A stretch of 64,000 bases of DNA from Myxococcota bacterium (GTDB lineage Bacteria; Myxococcota_A; UBA9160; UBA6930), in the NCBI GenBank assembly GCA_965223415.1, contig OZ245002.1, forward strand, positions 1,536,001-1,600,000. The letters run 5' to 3'. Positions 1 through 64,000 of the stretch are shown here, one piece after another. Each line of letters begins with the position of its first letter. Within the stretch, counting starts at the first letter, position 1. Both the position numbers and the translations under genes were made by a program. The notes under the pieces are model-generated. The model was not told the DNA's origin and did no database searches. It worked only from the letters and a program-made list of their open reading frames with translations.

Positions 1-1
1 C

Positions 2-820
2 GCCTTCCTGGAGCCACGGCTGCTTCCCGGTGTCGAGAGCATCGAGGGGACGACCTTCCGCCGCGTGGTCCCGGGCGGTGACGAGCCGGCCTGGCTCGAG
101 GTCTCGCCGCTCCCGGACGGGGGCGCGCTCCGCCTGCGCACGTCCGGGATCCCGCCCGCGCGGCTCGGGGAGGTGGTCGAGCGGGTGCGCCGCGTGTTCG
201 ACCTGGCAGCGGATCCCCACGCGGTCGCTTCGGACCTGGGCGCGGATCCGCGGCTCGGACCGGTGGTGGCGGCCCGGCCGGGCCTGCGGGTGCCCGGCGC
301 GTTCGAGCCCTTCGAGATGGCGGTGCGTGTCGTCCTGGGTCAGCAGGTCTCGGTGAAGGGCGCGACGACCCTGGCCGGACGGCTGATCCGCGCCGCCGGC
401 AAGCCGGCCGCGGGCCTGCCCCACGGTCTCGCCTTCCTCTTTCCCACACCGGAGGCCCTCGCCCGGGCCGACCTCACCGGCATCGGCATGCCCGGCGGGC
501 GGGCCCGGGCCGTGGGCGCGCTGGCCGCCGCCGTGGCCGAGGGCCGTGTGCGCCTGGGGGGGGAGGACGAGTCCGAGGCAGTGCAGACCGCCCTCTGCGA
601 GCTCCCGGGCATCGGCCCCTGGACGGCCCAGGTGATCGCGCTGCGCGCCCTCGGCGATCCGGACGTGTTTCCGGCCGGCGATCTGGGGCTGCGAAAGGCC
701 CTGGGGCGGCGCGGCAGGCTCGCCGGCGAGCGCGAAGCGGAGGCCCGGGCCCGGGCGTGGAGGCCCTGGCGCGCCTACGCCGCGCTCTGGCTGTGGGCCG
801 AGTTAGCATCGAGCGCATGA
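2..820 (+). CDS. alkA: DNA-3-methyladenine glycosylase II (AlkA/Ada family), 5'-truncated by the window edge
   Basis: Frame is open from base 2. Motifs RPGLRVPGAFEPFEMAVRVVLGQQVSV, HhH LPGIGPWTA, DVFPAGDLGL and WRPWRAYA. Confidence 0.92.
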   Translation, partial: AFLEPRLLPGVESIEGTTFRRVVPGGDEPAWLEVSPLPDGGALRLRTSGIPPARLGEVVERVRRVFDLAADPHAVASDLGADPRLGPVVAARPGLRVPGAFEPFEMAVRVVLGQQVSVKGATTLAGRLIRAAGKPAAGLPHGLAFLFPTPEALARADLTGIGMPGGRARAVGALAAAVAEGRVRLGGEDESEAVQTALCELPGIGPWTAQVIALRALGDPDVFPAGDLGLRKALGRRGRLAGEREAEARARAWRPWRAYAALWLWAELASSA

Positions 821-1608
821 CGTACACGACGCTCGACTTGCAGCGAGACGGCTCCGTCGTCTGGTGCACCTTGAACCGTCCCGAAGCGTTGAACGCGCTC
901 AACCCGACCCTGGTCGACGAGCTGCACGCCTTCTACGACGAGCTGAAGGAGGATCCCTCGGTTCGCGTGGTGGTGCTGCGCGGCGCCGGGCGCGGCTTCT
1001 GCGCCGGCCTCGACCTGAAGGAGCCGGGCTCGGGGGACGGCAGCGTCGGGTCGTCCCTGCGCGGGCAGCACCACATCGCGGAGCTGTCCCTCAAGATGCG
1101 CCGGCTGCCCCAGGTGTTCGTCGCCTGCGTCCACGGCCCGGCCTGCGGCGGCGGCTTCATGCTGGCGCTCGCGTCGGACCTGCGCCTCGCCGGCACGTCC
1201 GCGCGCATGAACGCCGCCTTCATCCGGATCGGCCTCTCGGGCTGCGACGTGGGCGTGAGCTACCTGCTGCCGCGGCTCGTCGGCGCCTCGGTGGCGGCCG
1301 AGCTGATCCTCACCGGTCGCTTCGTCGATGCGGAGCGCGCGCGGGAGCTGGGCCTGGTGTCCTGCGTCGTGCCCGACGACGAGCTGGAGGACGAGGCCCG
1401 CGCGCTCGTCGCCGACCTGCTGCGCACCTCGCCCCTCGGCCTGCGCCTCTCGAAGGAAGCCCTGAACGCGAGCCTCGATATGAACAGCATGGACGCCGTC
1501 GTCGCCATGGAGGACCGCAACCAGGTCCTGTGCGCCCGCACCCGCGACTTCCAGGAAGGCATCCGCGCCTTCCTGGAGAAACGCGACCCGAAGTTCCAGG
1601 ACGCGTAG
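817..1608 (+). CDS. Enoyl-CoA hydratase/isomerase (crotonase) family
   Basis: TLNRPEALNAL, FCAGLDLKE, GPACGGGFMLALASDLR, EGIRAFLEKRDPKF. ATGA overlap with the alkA stop. Confidence 0.93.
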   Translation: MTYTTLDLQRDGSVVWCTLNRPEALNALNPTLVDELHAFYDELKEDPSVRVVVLRGAGRGFCAGLDLKEPGSGDGSVGSSLRGQHHIAELSLKMRRLPQVFVACVHGPACGGGFMLALASDLRLAGTSARMNAAFIRIGLSGCDVGVSYLLPRLVGASVAAELILTGRFVDAERARELGLVSCVVPDDELEDEARALVADLLRTSPLGLRLSKEALNASLDMNSMDAVVAMEDRNQVLCARTRDFQEGIRAFLEKRDPKFQDA

Positions 1609-1704
1609 TGAGACAAGGGGACGTTCCTGTCTGTCTCACTCCCAACAGGTCGCCCAAGGCCCATGTCGAGAAGTGAGACAGACAGGAACGTCCCCTTGTC
1701 TCAC
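1608..1704. repeat. Perfect 33-bp inverted repeat (REP/REPIN-like) with 31-bp spacer
   Basis: 1608-1640 GTGAGACAAGGGGACGTTCCTGTCTGTCTCACT is the exact reverse complement of 1672-1704. Each arm is itself bounded by GTGAGACA/TGTCTCAC. Confidence 0.9.
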
Positions 1705-1741
1705 GCTCATCTCGAGGGGTCGGGCGGCCGATGGGGACTGC

Positions 1742-1897
1742 ATGCGCTTCGTCGTCTCGGTGGCCCTCGCCCTGTGGATCTTGATCGGTACGGGCGTCCT
1801 GCTCTCCCGCGGTGACGGCGCCGGCCTCGAGGCCGCCTGGCCCGGGATCAGCGCCAGGCTCGGCCTGTTCGAGCGCCCGGCCTCCGAGGGGCCCTAG
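1742..1897 (+). CDS. Small hypothetical membrane protein (51 aa)
   Basis: ATG preceded by GGGGA; hydrophobic N-terminus FVVSVALALWILIGTGVLL; fills the gap before murA. Confidence 0.5.
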   Translation: MRFVVSVALALWILIGTGVLLSRGDGAGLEAAWPGISARLGLFERPASEGP

Positions 1898-1922
1898 CCC
1901 CGCCGTCCGCTAGCCTCAGCTC

Positions 1923-3218
1923 GTGCAGCAGAGTGGGGATTGCTTCGTCGTCGAGGGGGGAAAGCCGGTCTGCGGCCGCCTGCTCCCGGCCGGCAACAAG
2001 AACGAGGCGCTTCCGGTGCTGGCGGCGGCGCTGCTCGCCCCGGGGCCGTCCCGGCTCGCGAACGTGCCCGAGATCCGCGACGTCGGCACCCTGCTGCGCA
2101 TCCTGGCCGAGATGGGTGTGGTCACCTCCCGGGACGCGGCGTCCGACGAGCTCCGGATCGACACGGCGAACCTGGAGGGTGGCGCCCCCAGCGCGGAGCT
2201 GGGCCGGGCCATCCGCGGCTCCTTCCTGCTGGCGCCGGGGCTGCTCCATCGCACGGGCCAGGCGGCGCTGCCCCGGCCGGGAGGCGATCGCATCGGCCGC
2301 CGGCGGATCGACACCCACCTCCACGCCCTGCGGCTACTCGGGGCGGAGGTCGAGACCCGGGAGCGCCAGATCCACCTGAGCCTCACCGGGCGCTTCCGTG
2401 GCACGGACATCTTCTTCGACGAGGCCAGCGTGATGGCCACCGAGAACGCGGTGATGGCGGCTACCGTCGCCGAGGGCACGACCCGCATCGCCAACGCGGC
2501 CTCGGAGCCCCACGTCCAGGGCCTGTGCCGCTACCTGAACGCGATGGGCGCCCGCATCCGCGGCGTCGGCACCAACATGCTCGAGATCGAGGGCGTGCCC
2601 GAGCTCTCGCCTGCGGTGCACCGGATCGGCCCGGACCACATCGAGATCGGCTCGTTCCTCGCCATCGCCGCGATGACCGGCGGCGCGCTCGAGGTGGCCG
2701 ACGTCGTTCCCGACGACCTGCGCATGATCCTGATGGTGTTCGCCCGGCTGGGCGTCGAGGCGCGCCTCGAGGGCACCACCCTGCACGTCCCCGCCAAGCA
2801 GGAGCTCGTGATCCAGGACGACATGGACGGCGCCATCCCCAAGGTGGACGACGCCCCCTGGCCCGGCTTCCCGACCGACCTCTCCTCCATCGCCCTGGTG
2901 CTGGCCACCCAGGCCGCCGGCACCGTGCTGATCCACGAGAAGATGTTCGAGAACCGCCTGTTCTTCGTGGACCGGCTGATCGCGATGGGCGCCCGGGTGG
3001 TGCTGTGCGATCCCCACCGGGCCGTGGTCACCGGCCCCACCCGCCTGCAGGGGGAGACCATCACCTCCCCGGACATCCGTGCGGGAATGGCCCTGATTGC
3101 CGCCGCCCTGTGCGCCGAAGGCCGCTCGGTAATCATGAATGCCCACCAGATCGACCGCGGCTACGAGCGCATCGACGACCGGCTGCGGGCCCTCGGCGCC
3201 CACATCCACCGCACCTGA
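1923..3218 (+). CDS. murA: UDP-N-acetylglucosamine 1-carboxyvinyltransferase (Asp-type)
   Basis: [60 protein letters not shown]. Confidence 0.96.
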
Positions 3219-3289
3219 TCCGGGTCGGGGGGCGGCACCCCCCGAATGGGTGAGGCAAGCTCTCCGCGAACCGGGGGGAGCGCGGGCGG

Positions 3290-3988
3290 ATGACGCGGAA
3301 CGAAGAGCGGCGCCGGATGCTGTCCAAGCTGGAGATCTTCTCCCAGCTCGGCGACCGGGAGCTCGAGGAGCTGATCGAGGTCGCCCGCGTCGAGAACGTC
3401 CCGGCCCGCGCCGAGATCTTCCACAAGGGGGACGAGGCCCAGACCCTGTTCGTGATCCTCTCGGGCCGCCTCAAGGTCACCGCAACCTCGGCGGAGGGCG
3501 AAGAGGTGATCCTCTCGATCATGGAGCCCCACGAGACGATCGGCGAGGTGGCGCTCTTCGCCAGCTCGCCGCGCACGGGTACGGTCACCGCCCTCGAGCC
3601 CTGCGAGCTCCTGGTCCTCCACAGGCGGGACCTGATGCGTTTCCTGAAGGCGCGTCCGGAGGTGACGCTCCACGTGCTCGAGATCCTCGCCGGGCGGCTC
3701 CTGCGTCTGAGCGAACGCGTGGAAGATACCCGCTTCCTCAACCTGCCGGGCCGCCTCGCCAAGCAGCTGCTCCGACTCGCGGGTCGCTTCTCGCGTCCGG
3801 CGGAGACCGGTGTGGTCATCGACCTGCGGCTCTCCCAGACGGACCTGGCGGAGATGGCGGGCGCCACCCGCGAGGCCGTCAACAAGCAGATGCAGGCCTG
3901 GAAGCAGGAGGGCATCGTCCACCACAAGAAGGGCCAGGTGACGATCCTGGATCCGGATCGCCTCCGGGGCGAGGCAGGCGAACGTTAG
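3290..3988 (+). CDS. CRP/FNR family transcriptional regulator
   Basis: cNMP-binding domain (IFHKGD, GEVALF, PRTGTV) plus HTH LSQTDLAEMAGATREAVNK. Confidence 0.93.
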   Translation: MTRNEERRRMLSKLEIFSQLGDRELEELIEVARVENVPARAEIFHKGDEAQTLFVILSGRLKVTATSAEGEEVILSIMEPHETIGEVALFASSPRTGTVTALEPCELLVLHRRDLMRFLKARPEVTLHVLEILAGRLLRLSERVEDTRFLNLPGRLAKQLLRLAGRFSRPAETGVVIDLRLSQTDLAEMAGATREAVNKQMQAWKQEGIVHHKKGQVTILDPDRLRGEAGER

Positions 3989-4635
3989 GCGTCTCCCTCC
4001 GGCGTGCCCCAGCGGTTCCAGTAGGTGACCTCCCGCGCCGGGCGCCGCGTGGCCGGGCGCAGGCGGGCATCGGCCATGTGGCCGATGGGGAGCAGCACCG
4101 TCTGGGTGACACCTTCCGGGATGCCGAGGGCCCGGGCCGCCTCCTCCTCGTGCACGAGATGGAGCGTCGTCCACGTGCTGCCGACGCCCCGCGCGCGCAG
4201 GGCCACCATCAGCGACCACGCGGCGGGCAGGACCGAGCCGTAGAACGCCACCCGCATGGCGTTCGTGTCCACCAGCGGTCCACCCTCGGCGCACACCAGG
4301 ATGAGGGCCGGGGTGTCCTCGAGGCGATCGGCGAGCTCGCGGGCGCGCGGCTTGGGCCCGTCGGCGCCGGGTCGGAGCGCCGCGTAGCGGTCCATCGCCC
4401 GCCGGTAGAGCTCGGCGAGCGCCGCCTTGGGCGCCGGCTGGTCGAGGACAAGAAAGCGCCAGGCCTCCTGGTTCGCGCCGGTCGGCGCCTGGACCGCCAC
4501 GTCGATGCAGGCCTCGATCAGGCCGCGATCGACCGGCCGGTCCCAGTGGAGCCGGCGCCGCACGCTGCGGGTGGTCGAGAGCGCCCACTCCACGGCGGCC
4601 GCGAAGCCCGGCGAGGTCTCGTCGATCTCCTGCAT
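3985..4635 (-). CDS. Nitroreductase family protein
   Basis: TTRSVRRRL, QAPTGANQEAWRF, GSVLPAAWSLMVALRARGVGS. Confidence 0.9.
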   Translation of the reverse strand: MQEIDETSPGFAAAVEWALSTTRSVRRRLHWDRPVDRGLIEACIDVAVQAPTGANQEAWRFLVLDQPAPKAALAELYRRAMDRYAALRPGADGPKPRARELADRLEDTPALILVCAEGGPLVDTNAMRVAFYGSVLPAAWSLMVALRARGVGSTWTTLHLVHEEEAARALGIPEGVTQTVLLPIGHMADARLRPATRRPAREVTYWNRWGTPEGDA

Positions 4636-4636
4636 A

Positions 4637-4750
4637 GCCCGGAGCCTACCGCGCCGATCTCACGGATCGCCCCGAGCCTACCGCGCCGATCTCGTGGATC
4701 GCCCGGAGCCTACCGCGCCGATCTCGTGGATCGCCCGGAGCCTACCGCGC
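4637..4750. repeat. Tandem repeat, 32-bp unit, about 3.6 copies
   Basis: Unit GCCCGGAGCCTACCGCGCCGATCTCGTGGATC at 4637, 4669, 4701 and partial at 4733; no spacers. Confidence 0.92.
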
Positions 4751-6007
4751 GCCGGGCGCGAGACCGCGGTGCAAGGCGACGAAGCCGAGGGTGGCGGTGG
4801 CGCTGATCACCGCGCACAGGGCCAGCACCCAGCCCCCGAGGCCACCCCAGCCGGCGAAGCCCAGGAAGAGCGCCATGCCGAGGAACGGCGCGTAGGCCCC
4901 CCGCAGACCCGTGAGGGTGGCGTGCAGCCCCATGTAGAGACCCGCCCGCTCCGGGTGGGCGAAGTCGTTGTGGCCGAGCTGCCAGGCCAGCATGCCCCCA
5001 CCGCGGGCCAGGCCCAGGAGCGCGCGACCCGCCCCGATCCAGGCGAGGGATCCGGTGATGGCGCCGACCGCGGTCAACGCCTGGGAGAGCGCCCACAGCC
5101 AGCTGTGCCGCGCCCGGAACTCGGCAATGTGGACCCGATCGACGTAGCCGGCCCAGAGCGGGATGGTCGCGACCGCGAGGGCGGTCGGCACGACGGTGAG
5201 GAGCGCGATGCTCGTCGTGTAGTCGGCGGCGAGCTGGCGCGAGACCACGTAGAGCACGATCGGCTCGGTCATCATGTTCGAGCTGCCGAGCAGGAACTGC
5301 CACGCCAGGTACCGGGCGTAGACGGGATCCGTGCGCAGGATGCGCAGCGCGGCCAGGGGCCCGCCGTCCTGGGCACGGCTCTCGGCGCCGATGGCCACCG
5401 CATCGCGAGCCTCCTCCCCGGCGAGGCGGACCCGGGCGAAGGCGAGGACGCCGGGGAGGACGAGGGCCGCGGCACCGGCATACACCCAGCGGAAGGCCTC
5501 GGGCTGGCGGTCGAGGAAGACCCCCCCGGCGAAGGCCGTGCTCATCAACACCAGGTTCGCGATCACCGTGAGACGCGAGGTCACCCGCGCCCGCACGTCG
5601 GCGGGGTAGTTCACGGTCCAGACGACGCTGCGCACGGTGACGACGCCGCCGATCACGAGACGGCTGGCCACCATCGCGCCGATCAGCAGCCAACCCCCCA
5701 GGCCGCCTTCGGGAAGCAGCGCGACGCAGGCGACGAGGAGCACCAGGACGAGGTGCATCACCACAAGCATCGGCACCTTGCGGCGCCGCTCGGCGATCCG
5801 CGCCCACAGGACGCTCGAGAGGTTGCCGAACATCGGCGCCGCGCTGATCAGCGCCAGTGCCGCTGGGTGGACGTGAAAGGCCTTGTCGGCGATGACGCCG
5901 ACGAAACCGCCCTCCATCAGGGAGAAGGAGATCGGCAGGAACAGCTGGGCCAGGCGCTCGTGGCGGTAGCTCTGGGCCGCAGCCTCCGAGAGGGGCGGGA
6001 GCGGCAC
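4742..6007 (-). CDS. MFS transporter
   Basis: About 12 hydrophobic segments, 421 aa, WARIAERRRK loop motif. Confidence 0.85.
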   Translation of the reverse strand: MPLPPLSEAAAQSYRHERLAQLFLPISFSLMEGGFVGVIADKAFHVHPAALALISAAPMFGNLSSVLWARIAERRRKVPMLVVMHLVLVLLVACVALLPEGGLGGWLLIGAMVASRLVIGGVVTVRSVVWTVNYPADVRARVTSRLTVIANLVLMSTAFAGGVFLDRQPEAFRWVYAGAAALVLPGVLAFARVRLAGEEARDAVAIGAESRAQDGGPLAALRILRTDPVYARYLAWQFLLGSSNMMTEPIVLYVVSRQLAADYTTSIALLTVVPTALAVATIPLWAGYVDRVHIAEFRARHSWLWALSQALTAVGAITGSLAWIGAGRALLGLARGGGMLAWQLGHNDFAHPERAGLYMGLHATLTGLRGAYAPFLGMALFLGFAGWGGLGGWVLALCAVISATATLGFVALHRGLAPGAR

Positions 6008-6013
6008 GGCGGC

Positions 6014-7231
6014 TCAGGCGAGCAGGCGGTGGGCCCGGCCGACCAGCTCCGGGACGGCGACACCGTGGGGGCAGGCTCCGGCGCAGGGCGCGCTGGAGCA
6101 GGAGAGGCAGGCAGCCGCGTTCCGGCCCACGCCGGCGTAGCTCTCGCGGCCCTGGTCGAGATCGCCGTAGTCCTGGGCGTACATGCGGCTGCGCAGCACC
6201 TGGGAGATCTCGACGCCGGCGGGGCAAGCGCTCTCGCAAACGTCGCAACCGTAGCGGCACTGGCTGCGTTCGGCGCGGCGGGCGTAGCGGGTGAGGAGGC
6301 CGGCGTCGGCGGAATGAGGCGCGTCCCAGCCGGACGCGGCCACGTACTCGTCGACCTCGGCGGGGGTTCGCATGGTGATGATCGCGGCGTCGACGATGGA
6401 ACTCGCCAGGGTCCAGCGGAGTGCGGCCTGGGCGAAGGTGGCACCGCCGCCCTCGTAGGGACGCATGTCGTTCAGCCGGGCGCCGCGCAGGGTCTTCATC
6501 GCGACGACGCCCACGCCCTTCTCCCTGGCGCGGGCGAGGACGCGGGGCAGGTCCGGCTGGACGGCGATGAAGTCGAAGCGCCCCGTGAACTTCTGCACGA
6601 AGGACGGATCCTGGCCGAAGTTGTAGCCGACGAGCACGACGTCGAGGTGATCCGTGTCGAGGGCGCGGTCGATGCACGGAACGAGGCGTCCGCCGTGGCC
6701 GGAGAGGCCGGTGAAGCGGATCTTGCCGTGCTGCTTCGCGCGGGTCGTGAACTCGAGCCACTCGTCGTTCTCGAGGCGGCGCAGGTCGTTGACGGCGTGC
6801 TGGAAGTAGACGTCGATGCGATCGGTGGCGAGGCGGGTGAGGCTGGCCTCGAGGCGGGCGAGGAGCTCGTGGCGGTCGTCGTCCCGGTCGTCCATGACCT
6901 TGCTCGCCAGGACGATGCGCTCACGATCGGCGCCGAGAGCCCGGCCGAGGGTTCGCTCCGCCTCGCCACGGGTGTAGCCCTCGGCGGTGTCGAAGTAGGT
7001 GACGCCGCGGTCGAGGGCGTGGCGCACCACCGCCTCGTCACCGGACAAGCGGCTCGAGCCGAAGCCGACGTCGCCGATCTCGAGGCCGGTGCGGCCGAGC
7101 CGCACGGTTCGGCGGATCGCCGGCTCGGGGGGGCGGGGCTCGCTCCCGGCGGCGGCCCAGGGTGCCAGGGAGAGGCCCGAAGCCAGGGCGGCGCCCCGCC
7201 GAAGGAGCTCGCGTCGGTCGATCTCCGCCAT
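6014..7231 (-). CDS. Aldo/keto reductase with Tat-like signal and C-terminal 4Fe-4S dicluster
   Basis: GGAGG RBS then MAEIDRRELL; LGRTGL, FDTAEGY, LASK; CRYGCDVCESACP and CLSCSSAPCAGACP. Confidence 0.9.
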   Translation of the reverse strand: MAEIDRRELLRRGAALASGLSLAPWAAAGSEPRPPEPAIRRTVRLGRTGLEIGDVGFGSSRLSGDEAVVRHALDRGVTYFDTAEGYTRGEAERTLGRALGADRERIVLASKVMDDRDDDRHELLARLEASLTRLATDRIDVYFQHAVNDLRRLENDEWLEFTTRAKQHGKIRFTGLSGHGGRLVPCIDRALDTDHLDVVLVGYNFGQDPSFVQKFTGRFDFIAVQPDLPRVLARAREKGVGVVAMKTLRGARLNDMRPYEGGGATFAQAALRWTLASSIVDAAIITMRTPAEVDEYVAASGWDAPHSADAGLLTRYARRAERSQCRYGCDVCESACPAGVEISQVLRSRMYAQDYGDLDQGRESYAGVGRNAAACLSCSSAPCAGACPHGVAVPELVGRAHRLLA

Positions 7232-7364
7232 CGCATGCCTCCCCGGGGATCCTAGCAGGAGCCGATTTCTCCTTGCGAATCGAAGACTTCGCAGATCCCG
7301 ACGGATGCGGCTCAAGTTGCCGGTCGGTGAGGTCGATTCCTGGGTACGCCCCCGGGAGAACGTC

Positions 7365-7709
7365 ATGGCCGCTTCTGCCTGGATCGTCCCCGGCCCCGAA
7401 ACCGCTTCCCGCGAGGAGCTCCCGCCGCCGCGGGCGCTTCCGGGCCGTCCGGGCCTGACGTGGGCGCTGCTGCTGGCCCCGTTCCCGGGCTTCGCCCTCG
7501 GCGTGGCCCTCGCCCTCGCCCAGGCACCACCCAGCACCGCGCCGGAGCTGCGCGCGAGCGCCCCGCCACCTGTGCCCGCACCCACCCTCCCCCCCGCGCC
7601 GCCCACCCGCTTCTGGAAGCCCGCCGGCTCCACGGCCGTCCCGCCGCCGACGCGCCTGACCCAGCGCCACTACCGCCCCGAGCTCCGCCTCGCCAGGCAA
7701 TCGAACTAG
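7365..7709 (+). CDS. Hypothetical Pro-rich protein with one TM segment
   Basis: GGGAG upstream of ATG; hydrophobic WALLLAPFPGFALGVALALA; fills an otherwise empty gap. Confidence 0.45.
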   Translation: MAASAWIVPGPETASREELPPPRALPGRPGLTWALLLAPFPGFALGVALALAQAPPSTAPELRASAPPPVPAPTLPPAPPTRFWKPAGSTAVPPPTRLTQRHYRPELRLARQSN

Positions 7710-7712
7710 GAA

Positions 7713-7782
7713 CGCAAGAGTGGGGACGTTCCTTGCAACTTGCGCATCTGCGCAAGTTGCAAGGAACGTCCCCACTCTTGCG
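7713..7782. repeat. Perfect 34-bp-arm palindrome (2-nt loop), REP-like; may act as a bidirectional terminator
   Basis: CGCAAGAGTGGGGACGTTCCTTGCAACTTGCGCA-TC-reverse complement; lies between convergent genes. Confidence 0.9.
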
Positions 7783-7784
7783 GT

Positions 7785-10700
7785 TCAGCTCTCGGCGGGG
7801 GCTTCGGATTCGGCGACGGGGTCGGCCGCGTCGTCCTCGGCGGCCTGGGCGTCGCGTGTGGCGCGGCGGAGGCGCGCGGGGGCGCGGGTGTCCAGGCGGC
7901 CGCTCAGCAGGAGCGACAGGTCCTCGACGACGAGATGGGCGCAGGGAACGAAGAAGAGCGTGATCAGGCTGGCGAAGATCACGCCGAAGGCCAGGGCGAT
8001 CGCCATCGGGATCATGAAGCGCGCCGAGAGGCTCTGCTCGAGCATCATCGGGGTGAGGCCGGCGAAGGTCGTGAGAGAGGTCAGCAGGATCGCGCGTAGG
8101 CGAGCGCGGCCAGCGTCGCGCACGGCCTCGGCCAGGCGCGCCCCCTGGCTGCGCAGGTGGTTCACGTGATCGACGAGCACGAGGCTCGCGTTCACCACGA
8201 CACCGGACAGGGCCACGAAGCCGATGATCGAATACATGCTGAAGTCGTATCCGAGCAGCATGTGACCGGCGATGCCGCCGATCAGGCCGAAGGGAATGGC
8301 GCTCATGATGATGAGCGGCTGCACGTAGGAGCGGAGGGGTACGGCCAGCAGTGCGTAGATCACGAGGAACGCGATCACCTGGCCGCGCAGCATGGCGCTC
8401 ATGAACATGCGCTGCTCGGCCTGCTCGCCCTCGAAGGAGTGGCGCACCCCCGGGTAGCCCGCCAGGAGCTCCGGGAGCACCCGCTCTTCCAGGTCGGCGA
8501 CGATCTCGTTGGCGTTCGCGACCGCCACGTCCACGTCCGCCGAGACGGTGACGACGCGCCGGCGATCGACGCGGCGGATCGCGGCGAAGCCGCGCCCGAG
8601 CTCGGCCGCGGCCACGGAGGTGAAGGGCACCTCGTCGCCCTCACGGGTGCGGATCCGCATCGCCTCCACGTCGCCGAGGGAGCGCCGCCGCTCGGCCGGA
8701 TAGCGGACCATTACCTTCACTTCGTCGCGGCCGCGCTGCAGGCGTTGCGCCTCCTCACCGTGGAAGGCCTGCCGCACCTGCCGCGCCACGTCCTGGAGGG
8801 ACACGCCGAGGGCCTCGGCGGAGGGCAGCACCCGGAACTGGAGCTCCTGCTTGCCGCCCTGGAAGGAATCGGCGATGTCGAACACACCAGGATAGGCGGC
8901 CAGCTGCGCCTTCAAGTCGCCGGCTGCGAGTCGCAGGCTCTCGAGATCGCTGCCGCGAAGCTCCAGCTCGACCGGCAGTCCAGCCGAGATCAGGCTGTTG
9001 TTGAAGCTCAGCTCCTCGGCGCCGGCGATATCTCCCACCCGCTCGCGCCAGCGCCGCTGCATCTCGTCCGTTCCGATGAAGCGCTGCTCCGGCTCGATCA
9101 TCTCGACCTGCACCTCACCCAGATGGGCCGCGCCTCCGGTCGAAGCCAGGTTGGGCAGCGGCCCCGCGTGGCGCGAGGAGGGCTGCTCGCCCACCGTCAC
9201 CATCACGTGGCTGAAGATGCTCTCGCCCTCCTCGCCCCGTTCCGCGTCGGCCTCTGCCTGCACCGCTCTCGCCGCCTGCTCCAGGCGCTCGATGGCCCGT
9301 GCCGTCGCGGCCGCCGGCGTGCCGGGCGCCATGGTGAGGCTCGCGCTGATCACGTCCCCTTCCACCGGCTCCTGGAAGGTGAAGCGCAGCCAGCCGCCGG
9401 CAAGGAGCCCGGTGCTCACCAGGAGCATCGAGCAGGCCAGCGCGATGGTCAGGTAGCGCCACTCGAGGGCCCACTCGAGGGCGGGCCGGTAGCGGTGCTC
9501 GATCAGGTAATCGAGCTGGTGCGCGACGCGGTCCTGGAGCGCCCTCCAGCGGCGACTGACGGGATTGCTGGGCGCGGCGTCGAGCTGGCTCCTCCCGTGC
9601 CCCAGGTGCGCGGGCAGGACGAACATGGCTTCCACGAGGGAGAACACCAGACAGGCGATCACCACCGTCGGCAGCACCGCGGTGAGCTTTCCCATGGAAC
9701 CGGGGATGAACAGCATCGGTGCGAACGCGGCAATGGTGGTGGCCACGCCGAACACGACCGGCACGGCGATACCCGTCGCGCCGCGCACCGCGCCTTCGAG
9801 CTTCTTGCCGGTGCGATGCTGCTCCGTATAGGTGTTCTCGCCGACCACGATGGCGTCGTCCACGACGATGCCCAGCACCACGATGAAGCCCAGCAACGAG
9901 ATCCAGTTGATGGTCTGGTCCAGGCTCGGGAGCACCGCGATCGCACCCAGGAAGGCGATGGGGATGCCGAGGCTCACCCAGAGCGCGAGGCGGAGCCGCA
10001 GAAAGATGGCCAGCACGGCGAGAACGAGCAGGAAGCCGCCCCGAGCGTTGCGGAACATGCTGCCGAGCCGGTCGTCCAGGAAGTCCCCGGCGTTCATCCA
10101 GATGGTGAGGGAGATGCCGGGCGGAAGGCTACGATCGGCGCCCGCGACGTAGCGCTTCACGGCGTTCGAGACGTCGAGCATCTTCTCGTCGCCTACCTGG
10201 AACACCTGGACCATCGCGGAGGACTCGCCGTCGAAGCTGGAGAACTGGTCCGTCTCAGCGAAGCCGTCGGTCACCCTGGCGACGTCGCCGACGGTGAGGC
10301 GTGTTCCGTCGTGACGGGAGACCAGCGCGATCTGCTCGAAGGCCGGCGCGCTCGTGGCCTTGCCCTTCGCCCGCAACAGGATCTCCCCGCCGGAAGCGCG
10401 CACGGAGCCTCCGGGCAGGTCGACGGAGGAGCGTCGCACGGCCCCGGCCACGTCGTCGAAGGTCACGCCGAAGCGCTGCAGCGCCTCCTCGGACACCTCG
10501 ATCTGGATTTCGTAGGGGCGAACCGAGGCCACCTGGGCCTGGGTGATCTCCGGAAGCGCCGTCAGCTCGTCCCGCACGTGCTCGGCGGCGCGCTTCAGCG
10601 TGCGCTCGTCAACGGCACCGGCGACTGCGATCGAGAGCACGATGCGGCCGATCTCCGCCTGCTTCACGACCGGGCGCTTGGCCTCGTCCGGGAAGCCCTC

Positions 10701-11048
10701 GATGGCGTCGATGCGCGCCCGCACGTCGGCGAGACGGCGGCTCAGATCTTCGCCGGCCTGCATCTCCACGACGACCGAGGCGATCCCCTCGCTGGCCGTC
10801 GATCGGACGCGCTTGATGCCGGGCATCCCGTCGAGCGCCTCTTCCACGCGGATGGCGATCGCCTGCTCGACCTCCTCCGGCGACGCGCCCGGGTAGGCCA
10901 CGCTGACGGTCACGATGTCGAGGTCGACGTCGGGGACCATCTCCTGCCCGATGGTCGGCAGGGTCATCAGGCCGCCCACCACCAGCAGGGCCATCAGCAG
11001 GTTCGAAGCGACGTGGTTCTCGGCGAACCACGCGATGGCGGCTTTCAC
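7785..11048 (-). CDS. RND efflux transporter, AcrB/MdtB-like permease
   Basis: GTG start overlapping the MFP stop; YPGASPEEVE, GIVVDDAIVVGEN, SGVVVNASLVLV, RLRAILLTSLTT. Confidence 0.95.
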   Translation of the reverse strand: MKAAIAWFAENHVASNLLMALLVVGGLMTLPTIGQEMVPDVDLDIVTVSVAYPGASPEEVEQAIAIRVEEALDGMPGIKRVRSTASEGIASVVVEMQAGEDLSRRLADVRARIDAIEGFPDEAKRPVVKQAEIGRIVLSIAVAGAVDERTLKRAAEHVRDELTALPEITQAQVASVRPYEIQIEVSEEALQRFGVTFDDVAGAVRRSSVDLPGGSVRASGGEILLRAKGKATSAPAFEQIALVSRHDGTRLTVGDVARVTDGFAETDQFSSFDGESSAMVQVFQVGDEKMLDVSNAVKRYVAGADRSLPPGISLTIWMNAGDFLDDRLGSMFRNARGGFLLVLAVLAIFLRLRLALWVSLGIPIAFLGAIAVLPSLDQTINWISLLGFIVVLGIVVDDAIVVGENTYTEQHRTGKKLEGAVRGATGIAVPVVFGVATTIAAFAPMLFIPGSMGKLTAVLPTVVIACLVFSLVEAMFVLPAHLGHGRSQLDAAPSNPVSRRWRALQDRVAHQLDYLIEHRYRPALEWALEWRYLTIALACSMLLVSTGLLAGGWLRFTFQEPVEGDVISASLTMAPGTPAAATARAIERLEQAARAVQAEADAERGEEGESIFSHVMVTVGEQPSSRHAGPLPNLASTGGAAHLGEVQVEMIEPEQRFIGTDEMQRRWRERVGDIAGAEELSFNNSLISAGLPVELELRGSDLESLRLAAGDLKAQLAAYPGVFDIADSFQGGKQELQFRVLPSAEALGVSLQDVARQVRQAFHGEEAQRLQRGRDEVKVMVRYPAERRRSLGDVEAMRIRTREGDEVPFTSVAAAELGRGFAAIRRVDRRRVVTVSADVDVAVANANEIVADLEERVLPELLAGYPGVRHSFEGEQAEQRMFMSAMLRGQVIAFLVIYALLAVPLRSYVQPLIIMSAIPFGLIGGIAGHMLLGYDFSMYSIIGFVALSGVVVNASLVLVDHVNHLRSQGARLAEAVRDAGRARLRAILLTSLTTFAGLTPMMLEQSLSARFMIPMAIALAFGVIFASLITLFFVPCAHLVVEDLSLLLSGRLDTRAPARLRRATRDAQAAEDDAADPVAESEAPAES

Positions 11049-12211
11049 GACCCGCTCTCCGCAGCGGAGGGCTCGGGAAGCACCTCCATGCCGTCGGTGA
11101 GAAGCGCGAGGGCGCGGGACGCCACCCGCTCGCCGTCCTCGAGACCGGCGCCGATCAGCACCCGTTCGCCATCGGCGCGCAGCACTTCGACCTCGCGCAC
11201 ACGAACGCGGGAATCCGCTCCGATCACCAGCACCTGCCGGGTGCCGCGCAGGGCGCCGCGGGGCAGGTCGAAAGCGGCGGGCACGCTGCGGCCCTCGATC
11301 TCGGCCTCGACGAACAGGCCGACGGGCAAACCCGGCCCAGCGGCCGTGCCGCGCTCGATGCGGGCCACCGCGACGAGCATCCGCGTGCGCGCGTCGAGTG
11401 CGCCCTCCATGCGCACGAGTCGGCCGGTCCACTCCTGGCGACGACCGGCGAAGTGCCCGGCGAGCATCACCCGGGGCGCCGACTCGGTGCCGGGCGAGGC
11501 GAGATCGAGGAAGGCCAGCTCGTCGCTCGGGATCGGCAGGCGCACCTCGAGGGCGTCGGTCGCGTAGACCCGGGCCGCGGCCGCGCCGCGTCCGGCGAAC
11601 TGGCCCACGGCCACCGCGCGGCTGCGGACGCGACCGTCGAAGGGAGCACGCACCTGCGTCCGCTCGAGATCGAGCTCGGCCTGGGCCAGGGCCGCCCGCG
11701 CTTCGCGAAGGCTGGCGCCCGCGACGCCGGCGCGGCTCTCGGCCTCGTCCAGGGCGGCGGGGCTGGCGGCACCGACACCGCGCAGCGTCCTGCGCCGCTC
11801 GAGGGTGGAGGCGGCCAGCCGGTGCTGGCTCTCGGCTCGTTCGACTCCGGCGCGGGCGCGCTCGAGGGCGGCCTCGTAGTCCCGGGCGTCGATGCGCAGG
11901 AGCGGCTCGCCTGCGGTGAAACGGCCGCCGGCTTCGAGGGCTGGCGCGATCCACGTGATGCGACCGGCGGCCTCCACGACGAGGTCGGTCTCGAGGCGCG
12001 GCTCGACGGTTCCCTGGGCGCGCACCCGCAGCTTCACGGGCTCTGCCCGGGCGACAGTGACCGCCACCGGCGGAATGCGCTCGGTGATCGCTTCGGGCTC
12101 GCCCCGAGGCTCGATGGCGACGAGCCCGGTCGTGGCGAGAAGGCCGGCACCCAGCACGATGACCGGGGCGAGGGCCTTGGGGCCGATCTGTCGGAGAGTC
12201 CGCGGCATCAT
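11045..12211 (-). CDS. RND periplasmic adaptor (MFP) subunit
   Basis: N-terminal TM, GRITWIAPALEAGGRFTAGEPLLRID, coiled-coil hairpin, TQVRAPFDGRV. Confidence 0.93.
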   Translation of the reverse strand: MMPRTLRQIGPKALAPVIVLGAGLLATTGLVAIEPRGEPEAITERIPPVAVTVARAEPVKLRVRAQGTVEPRLETDLVVEAAGRITWIAPALEAGGRFTAGEPLLRIDARDYEAALERARAGVERAESQHRLAASTLERRRTLRGVGAASPAALDEAESRAGVAGASLREARAALAQAELDLERTQVRAPFDGRVRSRAVAVGQFAGRGAAAARVYATDALEVRLPIPSDELAFLDLASPGTESAPRVMLAGHFAGRRQEWTGRLVRMEGALDARTRMLVAVARIERGTAAGPGLPVGLFVEAEIEGRSVPAAFDLPRGALRGTRQVLVIGADSRVRVREVEVLRADGERVLIGAGLEDGERVASRALALLTDGMEVLPEPSAAESGS

Positions 12212-12426
12212 CTCTCGCGGCCTTGGGCGGCAGCTCTCTGAGGGGGGAAGAGGGGGGCGGCGCCCCGGGGCTCCTTGCACCCGACCGATCGGGCGGGTGT
12301 CTCCGGGCTATCGGCAGAATGGGGGCAGAGGATGAGCAGCCGTTCGTCCACGGGACAGGCTCGACGCGGGTCGGAACCCCCGGGGGGAGGCCGGCCAACG
12401 CGGAGCGGCCGTGTCACCATGCGCCC

Positions 12427-13206
12427 ATGCCGCGCCTCAGCCACCTCAGCCGCTCGATCGCCGGCCGGATCGCCCTGGTGACCGGGGCCGCCAGCGGCAT
12501 GGGCCGGGCCACCGCCCACTTGTTCGCCGACGAGGGCGCGCGGGTGGCCGTGTGCGACCTGAACGCGGAGGGCACGGCGACGGTCGTGAAGGAGATCCGG
12601 TCGGCCGGGGGCGAGGCCGAGGGCTTCCCGTGCGACGTGGCCGATCCGGTGGCTGCGGCAAGCCTGGTGCAAGACGTGGCCGGGCACTTCGGCGGCCTGC
12701 ACATCCTCGTGAACAACGCCGGCGTCAGCCTCGGCGCGCCCCTCGAGAGCGCCGAGTTCCCGGAGATCTGGGATCGCAGCTTGGCGGTGAACCTCACCTC
12801 CCAGATCCAGCTGATCCGCGCGGCCCTCCCCCACCTCCAGGCCGACGGCGCCGGACGCATCGTCAACATCGCCTCCACCGAGGGGCTCGGCGCCACCGCC
12901 GGCATCCCCAACTACACAGCGAGCAAGCACGGCGTGGTGGGCCTGACCCGGTCCCTCGCAGTGGGGCTCGGCAGCCAGGGCGTGACCGTGAACTGCATCT
13001 GTCCGGGCCCGATCCACACCGGGATGACCGCGGCGATTCCGGACGGGATGAAGGAGAAGTTCGCGCGCCGGCGGGTGCCGGCGCGGCGCTACGGCGATCC
13101 CGAGGAGGTGGCCCACGCGACGTTGTCGCTCGTGCTGCCCGCTGCCTCGTTCATCAACGGCGCCATCCTGCCCGTGGACGGCGGGTTGGTCGTGCAGAAC
13201 ACCTAG
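12427..13206 (+). CDS. Short-chain dehydrogenase/reductase
   Basis: TGAASGMG, NNAG, YTASK, PVDGG. Confidence 0.94.
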   Translation: MPRLSHLSRSIAGRIALVTGAASGMGRATAHLFADEGARVAVCDLNAEGTATVVKEIRSAGGEAEGFPCDVADPVAAASLVQDVAGHFGGLHILVNNAGVSLGAPLESAEFPEIWDRSLAVNLTSQIQLIRAALPHLQADGAGRIVNIASTEGLGATAGIPNYTASKHGVVGLTRSLAVGLGSQGVTVNCICPGPIHTGMTAAIPDGMKEKFARRRVPARRYGDPEEVAHATLSLVLPAASFINGAILPVDGGLVVQNT

Positions 13207-13214
13207 GAGCATCC

Positions 13215-13964
13215 ATGGCCGCGGAACGAATCGACGCCTATCTCGTCGCAGCAGGGCGCTACCACGACATCGACTATGCGCGGGTCGAGCTCCTCAAGCA
13301 CCTGGCGGTGCACGAGCAGGTCCGCGTGCGGGTCGCGGACAGCTACGCCGATACGGAGGCGATCGCTGCGAGCCGCTTCCTCGTCACCTACACCTGCGAC
13401 GTACGACCGACCCAGCAGCAGCAGGAGGCGCTCCAGCGCTACGTCGAGGGTGGGGGCCGCTGGCTGGCACTGCACGGGACGAATGCGGCCCTCGACTTCA
13501 CCGCCGAGGGAGTGGTCGCGCCACGTGTGATCGGCACCCTGGCCCACACCCTGGGCAGCCAGTTCCTCGCACACCCGCCGATCCAGCCCTACAAGGTGGA
13601 GCCCTGCGCCCCGGACCATCCCCTCGTCACGGGCATCGACGCCTTCGAGACCGACGACGAGCTCTACCTCTGCGAGTACCACGAGCGCGAGAAGCTCGTC
13701 CCGCTGCTCGACACCCAGTACGCCGGCGACGCGGCGGGCTTCGTGGAAACCGACTGGTCCGACGCCGACCGCCACCTCGTGATGTACCTACGTCCCCTCG
13801 GCGAGGGTGCCGTCCTCTACAACACCCTCGGCCACTGCCGCGGCCACTACGACATGCAGCCGGTGATGGACTACTACCCCGTCGTCGAGCGCTGCAGCTG
13901 GGAGAAGCCCGAGTACCACGAACTCCTCCGCCGCAGCCTCCGCTGGTGCCTTGGCGAGCTGTGA
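13215..13964 (+). CDS. ThuA-like domain protein (class I GATase-like fold)
   Basis: GGAG RBS; GGRWLALHG, DHPLVTG, TDDELY, GEGAVLYNTLGH. Confidence 0.85.
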   Translation: MAAERIDAYLVAAGRYHDIDYARVELLKHLAVHEQVRVRVADSYADTEAIAASRFLVTYTCDVRPTQQQQEALQRYVEGGGRWLALHGTNAALDFTAEGVVAPRVIGTLAHTLGSQFLAHPPIQPYKVEPCAPDHPLVTGIDAFETDDELYLCEYHEREKLVPLLDTQYAGDAAGFVETDWSDADRHLVMYLRPLGEGAVLYNTLGHCRGHYDMQPVMDYYPVVERCSWEKPEYHELLRRSLRWCLGEL

Positions 13965-13977
13965 AGAAGCGGCGCGA

Positions 13978-14514
13978 CTAGATCCAGGGGGGGTTGGCGA
14001 AGCTGCGGGCGGCGACCGCCTGGTGGGGGTGGAGGCCGGCCATGGCGGCGACACGATCGGCGAGGACGCGCTCGAAGGCGGGCATCAGACCGTCGGTGTA
14101 GGCGAGCTCCCAGGCGAGACCCATGATGCGCATGCGTTGGCTCGTGTCGAAGGCGTCGCGCACCTGGGCGGCGGGATCGTGGCCGCGCCGGTCGACGTCA
14201 CTCTCGGCGAGCCGCAGAATGGCCGTGGCCTGGCGCCGCGTCACGCCGAACAGATCCTGGATGCCCCGGCGGATCGTCCGCCGCTCCGCCTCGATGGAAT
14301 CCGCATCGGCGTAGGCGGTGGTCACGAGGAAGCGCGCCGTCGCGATCTGGAGCGGGCGCGACACCGGAAGCCCGTAGCGGTCCCGCGCCAACGGAGCACC
14401 GCCAGTCAGGCGAATGCGGGCCCGCCCGATCCAGCGGCGAGCCACCGCCTCGACCCGGCGTCCCCGCCGGAAGGCCGTGTTCGTCTCGATGTACTCGCGG
14501 TCGAGCAGATCCAT
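13978..14514 (-). CDS. TerB-like (tellurite resistance family) protein
   Basis: Two helical repeats AYADADSIEAERRTI and LAYTDGLMPAFERVLADRVAAMAGL. Confidence 0.65.
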   Translation of the reverse strand: MDLLDREYIETNTAFRRGRRVEAVARRWIGRARIRLTGGAPLARDRYGLPVSRPLQIATARFLVTTAYADADSIEAERRTIRRGIQDLFGVTRRQATAILRLAESDVDRRGHDPAAQVRDAFDTSQRMRIMGLAWELAYTDGLMPAFERVLADRVAAMAGLHPHQAVAARSFANPPWI

Positions 14515-14616
14515 GTCCCTGCCTGCCCCGGTGGCCAGCTTCGGCCGAGCACATCCTAGTACGTCTCGGCGCGGCTTCGCGTTCCTCGGGTCCGATGCCG
14601 CAGCCGGGGCCGGGTC

Positions 14617-15093
14617 TCACCCCGAGGGGATCCGCTCCTCGGCCAGCTTCTCGGCATCCTGGAGGATCTCGGCCAGCTCGTTGAGATCACTGGCCAGGTC
14701 GACCAGGGCATCGCCGTCCCGCAGCGTCATGCGCGCGCCGTAGTCGCCGCTCTTCAGGGCCTGGACGTGGCGCCGGAACACCACTTCGGGCCCGATCATG
14801 CGATGGGTGTGGATGATGCACACCGCACTCACCAGGCCGAAGTAGATCGCGCCGGTCGCGGCGACGCCACCGAGCAGACTCGCGGCCTGGAGCTCGACCA
14901 GCCAGTCGCCGGCGTGCAGCCCGGCGTCCGCCAGGAGATCGCCGAAGGCGATGTAGGCGAAGCTGACGCAGAGGATGGCATAGGCCGAGGTCGCGCAGAA
15001 GAGGAAGAACGGGAGACGAAGCTGCCGCATCGGGTCGACGAGCAGGTTGCGCGCCCGCCGCTGCGATCTGGCGATACGAAGATGTCGCTCCAT
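14617..15093 (-). CDS. Two-TM protein with C-terminal HAMP-like domain
   Basis: Two TMs then THRMIGPEVVFRRHVQALKSGDYGARMTLRDGD...LASDLNELA. Confidence 0.72.
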   Translation of the reverse strand: MERHLRIARSQRRARNLLVDPMRQLRLPFFLFCATSAYAILCVSFAYIAFGDLLADAGLHAGDWLVELQAASLLGGVAATGAIYFGLVSAVCIIHTHRMIGPEVVFRRHVQALKSGDYGARMTLRDGDALVDLASDLNELAEILQDAEKLAEERIPSG

Positions 15094-15255
15094 TCGAGGC
15101 GCTCCGATTGGGCTCCGCTCCCAACCGCGGGGAGGGGGTCAATGGCTCTCTTCGGCGAACCCGGCGCGTCACCGGACTCGTTTTTCCGGGTACGCTCGGC
15201 GATGCGCAACATGGCACCGAAGTCGGCTTCCAAGCTGCGATAAGCTCGCCGGATC

Positions 15256-16770
15256 ATGCACACCTTCGCCGACCCCCTTGCCCGAGCGCAGCGCGTCGCC
15301 GCCGAACGCCTCGCCGTCGTGTGCGGCGACCGACGTCTCACCTACTCCGACCTGTGGCGTCGCTGCCGCATGCTCGCCGGCGCCCTGGACGCGGCCGGGA
15401 TCGGACGCGGCGATCGGGTCGCCATCTGGGCGGGCAACTGCCACGCCTACATCGAGACCTACACCACCGTTCCCGCCTGCGGGCGCGTCGCCGTCCCCCT
15501 GAATACCCGCCACGCCGAGCCCGAGCTCCGCTACGCCCTCGGGGATTCCGGCGCACGGCTCCTGCTGACGGACCGGGACGCGTCGGGGCTCGCGGACATC
15601 GTGGAGCGGGTGATCCGCATCCCGGACGAGTACGACGCGTGGATCGGTGCGGCGGCGGAAGCGGAGCTCGGCGCCGGCGTGGACGAGCAGGACCTGGCAG
15701 GTCTCTTCTACACCGGCGGCACCACCGGGGCCTCCAAGGGCGTGATGCTCACCCACCGCAACCTGATCGCGAACACCTTCCACTGGATGGCCGCGGTCCC
15801 GCAGCGGCCGGACGACACCTTCCTCGTGATGGCGCCGCTCTTCCACGCCGCCGGCTCCAACGGCGTGCTCGCGAGCCTGTGGACCGCCGGCTGCCAGGTC
15901 ATGCTCCCGGCCTTCGACCCAGCCGTGGCCCTCGATCTGATCGAGCGCGAGCGGGTGACCGAAACGCTGGGCGTGCCGACCATGCTGGCGGCCCTGGCCG
16001 AGGAGCAGCACGCCCGGCCGCGCGAGACGGGCACGTTGCGCTGCATCGGCCACGGCGGCTCTCCCATCGCCACCGAGGTGATCCGCCGCACCCACACGGC
16101 GTTCCCGACCGCCGAGCTGATCGAGGTCTACGGCGCCACCGAGCTCTCGCCCCTGGCGACCGGGCTCCGAGGCGAGGAGGGCCTGGTCGAACAGAAGCGG
16201 GCGCGCTCCTGCGGCCAGGCCATGCCGGGCGTCGACGTGCGCGTGCTGGACCCCGACGGCAAGGAGCGGCCGGCCGGCGAAGTGGGCGAGGTGGTCGTGC
16301 GCGGGCCCAACGTGATGCGCGGCTACTGGAACAAGCCGGAACAGACGGCCGCCGTCCTCCGTGACGGCGCCTACTGGACCGGCGACCTCGGCTTCATGGA
16401 CGACGAGGGCTACCTCTTCCTCGTCGACCGCTCCAAGGACATGATCGTCTCCGGCGGCGAGAACGTGTACTCGACCGAGGTGGAAGAGGTGCTCTACCAG
16501 CATCCCGCCGTCCTCGAGGCAGCAGTGTTCGGCGTGCCCGACGAGAAGTGGGGCGAGGCGGTCTGGGCGGTCGTCGTCCCGCGAGAGGGGCACGGCGACG
16601 TCGATCCCGCCGAGCTCATCGGCTTCTGTCGCGAGCAGATCGCCGGCTACAAGGTGCCGAAGGGCGTCGACCTGCGGACGGAGCCGCTGCCCAAGTCCGG
16701 CCCGGGCAAGGTGCTGAAGCGCGAGCTGCGCGCCCCCTTCTGGGAGGGGCGGGACCGCCAGGTGAGCTGA
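15256..16770 (+). CDS. Long-chain acyl-CoA synthetase / AMP-binding ligase
   Basis: YTGGTTGASKG, YGATE, TGDLG, DRSKDMIVSGGENVY, PKSGPGKVLK. Confidence 0.95.
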   Translation: MHTFADPLARAQRVAAERLAVVCGDRRLTYSDLWRRCRMLAGALDAAGIGRGDRVAIWAGNCHAYIETYTTVPACGRVAVPLNTRHAEPELRYALGDSGARLLLTDRDASGLADIVERVIRIPDEYDAWIGAAAEAELGAGVDEQDLAGLFYTGGTTGASKGVMLTHRNLIANTFHWMAAVPQRPDDTFLVMAPLFHAAGSNGVLASLWTAGCQVMLPAFDPAVALDLIERERVTETLGVPTMLAALAEEQHARPRETGTLRCIGHGGSPIATEVIRRTHTAFPTAELIEVYGATELSPLATGLRGEEGLVEQKRARSCGQAMPGVDVRVLDPDGKERPAGEVGEVVVRGPNVMRGYWNKPEQTAAVLRDGAYWTGDLGFMDDEGYLFLVDRSKDMIVSGGENVYSTEVEEVLYQHPAVLEAAVFGVPDEKWGEAVWAVVVPREGHGDVDPAELIGFCREQIAGYKVPKGVDLRTEPLPKSGPGKVLKRELRAPFWEGRDRQVS

Positions 16771-17690
16771 TGAGCGCGACCACGCCCGCCCTCTCGATCC
16801 AGCTGTGGAACTTCGCTGCCAGGGACCCGGGGCCCGCCGGCTGGGAGCCCCTCCTGGCCCAGGCCCGGGCCGCCGACGAGGCCGGCGTGGACCGGCTCGT
16901 CGTCTCGGACCATGTGGTGTTCGGCGAGAACCTGGAGGCCTACGGCCGGCCCGAGCTCGGCGGCGTCGAAGGAGGCCGGCAGCCCACCGGACCGGACGGC
17001 CATTGGCTCGAGCCGCTCACCCTGCTCTCGGTAATCGCCGGTGCCACCACCCACTGCCGGCTGATGACCGGCATCCTGATCGCCGCGCTCCGACGACCGG
17101 TCGTGCTGGCCAAGACCACCTCCACCCTCGACGTGCTCTCCGGCGGGCGCCTCGATCTCGGCGTAGGCGTCGGGTGGCAACGGGAGGAGTACGAGGCCGC
17201 GGGCCTCGCCTTCGAGGGGCGCGGCCAGCTGCTGGAGCGGAGCCTCGAGCGGTGCCAGGGCTTCTGGCGGGATCCCGTCGTCGAGGGCGCCCACATGATG
17301 CCCAAGCCGCTCCAGCCCGGCGGCGTGCCCGTCTGGGTGAGCGGCCGCATGGGTCGGCGCGTCCTCGATCGCATCGCCCGCTTCGGCAGCGGCTGGATTC
17401 CGTGGGGCGACGACGCCCTCGACCCGGCGGCCAGCGTGCCGCGCATCCGAGAGGCGCTCGAGGCTGCCGGTCGCGACGCGACGGGCTTCCAGGTCACAGG
17501 CTCGCTCCCTGCCGTGTTCGACGAGCGCAAGCAGCTCGATCTCGCGGGCACGATGGAACGGGTGCCGCCGCTGGTGGACGCGGGCCTCACGGACTTCCGC
17601 GCTCAGCTCCGGCTCGCCGCCGATCCGAGCGAAGCCAGGGATCAGCTGGCGGAGGTGGTCTCGGCCTTCCGGAAGGCGGTCGGTCGCTAG
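16770..17690 (+). CDS. LLM-class (probably F420-dependent) oxidoreductase
   Basis: VSDHVV, LDVLSGGRLDLGVGVGWQREEY, PKPLQPGGVPVW. Confidence 0.88.
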   Translation: MSATTPALSIQLWNFAARDPGPAGWEPLLAQARAADEAGVDRLVVSDHVVFGENLEAYGRPELGGVEGGRQPTGPDGHWLEPLTLLSVIAGATTHCRLMTGILIAALRRPVVLAKTTSTLDVLSGGRLDLGVGVGWQREEYEAAGLAFEGRGQLLERSLERCQGFWRDPVVEGAHMMPKPLQPGGVPVWVSGRMGRRVLDRIARFGSGWIPWGDDALDPAASVPRIREALEAAGRDATGFQVTGSLPAVFDERKQLDLAGTMERVPPLVDAGLTDFRAQLRLAADPSEARDQLAEVVSAFRKAVGR

Positions 17691-17789
17691 GCTCCACCTC
17701 CGAGGTATCGGCAGGGCTACGCTCGGGCGGCTGGCGATCGATCACGACGAGGAGCGGGCCGCGCGCCGGGCTTCCGCTACATCCTGGGG

Positions 17790-18746
17790 ATGCCGAAGCT
17801 CCGGGTCTTCGTCGCCACGCGCCTGCTGGAAGAGGTCCAGGAACGACTCGGCGAGGCCTTCGACGCGACCTTCGTGGAGGCCCGCGAGCCCGGCACGGCG
17901 CTCGCCGCGACCGGGCGGCCCTTCGAAGCGGTGCTGGTCTCCCTCGACGCGCCGCTTCCCGAGACACAGATCCAGGCCCTGCCCGAGAGCGTGGGGGCCA
18001 TCGCCACCTACTCCGTCGGAACGGATCACATCGCGCTCGCCGCGGGCGAGCGGCGCGGCATCGCCGTCTTCAACACCCCCGGCGTGCTGGCAGACTCCGT
18101 CGCCGAGAACGCGATGTTCCTGATGCTGGGCGCCGCCCGACGCGCCACCGAGAGCATCGAGCTCGTGCGCAGCGGCGCCTGGGAAGGATGGAGCGCCACC
18201 CAGCTCGTCGGAACCGAGCTCGCCGGAAAGCGCCTCGGCGTCCTCGGCCTGGGCGACATCGGCGGGCGGATCGCCCTGCGCGCTCGTGCCTTCGGAATGG
18301 AGATCCTCTACTGCAACCGGAAGCCCCTCCCGACCGACCATCCGGCCCGCGGACGCTTCCTGCCGACACCGGCCGCCCTGATCGCCGCCTCCGACGTGCT
18401 CGTGCTCGCGTGCCCTTCGACGCCGGAAACCCGCGGCATCATCGACGCCGAGCTGCTGGCCCGGGCGCCGCGCGAGCTGATCCTGGTGAACATCGCGCGC
18501 GGGGACCTGGTCGACGACGAGGCGCTCGTGGCGGCCCTGCACGAGCGCCGCATCCGGGCAGCGGCGCTCGACGTCTTCGCGGGGGAGCCGGCGTTCCACC
18601 CCGCCTATCTGGAGCTGCCCAACGCGTTCCTCCTGCCCCACATCGGCAGCTCCACGATCGAGGCACGTCGACGCATGGGCGAGATCCTGATCGACGCCCT
18701 CACGAGCTGGGCCGCCGGCGGCGCACCCCTGAACCGTGTCTGCTGA
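17790..18746 (+). CDS. D-2-hydroxyacid dehydrogenase (glyoxylate/hydroxypyruvate reductase-like)
   Basis: SVGTDH, NTPGVL, GLGDIG, NIARG, LDVFAGEP, PHIGS. Confidence 0.93.
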   Translation: MPKLRVFVATRLLEEVQERLGEAFDATFVEAREPGTALAATGRPFEAVLVSLDAPLPETQIQALPESVGAIATYSVGTDHIALAAGERRGIAVFNTPGVLADSVAENAMFLMLGAARRATESIELVRSGAWEGWSATQLVGTELAGKRLGVLGLGDIGGRIALRARAFGMEILYCNRKPLPTDHPARGRFLPTPAALIAASDVLVLACPSTPETRGIIDAELLARAPRELILVNIARGDLVDDEALVAALHERRIRAAALDVFAGEPAFHPAYLELPNAFLLPHIGSSTIEARRRMGEILIDALTSWAAGGAPLNRVC

Positions 18747-18759
18747 TACGCTCGCCGTC

Positions 18760-19269
18760 ATGAACGCTCTCGACACCCTGATCGCGAAGCAGGAGATCCG
18801 CGACGTCCTGTCGCGCTACTGCCGTGGCCTCGATCGCATGGACAAGGAGATGGCCGAGGCGGTCTGGCACGAGGACGGCACGGCGAACTACCTCGAAATG
18901 TACGAGGGCACCGGTCGGGGATTCGTCGACTGGGTCTGGGAAGCCCACGCGGCCATGCAGTGCCATTCCCACCAGATCACCAACGTGCTGATCGAAGTCG
19001 ACGGAGACCGGGCGACGAGTGAAGCCTACGTGACGGTCGTGCTCTGGACGAAGCCTGGCAGGGACGGACGCCAGCGGGAGATCCTGGTGCGGGGCCGCTA
19101 CCTCGATCGCTGGGAGCGGCGCCAGGGGAGCTGGGCGATCGGCCATCGCACGCACGTCGTCGACACCCAGACCGTGTCGAAGCTCGAGCCGGCGCCCGTG
19201 AGCGCAGCGTCGGCTCGCGACGAGAGCGACCCCTCCTTCGCGTTCATCCCGAAGGCGGGCCGGGAGTGA
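18760..19269 (+). CDS. SnoaL-like/NTF2 family protein
   Basis: IRDVLSRYCRGLDR, HQITNVLIEVDGDRA, GRYLDRW. Confidence 0.88.
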   Translation: MNALDTLIAKQEIRDVLSRYCRGLDRMDKEMAEAVWHEDGTANYLEMYEGTGRGFVDWVWEAHAAMQCHSHQITNVLIEVDGDRATSEAYVTVVLWTKPGRDGRQREILVRGRYLDRWERRQGSWAIGHRTHVVDTQTVSKLEPAPVSAASARDESDPSFAFIPKAGRE

Positions 19270-20132
19270 GCCGCACCGCCCGAGCGTGGGCGTCCATGGG
19301 GTCGATCCTCGCCGCCGGGACCGCGATCGCGTGGGCCGGCAGCCAGGGCAGCGTGCTCGCGTGGGGCGTGCCGCTCTTCGCCCTGTGCGGCGCCCTCTCG
19401 TTCGCCGTCAACTGGGCGGCCTTCGTTCCCGCCTACGTCCTCCAGACCGAGCACTACTTCGACCTGATGGGCAGCGTCACCCACTGCACCCTGATGCTGT
19501 CCGGCCTGGCCCTGGGCGGCGCAGCGGATGCCCGCAGCGCGCTGCTGGCCGCCCTCGTCGTCGCCTGGGCGCTCCGTCTCGGCTCGTTCCTCTTCACGCG
19601 CATCCGGCAGGACGGAAGCGACGGACGCTTCGACGCCATGAAGCCCCACTTCCCGACCTTCCTCATGGTGTGGACGCTGCAGGGGCTTTGGGTCTTCGTC
19701 ACGGTCTCCTGCGCCCTCGCCGCCGTCACCTCGGCGCGGAAGGCCCCCCTTGGCTGGCCGGCTCTGGTCGGAACCGCCCTCTACACCGCGGGCCTCGCCA
19801 TCGAGGTGACCGCAGACCGCCAGAAGCGCGCCTTCCGCGCCGCCCCGGCCAACCGCGGCCGCTTCATCACGTCGGGTCTCTGGAGCCGCTCCCGCCATCC
19901 GAACTACTTCGGCGAGATCCTGCTTTGGTGCGGCATCGCCCTGGTCGCCGCGCCGGCGCTCTCGGGCTGGCAGTTCGTGACCTTGGTGTCGCCAGTGTTC
20001 GTGTACTTCCTGCTCATGCGAGTGAGCGGAGTTCCGCTCCTGGAGGCGCGGGCGAAGCGGAAGTGGGGCGAGGAGCCGGAGTACCGGGCGTACAAGCGGC
20101 AGACGCCGGTGCTCGTGCCGCGACTCTGGTGA
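19266..20132 (+). CDS. DUF1295 / steroid 5-alpha-reductase-like membrane protein
   Basis: WALRLG, DGRFD, ADRQK, GLWSRSRHPNYFGE, SGVPLLE. Confidence 0.9.
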   Translation: MSRTARAWASMGSILAAGTAIAWAGSQGSVLAWGVPLFALCGALSFAVNWAAFVPAYVLQTEHYFDLMGSVTHCTLMLSGLALGGAADARSALLAALVVAWALRLGSFLFTRIRQDGSDGRFDAMKPHFPTFLMVWTLQGLWVFVTVSCALAAVTSARKAPLGWPALVGTALYTAGLAIEVTADRQKRAFRAAPANRGRFITSGLWSRSRHPNYFGEILLWCGIALVAAPALSGWQFVTLVSPVFVYFLLMRVSGVPLLEARAKRKWGEEPEYRAYKRQTPVLVPRLW

Positions 20133-20195
20133 GAGGGTACTCGAGGCTTGGGTTCGGTTGGGATGGGGCGCGGTTGGAGTGCTTCGCGGCTTCCT

Positions 20196-21344
20196 TCACT
20201 CCTCCGCGTCGTCCGCCTCCCACTGGAACCGCTCGAACAGATCGGCGAGCTCCGTGCGGATCGCGTCCGCTTCGAGGCCGAACTCCTCGAGGCTGTAGCT
20301 GTGCTGGGTCTTGTGCTTCCGCTCCTGCTTGCCCTCGCTGGCGAGCTGCTCGCGGAAGGCGTCGGTCATCGGGAGACCGAGGTCCTGGTAGACGCGCTCG
20401 ATGGTGGCGGCAGGGTCGGAGGTGAGGTCCCGGTAGTCGACGACGGCGCCCCGGGTTCCGGGGGTGGCGTCCAGGCTCTCGAGGGGATGCCGGTAGGTGT
20501 GCCAGGACTGCTCGGCGAGCACGCGCAGGCAGCCGCGCTGACGGTCCTCGTCCCAGCCGAGCTGCTTCCAGGCGGCGCGCATCAGCTTGAGCAGGCTGGG
20601 GATCGTCTCCCGGGGGTCGCGCACGTTCACCACGATCCGTGCGTCCGGGAAGGCCTCGATCAGGCATGCCACGCGCCCGGACCAGAGGGGGTTCTTCGCC
20701 AGGTGGGTCTTCTCGGGACCGTTCAGGTAGAGCTGGCGGCGGACCACGTCGCGATAGAACTCGTTCACCCGGCGTCGCTTCCGCTCCGACCAGCGCGCCA
20801 TGTGGTAGAAGTCGAGATCCTCCATCCAGGGCATCTTCGTGATCCAGAAGCCCGAGGCCATGGAGTAGAAGAGCGAGATGTCGTCCTCTTCGGGGATCGT
20901 GAGGCCCATCTCGTGCATGTGCCGCATGGCCCCGTAGCGGCGCTCCTCCCACGCGGCGACCCGCCGGGCGAGCCATCCGCCGAGCACGCGGCGGTCGAAG
21001 GCCGCGCCGGCGCGGATCAGCTGCTTCTGGAGGAGGGAAGGGAAGTAGCACTCGTAGAGCAGGAAGGAGCTGAAGCGGCCGCTGTCCTGGCCCATCAACC
21101 GGTGGGCGAGGGTCGTGCCACTGCGGGCGTGCCCCACCATGAAGATCGGGGCCTTCATCTCGACCCTGCGGAGCCCCGGGAAGAGCAGGCCGTCCAGGAA
21201 GAAGCAGATCGCGTGGAAGCTTGCGACCACGGGGACCCAGAGGCACAGCACCGCCAGGTAGTAGAAGCGCGCCCGGGGCTCCTTCTCGCCCCAGGCGAGC
21301 CGGATCATCTTGAAGTAGTTGGCGAAATCGAAGTGGAAGAGCAC
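20196..21344 (-). CDS. Sulfotransferase family protein
   Basis: PAPS-binding GHARSGTT, KNP, RDPRETIPS. Confidence 0.88.
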   Translation of the reverse strand: MLFHFDFANYFKMIRLAWGEKEPRARFYYLAVLCLWVPVVASFHAICFFLDGLLFPGLRRVEMKAPIFMVGHARSGTTLAHRLMGQDSGRFSSFLLYECYFPSLLQKQLIRAGAAFDRRVLGGWLARRVAAWEERRYGAMRHMHEMGLTIPEEDDISLFYSMASGFWITKMPWMEDLDFYHMARWSERKRRRVNEFYRDVVRRQLYLNGPEKTHLAKNPLWSGRVACLIEAFPDARIVVNVRDPRETIPSLLKLMRAAWKQLGWDEDRQRGCLRVLAEQSWHTYRHPLESLDATPGTRGAVVDYRDLTSDPAATIERVYQDLGLPMTDAFREQLASEGKQERKHKTQHSYSLEEFGLEADAIRTELADLFERFQWEADDAEE

Positions 21345-21348
21345 GGGC

Positions 21349-22200
21349 TCAGGCCGTGGCCTCGACGTCCGCCTCCAGGAAGGCGTCGCCGAGGATCTCG
21401 GTCCCGTCGAGGCTGTGCACCCTGCCGCCGACCTCGTGGACGAGATCGCGGCTGAACACGACCCTTCCCACGTGGCGACCCGTGCAGAGCTCCAGCGCCG
21501 CCTGGGCCATCATCTCGACGGGCTCGACCATGTCCGGATTCTTGCGCGCGATGTCCCGCACGTAGTCGGCTCCCTGGGTGAGGACGATGGCGACGGGCGC
21601 CATGGCGTTCACGAACACGTCGCTCTCGGCGAGCTCGTGGGCGAGGGCCTGGGTGTAGCGATCGAGGGCCGCCTTGGTGGCGCCGTAGGGCCCGATGACG
21701 AGCGCCGCGGTCTTGGAATCCCGGTAGGGGACGGCCGGCTGGAACGAAGTGGCGCTGCTGATGTTCAGGATCCAGCCGGCGCCCTTCGCCTTCATCGCGG
21801 GAATCGCCTGCTGGGCGAGATCGACGGGCGCGTTCACGTTGACCTCGAACATCGTGCGCCGATCCTCGAGGCTCGACTGGCTGGGGAGCTTCATCGTCGC
21901 GACGGCTGCGTTGTTCACCAGGATGTCGATCGGGCCGAAGGCCTCGCTCGCCCGCTCGACCAGGTCGGCGCGCGCCTCCCCGTCGGAGAGATCCGCCGCG
22001 ACGGCCGCAGCCTTGCCTCCCGCGGCCTGGATCTCCGAGACCGCCTCTTCGAGCGTGCCCTGGAGCCGGCCGTGGGCGCCGAGACGCGAGGCGTTTAGCA
22101 CCACCGAGGCGCCTTCCGCAGCGAAGCGGCGCGCGATGGCGCGGCCGATGCCGCGGCTGGCGCCGGTAACGAAGGCCACTTTGCCGTCGCAGCGTCCCAT
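21349..22200 (-). CDS. Short-chain dehydrogenase/reductase
   Basis: TGASRGIG, NNAA, YGATK. Confidence 0.93.
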   Translation of the reverse strand: MGRCDGKVAFVTGASRGIGRAIARRFAAEGASVVLNASRLGAHGRLQGTLEEAVSEIQAAGGKAAAVAADLSDGEARADLVERASEAFGPIDILVNNAAVATMKLPSQSSLEDRRTMFEVNVNAPVDLAQQAIPAMKAKGAGWILNISSATSFQPAVPYRDSKTAALVIGPYGATKAALDRYTQALAHELAESDVFVNAMAPVAIVLTQGADYVRDIARKNPDMVEPVEMMAQAALELCTGRHVGRVVFSRDLVHEVGGRVHSLDGTEILGDAFLEADVEATA

Positions 22201-22265
22201 GAGCCGATCCTCCCTTTGCGTGGACCGGCCATCCTACCACCGTTCGTCGTGGCAACCGCGCGGCT

Positions 22266-22688
22266 CTAGGCCGCGGGCTCCGCGTCGCCCCGGGCGCGGC
22301 CCAGGCGCAACACCCACAGGCCCGCGGCGGCGCCGGCGATCTCGAGGCCGAGCAGGACCCGGGCGAAGCCCACCGGCGGCCCGTCCACGGCGATGCTCAC
22401 GAACCGTCCCGCCACCAGGCCGCCGACCAGGAGCAGCCAGAGCTGGAGGAGCGGTCTCCAGAGGCCGGGCCGCAGCGCGCCGGCCAGGAAGAGGCCCGCG
22501 ATCGCGAGCTGCATGCCGCCGTACATGGCCCGCGCCTCGTTCAGGGCGTCGACCGCCGGGAGCACGATACCGACACGCCCGAGGAGGGCCTCGGGATCGA
22601 CGACGCCCGGCAGCCCGACGGCGAGGAAGACCAGCCCCGCGAGGGCCAGAAAGGCCTGCACGATCCGATCACGCGTGTGCTCGGCCAT
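22266..22688 (-). CDS. DUF4345-like membrane protein
   Basis: 4 TMs; NEARAMYGG, GRFVSIAVDGPP, LE. Confidence 0.8.
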   Translation of the reverse strand: MAEHTRDRIVQAFLALAGLVFLAVGLPGVVDPEALLGRVGIVLPAVDALNEARAMYGGMQLAIAGLFLAGALRPGLWRPLLQLWLLLVGGLVAGRFVSIAVDGPPVGFARVLLGLEIAGAAAGLWVLRLGRARGDAEPAA

Positions 22689-22761
22689 GACCGGGAGCCT
22701 ACACGCCCCTCCCGCGAAGGGCCTGCGCGAGCCGAAGCGGGTCGTGTACGGTTGCGGTGTG

Positions 22762-23163
22762 ATGCGAGCCGCCGCCCGACTCCTGCTCCCGCTCCTCGCC
22801 GCTGCGCTGGCCGGCTGCGCCGGAACCGCCTCCCTCTTCGACTTCGACGCGCCCGCCTTCGAGACCGTCGTCTCGCGCTACTCGGCCATGGAGGACCGGA
22901 AGGCCCTGGCGCTGGCCACCGAGGCGAACGGGCGCTTCGCCTGGGGCATCGCCACCGGCGAGGCGAGCGAGGCAGACGCGCGTGCCGGCGCCGCCGATCG
23001 CTGTCGCCGCGCCGCCCGCTCCGGCGGAATGCGCGCCGACTGCCACGCGTTCGCGGTGGACGACGCGCCGGCCCGGGACACCGTGGAGGGCTGCGCAGCC
23101 CGGCAGCTCCCGTCCCGCCGCTGCTTCATGCAGCGCCAGTTCCAGGGGAAGCTCGGCCGGTAG
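22762..23163 (+). CDS. Lipoprotein, DUF4189-like Cys-containing domain
   Basis: Lipobox LAGC; KALALA...AWG...ARAGAADRC...C pattern. Confidence 0.68.
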   Translation: MRAAARLLLPLLAAALAGCAGTASLFDFDAPAFETVVSRYSAMEDRKALALATEANGRFAWGIATGEASEADARAGAADRCRRAARSGGMRADCHAFAVDDAPARDTVEGCAARQLPSRRCFMQRQFQGKLGR

Positions 23164-23173
23164 GCCGGCGCGC

Positions 23174-24010
23174 TCAGATCGCGACGGTCCCCTCGACGAC
23201 GGTGACGCAGCGCCCGCCGACCTCGATGCGGTCGCCGAGGGTCACCTGGATCCGGCCGTCGCGGCCGAGGAAGCGGCCCTGGCGGGCTTCGTACCGACTG
23301 CCCGTCAGCGCATCGACGCCGGTCGTGCGCAGGTGCTGACCGGCGGCCGCGTTCCCACTCCCGCACACCGGGTCCTCGTCGATGCCGTCGGCGGGGGCGA
23401 AGGATCGCACCTCGACCCCGCCGTCGGCGGCGACGGCGTAGACGTTGAGGCCGTCCCAGCCTCCCTCCTCCGTCGCCGTGGCGATCGCCACGAAGTCCGG
23501 GCGCAGCCGATCCAGGTCACCGGCCCGCTCCAGGCGCACGGTGAGCCAGCGCGGCCCGACGTCGATGAGCAGGGGATCCTGCACCGGAACCCCGCCGAGC
23601 AACGCTTCGAAGCGCTCCGGCGGCGACGTGGAGGCTCCGACCTTCGCGGGTGGTGCGCTGAAGACCAGGGCCCCGTCGGCCTCGAGCCGGATCGGGATCG
23701 GCCCTGCGGCACACTCCTGCACGATGCGTTCCTTCCGCGGGAATCGTCCGGCCTCGAGGAGGGCGTGGCAGGTACCGAGGGTCGGGTGGCCCGCGAAGGG
23801 AAGCTCCTGGCGGGGCGTAAAGATGCGGACGAGGTAGTCGGCGCCCGCCGCCGTCGCCGGAAGGACGAAGGTGGTCTCGGAGAGATTCGTCCAGCGGGCG
23901 AATCGGACCATCTCCTCGTCCGAGAGGCCCTCTCCGTCGAGGACGACGGCGACCGGGTTCCCCAGGCCCGGCTGGTCGCTGAACACGTCCACCTGCTGGA
24001 AGCTCCGCAT
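23174..24010 (-). CDS. PhzF family isomerase/epimerase
   Basis: QVDVF, GNPVAVV, NLSETTF, ELPFAGHPT, EDPVCGSGN. Confidence 0.93.
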   Translation of the reverse strand: MRSFQQVDVFSDQPGLGNPVAVVLDGEGLSDEEMVRFARWTNLSETTFVLPATAAGADYLVRIFTPRQELPFAGHPTLGTCHALLEAGRFPRKERIVQECAAGPIPIRLEADGALVFSAPPAKVGASTSPPERFEALLGGVPVQDPLLIDVGPRWLTVRLERAGDLDRLRPDFVAIATATEEGGWDGLNVYAVAADGGVEVRSFAPADGIDEDPVCGSGNAAAGQHLRTTGVDALTGSRYEARQGRFLGRDGRIQVTLGDRIEVGGRCVTVVEGTVAI

Positions 24011-24185
24011 GCAGGGAGGGTGCGCCGGCTCCCGCGGATCGGCCATCCGTCAAGCGCTCCGGTCCTGCCCACCACCGAACCGGACACGGACCGGACAATC
24101 CCGGGCGCAGCGTCCGGGCTGAGGGCATTCCGGAGGTTTCGGCCGTCCCTGCCCGGAGCCGCAAGGGACGTGCCCGGGCGGCCGT

Positions 24186-25319
24186 TCAGCTGGTGGCCGC
24201 ACCCGTGAGCAGCTCCCGCACGACCAGCAGCTTCATCACCTCTTCGGCACCGTCGCCGATCTGCCATCCGATCACGTCACGCAGGCGCTGCTGGATCGGG
24301 AGCTGCTTGGTGTAGCCGTAGTGGCCGTGGAGCGTCAGACACTTGTGGATGACGTCGGCGGCGGTCTTCGGCGCCCACCATTTGACCATCGCGCCCTCGT
24401 GGCGGCAGGGCATGTCGTTCTGCCGCATCCACAGCACGCGGTAGCAGCCCAGCCGGGCGTGATCGAGCAGGGTCACGCCTTCGGCCAGGGGAAAGGTCAC
24501 TCCCTGGTGCGCGGTCATGGGCTGCCCGAACACGTGCCGCTTGCTCGCGTAGTTCACAGTCTCCGCGACGCTCTGGAGCGCGGCGCCGACGCACTTGAGC
24601 CCGATGATCGCCCGGTTGACGTCGAAGAAGCGGCTGATGCGGATGAAGGCGGTGCCCGGTGGGCCGACCATCGCGTCCGCGGGCACCCTGACGTCGTCCA
24701 TTCGCAGGATCCCACGCGGGACGGCGCGGCATCCGAGATCGTCGTAGGGCTCGAAGGAAAGGCCCTTCGTGTCCCGGGGAACCAGGAAGCCCGAGATCCC
24801 CTGCCAGCCGCTGGCCTTCGGATCGGTGCGGACGAACACGTAGAAGACGTCGGCGTTCAGGAAGCTGACCGAGTTCTTCACGCCGGAGAGCACCCACTCG
24901 TCGGCCTGCGGCCCCCCCGTGGCTTCGAGGCGGGCCATGTCCGAGCCGGCGGCGGGCTCGGTGATGCCGAGGGCGATGGTCGCGCGACCGGACAGGAGCT
25001 CTTCCGCCCACCGCTCGCTCTGCGCGGCGGAGAAGTCGGACATGAACTGGCTCTGATAGGGACGGCCCAGGGTCGGCAGCACGCAGTTGAAGTCGCCCCG
25101 AGCGACCTCCTCGGCGGTGATGCCGACGCTGACCAGGTCCCAGCCTGCCTCCCGTCCTCGCCAGAAGTCCTCGGCGAAGCGATTGATGCGCCGGATCTGA
25201 TCGTGGGGGTAGGCCTCGCGGTCGCCCTCGGCGTAGCGCGGGAGGAGCTCGTCCCGAGCGATGCGGCGCAACGCCTCGCGGTACTCCTCCTGGTCCGGCG
25301 TGAAGCTGAAGTCGAGCAT
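24186..25319 (-). CDS. Acyl-CoA dehydrogenase, cyclohexanecarboxyl-CoA dehydrogenase (AliB)-like
   Basis: ITEPAAGSD, EEVARGDFN, KWWAPK, QQRLRDVIGWQIGDG. Confidence 0.88.
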   Translation of the reverse strand: MLDFSFTPDQEEYREALRRIARDELLPRYAEGDREAYPHDQIRRINRFAEDFWRGREAGWDLVSVGITAEEVARGDFNCVLPTLGRPYQSQFMSDFSAAQSERWAEELLSGRATIALGITEPAAGSDMARLEATGGPQADEWVLSGVKNSVSFLNADVFYVFVRTDPKASGWQGISGFLVPRDTKGLSFEPYDDLGCRAVPRGILRMDDVRVPADAMVGPPGTAFIRISRFFDVNRAIIGLKCVGAALQSVAETVNYASKRHVFGQPMTAHQGVTFPLAEGVTLLDHARLGCYRVLWMRQNDMPCRHEGAMVKWWAPKTAADVIHKCLTLHGHYGYTKQLPIQQRLRDVIGWQIGDGAEEVMKLLVVRELLTGAATS

Positions 25320-25386
25320 CGAGCCTTCGGTCCCGCCACCGCCTCCCGTCTGGTGTTCTCGGGACGCCCAGTCTAGCGTGGACGCC

Positions 25387-25902
25387 ATGCCGGATGCCCT
25401 TCCCGCCGATCTCCAGAGGCTCCTCGACGAGCGCGCGATCACCGAGGTGCTGCACCGCTACTGCCGCGGCGTCGACCGGCTGCACGAGGAGCTCCTCGCT
25501 TCCGCCTATCACGAGGACAGCCACGACGACCACGGCCTCTTCAAGGGCACGGGGCGCGAGTTCGCGCGCTTCGTGGTGAAGGTGCTGCGGGAGCACGCCG
25601 ACGCGACCCAGCACTGCCTGACGAACGTGAGGATCGAGGTGGACGGCGAGGTGGCCCATTGCGAGAGCTACGTCGTCGCCCGGCACTGGCGGGAACGAGA
25701 GGACAGCACGCGGCTCGAGACCGCCGGCGGGCGCTATATCGACCGCCTCGACAGGCGGAGCGGCGAGTGGAAGATCGCGCACCGCGTGGTCGTGCTCGAG
25801 TGGGGCACCGTCGAAGAGGTCGTCCGCCCCTTCCCGATGGAGGGCTACGAGCGCGGCCGACGCTCCCGCGACGATCTCTCCTACCGTCGGCCTCTTCCAT
25901 GA
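25387..25902 (+). CDS. SnoaL-like/NTF2 family protein
   Basis: ITEVLHRYCRGVDR, HCLTNVRIEVDG, GRYIDRL, WKIAHR. Confidence 0.88.
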   Translation: MPDALPADLQRLLDERAITEVLHRYCRGVDRLHEELLASAYHEDSHDDHGLFKGTGREFARFVVKVLREHADATQHCLTNVRIEVDGEVAHCESYVVARHWREREDSTRLETAGGRYIDRLDRRSGEWKIAHRVVVLEWGTVEEVVRPFPMEGYERGRRSRDDLSYRRPLP

Positions 25903-26010
25903 GGCCGGGCTCATCGACGCCGGCGCTCACTCGCGTACCATGAAGCCGGATCTCGCGGCCGCCCGGGGACGACGGACGCCTCGACACCGCGGGCCCGCAG
26001 GGAGTCCTCC

Positions 26011-27756
26011 ATGACCCAGGTAGACGGCGGCGAGCTGTTCGTCCGCGTGCTCCGCAGCGCGGGCATCGACACCGTGTTCACCCTTCACGGCGGCCACCTG
26101 GACGCGATCCTCCAGGCCGCGGCGGCGGACGGCATGCGCCTGGTCGACATGCGCCACGAGCAGGCCGCGGGCCACGCCGCCGACGGCTGGGCGCGAACCA
26201 CCGGACAGGTGGGGGTCGCGATCGTCACCGCGGGGCCGGGCTTCACGGATTGTGTGACTGCCATCGCCAACGCCTACCTCGATTGCGTGCCCACGCTCTT
26301 CGTCGCCGGCGCCGCTCCCCTGCGGGAGGCGGAGACCCTTCCGCTCCAGGGCGGCATCGACCAGGTCGCGATGGTCGCGCCCATCACCAAGTGGGCGCTC
26401 CAGGTGACCCATACCGAGCGCATTCCCGACCTGACCGCCCAGGCCCTGCGCGTCGCCAGCTCCGGGCGGCCCGGTCCGGTGTTCCTCGAGCTTCCCATCG
26501 ACGTGCTCTTCTCGCGGGTCGACGAGGGGGCCGTGCGCATGCCGACGCGCATCGCCCCGGACGCCGCTCCCGCGCCGCCGGCGCGCAGCGTGGAGCAGGT
26601 GGTGGACCTGCTGCGCGAGGCCGAGCGTCCCGCCATCCTGGCGGGCGGGGGCGTCTGGTTCTCGGGAGGCGGAGCGGAGCTCCTGGCCCTGGCCCGCCGC
26701 ACCCGCACGCCGGTCTTCTCCAACGCCAAGGCTCACGGCCTCGTGCCGGGAGCCGACCCGCTGTGCGGCCGCGGCTTCGCGAACCTCGCGATCGCCGCGG
26801 CGGTCGGCGCCGAAGCGGACCTGGTCCTCGTGCTGGGCGCGCGCCTCGGCCTCTTCACCGGCGGCCGGGGCGCGCGGCTCATTCCCACCGGCGCGCGGCT
26901 GGTGCAGATCGACATCGCCGCCGAGGAGATCGGCCGCAACCGGGAGCCGGACCTGGCGATCGTCGCCGACTGCCGGGAGGCCCTGGCGGCCCTCGACGAG
27001 GTGGCCGCCGGGCACGCATGGCCCGAGCGCAGCGAGTGGCTCCGCGCGATCCAAGGCGTGCGAGAGGGCCACCGGGCGAGCTTCGCGGCGGCCCTGGAGC
27101 AGGACAAGCCGCCGATCCATCCCTACCGCCTGGCCTCGGAGGTGGCGGCGGCCCTTCCCGAGGGCACGATCGTGACCGCCGACGGGGGCGAGACCGCCTC
27201 CTGGATGGACATGGTCGCCCGCGTCCCCGCCGGCGGGAGCTGGATGTCCCACGGCTACCTGGGCTGCCTCGGCACGGGCATGCCCTTCGCGATCGCAGCG
27301 AAGGTGGCGCATCCGGATCGCCCGGTGCTCTGCATCGTGGGCGACGGCTCCGTCGGGCTGAACTTCTCCGAGTTCGACACGATGGTGCGTCACCAGCTCC
27401 CGATCGTGACGGTCGTGAACAACGATCAGATCTGGGGCATGTCCGCCCATGGCCAAGACCTCATCTACGGCGAGGGCAAGCGCGTGGTGACGGAGCTGGG
27501 ACCGACCCGTTACGACCTGGCGGCGGCGGGATTCGGCGTCCACGCGGAGCACGTGACGGAGCCCGGGGACCTCCCGGCGGCCCTCGAGCGGGCCTTCGCG
27601 AGCGGAAAGCCCGCCTGCGTCAACGTCATGTCGGATCCGTCGGTGATCGCGCCGGTGACGGTCTCGATGGTGGGGGCACCCCGGCCCAAGGAGCCCGCCG
27701 GAGAGAGCGAGTCGATCCAGATCCCCTACTACGAAGACATCGAGGAGTCCCGGTGA
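26011..27756 (+). CDS. ThDP-dependent enzyme, benzaldehyde lyase / 2-hydroxyacyl-CoA lyase-like
   Basis: LHGGH, RHEQAAGHAA, LQGGIDQVAM, HGYLGCLG, GDGSVG...NN ThDP motif. Confidence 0.9.
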   Translation: MTQVDGGELFVRVLRSAGIDTVFTLHGGHLDAILQAAAADGMRLVDMRHEQAAGHAADGWARTTGQVGVAIVTAGPGFTDCVTAIANAYLDCVPTLFVAGAAPLREAETLPLQGGIDQVAMVAPITKWALQVTHTERIPDLTAQALRVASSGRPGPVFLELPIDVLFSRVDEGAVRMPTRIAPDAAPAPPARSVEQVVDLLREAERPAILAGGGVWFSGGGAELLALARRTRTPVFSNAKAHGLVPGADPLCGRGFANLAIAAAVGAEADLVLVLGARLGLFTGGRGARLIPTGARLVQIDIAAEEIGRNREPDLAIVADCREALAALDEVAAGHAWPERSEWLRAIQGVREGHRASFAAALEQDKPPIHPYRLASEVAAALPEGTIVTADGGETASWMDMVARVPAGGSWMSHGYLGCLGTGMPFAIAAKVAHPDRPVLCIVGDGSVGLNFSEFDTMVRHQLPIVTVVNNDQIWGMSAHGQDLIYGEGKRVVTELGPTRYDLAAAGFGVHAEHVTEPGDLPAALERAFASGKPACVNVMSDPSVIAPVTVSMVGAPRPKEPAGESESIQIPYYEDIEESR

Positions 27757-28274
27757 CCACCTTCGACCCCGACCGAAGCTGGGCTGCGCTCGAGCGGCGC
27801 ATGGAGACGGAGAAGGACCCCCGGCGGCGACAGCTGTTGGCCCAGGTACGGGACCATATGCGCACGGAGATCGGCGGACAGCTCGACCCGCTGATGGCCA
27901 CCCTGGTCGACGAGCCGCGCTACCACTTCCGCGGGCTCGGCTTCGACATGGGCCCGAAGGGACGCGAGGCCGTCCACGCCTTCTACAAGGACATGATCGC
28001 GGGCGGCGGAAACCGCTTCATGTTCGACATCCAGCGCATCGTCGTGGACGAGAACGCTGTCGTGACCGAGGGCTTCATGCGCACCACGACGACCGGCGCG
28101 GACCTCATCGCGAGCGGCGTCAGCGAGGTGGACGGCCAGCCCGTGGAGGCCGGGGCCCGCTATCTCTCCGAGAGCCTGATCCTGACCGTCTGGCCCGCCG
28201 ACGAGGACGGGCGCCTGGTGGGCGAGGACATCTGGTTCGGCAGCCCGCCCAACTCGAAGCTCAGCCGGCTCTAG
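27753..28274 (+). CDS. SnoaL/NTF2-like hypothetical protein
   Basis: GTGA overlap with the upstream stop; HMRTE, GREAVHAFY, VVTEG, DGRLVGED. Confidence 0.75.
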   Translation: MTTFDPDRSWAALERRMETEKDPRRRQLLAQVRDHMRTEIGGQLDPLMATLVDEPRYHFRGLGFDMGPKGREAVHAFYKDMIAGGGNRFMFDIQRIVVDENAVVTEGFMRTTTTGADLIASGVSEVDGQPVEAGARYLSESLILTVWPADEDGRLVGEDIWFGSPPNSKLSRL

Positions 28275-28301
28275 CCGCCTGCGAACCGGGAGACGCACCA
28301 G

Positions 28302-30230
28302 GTGCCGTCGAAGAGAAGGATTGCCGCCCTCGTCCTCGCGGCGCTCGCGACGCCGGCCTGCCAGCAGGCCGCGCCCCCCGAGCGCGGAGCCGGAACCGCC
28401 GCGACGTGGACGGCCTGGGGCGGCACGCCGGGCGGCGGCCACTATTCGCCGGCCACCCAGATCACGCGGGAGAACGTGCGCTGGCTGAGGCCGGCCTGGG
28501 AGCACCGCTCCGGGGACATTCGCCATCCGGGCCACCCCAGCGAGTACGGCATGCCGCTTCCCGCTAGCGGCTTCCAGACGACACCGATCGTCATCGACGA
28601 CACGCTCTACTACTGCTCGTCGTTCAACATGGTCTTCGCGCTGGACGCCGAGACCGGCGAGGAAAAGTGGCGCTTCGACCCGGAGCTCGATAAGAGCGTG
28701 CACCTGCTGCCGAACTGCCGCGGCGTGAGCAGCTGGCGATCCGGTGGCGAAGGCCCCTGCGAGCACCGCATCTTCGTGGGCACCCTCGACGCGCGGCTGA
28801 TCGCCCTCGATGCCGCGACCGGTGAGCGATGCACCGGCTTCGGCGAGGGCGGCGAAGTCGACGTCACCCATCGGATCTCCGAGCACCAGCCGATCGAATA
28901 CAGCATCACCTCCCCTCCGGCGATCCTGGGCGACCTGGTGATCACCGGCTCCCTGGTGCTCGACAACACCCGTACCGACGCGCCTAGCGGGGTGGTGCGC
29001 GCCTACGACGTCCGCAGCGGCGAGCTCCGCTGGGCATGGAACCCGGTACGCGAAGGCATGGAGGGCCTGAACGAGGATGGCACCTATCGAAGCGGCACCA
29101 CCAACGTCTGGTCGGTGATCGCCGTCGACGAGGCGCGGAAGCTCGTCTTCGTGCCCACGGGCAACACCAACCCGGACTACTTCGGCGGGCACCGCAAGGG
29201 CCTCGACCACTACTCCAGCTCCGTCGTCGCCCTCCACGGCGATACGGGTGAGGTCGCCTGGCACTACCAGATGGTCCACCACGACCTGTGGGACTACGAC
29301 ACCCCGTCCCAGCCGACGCTCATGGACCTGCGCATCAGCGACGAGACCGTACCGGTCGTCGTCCAGGTCACGAAGATGGGCATGACCTTCGTGCTCCACC
29401 GCGAGACCGGCGAGCCCGTGTGGCCGGTGGACGAGCGCCCGGTGCCCCAAGGCGCGGTGGAGGGCGAGTACCTCTCCCCGACGCAGCCCTTCCCGACCCA
29501 CGTCCCCCACCTGCTGCCTCCGCTCACCCCCGAAGACGCCTGGGGCTTCACCTTCCTCGACGAGGGGGCCTGTCGCGATCGGATGCAGGAGCTGCGTTAC
29601 GAAGGCATCTACACGCCGCCGTCGCTCCAGGGCTCGATCCTCTACCCGAGCAACGGGGGTGGCAACAACTGGGGTTCGCCCGCCATCCACCCTGGAGAGG
29701 GGATGATGCTGGTCGTCACCTGGCGCCTCCCGGCCACCTCTCGCCTGATCCCGCGCGATCGTTGCGAGGGCGTTCTGCAGCAGCAGGCCGGAACGCCCTA
29801 CTGCGTCGAGACGGACCTGCTCACCTCTCCCATCGGCGTGCCCTGCACCGCGCCGCCCTGGGGCACCCTGGACGCGGTCGACCTGGCAGCCGGCGGGATC
29901 CGCTGGAGCGTCCCCCTGGGCACGACCCGGGACATGGCGCCCTTCCCCTTCTGGTGGATCCGGGGCATTCCGGGCGTCGGGGGACCGATCGTCACCTCCA
30001 CCGGGCTCGTCTTCGTCGGCGCCGCCATGGAGCACGTGCTCCGCGCCCATGACCTCGCCAACGGCGAGGTCCTCTGGGAGGGAGACCTGCCGACCTCCGC
30101 GAACTCGGTTCCGATGAGCTACCAGGTGCGCGAAGGCGGTCGCCAGTACGTGGTCGTCGCGGCCGGGGGGCATTGGGGCGCGCCGACTCCAGTGGGAGAC
30201 CACCTGGTGGCCTTCGCGCTGCCCGAATAA
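28302..30230 (+). CDS. PQQ-dependent dehydrogenase (glucose/quinate/shikimate family), exported form
   Basis: Signal peptide; FQTTP, ALDAETGEEKW, VHHDLWDYD, GGNNWG, PPWG, GDHLVAFALP. Confidence 0.92.
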   Translation: MPSKRRIAALVLAALATPACQQAAPPERGAGTAATWTAWGGTPGGGHYSPATQITRENVRWLRPAWEHRSGDIRHPGHPSEYGMPLPASGFQTTPIVIDDTLYYCSSFNMVFALDAETGEEKWRFDPELDKSVHLLPNCRGVSSWRSGGEGPCEHRIFVGTLDARLIALDAATGERCTGFGEGGEVDVTHRISEHQPIEYSITSPPAILGDLVITGSLVLDNTRTDAPSGVVRAYDVRSGELRWAWNPVREGMEGLNEDGTYRSGTTNVWSVIAVDEARKLVFVPTGNTNPDYFGGHRKGLDHYSSSVVALHGDTGEVAWHYQMVHHDLWDYDTPSQPTLMDLRISDETVPVVVQVTKMGMTFVLHRETGEPVWPVDERPVPQGAVEGEYLSPTQPFPTHVPHLLPPLTPEDAWGFTFLDEGACRDRMQELRYEGIYTPPSLQGSILYPSNGGGNNWGSPAIHPGEGMMLVVTWRLPATSRLIPRDRCEGVLQQQAGTPYCVETDLLTSPIGVPCTAPPWGTLDAVDLAAGGIRWSVPLGTTRDMAPFPFWWIRGIPGVGGPIVTSTGLVFVGAAMEHVLRAHDLANGEVLWEGDLPTSANSVPMSYQVREGGRQYVVVAAGGHWGAPTPVGDHLVAFALPE

Positions 30231-30250
30231 CACGAGGTATGCTCGTCGGC

Positions 30251-32065
30251 ATGCGTGTGCTGGCGGCCGGCCTCGTCCTCCTCCTCTCGCTCGCGGCTCG
30301 CGCCGACGACGAACGCCGGCTCAGCCATCTCGCCCTCGACGTGATGATCGAGGGACAGGCGCGGGTGATGGGCATCGCCGATCGCATGCGAATCGACGGA
30401 GCCGATCTCTGCGGGCGGAACGTCGCCCCGGTGGTCGGCGCCTTCGCGGCCGACCGCAAGACCATCGATGACATGTACCGCGACAAGGACTTCGTCGACC
30501 CGTTCATCGACGCGGGCATCGAACGCTGGGAGCTGACCCGACAGCCGAGAATCCTGCGAGTGGTTCCCGGACTGCCGGCCGCGGAGGCCGGGCTCGGGCC
30601 GGGCGACCTGGTGGTCGCCGTCGACGGGAAGAAGGTGAGGAAGCGCGTCTTCCTCGACGTTCTGCGGGGGCGCGGGAAGAAGGGCACGCTCCAGCTCGAC
30701 GTCGAGCGCGCCGGCGCGGTGCAGTCGATCCCGGTCGAAGTGCGGATGGGATGCGCCATCCCGAGCCGCTTCATGCACGGCCCGGACATCAACGCCTTCG
30801 CAACGAGCTTCGGGAGCCTTACGGGCATCTACTTCTACAGCGGCCTTCTCCGCTACTTCCCCGACGACGACCACCTGGCGATGATCGTCGGGCACGAGCT
30901 GGCCCATCACGTCCTCGGCCACACGAACCAACCGCGCACCAGCGAGCGGATCGAGGCCGAGGCCGACTACCTGGGCCTCTACTTCGCGGCGCGATCCGGC
31001 TTCGACATCTCGGTGGCGCCGGAGGTGGAAGAGGCCCTGGCGAGGACCACGCCCTACCAGTCGATCCAATGGGGCTACTACTCCCATCCGATCTCGGCGC
31101 GGCGTTCCCTCGAGCAGCGTGCGGCCATCGAGGAGATCGAGGGCAAGCGGAGTCGGGGCGAGTCCCTCGTCCCGGAGAAGGGGAGGCGATGGCTCGAGCG
31201 TCCGGAAGCCGACGAGGCCGAGGTCGACGAGTACACGGCCAGGCTTCGCGAGCAGGCGCTGGAGCTGTTCCGCTCCCATCAGGCTGCGATCCAGCGCGTG
31301 AGCCATCGCCTCGCCACGGCGGGCACCGACGTCTGCGGCCCGCGCACGTCGCCGGTCCTCGGCGCCACCCTCGGCCGGGTCCGCGACTTTGCACACGCGA
31401 AGCAGGAAGAGGTGGAGGCCGCCTTCGGGGTCGGGGAAGAGGTGACGGTCTTCGCGGTCGCCGAGGGCTCACCGGCGGCGGAGGCTGGCCTCCGGGTCGC
31501 GGACCGCGTACTCGAGGCCGCCGGCGATCGCGTCACCCGCACGAAGCACGTCTTCGAACGACTGCGGCGTTCGGAGGGAGGCCCCATCGCGCTCCGCGTC
31601 GGGCGCGGCGACGAGACGCTCGAGCTCTCGCTCCGGTCGGTTCCGGGGTGTGAGTTCGGCGTCATGACGGCGCCAAGCACGAGCATCTCGACCTGGAACC
31701 ACGACAACGAGAAGGAGATGTTCGTTCCCACCGGCCTCGTCCGCTTCGCTCGCGACGACGACGAGCTCGCCTTCGCGATCGCCCACCAGATGGGTCATCA
31801 CCTGGTGGGAAGCTTCCGGACCGAGGAGGACGAGCCCCGAGCCGACGAGCTCGGCCTCCGCATCGCCGCGAGGGCCGGCTTCGACGTGGGCCGGGCGCCG
31901 GCCTTCTGGGACCGTTGGGCCGCCGAGCAGTTCTGGACCATCAGCGACGACATGGACGGCACCTACATCCGGCACGGCGCGATGGCGGTGAGAGCCCCGG
32001 CCATCCGGGCGGCGGTCGCGTCCATTCAGGACGAGATCACTCGTAGTGGAACTCCGCCCCCTTGA
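30251..32065 (+). CDS. Exported M48 metallopeptidase with two tandem PDZ+M48 modules
   Basis: Signal peptide; PAAEAGL PDZ motif twice; HELAH...EAEAD, then HQMGH...EPRAD. Confidence 0.82.
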   Translation: MRVLAAGLVLLLSLAARADDERRLSHLALDVMIEGQARVMGIADRMRIDGADLCGRNVAPVVGAFAADRKTIDDMYRDKDFVDPFIDAGIERWELTRQPRILRVVPGLPAAEAGLGPGDLVVAVDGKKVRKRVFLDVLRGRGKKGTLQLDVERAGAVQSIPVEVRMGCAIPSRFMHGPDINAFATSFGSLTGIYFYSGLLRYFPDDDHLAMIVGHELAHHVLGHTNQPRTSERIEAEADYLGLYFAARSGFDISVAPEVEEALARTTPYQSIQWGYYSHPISARRSLEQRAAIEEIEGKRSRGESLVPEKGRRWLERPEADEAEVDEYTARLREQALELFRSHQAAIQRVSHRLATAGTDVCGPRTSPVLGATLGRVRDFAHAKQEEVEAAFGVGEEVTVFAVAEGSPAAEAGLRVADRVLEAAGDRVTRTKHVFERLRRSEGGPIALRVGRGDETLELSLRSVPGCEFGVMTAPSTSISTWNHDNEKEMFVPTGLVRFARDDDELAFAIAHQMGHHLVGSFRTEEDEPRADELGLRIAARAGFDVGRAPAFWDRWAAEQFWTISDDMDGTYIRHGAMAVRAPAIRAAVASIQDEITRSGTPPP

Positions 32066-33509
32066 GGTCGATGGCGGGAATCTCGTGGCGCTCCGCCCAG
32101 TAGTCCTGGGTGTGCTGCCACTCCCGCTTCGGGCCCCGCTTCGGCAGCAGGTGCATGCTTCGCATGAGGTAGTTGGGGTTGAAGTTCTCCGGGTCCATCC
32201 AGGGGAGGAGCGGCATTCCCGCGTCCTCGGGCCGGAGCACGGGCTCGACGCGCTTGGCGCCGGTCTCGTCCATGTGCTGGAGCAGCCGGCAGGTGAAGTC
32301 CGCGAGGAGGTCGACGCGCAACGTCCAGCTCGCCCGGAAGTAGCCGAAGATCCACAGCAGGTTCGGCACCCCGGTGAACATCATGCCGCGGTAGGTGAGG
32401 GTTTGGGAGAAGTCCATGGGCTTGCCGTCGATGGCGAACTGGATGTCGCCGAGGACGCTCAGGTTGAAGCCGGTGGCGGTGACGATGATGTCCGCCTCGA
32501 GCTCCTCGCCGGATTTCAGCAGGATGCCCTTCTTCGTGAAGTGCTCGATCTCGTCGGTGACCACGGACGCCTTCCCGGCGGCGATGCCCTTGAAGACGTC
32601 GCCGTCCGGCACGAAGGCGATGCGCTGCTGCCAGGGCCGGTACTCCGGGGTGAAGTGCTTCTCCACGTCGTAGTCGTCCGGGAGGTACTCCCTGACCGCG
32701 TTGATCAGCTCCTGCTTCATGAACTCGGGCTGGTCGACGCAGAGCTGGGTGATGGCCGCCTGGTCGTGGAGGATCTTGCGGCGCGTGATCTCGTGGATCC
32801 AGGACTCGTCGATGTCCAGCACGCGGAGCTGATCGGCCAGCTCGTTCACGTTGCGCCCGGGGATGAAGTAGGTCGGCGAGCGCTGCAGCATCGTCACATG
32901 GGCGGTGTCGGCTGCGATCGCGGGAACGAGGGTCGCCGCGGTCGCGCCCGAGCCGATCACGATCACGTTCTTGTCCTGGTAGTCCAGGTCCTCGGGCCAG
33001 GTCTGCGGATGGACGATCTCCCCTTCGAACTCCTCGATCCCCTCCCACTCGGGGGTGTAGCCCTCCGAGTGGCGGTAGTAGCCCTGGCACATCCACAGGA
33101 AGCGGGCCGTGAAGCGAACGGCCTCACCGGTGTCCTGCCGCTCGCCCTCGATCGTCCAGAGGTTCTCCTCGCTCGACCAGCGGGCCGAAGCGATCCGGTG
33201 CTGGTAGCGGATGTACCGGGCGAGATCGTTCTCTTCGATCACCTCGCCCATGTAGGACAGGATCTCCTCCGCCGTCGCGATGGGCGGGCCCGTCCAGGGC
33301 TTGAAGCGGTAGCCGAAGGTGTAGAGATCGCTGTCGGAGCGGATGCCCGGGTACTTGTGCATCAGCCAGGTGCCGCCGAAGCTCTCGAGCCCCTCGAGGA
33401 CCACGAAGGTCTTGTCGGGACACTGCTGGGTGAGGTGGTAGGCGGCGCCGACACCCGAGATGCCGGCCCCGACGATGAGGACGTCGAAATGCTCTGCGTT
33501 GGCGGACAC
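32037..33509 (-). CDS. Flavin monooxygenase, Baeyer-Villiger/EthA-like
   Basis: GAGISG, YPGIRSDSD, FEGEIVHPQTWP fingerprint, GSGATA, ATG; GGGGAG RBS before GTG. Confidence 0.94.
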   Translation of the reverse strand: MSANAEHFDVLIVGAGISGVGAAYHLTQQCPDKTFVVLEGLESFGGTWLMHKYPGIRSDSDLYTFGYRFKPWTGPPIATAEEILSYMGEVIEENDLARYIRYQHRIASARWSSEENLWTIEGERQDTGEAVRFTARFLWMCQGYYRHSEGYTPEWEGIEEFEGEIVHPQTWPEDLDYQDKNVIVIGSGATAATLVPAIAADTAHVTMLQRSPTYFIPGRNVNELADQLRVLDIDESWIHEITRRKILHDQAAITQLCVDQPEFMKQELINAVREYLPDDYDVEKHFTPEYRPWQQRIAFVPDGDVFKGIAAGKASVVTDEIEHFTKKGILLKSGEELEADIIVTATGFNLSVLGDIQFAIDGKPMDFSQTLTYRGMMFTGVPNLLWIFGYFRASWTLRVDLLADFTCRLLQHMDETGAKRVEPVLRPEDAGMPLLPWMDPENFNPNYLMRSMHLLPKRGPKREWQHTQDYWAERHEIPAIDLKGAEFHYE

Positions 33510-33639
33510 GGTACTCCCCTGTTTTGCCGATTCGTGCAGCAAGCGCTGTACCAGATGGCGCCGTCCGACGGGCGACCTTGGGCAGGGAGCCTGCGGCCCG
33601 AAGCCCCGTAGGAGGAGCGACTGGGACGATCGGCCCCAC

Positions 33640-34431
33640 TTAGCCCTCTTCGGTCGCCCCGAAGGCCGGCGCCTCCTCAATGAGGCGGACCATCCGGCGA
33701 AGTGTGTCCCGCTGGGTCTCCGCGTCGCCGGGGCGACCGACGGTCGCCCCGATGTTGAGCTTGCGGATCAGCTGCCGCGGCGGGCGGGCCGCCCCGGAGA
33801 GCGGCGGCATGACGGAGACGAGGGCGGTGGGGAAGCCGGCCTCTTCGAGGCCGCGTGCGATCAGACTCACGGTCTGATGGCAGACGGGTCACGAGGGCAC
33901 CAGTAGCGCCGCTTCCGCGCCGTCACCTCGCAGCCGCTCGACCAGCGCGGGGATCGTCTCCTGGAGCAGGGGCGCGACGTCGACGACCAGGCCCATGAGC
34001 ACGTGGGTGGTGCGGGCGACCGACCCGATCTCGCCGGCCGCCTCCATCTCGCGCAGCCGGTCCAGGGGAAGGTTGACGTTGTGGTCTTCCTCGGCGAACC
34101 GGTGGTCGTAGCCGGGATGGTGGATCTGGAGCTTTGCCGGGTCCACGTCGATCGGGATCTCCCGGACCTGCGGTGCATCGCCGCCGAAGTTCGGGATCGG
34201 CTTCATCGGCTCCTGCTCGCCGGCGATCGAATAGCCCCCGGTCGTGATCAGGGCGAAGCGGGTCTCGGCTGCGGGCTTGGCGAGGCGGGCGAAGGGATTG
34301 CCCTCGGTCCGATACCACGGGTAGCTGCCGAAGGCTTCCTTCGTCTTGCCCTGCTGGATCATGGGAAGCGCCCGGACCCTCCAGGATTCGAACGTGGGCG
34401 TCCAGCTAGCGAGGCTCGTGGTATCGGACAT
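33640..34431 (-). CDS. PrdB/GrdB-family (glycine/betaine/D-proline reductase selenoprotein B-like) selenoprotein, 263 aa, Sec at codon 181 (TGA 33889-33891)
   Basis: GGAGG RBS; ALITTGG, HPGYD...D.N..LPLDRLREM...G.IG; reading through the TGA gives LLVPS-U-PVCHQTVSLIARGLEEAGFPT in frame. Confidence 0.88.
33852..33888 (-). promoter_or_regulatory. Bacterial SECIS-like stem-loop
   Basis: mRNA UGA-CCCGUCUGCC-AUCAGAC-CGUGA-GUCUGAU-CGCA; 7-bp perfect upper stem (33860-33878); loop begins after a 17-nt spacer from UGA and contains GU. Confidence 0.75.
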
Positions 34432-34464
34432 GGGACCTCCCGATGCGTCCGAGCCCGAGCCTAG

Positions 34465-35755
34465 CAGGCTGCGGAAAAACCCCGTGCGACGGGTCGAATC
34501 GGTTGGTACAGGCATACCGGGGGGATGGAGATGCGCGGAACCGATCGAACGCAGTCCACGATGTTCAGCTACGTGTCGCCGGAGGCGCGTGTCCCCGCCG
34601 ATCATCCACTGCGCGTGACGCGGGAGATGACGAATCGCGCCCTGGTCCGGCTGGACGGGAGGTTGCGGAAGCTGTACTCGCGGACGGGTCGGCCGTCGAT
34701 TCCGCCCGAGCACCTGTTGCGGGCCCTGCTGCTGCAGGTGCTCTACTCGGTGCGAAGCGAGCGGATGCTGATGGAGCAGCTCGAGTACAACCTGCTGTTC
34801 CGCTGGTTCGTGGGGCTCGAGATGGACGACCGGGTCTGGGACGTGACGGTGTTCACGAAGAATCGGGATCGGTTGCTTCGGGGAGAGATCGCGGAGGGGT
34901 TCTTTCAGGCCGTGTTGGCGGAGGCCCGCGAGGAGGGGCTTCTGTCGGACGAGCACTTCACGGTGGACGGCACGCTGATCGAGGCATGGGCGGGGCAGAA
35001 GAGCTTTCGGCCGAAGGACGAGGACCGGGGCGGCCGCGGGGGTGGACGGAAGGCGACGGAGCGGGACTTCCACGGTGAGCGTAGGAAGAACGACACGCAC
35101 GCCTCGACGACGGACCCGGAGTCCCGGCTCTACCGCAAGGGGAAGGGGAAGGAAGCGAAGCTGTGCTTCATGGGCCACGTGGTGACGGAGAACCGGCATG
35201 GCCTGGTGGTGGCGGCCAAGACGACGCTGGCCACGGGCACGGCGGAGCGCGAGGCCTCGGTGGCGATGGTGAAGCGGGTGCCACGCGGACGGCGATCGAC
35301 GTTGGGCGGAGACAAGGGCTACGACACGGTGTCGCATGTCGAAGAGCTTCGAGAGCTGGGCGTGACCCCGCACGTTGCGCAGAACGACAAGGGCCGCCGC
35401 AGCGCGATCGATGATCGAACGACGACGCACGTGGGCTACGAGATCAGCCAGCGCAAACGCAAGGCGATCGAGCAGGTCTTCGGCTGGGGGAAGACGGTAG
35501 GCCCGATTCGCAAGGTGAAGCATCGCGGCAAGGAGCGGGTGGGCTGGATGTTCACGTTCACCCAGGCGGCCTACAACCTTGTGAGGATGAGGAACCTGCT
35601 ATGCCCCACGTAGCTTGTCGGGTCGAGTGGAGGGCCCCGTTGGCAGCGAGCCGGGCGTCAACCGGCGGCAAGGCCTCGATTCCGCGCTCCTTTCCTAGCC
35701 AAAGCGCCTCCAAGGCACCGTTCTCTGCGTACCATCGGCGTTCTTCCGCAGCCTG
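34465..35755 (+). mobile_element. IS5-family insertion sequence, 1291 bp, CTAG target duplication
   Basis: TIRs CAGGCTGCGGAAAAAC (34465-34480) and GTTCTTCCGCAGCCTG (35740-35755), 15/16 match; CTAG at 34461-34464 and 35756-35759. Confidence 0.93.
34525..35613 (+). CDS. IS5-family DDE transposase
   Basis: GRPSIPPE, YSVRSER, FRWFVGL, VDGT, DKGYD, RKAIEQVFGWGK, AYNLVRM. Confidence 0.95.
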   Translation: MEMRGTDRTQSTMFSYVSPEARVPADHPLRVTREMTNRALVRLDGRLRKLYSRTGRPSIPPEHLLRALLLQVLYSVRSERMLMEQLEYNLLFRWFVGLEMDDRVWDVTVFTKNRDRLLRGEIAEGFFQAVLAEAREEGLLSDEHFTVDGTLIEAWAGQKSFRPKDEDRGGRGGGRKATERDFHGERRKNDTHASTTDPESRLYRKGKGKEAKLCFMGHVVTENRHGLVVAAKTTLATGTAEREASVAMVKRVPRGRRSTLGGDKGYDTVSHVEELRELGVTPHVAQNDKGRRSAIDDRTTTHVGYEISQRKRKAIEQVFGWGKTVGPIRKVKHRGKERVGWMFTFTQAAYNLVRMRNLLCPT

Positions 35756-36556
35756 CTAGGGCAGATCCTGCGCCTCCACCTCGTCCACGTTCCACCAGGG
35801 GGACATGGCGAACTGGATCGCGTCCCCGAACAGGACGACGTGGCGCGGTGTGGGCTCGACCTTCCCCGCCCAGCGGGTGGTGTCCTCGATCTCGACCTTG
35901 GCCGGGTCGATCAGGGTCGTGCGGGCGTTCGCGAGGCCCGCGTCGTAGAAAGTGCGATCGCAGATGCCGTTCAGCCAGTAGATGAAGTCGTTGGCTTCGA
36001 CCCATTCGGCCGTCGCACGGATCGGCTGGCCGGCCCCGGGCTCGTGGCAGACGGACGCGAAGTGGGAGCCGTCCGCGCAGACGACCTCACTCGAGAGCGA
36101 CCCGCCCTCGAGGCCGTGACGGACCTCCCCGATCCCGGTGAAGATCGCCACCGGATCCATCGAGAATGCGTCCGCCCGGGCTTCGACGACCAGGTAGCGC
36201 GGCTTGCCGGTGGAGGGCTCCCGGACGTAGAGGGACCATTCGGCTCGCAGCCCGTTCGCCAGGCCCGAGACCCGGTAGACGTTGAGGGTGAGGCAGTGGA
36301 AGGGCTCCTCTCCCTCGATGCATCGGATCGGTGCCAGCGGGTGGGGCAGGTCGAGCTCCGCCTCGATCTGACGCTTGCCCTCGGACGTGAGCGCGAAGTT
36401 GAAGTAGACCGAAGGCGGCGAAGCCTCCACCGTGAAGTGGACCAGGGGCTTGTGCCGGCCCAGGAGGATGAGGAACGAATCGCGCAGGTAGAGCTGCGAG
36501 TAGACGAAGCGCTTGATCAGCTTGCGCAAGAGGCGTTGGGATCGGGACAGGCTCAT
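35756..36556 (-). CDS. Hypothetical protein (possibly acetoacetate-decarboxylase-like fold)
   Basis: ATGA-coupled to WS/DGAT; globular composition; LPHPLAP...LTLNVY...RAEWSLYV pattern. The fold call is tentative. Confidence 0.7.
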   Translation of the reverse strand: MSLSRSQRLLRKLIKRFVYSQLYLRDSFLILLGRHKPLVHFTVEASPPSVYFNFALTSEGKRQIEAELDLPHPLAPIRCIEGEEPFHCLTLNVYRVSGLANGLRAEWSLYVREPSTGKPRYLVVEARADAFSMDPVAIFTGIGEVRHGLEGGSLSSEVVCADGSHFASVCHEPGAGQPIRATAEWVEANDFIYWLNGICDRTFYDAGLANARTTLIDPAKVEIEDTTRWAGKVEPTPRHVVLFGDAIQFAMSPWWNVDEVEAQDLP

Positions 36557-38007
36557 GCATCACCTCCGAGCGCTCGATCCAGGGATCCCGATGAGGCCTG
36601 GATCGGGACGTCCGCTTCCAGGGCGAGCTCCTCGAAGGAATCCGCCACCAACCCCGCGAAGCGCCCGAGATCGGGAACCAGGTCGTAATCGGCCGTGAAG
36701 CCCCAGAACACCTGCCCATGATAGGTCATGAGGGCGATCCCGAGCCCGATGTTCTCGAGCAGCGGGACCTTCGGGATCATCGCGAGGAGGCGGGCCCCCA
36801 GCATGTAGAGCGGGACCTGGGGGCCGGGCACGTTCGTCACGATCGTGTTGACGGGACCGGAGGCGAAGCCCGCCCCGAAGGCGAGAGCCTCCGCCGGGGC
36901 GAACTCCGTCGCCGCCATCAGCAGCTCCATCCCCATCGCCTGGCGGGATTCCTTCAGGTGGCGCGTCTCCTGCCGGATCGCTTCGAGCTGGGCCCTTCGA
37001 TCCGCCACGGCCACGGGCAGCTCCACGAACCAGCTCGAGACCCGGTTCCCGGTCTTTTCGTGCTCGTCCTTGCTGCGAAGGCTCACGGGTGTGGAAGCGC
37101 GAAAGACGATGTCGCTGAGGTCGACGCCCTCCTCGAGCAGGAGCGTGCGGAACGCTTGGGTGGCCGTGGCCAGGAATACGTCGTTGACCGTGCAATCGAG
37201 CTTGCGACGGACGGCCTTCACGTCGTCCAGGGACAGGGTCAGCCAGTCGAAGCGGCGGTGCGGGCAGAGCGGGCCGTTGATCGGCGTGTCCGAGCTCTGG
37301 CTCGCCGCCACGCCGAAGAATTCCCGCACCGCGGCGGCGCGGTCGCGGAGCTCGGCGCCCACGTCGCCCACTTCCTCGCGAAAGGCGCGCAGGCCGCGCA
37401 GCGCGCGGAGGGGCAGGCTCGTGTATCGCCAGGCCTCGTCGCGCAGGAGCTCCCGGGGCGTCGGCGCCGGCCGGGGCACCCAGCGCTTGGGCTCGTCCGG
37501 CTCGCCGTCCGGGGTGGGAGAGAGGAGGACCTGCGCCACCTCCACGCCGGCGGAGCCGTCCACCATGCAGTGGTGGGTCTTGGCGACGATCGCGAAGCGA
37601 TCGCCCGAAAGCCCCTCGATCACCCAGGCCTCCCAGAGCGGCTTTCGCCGGTCGAGGTGGTTGGCCATCAGCCGCGACGCGACCCGCTTGAGCTCGGCAT
37701 CCGTACCAGGCTGGGGCAGGCTCACGTGACGGATGTGGTAATCGAGGTCGAAGTGGGGATCGTCGACCCACACCGGGCGATTCTCGATCGGAATCCACTG
37801 GAGCTTCTGGCGATAGCGCGGAAGCTTGTGCAGCACGCCCCGGTAGCCCGCGCGGATCCGCTCGATGTCGATTCCGCCGTCGTCCCGGCGCAGGGGGCCC
37901 GCCTCGAAGATCTCGATGCCCGCAACGTGCATCGGCGTCGTCGGCGTCTCGGTGACGAGGAACGTGTTGTCCATCGCGGAGAGGCGCTCGTAGGCGTATC
38001 GGGCCAT
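36553..38007 (-). CDS. Wax ester synthase/diacylglycerol acyltransferase (WS/DGAT)
   Basis: ERLSAMD, PMHV, HHCMVDG catalytic motif, TVNDV, TNVPGPQVPLY. Confidence 0.95.
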   Translation of the reverse strand: MARYAYERLSAMDNTFLVTETPTTPMHVAGIEIFEAGPLRRDDGGIDIERIRAGYRGVLHKLPRYRQKLQWIPIENRPVWVDDPHFDLDYHIRHVSLPQPGTDAELKRVASRLMANHLDRRKPLWEAWVIEGLSGDRFAIVAKTHHCMVDGSAGVEVAQVLLSPTPDGEPDEPKRWVPRPAPTPRELLRDEAWRYTSLPLRALRGLRAFREEVGDVGAELRDRAAAVREFFGVAASQSSDTPINGPLCPHRRFDWLTLSLDDVKAVRRKLDCTVNDVFLATATQAFRTLLLEEGVDLSDIVFRASTPVSLRSKDEHEKTGNRVSSWFVELPVAVADRRAQLEAIRQETRHLKESRQAMGMELLMAATEFAPAEALAFGAGFASGPVNTIVTNVPGPQVPLYMLGARLLAMIPKVPLLENIGLGIALMTYHGQVFWGFTADYDLVPDLGRFAGLVADSFEELALEADVPIQASSGSLDRALGGDA

Positions 38008-38087
38008 GGCTCCATGTTGCCTCAGGCCGCTGGGCCACGCCGCGGTGCTAGGATCGGAAAGCGGCCCGAACCGTGAGGAGGTGCAGC

Positions 38088-38657
38088 ATGGCACGCGCTC
38101 CCCGAATCAGCTTCAGCCACCTCGGGATCCACGTACACGACGTCGAGAAGATGACGGCCTTCTACACCGGCTTCATGGGCTTCTTCGAGACCGACCGCGG
38201 AACCCTCGACATGCTCCCGGGCAAGCCGCAGATCGTCTTCCTGAGCCGCGACCCGAACGAGCATCACCAGCTCGCCCTCGTGGAAGGCCGGGAGGACGGC
38301 GGCGGCACGGCGCGAGTGGTGAACCAGATCTCCTTCCACCTGGATTCGCTCGACGACCTGAAGGCCCTGGAGGCCGCCCTCGAGGAGGAGGGCATCGAGC
38401 CCCGCATGCCGATCACCCACGGCAACGAGTGGTCCCTCTACTTCGCGGACCCGGAGGGCAACGGCATCGAGTGCTTCGTGCACACGCCGTGGTACGTGCC
38501 CCAGCCGATCGTCGAGCCATTCGACATCTCGGCTCCGAGCGACGAGATCCTGCGCGAGACCGAGGCCCGCTTCAGCGGCCGCGACGGCGTCAAGCCCTAC
38601 GACCAATGGCGCCGGGATTTCGCGGAGAAGCACGGGCTCGAGTGGAACGAGAGCTGA
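38088..38657 (+). CDS. VOC/glyoxalase family protein
   Basis: GAGGAGG RBS; SHLGIHV, HHQLAL, HGNEWSLYFADPEGNGIE. Confidence 0.9.
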   Translation: MARAPRISFSHLGIHVHDVEKMTAFYTGFMGFFETDRGTLDMLPGKPQIVFLSRDPNEHHQLALVEGREDGGGTARVVNQISFHLDSLDDLKALEAALEEEGIEPRMPITHGNEWSLYFADPEGNGIECFVHTPWYVPQPIVEPFDISAPSDEILRETEARFSGRDGVKPYDQWRRDFAEKHGLEWNES

Positions 38658-38693
38658 GGGCCGGCAGCGGATCGGCGGTGTAAGCTCGCGCTC

Positions 38694-39431
38694 ATGGCCG
38701 ATCCGATCCGCGCCTACCTCGTCGCCAACGCGCGCTACCACGACACGGACTACGCGCGCCTCCGCCTGCTCGAGCTGCTGGGCGAGTGCGAAGAGATCCG
38801 TACTCGGGTCGCCGACGGCTACTCGAACGTGGATGCCATCGCCGAATCGGACTTCCTGGTGACCTACACCTGCGACCTGCGACCCAGCCCCTCCGAGGAG
38901 GAGGCCCTGCGGGCCTTCGTCTCCTCCGGCGGGCGCTGGCTCGCCCTGCACGGAACCAACGCCTTCCTCGACTTCACGCCGAAGGGCATCGAGTGCCCCC
39001 GCAGCCACGACACCTTCATGAACACACTGGGCAGCCGCTTCCTCTCGCACCCGCCGATCCAACCTCACCTGGTGCGCGTCTCCGATCCGGAACATCCGCT
39101 GGTAAGGGGGATCGAACCCTTCGAGGCCTCCGACGAGATCTACCTGTGCGAGTACTTCGGCGAGGTGAAGCCCCTCTTGGAGACCTCCTTCACGGGAGAC
39201 TTCGGCGGCTACACCCTGGGACACTGGCCCACCGACGAGCCGCGCCTCGTCGCCTACACCCACCCGGTCGGTGAGGGCGAGGTGCTGTACATCACCCTCG
39301 GACACTGCTGCGGCCGCTACGACATGCAGCCGATCCAGGAGGTGGCGGAGGTCGTGAGGGGCTCCTGGGAGAACCGGACCTTCATCGAGCTCCTGCGACG
39401 CGGCCTGCGCTGGGCCCGGAAGGCGCTCTAG
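38694..39431 (+). CDS. ThuA-like domain protein (paralogue of 13215-13964)
   Basis: YHDTDYAR, FLVTYTCD, GGRWLALHGTN, DEIY, TLGHC. Confidence 0.85.
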   Translation: MADPIRAYLVANARYHDTDYARLRLLELLGECEEIRTRVADGYSNVDAIAESDFLVTYTCDLRPSPSEEEALRAFVSSGGRWLALHGTNAFLDFTPKGIECPRSHDTFMNTLGSRFLSHPPIQPHLVRVSDPEHPLVRGIEPFEASDEIYLCEYFGEVKPLLETSFTGDFGGYTLGHWPTDEPRLVAYTHPVGEGEVLYITLGHCCGRYDMQPIQEVAEVVRGSWENRTFIELLRRGLRWARKAL

Positions 39432-40345
39432 AGCCGGGCCTCGTCCGGCGACCAGGCCAGGGGGAAGACCCCCGGGAAGTCGCTGAGCGGCTGTCCCGTC
39501 TTCGGCCGGTGGGCGTAGAGATCGATCGGGTCCGGGATCACCTGCCCGAGCCGGTGCAGGTAGTGGACGTCGTGTCCGGCCCAGAGCGAGGCATGGGCGC
39601 GGCGCGGCCCGGGCATGGTCACGCCGCCGAGGGCCGAGTGCAGGATGTGACCGTGGAAGAGGAGCACGTCACCGGGCGCGTAGTCCCACCCGAGGATGTC
39701 GTAGGAATCGCGGTGGGCCTCGATGTCGGGCACGGCGGGCAGGCTCTTGTCCTTCACGCCGGCGAAGTAGTGCCAGTCCTCGTACGACTCGACGCCTAGC
39801 ATCGGCTCGTCCGGGACAGCGGCCTCGAGCATGGCGCGGGCTTCCGGATCGGCGTCCGGATCGCGCCCGGCGAGCGGGCTGTATGTGACGTTCCACAGGT
39901 GCGATCCGCGCACGACCTCGATGCTGATCTCGCGCGGCACGCGGTCCGGACACACCCAGGCGCGGATCAGATCGTGGCCCGCGAGGTTGTAGTAGCAGGT
40001 GTCCTGGTGCCAGGGCGTGGGCAGGATCGGACCTGCGGGCTTGTAGAAGAGCTGGTCCATGTAGAAGCGGACCGGGCTCGCGAGGACGCGGCCGACGATC
40101 TCGGCGACCGGCGACTCCTCGACGATTCGCCGCAGCGCCTCCGATCGGCGGGCGGGGAACTGATCGACACGGAGCGTGCCGAGGTTTTCGGAAAGGACGT
40201 CGGGCTGGGCGTTCGCCTCCTCGAGGCCCTCGGCCGCGAGATCGACCCACTCGTCCGAGAGGATGCCCTCGAGCAGGAGGGCCCCGTCGCGGCAGAAGGC
40301 CCGTGCCTCCTCCGGGGAGATCGGCCGCAAGGGCGCGGCTCTCAC
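39428..40345 (-). CDS. Phytanoyl-CoA dioxygenase (PhyH) family Fe(II)/2OG oxygenase
   Basis: TPWHQD, GSH, PGDVLLFHGHILH, RR. Confidence 0.88.
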   Translation of the reverse strand: MRAAPLRPISPEEARAFCRDGALLLEGILSDEWVDLAAEGLEEANAQPDVLSENLGTLRVDQFPARRSEALRRIVEESPVAEIVGRVLASPVRFYMDQLFYKPAGPILPTPWHQDTCYYNLAGHDLIRAWVCPDRVPREISIEVVRGSHLWNVTYSPLAGRDPDADPEARAMLEAAVPDEPMLGVESYEDWHYFAGVKDKSLPAVPDIEAHRDSYDILGWDYAPGDVLLFHGHILHSALGGVTMPGPRRAHASLWAGHDVHYLHRLGQVIPDPIDLYAHRPKTGQPLSDFPGVFPLAWSPDEARL

Positions 40346-41658
40346 GCGCCGGACCGGTCCGAGGCGGCGGCGAATCCAGCCGATCCCCGGCGCCCGCCGC
40401 GACGTGCCCTACCCGCGGCGCTCCGGCGCCGGCTGCGGGCGTCTGCGGAGCGCAGCGCCGCGGCGCTGATGCGCGCGATGCGCGAATCCCCGAACGGCGT
40501 ACCGAGACCGGCGTTCACGATCAGCCCGACCGCCAGCTCCCGGCTGGGATCCGCCCAAGCGCCCGAGCCCCCGAAGCCGAAGTGGCCGAAGGCGTGGCGG
40601 GGACTGCCGATCGTCGTGAACACGCCGTGGTATCCGAGGCGCCAACGCATGTCGAACGGGATCACCGCGAGCCGGCCGGAGCCGCGCTGGCGGTGGATCG
40701 CGCGTCGGAGTGTCTTCTGGGAGAGCAGGCGAACGCCGTCGATCTCTCCCCAGCCGGCGAGCGCTGCATACATGCGGGCCAGGGAGCGTGCGGTGAACAG
40801 CCCGTTGGCCGCGGGGATGGAGGCGCGCAGCGTCTCGTCCGCGCCGAAGTCGAAGTGCTCGATGCCCCGAGGCGCCAGGGAGTCGACGATGCTCTCGACG
40901 TCGAGCTGGAGATTCAGCAGACGCGCGCCGCCCTCCAGCCCCGCCGCACTCATACGCTGGAGGGGCCTCCACACCCGGCTCGGGAGCCTGGGGATTCTCC
41001 CGCGCCGGCGCGGCCACAGGAGCTGGGCCGCGCGGTGGAGCTCCTCGGCAGGCGTTCCCACGTACATGCCGTCGAGGGCGAGGGGCTCGGCGAGCTCGTG
41101 CCGCACGAGCTCCGCGAACGAAGTGCCTGTCACCCGCTGGAGGATCTCGCCGACCAGGTAGCCGTAGGTCAGGCCGTGATAGCCGGTCCGCCTGCCCGGC
41201 GGATGCGCGGGAGGTGTCCGCTCGATCGCCCGGATCATGTAGTCCCAGTCCAGCATGCGATCCGCGTCGTCTATCATCTGTCGGATGTGGTACAGACCGG
41301 ACTGGTGGGAGAGCACGTGCCGGACGGTCACGTCCTGCTTGCCAGCCTCCGCAAACTCGGGCCAGTAGCGCGCCACCGGATCGTCGTAGTCGAGGAGCTC
41401 CCGGTCGACCATCATGTGGAGGAGCGTGGAGGCCACTCCCTTGGTGGTGGAGAAGCTCGGCGCCATGGTGTCGGCCTGCCAGGGCCGACCGTCCTCGTCG
41501 CAGACCCCGCCCCAGAGGTCGGCGACGCACTCGCCCCGGTGGTAGACGCAGACCGCCGCTCCGCCCGGCGTGCGTGCGAGCTGCTCGCGCAGCGTGCGGG
41601 CGATGCGCCCGAAGCGAGGATGAAGATGACCGTCGATCTCGGGCAGCTTGAAGGCCAT
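40342..41658 (-). CDS. Serine hydrolase/esterase (class C beta-lactamase fold)
   Basis: FSTTK (SxxK), YWPEF, HQSGL, YHGLTYG, FGHFGFGGS. Confidence 0.92.
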   Translation of the reverse strand: MAFKLPEIDGHLHPRFGRIARTLREQLARTPGGAAVCVYHRGECVADLWGGVCDEDGRPWQADTMAPSFSTTKGVASTLLHMMVDRELLDYDDPVARYWPEFAEAGKQDVTVRHVLSHQSGLYHIRQMIDDADRMLDWDYMIRAIERTPPAHPPGRRTGYHGLTYGYLVGEILQRVTGTSFAELVRHELAEPLALDGMYVGTPAEELHRAAQLLWPRRRGRIPRLPSRVWRPLQRMSAAGLEGGARLLNLQLDVESIVDSLAPRGIEHFDFGADETLRASIPAANGLFTARSLARMYAALAGWGEIDGVRLLSQKTLRRAIHRQRGSGRLAVIPFDMRWRLGYHGVFTTIGSPRHAFGHFGFGGSGAWADPSRELAVGLIVNAGLGTPFGDSRIARISAAALRSADARSRRRSAAGRARRGGRRGSAGFAAASDRSGA

Positions 41659-41723
41659 GCACGGGAGAATAGGCGGTTTCCCGCGGATGGGCCTGCGCGC
41701 GCGATCGCAGAGAGCGGCCGGAG

Positions 41724-43496
41724 TCAGTGCTGGAGGGTCTCCACGTGGGACTGCAGCGTCTCGGCGGCCACCGCCCGGTCCGCGTAGCGTCGCGCCGCAC
41801 CGAAGCGCGCGGCGTGGAAAAGTGCCCCGGTCAACGCCAGCCCGGCGCCGACCACCGCGAACACGGTCGTGAGTGGAGTCGCGTTGGCGGTGTCGAAGGC
41901 GCTCGCCAGGGCGAGCGCCGAGAAACAGCCGAAGGCCGCGAGAGAGAGCACGATCGAGAGGAGCACCGCTCGGACCAGCCCCTCGCCGCGGCCTCGCAGG
42001 AGGCGGCGCAGCTCACGAGCCGAGAAGTGGTCGAGGAACCAGCCGTCCGCCTCGCTGACCGCCGCCTCGGCCTCGGGCCGCAGATGTGCTCCGGTCAGCG
42101 GATCCTGGGCGGTTCCTCCCGCCGTACGGCTGGCGATGCCGGCCCGGATCAGACCGTGGACCGCTTCGCTGATCGGATACCGCGACAGGATCAGCAGCGC
42201 CGCGACGTAGAAGATCGCCGGGAAGAGCGAGTACATGAAGCGCAGCCAAAAGAGGACGCTCTCGTTCTGGACGGCGCTCGGCACGTAGCCCACACCTGCG
42301 AGGACGGCGAGCGGCACGGTGTAGCTCGGAATCGAGACGAACTTCGGGATCAGCGCCCAGAAGCTCGTGAACTGCGCCTCCCGGCGCTTGCCGGTGCGGA
42401 GCTCGTCGTAGTCGATCACGTCCGCCGCCATCGCGGGGATCAGGAACGCCCCCGCCTGGGAGACCGTGCCGGTGAGGAAGTACACGCAGCCGGCGAAGAC
42501 GAAGTCGCCAGGACCGGCGAACCAGTAGAGCAGACTCGCGGCCACGCCGACGGAGCTGGCCAGGAGGAAGCTCGGCAGCTTCCCGAAGCGCCCGGCGATG
42601 CCCATCCACAGCGGCACGAACAGGAGACCCGAGCCCAGGTAGATCATCAGGTAGAGCCCGGTCATCCCGAGCGGATCCTGGGCGCCGAGGACGTACTGAA
42701 CGAAGTAAGGCATCAACACCGCCGGCGCCGCTCCGGGGATCGAGCTCATGATGCCGGCAAGCAGGAGGATCCGAAAGGGCCGATTGCGCAGGGCGCGGCG
42801 CACGCCGGGAATCAGTGGGTTCGGCGCGCGCTCCGAGAACTCCCGGCGCTCCGGAACCTGCCAGAGCAGGCCCGCGTTGAGGAGGACCAGGAGGACGGCG
42901 TAGCCGACCGCCATCGAGCGGAGGATCGTCCGCTCCCCCTCCAGGCCCAGGCCCGCGAGGATCGTCGGCATGAGCGCGGCGATGATCGCGCCGGCCGCCG
43001 CGAACACCGAGCGCATCCCGAACAGCCGGGAGCGCTCCCGATAGTCGTCGGCCAGCTCGGCACCGAGGGCGCTGTACGGGATCTCGACGATCGTGCTGAA
43101 CAGGAAGAAGAAGCCGAAGCTCGCGCCGAACCAGAAGGCCGCGCTCCCCGGCGAGAGGTGCTCGGGCGGCGCGAAGAGGGCGACGAAGCACAGCGCCGTC
43201 GGGACAATGGCGCCGGCGATGTACGGCTTGCGCCGCCCCCAGCGGCTGCGGGTCCGATCCGAGAGCCAGCCCATCAGGGGATCGGTCAGGGCGTCCAGGG
43301 ATCGCGCGAGCGCCGCGGCCACCGCGATGGCGCCCAGCGGAACGAGCACGACGTCGCTGTAGAAGCGGGGCATCAGCACGCCGATCGGAATCGCGAGGGA
43401 GGCTCCGGCGAAGCCGGGCGCCCCGAAGAAGAGGCGCAGGCGGAGGCTCAGGCTCGCGTGCTGGGGCGGCTCCGCCGCATTCGGACTGGTCTGCAT
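41724..43496 (-). CDS. MFS transporter, GPH/MelB-like, with C-terminal 2-TM extension
   Basis: DALTDPLMGWLSDRTRSRWGRRKP, PYSALGAEL, ADVIDYDELRTGKRRE. Confidence 0.9.
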   Translation of the reverse strand: MQTSPNAAEPPQHASLSLRLRLFFGAPGFAGASLAIPIGVLMPRFYSDVVLVPLGAIAVAAALARSLDALTDPLMGWLSDRTRSRWGRRKPYIAGAIVPTALCFVALFAPPEHLSPGSAAFWFGASFGFFFLFSTIVEIPYSALGAELADDYRERSRLFGMRSVFAAAGAIIAALMPTILAGLGLEGERTILRSMAVGYAVLLVLLNAGLLWQVPERREFSERAPNPLIPGVRRALRNRPFRILLLAGIMSSIPGAAPAVLMPYFVQYVLGAQDPLGMTGLYLMIYLGSGLLFVPLWMGIAGRFGKLPSFLLASSVGVAASLLYWFAGPGDFVFAGCVYFLTGTVSQAGAFLIPAMAADVIDYDELRTGKRREAQFTSFWALIPKFVSIPSYTVPLAVLAGVGYVPSAVQNESVLFWLRFMYSLFPAIFYVAALLILSRYPISEAVHGLIRAGIASRTAGGTAQDPLTGAHLRPEAEAAVSEADGWFLDHFSARELRRLLRGRGEGLVRAVLLSIVLSLAAFGCFSALALASAFDTANATPLTTVFAVVGAGLALTGALFHAARFGAARRYADRAVAAETLQSHVETLQH

Positions 43497-43561
43497 GTCG
43501 TCTCGGAACCCGCCGCGGCCGATACTACTCGAATCCTCGGAATGCTGCTGAGGCCGCCCCG

Positions 43562-44551
43562 TCAGCCGGCCAGCAGCTCGCGGGCGCGGGCGCAGGCGAG
43601 CTCGGTCAGAGCAGGAAGCAGGGCGTACAGCTCGACCTCCGGCCGATCGTTCAGCCATCCGAGGGATGCGAGCATGCGCACGACCACGAACGTCGGCAGA
43701 AGCGCTAGATCCTCGTCTGCGATCGCCCGCTGGGACCGGTAGCCGGCGACGAGGGCGTCGCGGATGCGCTCGTAGTGCTCGCTGGTCGCGTAGTCGAAGA
43801 GCACGACGGCCATGTCGTACTGGTGCCAGCCGAAGCCGGCGTCGTCGAAGTCGATCACGTGGACCCGATCGTCCCGCACCAGCACGTTGGCGGAGCGCAG
43901 GTCGGCGTGGATCAGGCTCCAGGTCCCGCGCTCCTTGCCGTACTCTGACAGGAGGGCACGGATGCGTGCGCGCGCCTCGACGAAGACCTCCCGTTGCTCC
44001 GGGCTCGCGCCGGGGATCTCCCAGAAGCGTCCCCAGAACGGGCTCTCGCCCATGAAGCCCTCCGCGTCGAGGGAGTGACGCCGGAACGGCGGGGGTGGCT
44101 GCCACGTCGAGGCCTGGTCGTGCATGGCGGCCATCAGGCGGCCGAGCCGCTCGAAGTGGACCTCCCGGCCCGCGTCGTCCGCGGCGGCGTCGATGCTCTC
44201 CGAGAGCGGCACGCCCTCGAACCACGGGACGAGGCCCACGTGACGGGTCTCTCCGGTGCCCGCGACCTCGACGACGGCGTAGTGGTCGCCGCTGCGGGTC
44301 CACTCGGCCACGGGAGCGCCGATCCCGGCCTCGTTCAGCGCGGCGGTCCACAGGGGCTCGGATTCCAACTCCTCGAGGGTGTGGTAGCCGGGGCGGTGGA
44401 CGCGGAGCGCGAACGTTCGCCCGTCCCCCGCGTCGACCCGGAAGACCACGTTCTCGCTCCGGGAGACCTGCTCCATTCGCGCGCCGCCGAGGCCCCACTC
44501 CGGGAGCGCGTGCTCGGCCACCTCACGGATCACCTCGTCCGGATGCTCCAT
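43562..44551 (-). CDS. APH-fold small-molecule kinase (homoserine kinase II / hydroxylysine kinase-like)
   Basis: SENVVFRV, LRVHRPGY, IHADLRSANVL, IDFDD. Confidence 0.9.
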   Translation of the reverse strand: MEHPDEVIREVAEHALPEWGLGGARMEQVSRSENVVFRVDAGDGRTFALRVHRPGYHTLEELESEPLWTAALNEAGIGAPVAEWTRSGDHYAVVEVAGTGETRHVGLVPWFEGVPLSESIDAAADDAGREVHFERLGRLMAAMHDQASTWQPPPPFRRHSLDAEGFMGESPFWGRFWEIPGASPEQREVFVEARARIRALLSEYGKERGTWSLIHADLRSANVLVRDDRVHVIDFDDAGFGWHQYDMAVVLFDYATSEHYERIRDALVAGYRSQRAIADEDLALLPTFVVVRMLASLGWLNDRPEVELYALLPALTELACARARELLAG

Positions 44552-44554
44552 GGC

Positions 44555-45829
44555 CTAGTAGAGCTCCCGCACGGTCTCCCGAAACGCCGCGACGAAGAGA
44601 TCGGCGTGCTCGCGCTCGAAGACCAGGGGCGGGCGCAGCTTCACAACGTTGAAGTGAGCCCCGGCGTTGCTCGTCAGGAAGCCCTTCTCCTTCAGCCGGT
44701 TCACCACGCGGATGGCGCCTTTCGGATCCGGTGTGCGAGCCTCGCGATCGCTCACCCAGTCGAGCCCGATGAACAGGCCGTGGCCTCGCGCGTCGCCCAT
44801 CGCCTCGCACTCGATCTCCCGAAGCCGATCCAGCAGGTAGCCGCCCACCTCCCCCACCCGCTCGTCGAGCTTCTCGGCCTCGACGACGTCGAGCACCGCG
44901 GCGCCGGCTGCGGCCTGGAGCGGACTGGCGGCGAAGGTGTTGAAGTAGCCGGAGCCCTTACGGAACGCATCGACCAGCGCGCCCCGCGCGACGACGCCTG
45001 CCAGGGGGAGCCCGTTGCCCATGGGCTTGCCGAGGGTCGCGATGTCGGGCACGAAGCCGCTCTTCTCGTAGCCCCACCAACGGCCGCTCCGACAGAACCC
45101 GGCCTGCACCTCGTCAGCGATGAACAGGCCCCCGGCCTCGCGAACCCTGCGTGCGGCCCGGGCCATGTAGCCTCCGGGGATCTCCGGCAGGCCCTCGTTG
45201 GCGAAAAGCGAGCAGACGAGCATGCCCGCCAGCCGAACGCCCTCGGCCTCGAAGCTCCGGATGGCGGCGTCCACGTCCTGCAGGTAGCGATCGGCCAGCT
45301 CGGCTTCCGACAGGCCTTCCTCGAGGGGCCGATAGGTCTGGGGGAAGCGAACCGCGCGGATCTCCGGATCGCTCCGCCCTCCCGCCCAGGTGAGCTTGCT
45401 GACGAGCGCCGAGTTGCCGTGATAGGCCCGGTCCGTGCAGATGATCCCCCGGCCCTTCGTGGCCAGCCGCGCCATGGCGATCGCCACCTCGTTCGCCTCG
45501 GTGCCGGTGCAGGTGAAGACGAGGCGCTCGAGGGAGGCGTCGTGCTTCGCCACCAGGCGCTCGGCGTAGTCCAGGACGCCCTCGTGCAGGTAGCGGCTGT
45601 GGACGTTGAGGGTCCCGGCCTGCTGCCGCATCGCCTCGACCACGTGGGGATTGGCGTGCCCCACGCAGGGGACGTTGTTGTACATGTCCACGTAGCGCCG
45701 GCCGTCCGCGTCGAACAAGTGGACACCCTCACCGCGGACGATGTGCAGGGGCTCCTCGTAGAAGAGCGGCGCGCCGACCCCGAGGACCCGCTCGCGACGA
45801 TCGATCAGCTCCCGGGTCGCGTCCTTCAT
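44555..45829 (-). CDS. Class III PLP enzyme, AGXT2L1/2 (phospho-lyase)-like
   Basis: YVDMYNNVPCVGH, LNVHSRYLHE, AYHG, ADEVQAGF, LGKPMGNG, YFNTF; GGAGG RBS. Confidence 0.9.
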   Translation of the reverse strand: MKDATRELIDRRERVLGVGAPLFYEEPLHIVRGEGVHLFDADGRRYVDMYNNVPCVGHANPHVVEAMRQQAGTLNVHSRYLHEGVLDYAERLVAKHDASLERLVFTCTGTEANEVAIAMARLATKGRGIICTDRAYHGNSALVSKLTWAGGRSDPEIRAVRFPQTYRPLEEGLSEAELADRYLQDVDAAIRSFEAEGVRLAGMLVCSLFANEGLPEIPGGYMARAARRVREAGGLFIADEVQAGFCRSGRWWGYEKSGFVPDIATLGKPMGNGLPLAGVVARGALVDAFRKGSGYFNTFAASPLQAAAGAAVLDVVEAEKLDERVGEVGGYLLDRLREIECEAMGDARGHGLFIGLDWVSDREARTPDPKGAIRVVNRLKEKGFLTSNAGAHFNVVKLRPPLVFEREHADLFVAAFRETVRELY

Positions 45830-45854
45830 GCGCCTCCTCCGGCGAAGCCGCGCC

Positions 45855-47513
45855 TCAGGCCCGGTGCCGCAGCACCTTCCCAGCCCGCTCGCCCGTGTGC
45901 TCCCCGTCGCGAACGTTGACCCGGCCGTTGACCAGGGTCGCGCGGTAGCCCTTGGAGCGCTGGATGAACCGCGGCGCACCGCCGGGGAAATCGTGGACGA
46001 TCTCCGGCTGGCGCTCCGCCACCTGTTCCGGGTCGAGGACGTTCACGTCGGCCCGCATGCCGGGGGCGAGGGTGCCGCGATCGACGAGGCCGATGATCCG
46101 GGCCGGGCCCGAGGTCATGCGACGGATCGCGTCGCCGATCGTGAAGAGCCCCTCCTCACGCACCCAGTGGGAGAGCACGAAGCTCGACCAGCCCGCGTCC
46201 ATGATCTGCGAGACGTGGGCGCCTGCGTCGCCGAGGATCGGGAACATGCGTTCGCTCGCGAGGAGCTCCCGCAGCGCACGGATGTTTTGGTTGAACATCC
46301 GAAAGGTGAAGAGCGCCCTGCCCCGGCTCTCCAGCGAGAGCCGCAGGAAGGTCTCGCTCCAATGCTCACCCGCGGCATCGGCCATGGCGGCGAGGCTCTC
46401 CTCGGGAGTCCCGGTGTAGTTCGGCGTGTCGCCGTCGCCCATCCAGAAGACCTGCTCCGGAGGAGCGGAGCGCCGCGAGGTCTTGGCGTCCTCGACGAGC
46501 CGGTGACGGAAGTCCGCGTCCTCGACAGCTGCCAGCCGGCCCGCGAGGTCCTTCTCACGCAGCTCGCGCCAGCTGCGCCCGCCCACCGGGAGCATCCCCT
46601 GCAGCCCGAAAACGAAGCCCGAGCCCCGGGGCTGGGTGACCGCGCTGACGTCGAGACCTCCCTCACAGAGCGAGTCGAGGTAGGCGGCCTGGGGCGCGCC
46701 CGAGTCCGAGTTGCCGACGCCGAAGCTGAACAGTACGCGGCTGCCGGAGGTCTTGGCGATGTTGCGAATGAGCTGGGTCGTGAACTCGAACTGCTGGAAG
46801 TCGAGCACGTTCTGCATCAGGGCGCCCCGCTGGCCCACCTCCTTCGCGATCTCCAGCAGCTCCGCGGGATCGGCAAAGGTGCCGGGGACCGATCGGCCGT
46901 CGGGCAGGACGTGCGGCGGGAAGCGGTTCGTCGAGAAGCCCACCGCGCCGTCGTCCACGGCCTTGCCGACGATCTCCGCCATCTGCTGACGCTCCTCCGG
47001 CGTCGCCTGCTCCTCGACGGCGCGCTCGCCCATCACGTAGAACCGGACGGCACAGTGCCCGATGAGCCCGGCGACGTTGAGCCCGGGCCGCAGCCCCTCG
47101 ACGGCGTCGAGGTAGCCGCCGTAGTCCTCCCAGCTCCAGGGCAGGCCGCTCAGGATCGCATCCTTCGGGATGTCTTCCACCGTCTCCATCATCCCGGCCA
47201 GCAGCTCGCGATCGCTGGGCTTGCGGGGGGCGAAGGTGACGCCGCAGTTGCCGAGCATCACCGTGGTGACGCCGTGCCAGCTCACCGGAGTGCAATCCGG
47301 ATCCCAGCCGATCTGCGCGTCGAGATGGGTGTGGATGTCGACGAAGCCAGGGGTAACGAGGTGGCCCGCCGCGTCGATCTCCTCGCGGCCGGCGTCGGGG
47401 ACGCTGCCGAGGGCGGTGATCACCCCCCCGTCGATGGCCAGGTCTCCGCGCTCCGGCTCGGCGCCGGTGCCGTCGACGATCTCTCCGCCTCGAATCACGA
47501 TGTCGTGTGCCAT
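45855..47513 (-). CDS. N-acyl-D-amino-acid deacylase-like amidohydrolase
   Basis: DIVIRGGEIVDGTG, PGFVDIHTH, GVTTVMLGNCG, DAGAH, DFPGGAPR. Confidence 0.9.
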   Translation of the reverse strand: MAHDIVIRGGEIVDGTGAEPERGDLAIDGGVITALGSVPDAGREEIDAAGHLVTPGFVDIHTHLDAQIGWDPDCTPVSWHGVTTVMLGNCGVTFAPRKPSDRELLAGMMETVEDIPKDAILSGLPWSWEDYGGYLDAVEGLRPGLNVAGLIGHCAVRFYVMGERAVEEQATPEERQQMAEIVGKAVDDGAVGFSTNRFPPHVLPDGRSVPGTFADPAELLEIAKEVGQRGALMQNVLDFQQFEFTTQLIRNIAKTSGSRVLFSFGVGNSDSGAPQAAYLDSLCEGGLDVSAVTQPRGSGFVFGLQGMLPVGGRSWRELREKDLAGRLAAVEDADFRHRLVEDAKTSRRSAPPEQVFWMGDGDTPNYTGTPEESLAAMADAAGEHWSETFLRLSLESRGRALFTFRMFNQNIRALRELLASERMFPILGDAGAHVSQIMDAGWSSFVLSHWVREEGLFTIGDAIRRMTSGPARIIGLVDRGTLAPGMRADVNVLDPEQVAERQPEIVHDFPGGAPRFIQRSKGYRATLVNGRVNVRDGEHTGERAGKVLRHRA

Positions 47514-47666
47514 GGTGAGCCCCCTGTCCCGCCGGGTTCGTGGGATGCGACGCGCCGCGCGCATCGGCGATCCTAGCCCGGCTTCGAGGGGCACGTGCAA
47601 GGCCGCCCGCCGACGGCTCCGCGCGCGGCTACCATCGGAGCCCATCCACCCGGAGGAACGCTCCCC

Positions 47667-48314
47667 TTGCCCTTCGACCTCGATCAGACCGACAAGCTCC
47701 TGACGACGACCCGTGCCGTTCGCAAGCGCCTCGACCTCACGCGGGACGTCCCCCGCGACGTCCTCCTCGACTGCATCCGCATCTCCCAGCAGGCCCCGAC
47801 CGGGTCGAACATGCAGGGCTGGCGTTGGCTTGTGGTGACGGACCCGGACAAGAAGAAGGGCCTGGCGGAGCTCTACGGGCGGGCCGGCCGGGACTATCTC
47901 CTCCAGGGCAAGCAGCAGGCGGAAGCCTCCGGGCACGCCCAGACGGGCCGGGTTCTCGACTCCGCCTACTACCTGGTCGAGCGCCTGCACGAGGTTCCGG
48001 TGCACGTCATCCCGTGCCTCAAGGGCTCGCTGCCGGCCGGCACACCGCCGGCGATGGCCGCGGGCTTCTTCGGCTCCATCTATCCCGCCGTCTGGAGCTT
48101 CCAGCTCGCACTGCGCTCGCGCGGCCTGGGGACGGTGCTCACGACCCTCCACTTGGCCTTCGCCGACGAAGCCGCCGAGCTGCTCGGCATTCCGGAGGGC
48201 GTCACCCAGTGCGGACTCCTGCCCGTCGCCTACACCGTCGGCGACGATTTCAAGCCCGCCGATCGCCGACCGCCCGAGCACATCACGTACTGGGATTCGT
48301 GGAAGGAGTCCTGA
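47667..48314 (+). CDS. Nitroreductase family protein
   Basis: GGAGG then TTG start; TTRAVRKRL, QAPTGSNMQGW, GSIYPAVWSFQLALRSRGLG. Confidence 0.9.
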   Translation: MPFDLDQTDKLLTTTRAVRKRLDLTRDVPRDVLLDCIRISQQAPTGSNMQGWRWLVVTDPDKKKGLAELYGRAGRDYLLQGKQQAEASGHAQTGRVLDSAYYLVERLHEVPVHVIPCLKGSLPAGTPPAMAAGFFGSIYPAVWSFQLALRSRGLGTVLTTLHLAFADEAAELLGIPEGVTQCGLLPVAYTVGDDFKPADRRPPEHITYWDSWKES

Positions 48315-48336
48315 GGGCGGCGGTCCGAGGGCGGCC

Positions 48337-49638
48337 GTGACCGGATCCCCGCCCCCGCTCGCCCGATTCCGCGCGGCCTATTGGTTCGGGGGGTTCAACG
48401 GGCTGACGTGGATGATCGGCCTCGGCACGCCGATGGTGCTCCTGCTGGAGCGGCTCGGCGCGTCCGCATTCCAGGTGGGGCTGGCCGGGTCCTTCGTCCT
48501 GCTCCTCTATCCGATCCAGGTGGTCGCCACCGCCCTGCTGCCCAGGTTCGGCTTCCGCCGGCAGATGGTGCTGGCATGGACGAGCCGTGCGCTCTTCCTG
48601 CTGGTACCGCTGGGCTTCGCGTGGGCCGCTCCCGCGTCGCCCGCGCCTTGGATGGCGAACGCGGTCGTCATCAGCGTCTTCGCGTTCTGCTTCTGCCGGG
48701 CCTTCGGCGTGGCGGCCCACATCCCCTGGATGGCCGCGATCCTGCCCGGGGCGCTCCGCGGGCGCTTCTTCGCGACGGACAACGCGATCACGAGCGTGGT
48801 CGGCGTGGTGACCCTGCTCTTCTGCGCGCTGCTGTTCGCGGAGCTCCCGGGCTACCAGGCGTTCGCCGCCGTCTACTGCCTCGCGGTCGTCGGCTCGACG
48901 ATGGCGGTGGTCAATCTCCTGCGGCTTCCCGCCGGGCCCGTGCCTCCCGCGTCCCCGATACGCCACATGCTGCGCGACACGGCCACGTTGACCTTGCGGC
49001 CGGGACTGTTTCGCCGCTACCTGGTCGTGGGTCTGCTCTGGCTGGTCGTCAGCCTGCCGATCCCCGTCTTCGCGGCCTACTACCTCAAGACCGAGACCGA
49101 CGTCGGCTCCAGCGAGATCCTCGCCTTCGAGGCGACGCGGTTCATCGGCCAGATCGCGAGCGCCTGGGGGATCCGCCACCGCCTGGATCGCATCTCGATC
49201 CGCCGATTCTTCCAGCTCGCGAGCCTGCTGGCGATCGTCGTGTGCGGGATCTGGCTCGTGGCGATCACGAGGGCATCGCCGCCGGTGTGGCTCTTCTGGC
49301 TCGCCTATCTCCTGTTCGGCGTGGCGATCGGCTCGTCCCAGGCCGCCCATTTCACCTACTTGCCGGAGCTCGCGCCGCCGGAACGCCAGCCGGTCACGAT
49401 CGCCATCTACGGCGCCGTGACCGGGATCCTTGGCGGCCTGTCGCCGATCGTCTGGGGTCGGGTCCTTCGCACCGGCGGCGCCACACCGGGGTTGGACCTC
49501 GAGCGCTTCGCCGGGTTCTTCCTGGTCGGGATCGGGCTGAGCCTGCTGGCGATCGTCTGGCTGCAGACCCTCCCGGACGGGCGGTCGGGTGTCAGCAGGC
49601 CGGCTCCGCGCGTTGGCAACGCCGGAGCCGCTTCCTAG
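48337..49638 (+). CDS. MFS transporter
   Basis: About 12 TMs; LGASAFQVG, WMAAILPGALRGRFF. Confidence 0.85.
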   Translation: MTGSPPPLARFRAAYWFGGFNGLTWMIGLGTPMVLLLERLGASAFQVGLAGSFVLLLYPIQVVATALLPRFGFRRQMVLAWTSRALFLLVPLGFAWAAPASPAPWMANAVVISVFAFCFCRAFGVAAHIPWMAAILPGALRGRFFATDNAITSVVGVVTLLFCALLFAELPGYQAFAAVYCLAVVGSTMAVVNLLRLPAGPVPPASPIRHMLRDTATLTLRPGLFRRYLVVGLLWLVVSLPIPVFAAYYLKTETDVGSSEILAFEATRFIGQIASAWGIRHRLDRISIRRFFQLASLLAIVVCGIWLVAITRASPPVWLFWLAYLLFGVAIGSSQAAHFTYLPELAPPERQPVTIAIYGAVTGILGGLSPIVWGRVLRTGGATPGLDLERFAGFFLVGIGLSLLAIVWLQTLPDGRSGVSRPAPRVGNAGAAS

Positions 49639-49650
49639 CCTCGACCGCTC

Positions 49651-50547
49651 ATGCTGGCTCCCCCCGCCGTCGAGACCGCGATCCGCATCGAGGGACTGGT
49701 CTACGTCTACCCCGACGGCACGCGCGCCAACGAGGGGGTCGATCTCTCGCTTCGACGGGGTGAGCTCTTCTGCCTGCTCGGGCCCAACGGAGCGGGCAAG
49801 ACCACGCTGATTCGCCAGGTGACGACCGAGCTGACGCCGAGCGCGGGACGCATCGAGATCCTGGGGAGCGACGCCCACGAGAACCCGTCGGCGACCCGCC
49901 GCCGCCTCGGCGTCATTCCCCAGAACCCGGGCCTCTACGAGGCCCTCACCGTGCGCGAGCACGTCGAGCTCTTCGGCCCGCTCAAGCACCTGAGCCGGCG
50001 CGAGAGCCGCCACCAGGCCGCAGCGCTGGTCGAGGAGCTGGGCATCGCCGAGCTCGCGCGAAAGCGGGTCCGCGAGCTCTCGGGAGGCCAGCAGCGGAGG
50101 CTCCTGGTCGCGCTGGCACTGCTCGGCGATCCGGAGATCCTCATCCTGGACGAGCCGACCGTCGGGCTCGACCCGGTCGCCCGGCGACACCTGTGGGATC
50201 TGGTCCAGCGCCAACGCGAGGCGGGCAAGACCATCCTGCTCACGACCCACTACATGGACGAGGCCGAGCAGCTCGCCGATCGCATCGGCTTCATCGACGA
50301 GGGAAGGCTCGGACGTGTGGGCTCGTTGCGGGATCTCTACCAACAGCTCGGCAAGAGCGTCCGGGTCACCGAGGTCGACGAAGCGAGCGGGGAAGAGCTC
50401 GCCCCGAGCTACTTCGACACCCTGGAGCAGGCCCAGGCCTTCGTTCGCGAGCGCGGCCTCACCACCTACAACGTCGGCCGCGTCTCACTCGAGGACATCT
50501 ACCTGCGCGTCATGGGCAAGGCCCTGGCAGACGAAGAAGACGAATGA
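49651..50547 (+). CDS. ABC-2 exporter ATP-binding protein
   Basis: GPNGAGKTT, LSGGQ, LDEPTVGLDP, TTHYMDEA. Confidence 0.95.
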   Translation: MLAPPAVETAIRIEGLVYVYPDGTRANEGVDLSLRRGELFCLLGPNGAGKTTLIRQVTTELTPSAGRIEILGSDAHENPSATRRRLGVIPQNPGLYEALTVREHVELFGPLKHLSRRESRHQAAALVEELGIAELARKRVRELSGGQQRRLLVALALLGDPEILILDEPTVGLDPVARRHLWDLVQRQREAGKTILLTTHYMDEAEQLADRIGFIDEGRLGRVGSLRDLYQQLGKSVRVTEVDEASGEELAPSYFDTLEQAQAFVRERGLTTYNVGRVSLEDIYLRVMGKALADEEDE

Positions 50548-51278
50548 ATGCGCTCCGCCAGACGATCGCGGTGGCGCGACTGATCCTGAGCCACGAGCGC
50601 GGCAACTTCCAGTTCCAGCTCTTCAACGCGTTCGTGTACCCCGCGACGATCGCCTACATGGGGTGGATGATGGTGGGCGAGAGCCCGGAGCTGCTTCGGA
50701 CCTGGATGGCGGGCTCGGTCTGCATGGGGCTCGGGATGAGCGGCTTCGCCCAGGCCGGGTTCGGCGTCGTGACCGACCGCTTCACCGGACGCATGGGCCT
50801 GCTGCGCTGCATGCCGATCTCCCGCGGCGCCTACCTGGCGGCCCAGGTCGGCGCGGTCGTGGCCGTCTCGCTGGCGTTGGTCTGCTCGGCGCTGCTGCTC
50901 TTCGCGGCCCTGGGCGTGGCCAAGCTGAGCGCCGCCTCCTTCACGGGCGGCGTGTTGGGAGCCGTCGGCGCCGGGGCGTCGGTCGGCGCCCTGGGCGCGC
51001 TGCTGGGCTTCTGGGCGCGCGACTTCGACTCGGGCAACACGACCGTGGCGATGGCCGCCCTCGGCATGGCGCTCGTCAGCCCGGTCTTCTACGACGTCGG
51101 GGAGCTCCCGCTCCTGCTCCAACCCGTCGCCTGGCTCTCGCCCTTCACCGGCATCGCCGCCGTGCTGCGCAGTGCGGTCGACGGCAGCGCCCTTCCCCTC
51201 GGCGCGCTGGCCTGGACGCTCGCCTCCGCCTTCCTGTGGGCCGGGCTCAGCTACCGGCGGATCGAGTGGCCCTCGTGA
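50544..51278 (+). CDS. ABC-2 type permease
   Basis: 6 TMs; DRFTGRMGLLRCMPISR, SPVFY...LP...WLSP; ATGA coupling. Confidence 0.88.
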   Translation: MNALRQTIAVARLILSHERGNFQFQLFNAFVYPATIAYMGWMMVGESPELLRTWMAGSVCMGLGMSGFAQAGFGVVTDRFTGRMGLLRCMPISRGAYLAAQVGAVVAVSLALVCSALLLFAALGVAKLSAASFTGGVLGAVGAGASVGALGALLGFWARDFDSGNTTVAMAALGMALVSPVFYDVGELPLLLQPVAWLSPFTGIAAVLRSAVDGSALPLGALAWTLASAFLWAGLSYRRIEWPS

Positions 51279-52000
51279 GCCGGGGCTCCCTGCGACCGAC
51301 CCTCGGGCTCGTGGCCGTCAACATGCGGCTCAACCGGCGCTTCTGGATCATGAACCTGTTCAACGGTGTGCTCCTGCCCGCCATCGTCCTGCTGGCGTTC
51401 GGGGGCTACATGGAGCCCGCCGAGCGCACCCGCCTGCTCATCGGCAACGTGCTGCTGGGCGTCCTCCTGCTGACGATGCGCAAGACGACCCTGAACCTCA
51501 CCTTCGACCGCGTGTTCGGCACGCGCCGGCTGCTGGCGGTAACGGGCGTGACGCGTGGCAGCTACATCGCCGCCAACGCGATCGACGCCCTTTCGATGAC
51601 CCTTGTGCCGCTGGTCGTCGTGGCCATCGCCGTGCAGTGGGCCGACGTCCCGCCCCCCGCGAGTTGGCTCTGGCTCGTGCCCTACCTCGCCGGAAGCGTG
51701 GCCTTCCTGACCCTCGCGGGCTGGCTGGCCGCCGGCGAGGGCGGCATGCCGTCCATGGCGCTCCAGGTGAACCTGGTGGTGATGTTCGCGATCTCCTTCT
51801 GTCCGCTCCTCTATCCGAGCGAGCGGGTGCCCGCGCTGATCGCACCGGTCGTTCGTTGGCTTCCGCCGAGCCTGGCCGCCGAGGGCATGGCCGCCGGCTG
51901 GGGCGGCGGGCTCGAGGTAGGCGGCCTCTTCGGTTTGGCGGTGTGGGCGGTGCTGCTGGGCGCGCTCGCCCAGCGGCGGTTCCGGTGGGAGATGGTCTAG
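51275..52000 (+). CDS. ABC-2 type permease
   Basis: 6 TMs; DRVFGTRRLL, PLLYPSERVP, WLPPS; GTGA coupling. Confidence 0.86.
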   Translation: MSRGSLRPTLGLVAVNMRLNRRFWIMNLFNGVLLPAIVLLAFGGYMEPAERTRLLIGNVLLGVLLLTMRKTTLNLTFDRVFGTRRLLAVTGVTRGSYIAANAIDALSMTLVPLVVVAIAVQWADVPPPASWLWLVPYLAGSVAFLTLAGWLAAGEGGMPSMALQVNLVVMFAISFCPLLYPSERVPALIAPVVRWLPPSLAAEGMAAGWGGGLEVGGLFGLAVWAVLLGALAQRRFRWEMV

Positions 52001-53199
52001 GGCGCCGCAGAGAGGAAGCGCGCGATCGCGTCGAAGGCGGCGAACGCCATCGCGCCGTGTTCGTCGGTCCAGGCCTCCGGCCAGCTGCTCGCCTTCGCGA
52101 TCACGAGGTCGTGTTCTGGATCCACGTAGATGAACTGTCCGTGCACGCCCTCGGCGGAGAAGGCGCCGGTGCCGATGGACCACCACTGGAACTGGTAGCC
52201 ATGCTCGGCGTAGGGCGTCTCCGCGCCCCAGCGGAGATGGGCCTCGCCCGGCACCGTCGCCCGGCGCACCCATCCCTCGGGGAGCAGCCGCTCTCCCTGC
52301 CAGACGCCGTCCTGGAGGAAGAGCAGACCCAGGCGCGCCTGGTCGCGCAGGGCCATGTTGAGGCAGCAGCCGCCCATCTCCATGCCGTCGCCGCCTTCGC
52401 GATCGAGCAGCCAGGCCGCGTCGTGCTCCATGCCGAGACGACTCCAGAGCTTCTCCTGCAGGTAGGAGGACGGGCTCCGGCCCGTCGCGCGCTGGACGAG
52501 CCAGGCGAGCACCTGGGTCTCGGCGGTGTTGTAGTTGAAGACGGTGCCGGGCTCGTGGGCGCGGGGGAAGTCGATGGCGCGCTCGTTCGCGGGCGTACGG
52601 TTCAGGAACATGGAGTCGCTCATGAAGTCGGCCACGTCGCTGCGCCCACCTGGGGTGTACACCTCGCTGAAGCGCACGCCCGAGGACATCTGCAACGCCT
52701 GGCCCACCGTCACGCCTTCGTAGCCGGTGCCCGCCACCTCCGGGAGGTAGCGATCGAGCGGGTCGTTCAGGCTCGCGATGTGGCCCTCGCCCAGGGCGAG
52801 GCCGACCAACGTCGAGGTGAACGACTTGGCCACGGACCAGGAGGTGAAGCGGGTGGTTTCGTCCGCGCCCAGGTCGTAGCGCTCGTAGACGATCTTTCCG
52901 CCGTGCACGACGACCAGGCCGGCGGTCTGGTTCTCGGTCCAGAACGTCTCGAAGTCGATGCGGCGACCGTCCAGCTCGAAGCGCAGCTCTTCCAGCGGAG
53001 CAGGCGCTCGCCCGAAGCCCGACACGGCGCCGCCGCGGCTGATCGTCCGGCTCGGGAAGAGCTCGGACATGTGCTGGAACATCCACGTCTGGTTCTCCTC
53101 CCACTGGCGCTGGCGCTCCAGGGCGAGGGGGACGCGGGCCAGGAAGCAGCCGGAGAGGAGGGCAGCGACCGGAAGCAGGGCGACGAGCGCTCGGAGCAT
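51997..53199 (-). CDS. Serine hydrolase, NylB/class C beta-lactamase fold, lipoprotein
   Basis: Lipobox LSGC; SWSVAKS, MSSG, FNYNT, YQFQWW, GVHGQFIYV. Confidence 0.9.
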   Translation of the reverse strand: MLRALVALLPVAALLSGCFLARVPLALERQRQWEENQTWMFQHMSELFPSRTISRGGAVSGFGRAPAPLEELRFELDGRRIDFETFWTENQTAGLVVVHGGKIVYERYDLGADETTRFTSWSVAKSFTSTLVGLALGEGHIASLNDPLDRYLPEVAGTGYEGVTVGQALQMSSGVRFSEVYTPGGRSDVADFMSDSMFLNRTPANERAIDFPRAHEPGTVFNYNTAETQVLAWLVQRATGRSPSSYLQEKLWSRLGMEHDAAWLLDREGGDGMEMGGCCLNMALRDQARLGLLFLQDGVWQGERLLPEGWVRRATVPGEAHLRWGAETPYAEHGYQFQWWSIGTGAFSAEGVHGQFIYVDPEHDLVIAKASSWPEAWTDEHGAMAFAAFDAIARFLSAAP

Positions 53200-53286
53200 C
53201 GGAAAAGCCTAACCCGCATCGGCGGGAACGCTCGGCCGGAGGTAGCATGCGAGGCTCACCTTCCTGCCCAACACGGAAGCGAGGCC

Positions 53287-54537
53287 ATGCCCCGAGCATC
53301 CCTGTGGACGGCCGCACTCCTCGTCCTGGCCGCGTGCCACACGACAGGTCCGGAGGCGCCAGGCGAGATCGCCCGCGCGATCCACGAGCGCGTGCTGGTC
53401 CTCGACGCCCACGCGGACGTCGAGATCCCCGGGCAGCCCTCTCCGTATGTCGGCGCGGACGGTCTCTCCCAGGTCGCGCCGGCCAAGCTGCACGCGGGCG
53501 GGGTGGACGCCGTCGTCATGGCGGCCGCCGTCGGGCCCGGTCCGCGAACCGCGGAAGGCTACGCCGAAGCGCGAGCGACGGCGGATCGGGAAATCGCGGC
53601 CGTGCACGCCCTGGCCGAAGACCCGGAGAACCGGGCCGTCGTCGCCCGATCCGCCGATGAGCTGATCGTTGCGCACGCGCACCGCAAGGTGGCCCTGCTT
53701 CTAGGCTTCCAGAACGCCCGCATCCTGGGAGCCAACGTCTCCGCGCTGGACGAGCTCTACGCGGCCGGCGTCCGGGTCTTCGCCCTCACGCACATGGGCC
53801 ACAACGACTTCGCCGATTCCTCGCGCCCGCTCTTCGACGGAGCCACGGGCACCCACGAGCCGGAAGCGGAGCACGGCGGCCTCTCGGCCCTGGGCCGCGC
53901 CGCCATCGCGCGCATCAACGCGCTCGGCGGCCTCGTCGACGTGTCCCAGCTGTCGAAGCAGGCGACGTTGCAGGTCCTCGAGCTCTCGACCGCGCCGGTG
54001 ATCGCCAGCCACTCCAACGTGCGCGGCCTCACCGACGTCAGCCGCAACCTGAGCGACGAGGAGATCGATCGCATCGGGGAGACGGGAGGCGTGATCCACG
54101 TGGCCCCCTTTCGCGGCTATCTGTTCGATTCCTCGGACGAAGCCCTCGATGCAAGGATCCGCGCCGCGCGCAGGGCCGCCGGGGTCGAGGAGGACTACTA
54201 CTACCCCTTCGAGCTCTACTGGGAGATCGCCGACCCCGCGGCCCGCATGGCCTTCGTCGGCGCGATCAGCGAGCTGCTGGGCCCGGGCAGCGTCGACGCC
54301 ATGCTGAACCACCTGGATTACGTCGTCCGGCGCATCGGCGTCGACCACGTAGGTATCGGCACGGACTTCAACCACGGCAGCGGAGTGGCCGGGTTCGAGG
54401 ACGCTTCGAAGGCCCTGAACGTGACCGTCGGCTTGCTCGAGCGGGGCTACACCGAGGAAGAGATCGCGAAGATCTGGGGCGGGAACTTCCTCCGTGTCCT
54501 GCGCGCTGCGGAGCACCGACGGAGCGCCGGCGACTAG
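53287..54537 (+). CDS. Membrane dipeptidase (M19)/PvdM-like lipoprotein
   Basis: Lipobox LAAC; LDAHAD, DVSQLS, ASHSN, RNLSDE, GIGTDFNHG, KIWGGNFLRV. Confidence 0.9.
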   Translation: MPRASLWTAALLVLAACHTTGPEAPGEIARAIHERVLVLDAHADVEIPGQPSPYVGADGLSQVAPAKLHAGGVDAVVMAAAVGPGPRTAEGYAEARATADREIAAVHALAEDPENRAVVARSADELIVAHAHRKVALLLGFQNARILGANVSALDELYAAGVRVFALTHMGHNDFADSSRPLFDGATGTHEPEAEHGGLSALGRAAIARINALGGLVDVSQLSKQATLQVLELSTAPVIASHSNVRGLTDVSRNLSDEEIDRIGETGGVIHVAPFRGYLFDSSDEALDARIRAARRAAGVEEDYYYPFELYWEIADPAARMAFVGAISELLGPGSVDAMLNHLDYVVRRIGVDHVGIGTDFNHGSGVAGFEDASKALNVTVGLLERGYTEEEIAKIWGGNFLRVLRAAEHRRSAGD

Positions 54538-55040
54538 GGAAGCGGGGGCCGGTCGATCCCCAGGATCTCCCGTGTTCGCGCCACGATCTTGCCGCGGGCG
54601 AGGGCCAGGTGGACGGGAATCGAGACGAGCAGCACCCAGCTGACGACGACGTGCACACCGAGCGCCGCATCCTGGGCGGCCGCGGGAGCGCCGGGCTCCA
54701 GCCAGAGCAGCAGGCCGCTCGATGCCGCGAGCCCGGCTGCGAACAGGGTCGTCACCAGGTGGATCTTCTTCCATGTCAGGAGGGGGTCCGGCGGCCCGAG
54801 CCGGCGACGGAGATCGTCCAGCAACGCTGCGGGTGCGAGAGCTGGAATCAGCAGCAGCGAGGCCAGGTAGGCCCACCCGAAGCCGAGGTGCAGCTCCAGG
54901 ATCTGATGGCCGTAGCCGCCCACCAGCCAGCCGCGAGCCTCCGGGTACGAGATGAGCAGGCCCGTACCGAGGAGCGCGACGGTGGTGAGCGCATTGGCGG
55001 CGTGGAGGGCGCGACGGGCCGCGCGGAGGATGCCGCTCAA
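54534..55040 (-). CDS. Four-TM cytochrome b (FdnI/HyaC-like membrane anchor)
   Basis: LHAANA..LLGTG, ELHLGFG, GVHVVVS...PVHLAL: His residues placed in TM helices; start overlaps the chaperone stop. Confidence 0.75.
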   Translation of the reverse strand: MSGILRAARRALHAANALTTVALLGTGLLISYPEARGWLVGGYGHQILELHLGFGWAYLASLLLIPALAPAALLDDLRRRLGPPDPLLTWKKIHLVTTLFAAGLAASSGLLLWLEPGAPAAAQDAALGVHVVVSWVLLVSIPVHLALARGKIVARTREILGIDRPPLP

Positions 55041-55669
55041 TCCCCGCGCGTCTCGACGAGCAGCGCGTTCAGGCTCCGGAAGAGCTCCGAGAAGAAGCGG
55101 GGAGGGCCGTTCGCCTCCATCACGCCGCGAACCTGTGGCACGAAGCGTCCCGGATGACGCGCGACGAAGTCGCGCCGTGCCCGCTGGTAGGCCCCGGCGT
55201 CGAGCCCGGCCTGGAGCGCCTCCGCCTCGCGGAACGTCAGGTAGTGCAGGAACTCGAGCTCGGCCACCAGGTGATCCGGCAGCTCATGACGCTCCGGGTC
55301 CAGGGAGAGACCGAAGTGGTGGTAGAAGCGCAGCACCTCTTCCATCGTCTTCATCCGGTCCTTCGCCCAGAGCCCTTCGTGTAGGGGGCAGGGCGGACCG
55401 GACGTCCCGACGTCGAAGAGGCGGGTGTACTCGACAGCGAGGTCGTCCCGTTCGAGACCGTCGCGCAGGGCGTCGACGTCCAGCGCGGGCACCACCAGCT
55501 CGCCGAGCGTCGCCGCCAGCGCCTCGGCCAGGCGGCCCTCCCGGATGTCCTCCAGCAACAGGCCTTCGGGGTAGCCGAGTGCCCCCGCGAGCAGGGCGAA
55601 GGCCCGGCTGCGCCGGGCGGCCCGCCGTTCGCCCTCGCCAGCCAGGCCTTCGAGGTGGCCGTCCATCAT
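55037..55669 (-). CDS. Molybdoenzyme maturation chaperone (TorD/DmsD/EbdD-like)
   Basis: EYTRLFDVG, PCPLHE, RFYHHFGL, ELPDHLVAELEFLHYL. Confidence 0.92.
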   Translation of the reverse strand: MMDGHLEGLAGEGERRAARRSRAFALLAGALGYPEGLLLEDIREGRLAEALAATLGELVVPALDVDALRDGLERDDLAVEYTRLFDVGTSGPPCPLHEGLWAKDRMKTMEEVLRFYHHFGLSLDPERHELPDHLVAELEFLHYLTFREAEALQAGLDAGAYQRARRDFVARHPGRFVPQVRGVMEANGPPRFFSELFRSLNALLVETRGD

Positions 55670-58538
55670 GCGAGGACCACGTCGACCCGGGTGTCGCGAT
55701 CCGTGTGGCTCGGCTGCATGGCGATCCCCATCGGCCGCATGTGGAACTGTCCGCCTGCCAGCTCGACCGGGTTGAGTGGCGAGGGGATCAGGTTCTGGAA
55801 GCCCTTCTGGCCCTTGAACTGGAAGTTCTCCCAGGCGTGGTAGACGATCACCTCGCCCGGCCGCACCGACGGCGCCACTTTGGCGATGATCTCGAAGGCG
55901 TCGAGATCGTTGAACACCTTCACGCGATCGCCGTCCGCGATGCCGCGCGCCTCGGCGTCTTCGGCACTCATCCACATGGCGGGCTCTCCGCGCTGGAGCT
56001 GGAGCATGAGCTTGTCGTCACGCCACGCCGAGTGGATGCTCCAGCGGGTGTGGCCCCCACTGAGGATCAGCGGATGGTTGCCGCCCGCCATCGGCGGCTC
56101 CTTGTGCGTCGGGAGCTGCTCGCCCAGCTCCACGTAGAGCTCCTGGTCGAGATGGAACTGCATCCGGCGCGAGAGGGTCGGATATGGCTTCTTGTCCACG
56201 ACGTGGTAGGTGAGCGGGGTGATCGTGTCGTCGGGCGGCACGTCGGCCTGGGTGCCGATCGAGCCCAGGCTGTTGCCGAGGCTGGTGAAGCGCGCCCAGC
56301 CCTTCTTCTTGAGCGCGTCCCAGGAAACGCCTTCCAGGTTGGTGGACTGCTCGATGATCCGGGCCGCCACCTTCTCGTCGTCGGTGTGGCCGTAGGTTCC
56401 GCCGGAGGAGAAGGATTCGTAGAGGCCCTCGAAGGAACGGGGGAGGCCGTTGCGATCCTCGAAGTTCGTGACGCCTCGCGCAGCAGCGGCCTTGTCCACC
56501 GCCTCGGCGAGGCGCGAGAAGATCTCCCAGTCGGACTTGGCTTCGTAGAAGCTCGTCGCCTTCTCGCCCGCGTGGATGAACGGCATCAGCGGCGTCACCC
56601 ACTTGTGCTCGCTCCGCTCGTACCAGGCGGCGGCCGGCAGCACGAAGTCCGACCAGAGCCCGGTGGACGTCATCCGCCAGTCGATCGTGACCATGGTCCG
56701 CAGCTTCGGCCAGAGGTGCTCGAGCACCAGCGGGTAGCTTCGGATGCGCCGTAGCGGGTTGCTGACGAGCGAGAACATCACCCGAGGGTCGTTGCCGGGC
56801 TTGGGCCAGACGTACTGCCAACCCTTGTCGAGGGATTCCTGGAGAACTTCCTTGATCGGCCGCTTCAGGTGGGGATCCCACTCCTGGAGCCGCTCGCTCG
56901 CATGGATCAGGCCACCGTGGATGTACCAGAACATGGCACCGGAGGTCTGGTTGCCCGATTCGAAGCTCGCCCGGCTCTGCTCGTAGACGATCATCTCGTC
57001 GGTGAAGCCTTTGAGCTTGAGGCGCGCCTCGTCGACCAGGCGCATGGAGCCCACCAACGCCTGGATCGGACGACCCATGGCCTCGATGATGAAACTCTCG
57101 AGGCCGTCCTGGGTGAGGAAGGGGAAGCCGACGAAGCCGCTGCCCTTCTTGCCGTAGTTGCCCGTGAGGGCGTAGACCAGCGCCTGGGTCCGCTCGGTGA
57201 GGTTGCCGTGGTAGGCCTTGCTGAAGTTGCTGGTGGTGACCATGCACGCCGACTTCGCCTCGGCGAAGCGGCGGGCCAGCTCCCGGATCATCCCGGGAGG
57301 CGTTCCGCACAGCTTCGAAGCCTCCTCGGGCCCGTAGCTCGCCAGATGCTCGCGCAACCGCGCGTAGACGGTTCGCACCGCGACGCGCTTGCCATCGTGG
57401 AGGGTCACCTCGCTCGCGCCTTCCAGCTCCGGCCGGAGATCGCCGAGCTCGAGGGTGCGGCGCGGCGCCGGCACGGCCCCGCGCTCGGTGTCGAGGAGGT
57501 AGAGCTCCTCCTCGTCCCCACCCCGCTCCATGTCCGAGCCCCGCAGGAAGAGCCCTGTGTCCTCACGCACGAGCAGGGGGAGATCGGTCTGCTCGGTGAC
57601 GAACTCCCGATCGACGAGACCGTCTTCCACCAGCACCTGGCAGATCCCGAGCCCCAGTGCCGCATCGCCCCCCGGCTTCACGGGAACCCACAGGTCCGCA
57701 TGGATCGAGGAGGGATTGAAGTCCGGCGTGATGCAGACGATCTGGGCGCCGTTGTAGCGGGCCTCGGTCAGGAAGTGGGCGTTGGGGATCTGGGTGTAGT
57801 AGGGGTTCGACCCCCAGCAGACGATCATGTCCGAGAAGAAGTAGTCGTCGGCCGAGCGCTCGAAGAGGATCTTGCCGAAGGTCTCCCCGACGCCCCGGTG
57901 CCCGTCGCCGATCTCGGTGTTCATGTCGAGGCTGGTGGAATCGAGCAGGACCGCGAGCCGCGCCTGCCCCGCGGTCTGGGTGCCCGTGGTGATGCCCGGG
58001 CCCTGGTCCCAGATGATCCGGTCGGTTCCCTCCTCGACGACGGTCGTGACCATCGACTCGGCGATCTCGCCCAGGGCCTCGTCCCAGGAGACCCGCTTCC
58101 AGCGGCCCGAGCCCCGCTCGCCGGCGCGCTTCAGCGGGTAGCGGACGCGGGCCGGATCGTACATGCGCTCGCTGAAGCACGCGCCCTTCTGGCAGCCCCG
58201 CGGATTGAAGTCCGGGACGTCCGGGCGGATCTGCGGGTAGTCCGCTGCCTGCTCCTCCCGCCACACGAGGCCGTCCTTGACGTAGACGTTCCAGGCACAG
58301 TGAGCCTGGTACCAGCAGTTCACCCAGTGGCTACTGCGCACGACCTTGTCCCACGCCCAGCGCTCGCGGTAGACGTCCCGCCAATCGCCGTACTCCGGCG
58401 GTGCGGGCACTCCCTCGGGCAGCATCTCGGGCGGCGCCTCCTCCCGGCAGCTCAGGCTGCCGAGCCCGAGGGTGAGGGTGGCCCCGCCGGCCAGAGCGGC
58501 CTGCAGGAACTCACGGCGGTCGAGGAAGAGGTCGCGGC

Positions 58539-58542
<4 letters not shown>
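55666..58542 (-). CDS. Type II DMSO-reductase-family Mo-bisPGD catalytic alpha subunit, ethylbenzene dehydrogenase-like
   Basis: Tat DRREFL; FS0 HWVNCWYQAHC...NPRGCQKG; DMNTEIGD; TQIPNAHFLTEARYNG; HTRWSIHS. Confidence 0.92.
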
Positions 58543-59563
<1,021 letters not shown>

Positions 59564-59567
<4 letters not shown>

Positions 59568-60241
59568 GCGCCGCTCCCGCCGGGCGGCAGCGCGTCGAGA
59601 TCGAGTGCCCGCCACTCGAAGCCCGAGACTGCCTTGATGCCGGCCCGCTCGCCGTTTCCGCCTTCCCACACCGCGACGCCGAAGCCGATGCTTCCGCCGG
59701 GGGAGAGCTGGACCACCGGTTCCGTTCCCTCCGACCGGAGGGCGCGTGCGATCACGACGTGCCAACGCCCGCTCTGCCAGGAGCCCCGGGCCCGGACCCG
59801 CTCGCCGCCCAGGGTGCGCGAGGTCCCGAGGCCCTCGGCGACGACGTCACGCCCACCTTCGCCGTCGGCCCGCCAGTACCATGCGTTCACCGCCTGGCCC
59901 GGCGCCCCCATCGTCACGAGCGGCGCTCCCTCGGCCACGGGGAACGCCACCGCCGCGGCGTCGGCGAAACGATCGTTGTCGTCCACGGTCCGGCTCTCGC
60001 TCGGGTCGGCCCACTCGAGGCGGAGCGCCAGGTGGCGACCCTCGTGGAGCGCGGCCAGGTCCACACCACCGACCGCGCCGATCGTCTTCCCGGCCCAGGC
60101 GGCGCGGATGGCGCCGGTGGGCTGGAGCCCGAGAGGTGTGCCTTCGAGCTTCAGGTGCTCGCGCGCCTGCTTCTTCCAGGCGCCGGCGTGTGGATCGAGC
60201 AGCTCCTCGATCCCGACCCCGGCCAGGTAGCTCGCCCGCAC
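59564..60241 (-). CDS. Heme b gamma subunit (EbdC-like)
   Basis: GAGGAGG RBS; RLEWAD, FADAAAVAFP, TMG (Met ligand), VNAWYWRAD, AVWEGGNGERAGIK (Lys ligand). Confidence 0.9.
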
Positions 60242-60272
60242 CGCATCCTCCTCGGTGCCCCGTCCCGAGGCC

Positions 60273-60288
60273 TGCCAGGAACGTGCCA
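60273..60288 (-). promoter_or_regulatory. sigma54 (-24/-12) promoter of the molybdoenzyme operon
   Basis: Minus strand TGGCACGTTCCTGGCA = TGGCACG-N4-TgGCA with exact GG-N10-GC spacing, 31 nt upstream of the GTG start. Confidence 0.7.
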
Positions 60289-60453
60289 CTCGAGCGGGCC
60301 GGTGCCGTCGCCCGACGTCACAGGCTGGGACTGCAGGGGGCAGACCGGCTTTCGCTGGGGCAGCGGGCCGCAGTCTGCAGAAGCTGCATCTTCGGGTGGG
60401 AACTCGCCAAGGAAACTGCGACAGTGGAATCGTGCCAGAGGGAGAGCGCGGCC

Positions 60454-61032
60454 ATGGACATCGATCCCGCGATCCGGACCCCGGAGGACGTCGAGGTCCT
60501 CATCTACTCCTACTACCGCGACGCGGAGATGCACGGGTCGAACCTGCTCCTGCGTCTGATGCGCGTACTCAAGGATCCACAGTCCCAGGTGAACCTCACC
60601 CGTCACCTGGCGGACGAGGCCCGCCACGCATGGATCTGGACGAGGCGGATCCGCGAGCTCGGCCGGGCGCCGATCTCGGTGAACGACGGCTACCAGGTTC
60701 GCATGGGCCGGCGGGCGGGCATGACCCGCGACCCGCTGAACCTCCTGGCGCTCACCTACGTCGCCGAGAACCGCGCCGTTGCCCGCTACGAGGAGCACCT
60801 GAAGCGGCCGGACGTCGCGGATGAGACCGGGGAGGTGCTACGGGTCGTGACCGGCGACGAGTTCTGGCACATCAAGTGGGTCCACGAGAAGGCCTTGGAG
60901 CTCGCGGAAGAGGCGGGCGGTAGGGAGCTCGCCGACCAGGCCATCGCGCGATACCAGGAGATCGACCGCGCGGTCCTGGCCGAGCTCGCCGAGTTCGAGG
61001 AGGCGCTCGAGAAGCGCGCGGCGGCGGCCTAG
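60454..61032 (+). CDS. Ferritin-like di-iron domain protein
   Basis: DAE...DEARH...AE...DEFWH paired ExxH motifs; GGGAG RBS. Confidence 0.85.
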   Translation: MDIDPAIRTPEDVEVLIYSYYRDAEMHGSNLLLRLMRVLKDPQSQVNLTRHLADEARHAWIWTRRIRELGRAPISVNDGYQVRMGRRAGMTRDPLNLLALTYVAENRAVARYEEHLKRPDVADETGEVLRVVTGDEFWHIKWVHEKALELAEEAGGRELADQAIARYQEIDRAVLAELAEFEEALEKRAAAA

Positions 61033-61034
61033 GC

Positions 61035-62330
61035 CTAGCGGGTCTCGAAGTAGTCGAGCAGCGCGCCGCCCTCGCGCAGCTGCTCGCGGAGGATCTGGGG
61101 GTCGACGGCGCCCACGTCGCCGCCCTTCTCCAGCGCGAGCGCGGCCGCTCGCCCCGCGGCCTCGCCCACGGCCATGCAGGCCGGGATCTCCTTCGTCGCG
61201 TGGTGGACGCGGTGGTCGACCGAGATGATGCGCCCCGCGGCCAGGAGGTTGGTGCGCTCGCGGGGCAGAAGACAGCGATAGGGGATGGCGTAGACCGCGT
61301 CGTACTTGGTCCAGTGCCCGGTCACGCAGATGGCGTCCTCGGCCGGCAGGTCCATCTCATTCCGCGTGAGGACGTGCCGGCCCACCAGCCGGCGGCTCTC
61401 GGTGATGCCGAGCTGCGTGGCGATGTTGCAGAGGTGCGCGTTCCGCATCTCGGGCACGTTCTCTCGCAGCTGCTCGAACTCCTCCATCACCATGCGCCGG
61501 CACTCGACCTCGGCGAAGGTGAGGTCTCGGGGGTCGGTAGCGTCGATCTTGCGCTCGATGCGCGCCGCCGAGCCCCAGGGCAGGAGGAGCACGCCCTCGT
61601 TCGGCGTGCGGAACCAGCCGGGCCCCTTCATGGCGCCGGCCAGCACCGCGTCGACGTCGTTCACCCCGCCCACGCGGAACCAGAGCCAGGGGTGCACGCG
61701 CTCCAGCTCCGTCTCGCATCCCGCCGAGGCGAGCAGGTCGGCGTCCCCGGTCGCATCGATCACCACGTCGGCGAGGATCGCGTGGCGACCGGCCTTGGAC
61801 TGGAAGCACACGCCGCGGACGCGATCCCCTTCGACGAGGGAGTCGGCGCCCCACATGTGGAAGAGCAGCCGGACGCCCGCCTCCCGGACCAGCTCCGAGA
61901 GCACGAAGCGGAGCTGCTCCGGGTCGTAGGCGACCGCGTAGCGCACGCGATGATGGGCCTTCGCGCCGCCCCAGATGAGCCCCCAGCGGAAGTAGCGCGC
62001 CACCAGCTCCGGCTCGTCACTGCCCCACTCCGCCGGCGGCGGATGGAAGGCGTGCCCGTCCGCGACCATGCGGCGGGTGATCTCCTCGCAGAGCCCGCCG
62101 ATCACCGGCTGGCCGCGTCCGTCGTCGAGGGTCAGGAGCAGCGCGATCAGCCCGCCGGTAGCGAGCCCTCCGAGCGACCCGTAGCGCTCGACCAGGGTGA
62201 CCTCGGCTCCCGCGCGAGCGGCGGCCACGGCGGCGCAGACCCCCGCACTCCCGCCGCCGACCACCAGCACCTCGGTGCGGGCGAGCACGGGAGTGTCGCG
62301 TGCGGGCTCGTGGATCGTCTCGGTCGGCAC
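61035..62330 (-). CDS. FAD-dependent oxidoreductase (FAD_oxidored family)
   Basis: VVGGGSAG, LGGLATGG, IDATGDAD, GITESRR, IPYRCLLP, GEAAG. Confidence 0.92.
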   Translation of the reverse strand: MPTETIHEPARDTPVLARTEVLVVGGGSAGVCAAVAAARAGAEVTLVERYGSLGGLATGGLIALLLTLDDGRGQPVIGGLCEEITRRMVADGHAFHPPPAEWGSDEPELVARYFRWGLIWGGAKAHHRVRYAVAYDPEQLRFVLSELVREAGVRLLFHMWGADSLVEGDRVRGVCFQSKAGRHAILADVVIDATGDADLLASAGCETELERVHPWLWFRVGGVNDVDAVLAGAMKGPGWFRTPNEGVLLLPWGSAARIERKIDATDPRDLTFAEVECRRMVMEEFEQLRENVPEMRNAHLCNIATQLGITESRRLVGRHVLTRNEMDLPAEDAICVTGHWTKYDAVYAIPYRCLLPRERTNLLAAGRIISVDHRVHHATKEIPACMAVGEAAGRAAALALEKGGDVGAVDPQILREQLREGGALLDYFETR

Positions 62331-62741
62331 CCTGTGTTGCTAACCCCGTTCCAGGCGGACCGCAACGTGCGGCGAACACGGGTGAGGCCCGACGGCATCG
62401 TCTCCTGGCGCAGCGACCAGCATCCGGCGGCTTGGCTCAGCCAGGTGTGCGGAGCGTAGTTCGCGGCGACGGAAAGACGGCGATGGGCGCCGTCCTAGTG
62501 CGATCATCGCCGGCACCGCCCTGCACCCTGGTGAACCTGCGCGGCACCGGGGGCTGGACGCTTCGGGGCGTGGTGTGGGGCCTCGCGATCCTGGGCATCG
62601 CGCTTCAGGCGGCCCTCCCCCAGCTTGCCCAACGCCTTTCTCCTGCGTCCTCGGCTACGTGAACCCGGCGGTTCCGTGAGCGCCTGATCGCGCGAGACCC
62701 GGGCGGATCCGGGCGACAGGGCGCCGTATACTCGCGACCCC

Positions 62742-63797
62742 ATGTCCTGGCGCGTGCTCCAGTGGTCCACCGGAAACGTCGGGCGAGCCAGCCTGCGGGC
62801 CGTGCTCGCCCATCCCGAGCTGGAGCTGGCCGGCGTCTTCGCCCACGGCGCCGAGAAGAACGGAGTCGACGTGGGCGCGCTCCTGCGTCGGGACGACGTC
62901 GGCATCTCCGTCACGAACGACCTCGACGAGGCCCTGGCCCTCGATGTCGACTGCGTTCTCCACATGCCGCTGCCGTCCCAGCGCTACGGCGACGCCCCCG
63001 GCCGGGACCTGGACGACCTCTGCCGGTTGCTGAGCCGGGGCCGGAACGTCGTAACCACCGTCGGCTACGTCTACCCGCGCGCCTACGGAGACGACGTCGT
63101 CGAACGCCTCGAGGCCGCCTGCGCCGAGGGCGGCGTCTCCCTACACGGGACGGGAACCAACCCAGGCTGGCTGGCGGAGCTCCTGCCCCTCGTCCTGACG
63201 GGCCTCTCCGAACGCATCGACCGGATCCGCGTGCTCGAGTCGACGGACTTCTCGTTCTACCCGTCACGGGACGTCATCTTCGAAATGATGGGGCTCGGCA
63301 CCCCGCCCGAGCAGTTCGAGGCGAGCTCCGAGCGCTACGTCGACTGGCTCTCGGGGCTCTTCCGCGAGAGCTTGTGGATGCTGTCCGACGGCCTGGCCCT
63401 GGATCTCGAGGAGGAGACGCGCTCGGTCGAGCTGGTCGTCGCCGACGAGGCCTTCGAGATCGCGGCCGGTCGCGTCGAGGCGGGCACGATCGCGGCGCAG
63501 CGCTTCCGTTGGACGGGCAACCGGGACGGGAAGGAGCGCATCGTGCTCGAGGCCGTCTACCGGGCCAACGGAGAGGTCGCGCCGGAGTGGGCCGCGCCCG
63601 GCTGCAAGGTCGAGATCGAGGGACGCCCGCGCCTGAACCTGGACCTCGGCGAAGGCTGGGTCTCCAACGCGCTGGCGGCCACGGCCATGCACGCGGTGCA
63701 CGCTGTGGCCCCGGTCTGCCGGGCGGAGCCGGGCATCCGCACCTTTCTGGATCTGCCGCTGATCGTCGGGCGGCATGCCTTCCGCGGAGCGAAGTGA
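62742..63797 (+). CDS. NAD(P)-dependent dehydrogenase, DapB-N / 2,4-diaminopentanoate (amine) dehydrogenase-like
   Basis: [40 protein letters not shown]...DLP. Confidence 0.85.
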
Positions 63798-64000
63798 GCG
63801 CCCCGTCGCCGCTGCACGCGTTTCCCCGCGTCGGTCTGGCCCAACTGCCGACGGCGGTCGAGCCCCTTCCGCGCCTCTCGGCCGAGCTGCCGGGCCCGGA
63901 GGTCTGGGTCAAGCGGGACGACTGCACGGGCCTCGGCATGGGCGGAAACAAGGTCCGCAAGCTCGAGTACCTGCTGGGGCAGGCGTTGGTCGACGGCGTG
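63794..64000 (+). CDS. D-cysteine desulfhydrase / ACC deaminase family PLP enzyme, 3'-truncated
   Basis: GTGA coupling; [34 protein letters not shown]. Confidence 0.88.

Follow-up and report, generated by a model that had tools for sequence, protein, structure and literature searches.

Two minus-strand open reading frames (33889..35523 and 33640..33870) in the window, the 64,000-nucleotide stretch of Myxococcota DNA analysed here, share one frame and are separated by a single TGA. Are they the halves of a broken gene, or one gene in which UGA is read as selenocysteine (Sec)? The original prediction chose the second answer and placed the product in the PrdB/GrdB family. The list of open reading frames and the translation bear out its reading of the frame: from 34431 to 33640 the sequence encodes 263 residues followed by TAA, and the sole internal stop is the TGA at codon 181. 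The context of this codon, ...AALLVPS-U-PVCHQTVSLIARGLEEAGFPT, is exactly as predicted; the read-through peptide would be ...LLVPS-U-PVCHQTVSLIAR, with the motif S-U-P-V-C-H at the TGA. The features of the gene are as follows.

33640..34431, minus strand: coding sequence of the PrdB-like putative selenoprotein, complete (263 residues; ATG at 34431, TAA at 33640-33642)
34436-34441, minus strand: Shine-Dalgarno-like GGGAGG, 4 nt ahead of the ATG at 34431
33889..33891, minus strand: in-frame TGA, read here as selenocysteine U181 of U-P-V-C, in the same aligned column in homologues
33880..33882, minus strand: TGC codon of Cys184, the likely resolving cysteine of U-x-x-C, overlapping the lower stem of the hairpin
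33856..33882, minus strand: SECIS-type hairpin, its stem beginning 10 nt after the UGA, recognized by fold and covariation

In favour of ATG 34431 as the start are the GGGAGG block and the conserved N-termini of orthologues (MSDTTSLASW here, compared with MSDAASLADW, MGDAANLETW and MSDLSSLDAW); the GGAG-rich block upstream of the ATG is conserved in orthologues as well. Four orthologues are collinear with the gene (83, 78 and 67% identity). A contig from an independent run (X1, possibly the same sample as the genome) covers 33600-34489 with 0 differences and thus argues against an assembly slip at the TGA. Taken with the evidence below, the locus is very probably a single gene whose product is a stand-alone PrdB-like selenoprotein of 263 residues and one domain.

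Conservation of the UGA codon and of the frame beyond it

The homologues were compared for U or C in the column of codon 181 and for conservation past it, as the original prediction had proposed. All 30 homologous loci examined, from five sequence subfamilies and down to ∼ 30% identity, have TGA in the identical column. Exactly one TGA was found in 72 of the 74 matches in relatives (41 related genomes) and in each of the 61 matches in a 201-genome sample of the phylum, so that the UGA is conserved rather than accidental. Elsewhere the column mostly holds Cys. Among 34 full-length representatives picked from 150 listed matches it is C in 24, S in 4, G in 3 and N, D or W in one each; 80 genome-contig loci have TGC (62), TGT (15) or TGA (3), that is, Cys in 77 of the 80, a count that favours Cys forms because the search pattern was CPVCHQTV. 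The column of residue 184 holds Cys in 27 of the 34 representatives, and one subfamily of the TGA-form loci carries U-x-x-D, so that not every member of the wider family has a resolving Cys.

Conservation continues beyond the TGA and is even higher after it than before it. Residues 182-258 are identical to those of three orthologues at 68, 66 and 63 of 77 positions, and residues 1-180 at 149, 135 and 111 of 180. The nucleotide differences downstream of the TGA fall mainly in third codon positions; judged by this pattern, the frame 3' of the TGA is under purifying selection. Database annotation nevertheless breaks the gene in the way that had been anticipated: the best 120 database relatives all match residues 1-180 only, with a length of exactly 180 aa in 101 cases.

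The structure predicted by AlphaFold2 is a single domain (pLDDT 95.5, pTM 0.94) whose fold runs through the UGA, with a strand at 174-178 and a helix at 182-197 on either side of U181.

The hairpin downstream of the UGA and the selenocysteine machinery

The predicted hairpin AUCAGAC-CGUGA-GUCUGAU is present at 33878-33860. Its upper stem has 7 bp (33878-33872 with 33866-33860) and an apical loop CGUGA (33871-33867) that starts 17 nt past the UGA; the lower stem pairs UGC with GCA (33882-33880 and 33858-33856), with a C bulged on both sides. The apical-loop GU and the spacing rule of roughly 11 nt for bacterial SECIS elements come from Escherichia coli fdhF. The folding energy of the 66-nt segment is unremarkable on its own (-25 kcal/mol, z = -1.64; 12 of 200 shuffles were equally stable), and it is the comparison of homologues that marks the hairpin as more than chance. 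The hairpin keeps its register in all 30 TGA-form loci, where 92% of the cells are paired, compared with 23-34% once the register is slid. Two stem pairs show compensatory changes, 21/37 (CG 23, UA 6) and 25/33 (AU 15, GC 7, UA 6), and the covariation score was reached by 0 of 500 shuffles, a count that overstates independence because the loci compared are mutually related. An Rfam scan of 33700-34000 with E-values up to 10 brought up three weak matches, all unrelated, and none to a SECIS family, a result that says little because bacterial SECIS elements may be poorly covered.

The hairpin lies within coding sequence, and part of its conservation therefore stems from the protein. The Sec and Cys forms of the family provide a control for this constraint. 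All 7 upper-stem pairs are found in 28 of the 30 TGA forms (mean dG -13.2) and in only 2 of the 77 Cys forms encoding CPVCHQTV, which have 5.1 pairs and a dG of -7.7 on average. As a comparison of sequences, this shows that it is decoding, and not the protein, that maintains the hairpin; it also offers a clean and reusable control for other hairpins located within coding sequence.

The original prediction had asked for selA, selB, selC and selD, and the source genome (97% complete, one contig) has all four, with profile scores above the curated cut-offs: selA, 497 bits; selB, 267.2 bits, with the SelB winged-helix domains present; selD, 252.9 bits; and tRNA-Sec (selC), 69.4 bits, called by ARAGORN as tRNA-SeC with anticodon tca. 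We propose that selenocysteine is inserted at UGA codon 181 and that the hairpin 10 nt downstream, with its GU-containing apical loop, acts as a bacterial SECIS element. By binding this hairpin, SelB with its Sec-tRNA(Sec) would allow UGA 181 to be read, while ordinary UGA stops are not. The conserved UGA, the pairing of Sec with Cys forms, the covariation of the SECIS-type hairpin and the Sec machinery thus all support the 263-aa selenoprotein that had been predicted, and from them we infer the insertion of Sec itself.

Two other readings of the UGA have to be weighed against this evidence. The TGA could be a true stop, making the locus a pseudogene or the gene of a genuine 180-residue protein and the downstream frame a remnant. 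Gene callers do yield 180-aa products for this gene and its relatives. A remnant would hardly keep TGA in one column at such divergence, nor would its 77 residues be better conserved than the 180 upstream, with third-position changes predominating; moreover, the Cys-form homologues are full length and the predicted domain requires the C-terminal strands and helices. This reading is extremely unlikely. Alternatively, the UGA could be read by a route other than Sec, through a genome-wide reassignment to Trp or Gly or through a suppressor, and one database fragment (P0124) does have Gly in the column, the residue that gene calling with table 25 would give. However, these organisms also use TGA as an ordinary stop, at the end of 14 of the 30 family genes, whereas the internal TGA is always accompanied by the hairpin; the genome encodes the complete Sec machinery and the alternating residue is Cys, which leaves this route a nearly negligible probability. 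The reading of the UGA as Sec is therefore retained below.

Family relationships and possible function

The protein matches the Pfam family PF07355 (GRDB) with 35.4 bits (gathering threshold 22; residues 41-177 on positions 210-344 of the 347-position profile). The best match in NCBIfam is PrdB (TIGR04483; 118.4 bits, E = 3.2e-34), which covers residues 47-259 and spans the UGA, but this score misses the equivalog cut-off of 300 bits. The GrdB, GrdF and GrdH models (TIGR01917, TIGR01918, NF040794 and NF040795) also miss theirs, with 39.3 of 602.2, 46 of 65.45 (a subfamily cut-off), 49.9 of 800 and 43.5 of 775 bits; these matches are confined to profile positions ∼ 262-415 and do not extend over the full architecture of ∼ 430 residues. 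No NCBIfam model thus exceeds its cut-off. In BLASTP, U181-x-x-C184 aligns without gaps with C151-x-x-C154 of a Cys-form protein (P0170; 29% identity over 213 residues) that scores 453.2 bits on the PrdB equivalog, which places the U-x-x-C at the homologous position, as predicted.

The protein is similar in size to clostridial PrdB (a 238-position model) and homologous to it over residues 47-259, but it has an additional N-terminal helical segment of ∼ 45 residues and its gene neighbourhood is of an aerobic type (monooxygenase, WS/DGAT). With GrdB, GrdF and GrdH it shares the C-terminal catalytic region and PF07355, and reviews give U-x-x-C for GrdB, but the protein lacks the N-terminal ∼ 260 residues of the 431-435-position models. 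The Cys-form homologues from Bradyrhizobium, Rhodopseudomonas, Belnapia and many Alphaproteobacteria and Betaproteobacteria are of the same length class, contain the peptide C-P-V-C-H-Q-T-V and are 32-40% identical to it, but have TGC or TGT in place of TGA and do not maintain the hairpin.

The closest counterparts appear in the marine surveys of Zhang, Gladyshev and co-workers, which in the parts accessible to us treat the family as a proline reductase subunit. 'Proline reductase PrdB' is listed there with 42 sequences in the Sargasso Sea selenoproteome (2005, PMC1088965) and with 235 Sec and 110 Cys forms in the Global Ocean Sampling (GOS) selenoproteome (2008, PMC2398784). Table 2 of the latter defines the family by pfam07355 and U-x-x-C and records Cys homologues; the gene described here has both defining features. 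The likeness to the family of these surveys is one of definition; here, the search for the partner found none, and one lineage of the phylum has multiple copies of the family. The text of PMC2398784 contains no occurrence of PrdA. In view of these lists, calling the selenoprotein hidden overstated the case: the prediction holds, but the find is a rather ordinary one, the PrdB-like family having been listed by ocean surveys years ago. A literature search combining selenoprotein, selenocysteine and Myxococcota found nothing, and one on PrdB-like and GrdB-like homologues brought up only fluoroacetate metabolism in Synergistota; one on PF07355 led back to the surveys and reviews already considered here.

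Could the protein be a true D-proline reductase PrdB, or the GrdB-type component of a reductase for glycine, sarcosine or betaine, serving a Stickland-type reduction? The best NCBIfam match is in favour, as are the length and the position of the U-x-x-C, which fit the PrdB-equivalog protein, and the names given to relatives, both by JGI ('D-proline reductase (dithiol) PrdB') and by the two surveys, which file pfam07355/UxxC sequences under PrdB. The scores, however, are far below the equivalog and GrdB-type cut-offs. PF09338 (PrdA/GrdE) was found in none of 41 genomes, including this one and the 32 that have the family, but the control genomes of the tool gave no match either; a search for PF04723 (GrdA) in the source genome was negative, likewise with no positive control matched. 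These results agree with the term 'orphan' in the original prediction, within the limits set by the lack of a positive control for both families. The neighbours examined never include prd or grd genes, and the source genome holds 4 paralogues. A role in Stickland-type reduction is, on balance, very unlikely; because neither the pyruvoyl partner PrdA/GrdE nor GrdA was found, the PrdB-like protein probably does not serve as a subunit of D-proline or glycine reductase, and 'proline reductase' is probably a misnomer for the family.

For the stand-alone selenoprotein we envisage the following chemistry, by analogy with PrdB and GrdB. U181, located after a beta-strand and just before a helix, and Cys184 would form a selenol/thiol (selenenylsulfide) redox pair. 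The selenolate may attack a bound substrate or the disulfide of a partner, Cys184 would resolve the adduct, and re-reduction of the Se-S bond would fall to a dithiol of the cell, for example thioredoxin. Comparison of structures offers no closer guide: the best PDB match by sequence has an E-value of 0.11 and no relative was found, Foldseek against the PDB gave nothing at E ≤ 0.001 (top TM-score ∼ 0.29), and the best hit in a wide search with VIA-align (LacI-type and SDR-type alpha/beta domains; 132 residues, rmsd 3.2) has a Z of 8.9, which is within the range of the tool for common arrangements and therefore indicates only a Rossmann-like alpha/beta sandwich, without a functional lead.

More tentatively, the 'proline reductase PrdB' proteins of aerobic and marine metagenomes might be a distinct class of stand-alone selenol/thiol enzymes rather than reductase subunits. 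Given the oxygenases and acyl-CoA enzymes encoded beside the genes, they would then use selenium for a reduction within the aerobic metabolism of lipids or xenobiotics; we consider this possible but doubtful. If true, such a reduction would have no described counterpart. The family is abundant in the ocean surveys and multi-copy in this lineage. Databases still truncate this gene and its relatives at the Sec codon (180 aa); given these truncated relatives and the absence of any NCBIfam model that passes its cut-off, a dedicated Sec-aware model would repair many records.

Gene neighbourhood, the insertion sequence and the paralogues

Expression of the gene in this strain is uncertain because an insertion sequence ends 29 nt upstream of its ATG. 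The features on this side are as follows.

34460..35760, plus strand: IS5-family insertion sequence with 25-nt terminal inverted repeats (92% complementary)
34525-35613, plus strand: transposase gene of this element (DUF772 and DDE_Tnp_1 domains)
35756-36556, minus strand: co-directional gene upstream, separated from the PrdB-like gene by the element

The element is flanked by CTAG at both ends, and the right-hand CTAG contains the stop codon of the upstream gene. Its nine genomic copies share 100% identity, which points to a recent insertion, and the contig depth over it is ∼ 8x that of the flanks. In all four runs compared, the gene is joined to the end of the element; the joint free of the element was not seen in them.

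The gene may thus be an intact selenoprotein gene that is transcriptionally cut off here, the element having landed in the 29-nt spacer between it and the co-directional gene 35756-36556 and so broken a likely unit of WS/DGAT, a 266-aa gene, the PrdB-like gene and a monooxygenase gene. Besides the inverted repeats, the CTAG flanks, the identical copies and the uniform joint, this reading draws on a terminator-like hairpin in the end of the element (34493-34481, on the strand of the gene and facing it) and on a scan that found no sigma-70-like promoter in 33300-34700. The scan, however, used only the sigma-70 consensus in a high-GC organism; the ends of insertion sequences often bear outward promoters, the coding sequence is without decay and the former operon is inferred from spacing alone. 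We regard a transcriptional cut-off as a minority possibility; this copy may be poorly expressed or silent.

The genes beside members of the family vary from locus to locus and encode a flavin monooxygenase, acyl-CoA dehydrogenases, a P450 or an SDR, Rieske and luciferase-like monooxygenases and an acyl-CoA carboxylase. No conserved neighbour was found among the four closest orthologues or the three other paralogues in the genome. The most widespread neighbour at the 77 Cys-form loci, an SLT transglycosylase, occurs at 21, in related genomes, and the largest neighbour cluster in flanks of ∼ 5.5 kb at 48 Sec-form loci spans 7 loci. With no conserved neighbour, the chemistry proposed above is by analogy only. 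The only subfamily-specific link among the 48 Sec-form loci is an acyl-CoA carboxylase beside 4 of the 13 genes of subfamily D.

The family is present in 32 of the 41 related genomes, and genomes of this order have up to 5 Sec-containing family matches, which fall into at least five sequence subfamilies. The source genome has 4 paralogues (this gene and three others). A crude genome-wide scan required a hairpin and a TGA flanked by open frame in both directions. Most of its 76 hits are attributable to chance at this high GC content; all 4 paralogues are among them, together with several redoxin-like candidates with a W-U-P-x-C motif.

The interrupted frame and its conservation

The mechanical ORF list holds two minus-strand pieces, 33889..35523 and 33640..33870, that share one frame and are separated by a single TGA, just as the original prediction had described. 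The first piece is overlong at its 5' end, an artefact of high GC, and the true start is the ATG at 34431, because a GGGAGG lies before this ATG and the N-terminus is common to all orthologues. The read-through sequence around the Sec residue is LLVPS-U-PVCHQTVSLIARGLEEAGFPT, and the hairpin predicted after the TGA is present with the same stem and loop.

34431 to 33640, minus strand: PrdB-like selenoprotein gene, a single frame of 263 codons with stop TAA
34436-34441, minus strand: GGGAGG at the Shine-Dalgarno position
33889-33891, minus strand: in-frame TGA, codon 181, the sole interruption of the frame
33882-33856, minus strand: hairpin beginning 10 nt after the UGA (lower stem UGC/GCA, a C bulge on both sides, 7-bp stem AUCAGAC/GUCUGAU, loop CGUGA)

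The TGA is no assembly slip, because a contig from sequencing run X1, which may be the genome's own source sample, spans 33600-34489 with 0 differences. A word-indexed protein search with the query returned 441 relatives, and the best 120 of these all cover 68% of the query, residues 1-180 only (101 are exactly 180 aa long). Gene callers everywhere thus halt at one place, and annotation breaks the gene there, as had been foreseen. A six-frame search of 41 related genomes gave matches in 32, with exactly one TGA in 72 of the 74 matches (one exception has no TGA, the other has two); in an even sample of the phylum (201 genomes, matches in 30) there was one TGA in 61/61 matches. At the column that the original prediction had proposed to inspect in homologues, all 30 extracted loci carry TGA, and these represent five subfamilies (S-U-PVCH, L-U-PVCH, A-U-PLDH, V-U-PMCN and V-U-PDCC) only 30-38% identical to the query. 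TGA continues to serve these organisms as a normal stop codon too: it ends 14 of the 30 genes (15 end in TAG and one in TAA).

Among 34 column-spanning proteins without Sec, chosen from the best 150 representatives of an exhaustive search, the residue at this column is mostly Cys (C 24, S 4, G 3, N 1, D 1, W 1). In 80 loci of species-representative genomes the codon is TGC or TGT in 77 and TGA in three, in a search biased towards Cys forms by the inclusion of CPVCHQTV among its patterns; the closest named records in it are MAGs labelled Myxococcota, Deltaproteobacteria and Proteobacteria. In one database fragment (P0124, 169 aa), 58% identical to the query, Gly stands in the Sec column and the C-terminus is scrambled, as if the gene had been called with a genetic code in which TGA means Gly.

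Decoding of UGA 181

Taken alone, the folding energy of the hairpin is ordinary (z = -1.64; 12 of 200 shuffles fold equally well). The hairpin nevertheless stands in identical register in all 30 TGA loci, where 92% of cells in the ungapped alignment are paired vs 23-34% after shifting the 3' arm by 1-3 columns. Pair 21/37 varies between CG (23) and UA (6), and pair 25/33 between AU (15), GC (7) and UA (6); the covariation score was reached by 0/500 shuffles, in a set of loci that are kin and with a hairpin that lies in coding sequence. As a control for kinship and coding constraint we used 77 Cys-form genes that encode the same peptide (CPVCHQTV...). All seven stem pairs are formed in 28/30 TGA forms (mean dG -13.2) vs 2/77 Cys forms (mean 5.1 pairs, mean dG -7.7 kcal/mol), so the structure persists only in genes that have a UGA to decode. 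A GU is present in every apical loop of the TGA loci (CGUGA, GGUCG, CGUGG, CGUUG), and in work on E. coli fdhF the loop GU is reportedly the SelB contact.

The frame downstream of the UGA is, judging from sequence comparison, under selection. Residues 182-258 are identical to those of three orthologues at 68, 66 and 63 of 77 positions (149, 135 and 111 of 180 for residues 1-180), so that conservation continues past the UGA as had been anticipated, and third codon positions account for 34/43, 32/48 and 34/54 of the nucleotide differences there. The selenocysteine machinery named in the original prediction was found in the source genome: selA (497 bits), selB (267.2 bits vs a cut-off of 242.25, with GTPase and SelB winged-helix domains), selD (252.9 bits) and tRNA-Sec (69.4 bits, anticodon tca). 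Thus five lines of evidence, namely the conserved UGA, Cys pairing, the kept hairpin, the selected downstream frame and the machinery, strongly indicate that UGA 181 is a selenocysteine codon and that the gene encodes one 263-aa selenoprotein; the original prediction was right in observation and interpretation alike. It is well supported that SelB with Sec-tRNA(Sec) would bind the hairpin as the ribosome stands at UGA181.

SelD in these genomes carries a pyridine-nucleotide-disulfide oxidoreductase domain joined to its N-terminus, and in one relative such a gene lies ~3 kb from the query's orthologue.

L010:1375-3687 (around 562576-564888 of the source-genome contig G000:C1), minus strand: SelD fusion gene, 770 aa
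L052:5984-8200, minus strand: SelD fusion gene, 738 aa

A crude genome scan (TGA, open frame and hairpin) gave 76 picks, many of them by chance. They include candidate selenoprotein genes at G000:C1:1053986, 1320935, 1621722, 2980801, 4271195, 1678428 and 4448273, all on the minus strand, in the contexts W-U-P-P/Y/F-C, FTPG-U-T and T-U-PPF, several with AGUUG apical loops.

Family assignment and proposed chemistry

The query passes Pfam GRDB (PF07355; 35.4 bits vs a cut-off of 22). This match covers residues 41-177 (window about 33901-34311), reaches position 344 of the 347 in the model and ends four residues before Sec; possibly the sequences behind the model were themselves cut off at the UGA, which would explain why Pfam annotation never covers the C-terminal third. 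The top NCBIfam model is PrdB (TIGR04483; residues 47-259), which matches all 60 members of the family alignment. The query has U-x-x-C at the same position as PrdB, but its 118.4 bits fall far short of the 300 that the equivalog requires. Models for GrdB, GrdF, GrdH and the subfamily likewise stay under their cut-offs and match with their C-terminal third only. Judged by these sequence models, the protein sits next to PrdB, though not within any of the curated families. Of four individually scored members one passes the PrdB model (453.2 bits), namely P0170, a Cys form of 241 aa. BLASTP aligns it with the query over 213 residues (29% identity, E = 9e-34) and sets U181 and C184 on its C151 and C154 with no gap, so Sec occupies the PrdB active-site position, as originally claimed. 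U-x-x-C is given for both PrdB and GrdB in the portions of reviews available to us.

AlphaFold2, run on the 60-sequence alignment, predicts one confident domain (pLDDT 95.5, pTM 0.94) in which strand 174-178 leads through U181 into helix 182-197, followed by three more strands and helices; on this model the 180-residue product would be without a third of the fold. A PDB sequence search found no solved structure of any relative, and fold searches with the predicted model gave generic alpha/beta matches only. Because of the PrdB/GrdB analogy and the placement of U-x-x-C just before a helix, we infer that the selenolate of U181 would act as nucleophile, that Cys184 would resolve the adduct to a selenenylsulfide and that a dithiol such as thioredoxin could then restore the active form. 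The A-U-P-L-D-H subfamily has U-x-x-D and no resolving Cys (L025, L026, L032, L037, L038, L042, L139, L140, L146, L149 and L153); if these proteins are active, Sec must act in them without an intramolecular selenenylsulfide.

By its pfam07355 domain and U-x-x-C motif the gene belongs to an already known selenoprotein family. In the available portions of the Sargasso Sea (2005; PMC1088965) and GOS (2008; PMC2398784) surveys, "Proline reductase PrdB" (pfam07355, U-x-x-C) is among the most abundant marine selenoprotein families, with 42 sequences in the former and 235 Sec and 110 Cys forms in the latter, whose text does not mention PrdA. A search for literature on stand-alone PrdB-like or GrdB-like proteins, or on Myxococcota selenoproteins, returned nothing relevant. 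These stand-alone proteins are probably misnamed as "proline reductase". In this lineage the family is multi-copy and wholly Sec-type, and nearly all of its members are still cut short in public annotation. The interest is modest and lies in the misnaming, the multi-copy Sec-type lineage, the subfamily without a resolving Cys and the shortened records.

Neighbours, insertion sequence and paralogues

Searches for PF09338 (PrdA/GrdE) in the source genome (97% complete, one contig) and in 41 related genomes, and for PF04723 (GrdA) in the source genome, gave no match, and neither did the control genomes. Neighbour clustering of 48 Sec-form and 77 Cys-form loci revealed no conserved partner, and on these searches the protein is best regarded as stand-alone.

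32037-33512, minus strand: flavin-binding monooxygenase gene, 127 nt downstream of the selenoprotein gene
34460-35760: IS5-family element, 1301 bp, with 25-nt inverted repeats and CTAG at both ends
34525-35613, plus strand: transposase gene (DUF772/DDE) inside this element
35756-36556, minus strand: 266-aa ORF, no Pfam family, overlapping the WS/DGAT end by 4 nt
36553-38094, minus strand: WS/DGAT wax-ester synthase gene

The IS5-family element (9 copies in the genome at 100% identity and 13 further matches at 72% to a related IS; contig depth ~8x that of the flanks) lies 29 nt upstream of the ATG, exactly in between the selenoprotein gene and the 266-aa ORF's stop codon; before the insertion the two genes were 29 nt apart. 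The WS/DGAT gene, the 266-aa ORF, the selenoprotein gene and the flavin monooxygenase gene may be a former operon. Because the element separates the genes, a terminator-like hairpin in its end faces the selenoprotein gene and a scan of 33300-34700 gave no sigma-70-like promoter, expression of this copy is uncertain.

The closest orthologues differ in their neighbours: two acyl-CoA dehydrogenases after the gene in one case, an SDR upstream and a P450 downstream in another, and SDR, TetR, thioesterase and amidase genes nearby in a third. That oxygenase and acyl-CoA genes recur nearby gives no more than a hint at the substrate. Relatives have 1 to 5 PrdB-like matches per genome, and the source genome carries three paralogues of the query, all of which show a single in-frame TGA and a hairpin whose register is that of the query.

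G000:C1:1347614-1348249, minus strand: paralogue L054, V-U-PDCC
G000:C1:5107559-5108197, plus strand: paralogue L055, L-U-PVCH
G000:C1:3014507-3014998, plus strand: paralogue L056, V-U-PLCP

L054 has an acyl-CoA carboxylase and a MAPEG protein as neighbours; of the other two paralogues, one lies beside Rieske and luciferase-like monooxygenases and one beside a kinase-like gene. The carboxylase, a 1125-aa fused biotin carboxylase/carboxyltransferase, is encoded on the same strand 116-845 nt downstream of the V-U-PDCC paralogue, a linkage seen at L054 and three more of the 13 subfamily-D loci examined, in genomes that may be close kin.
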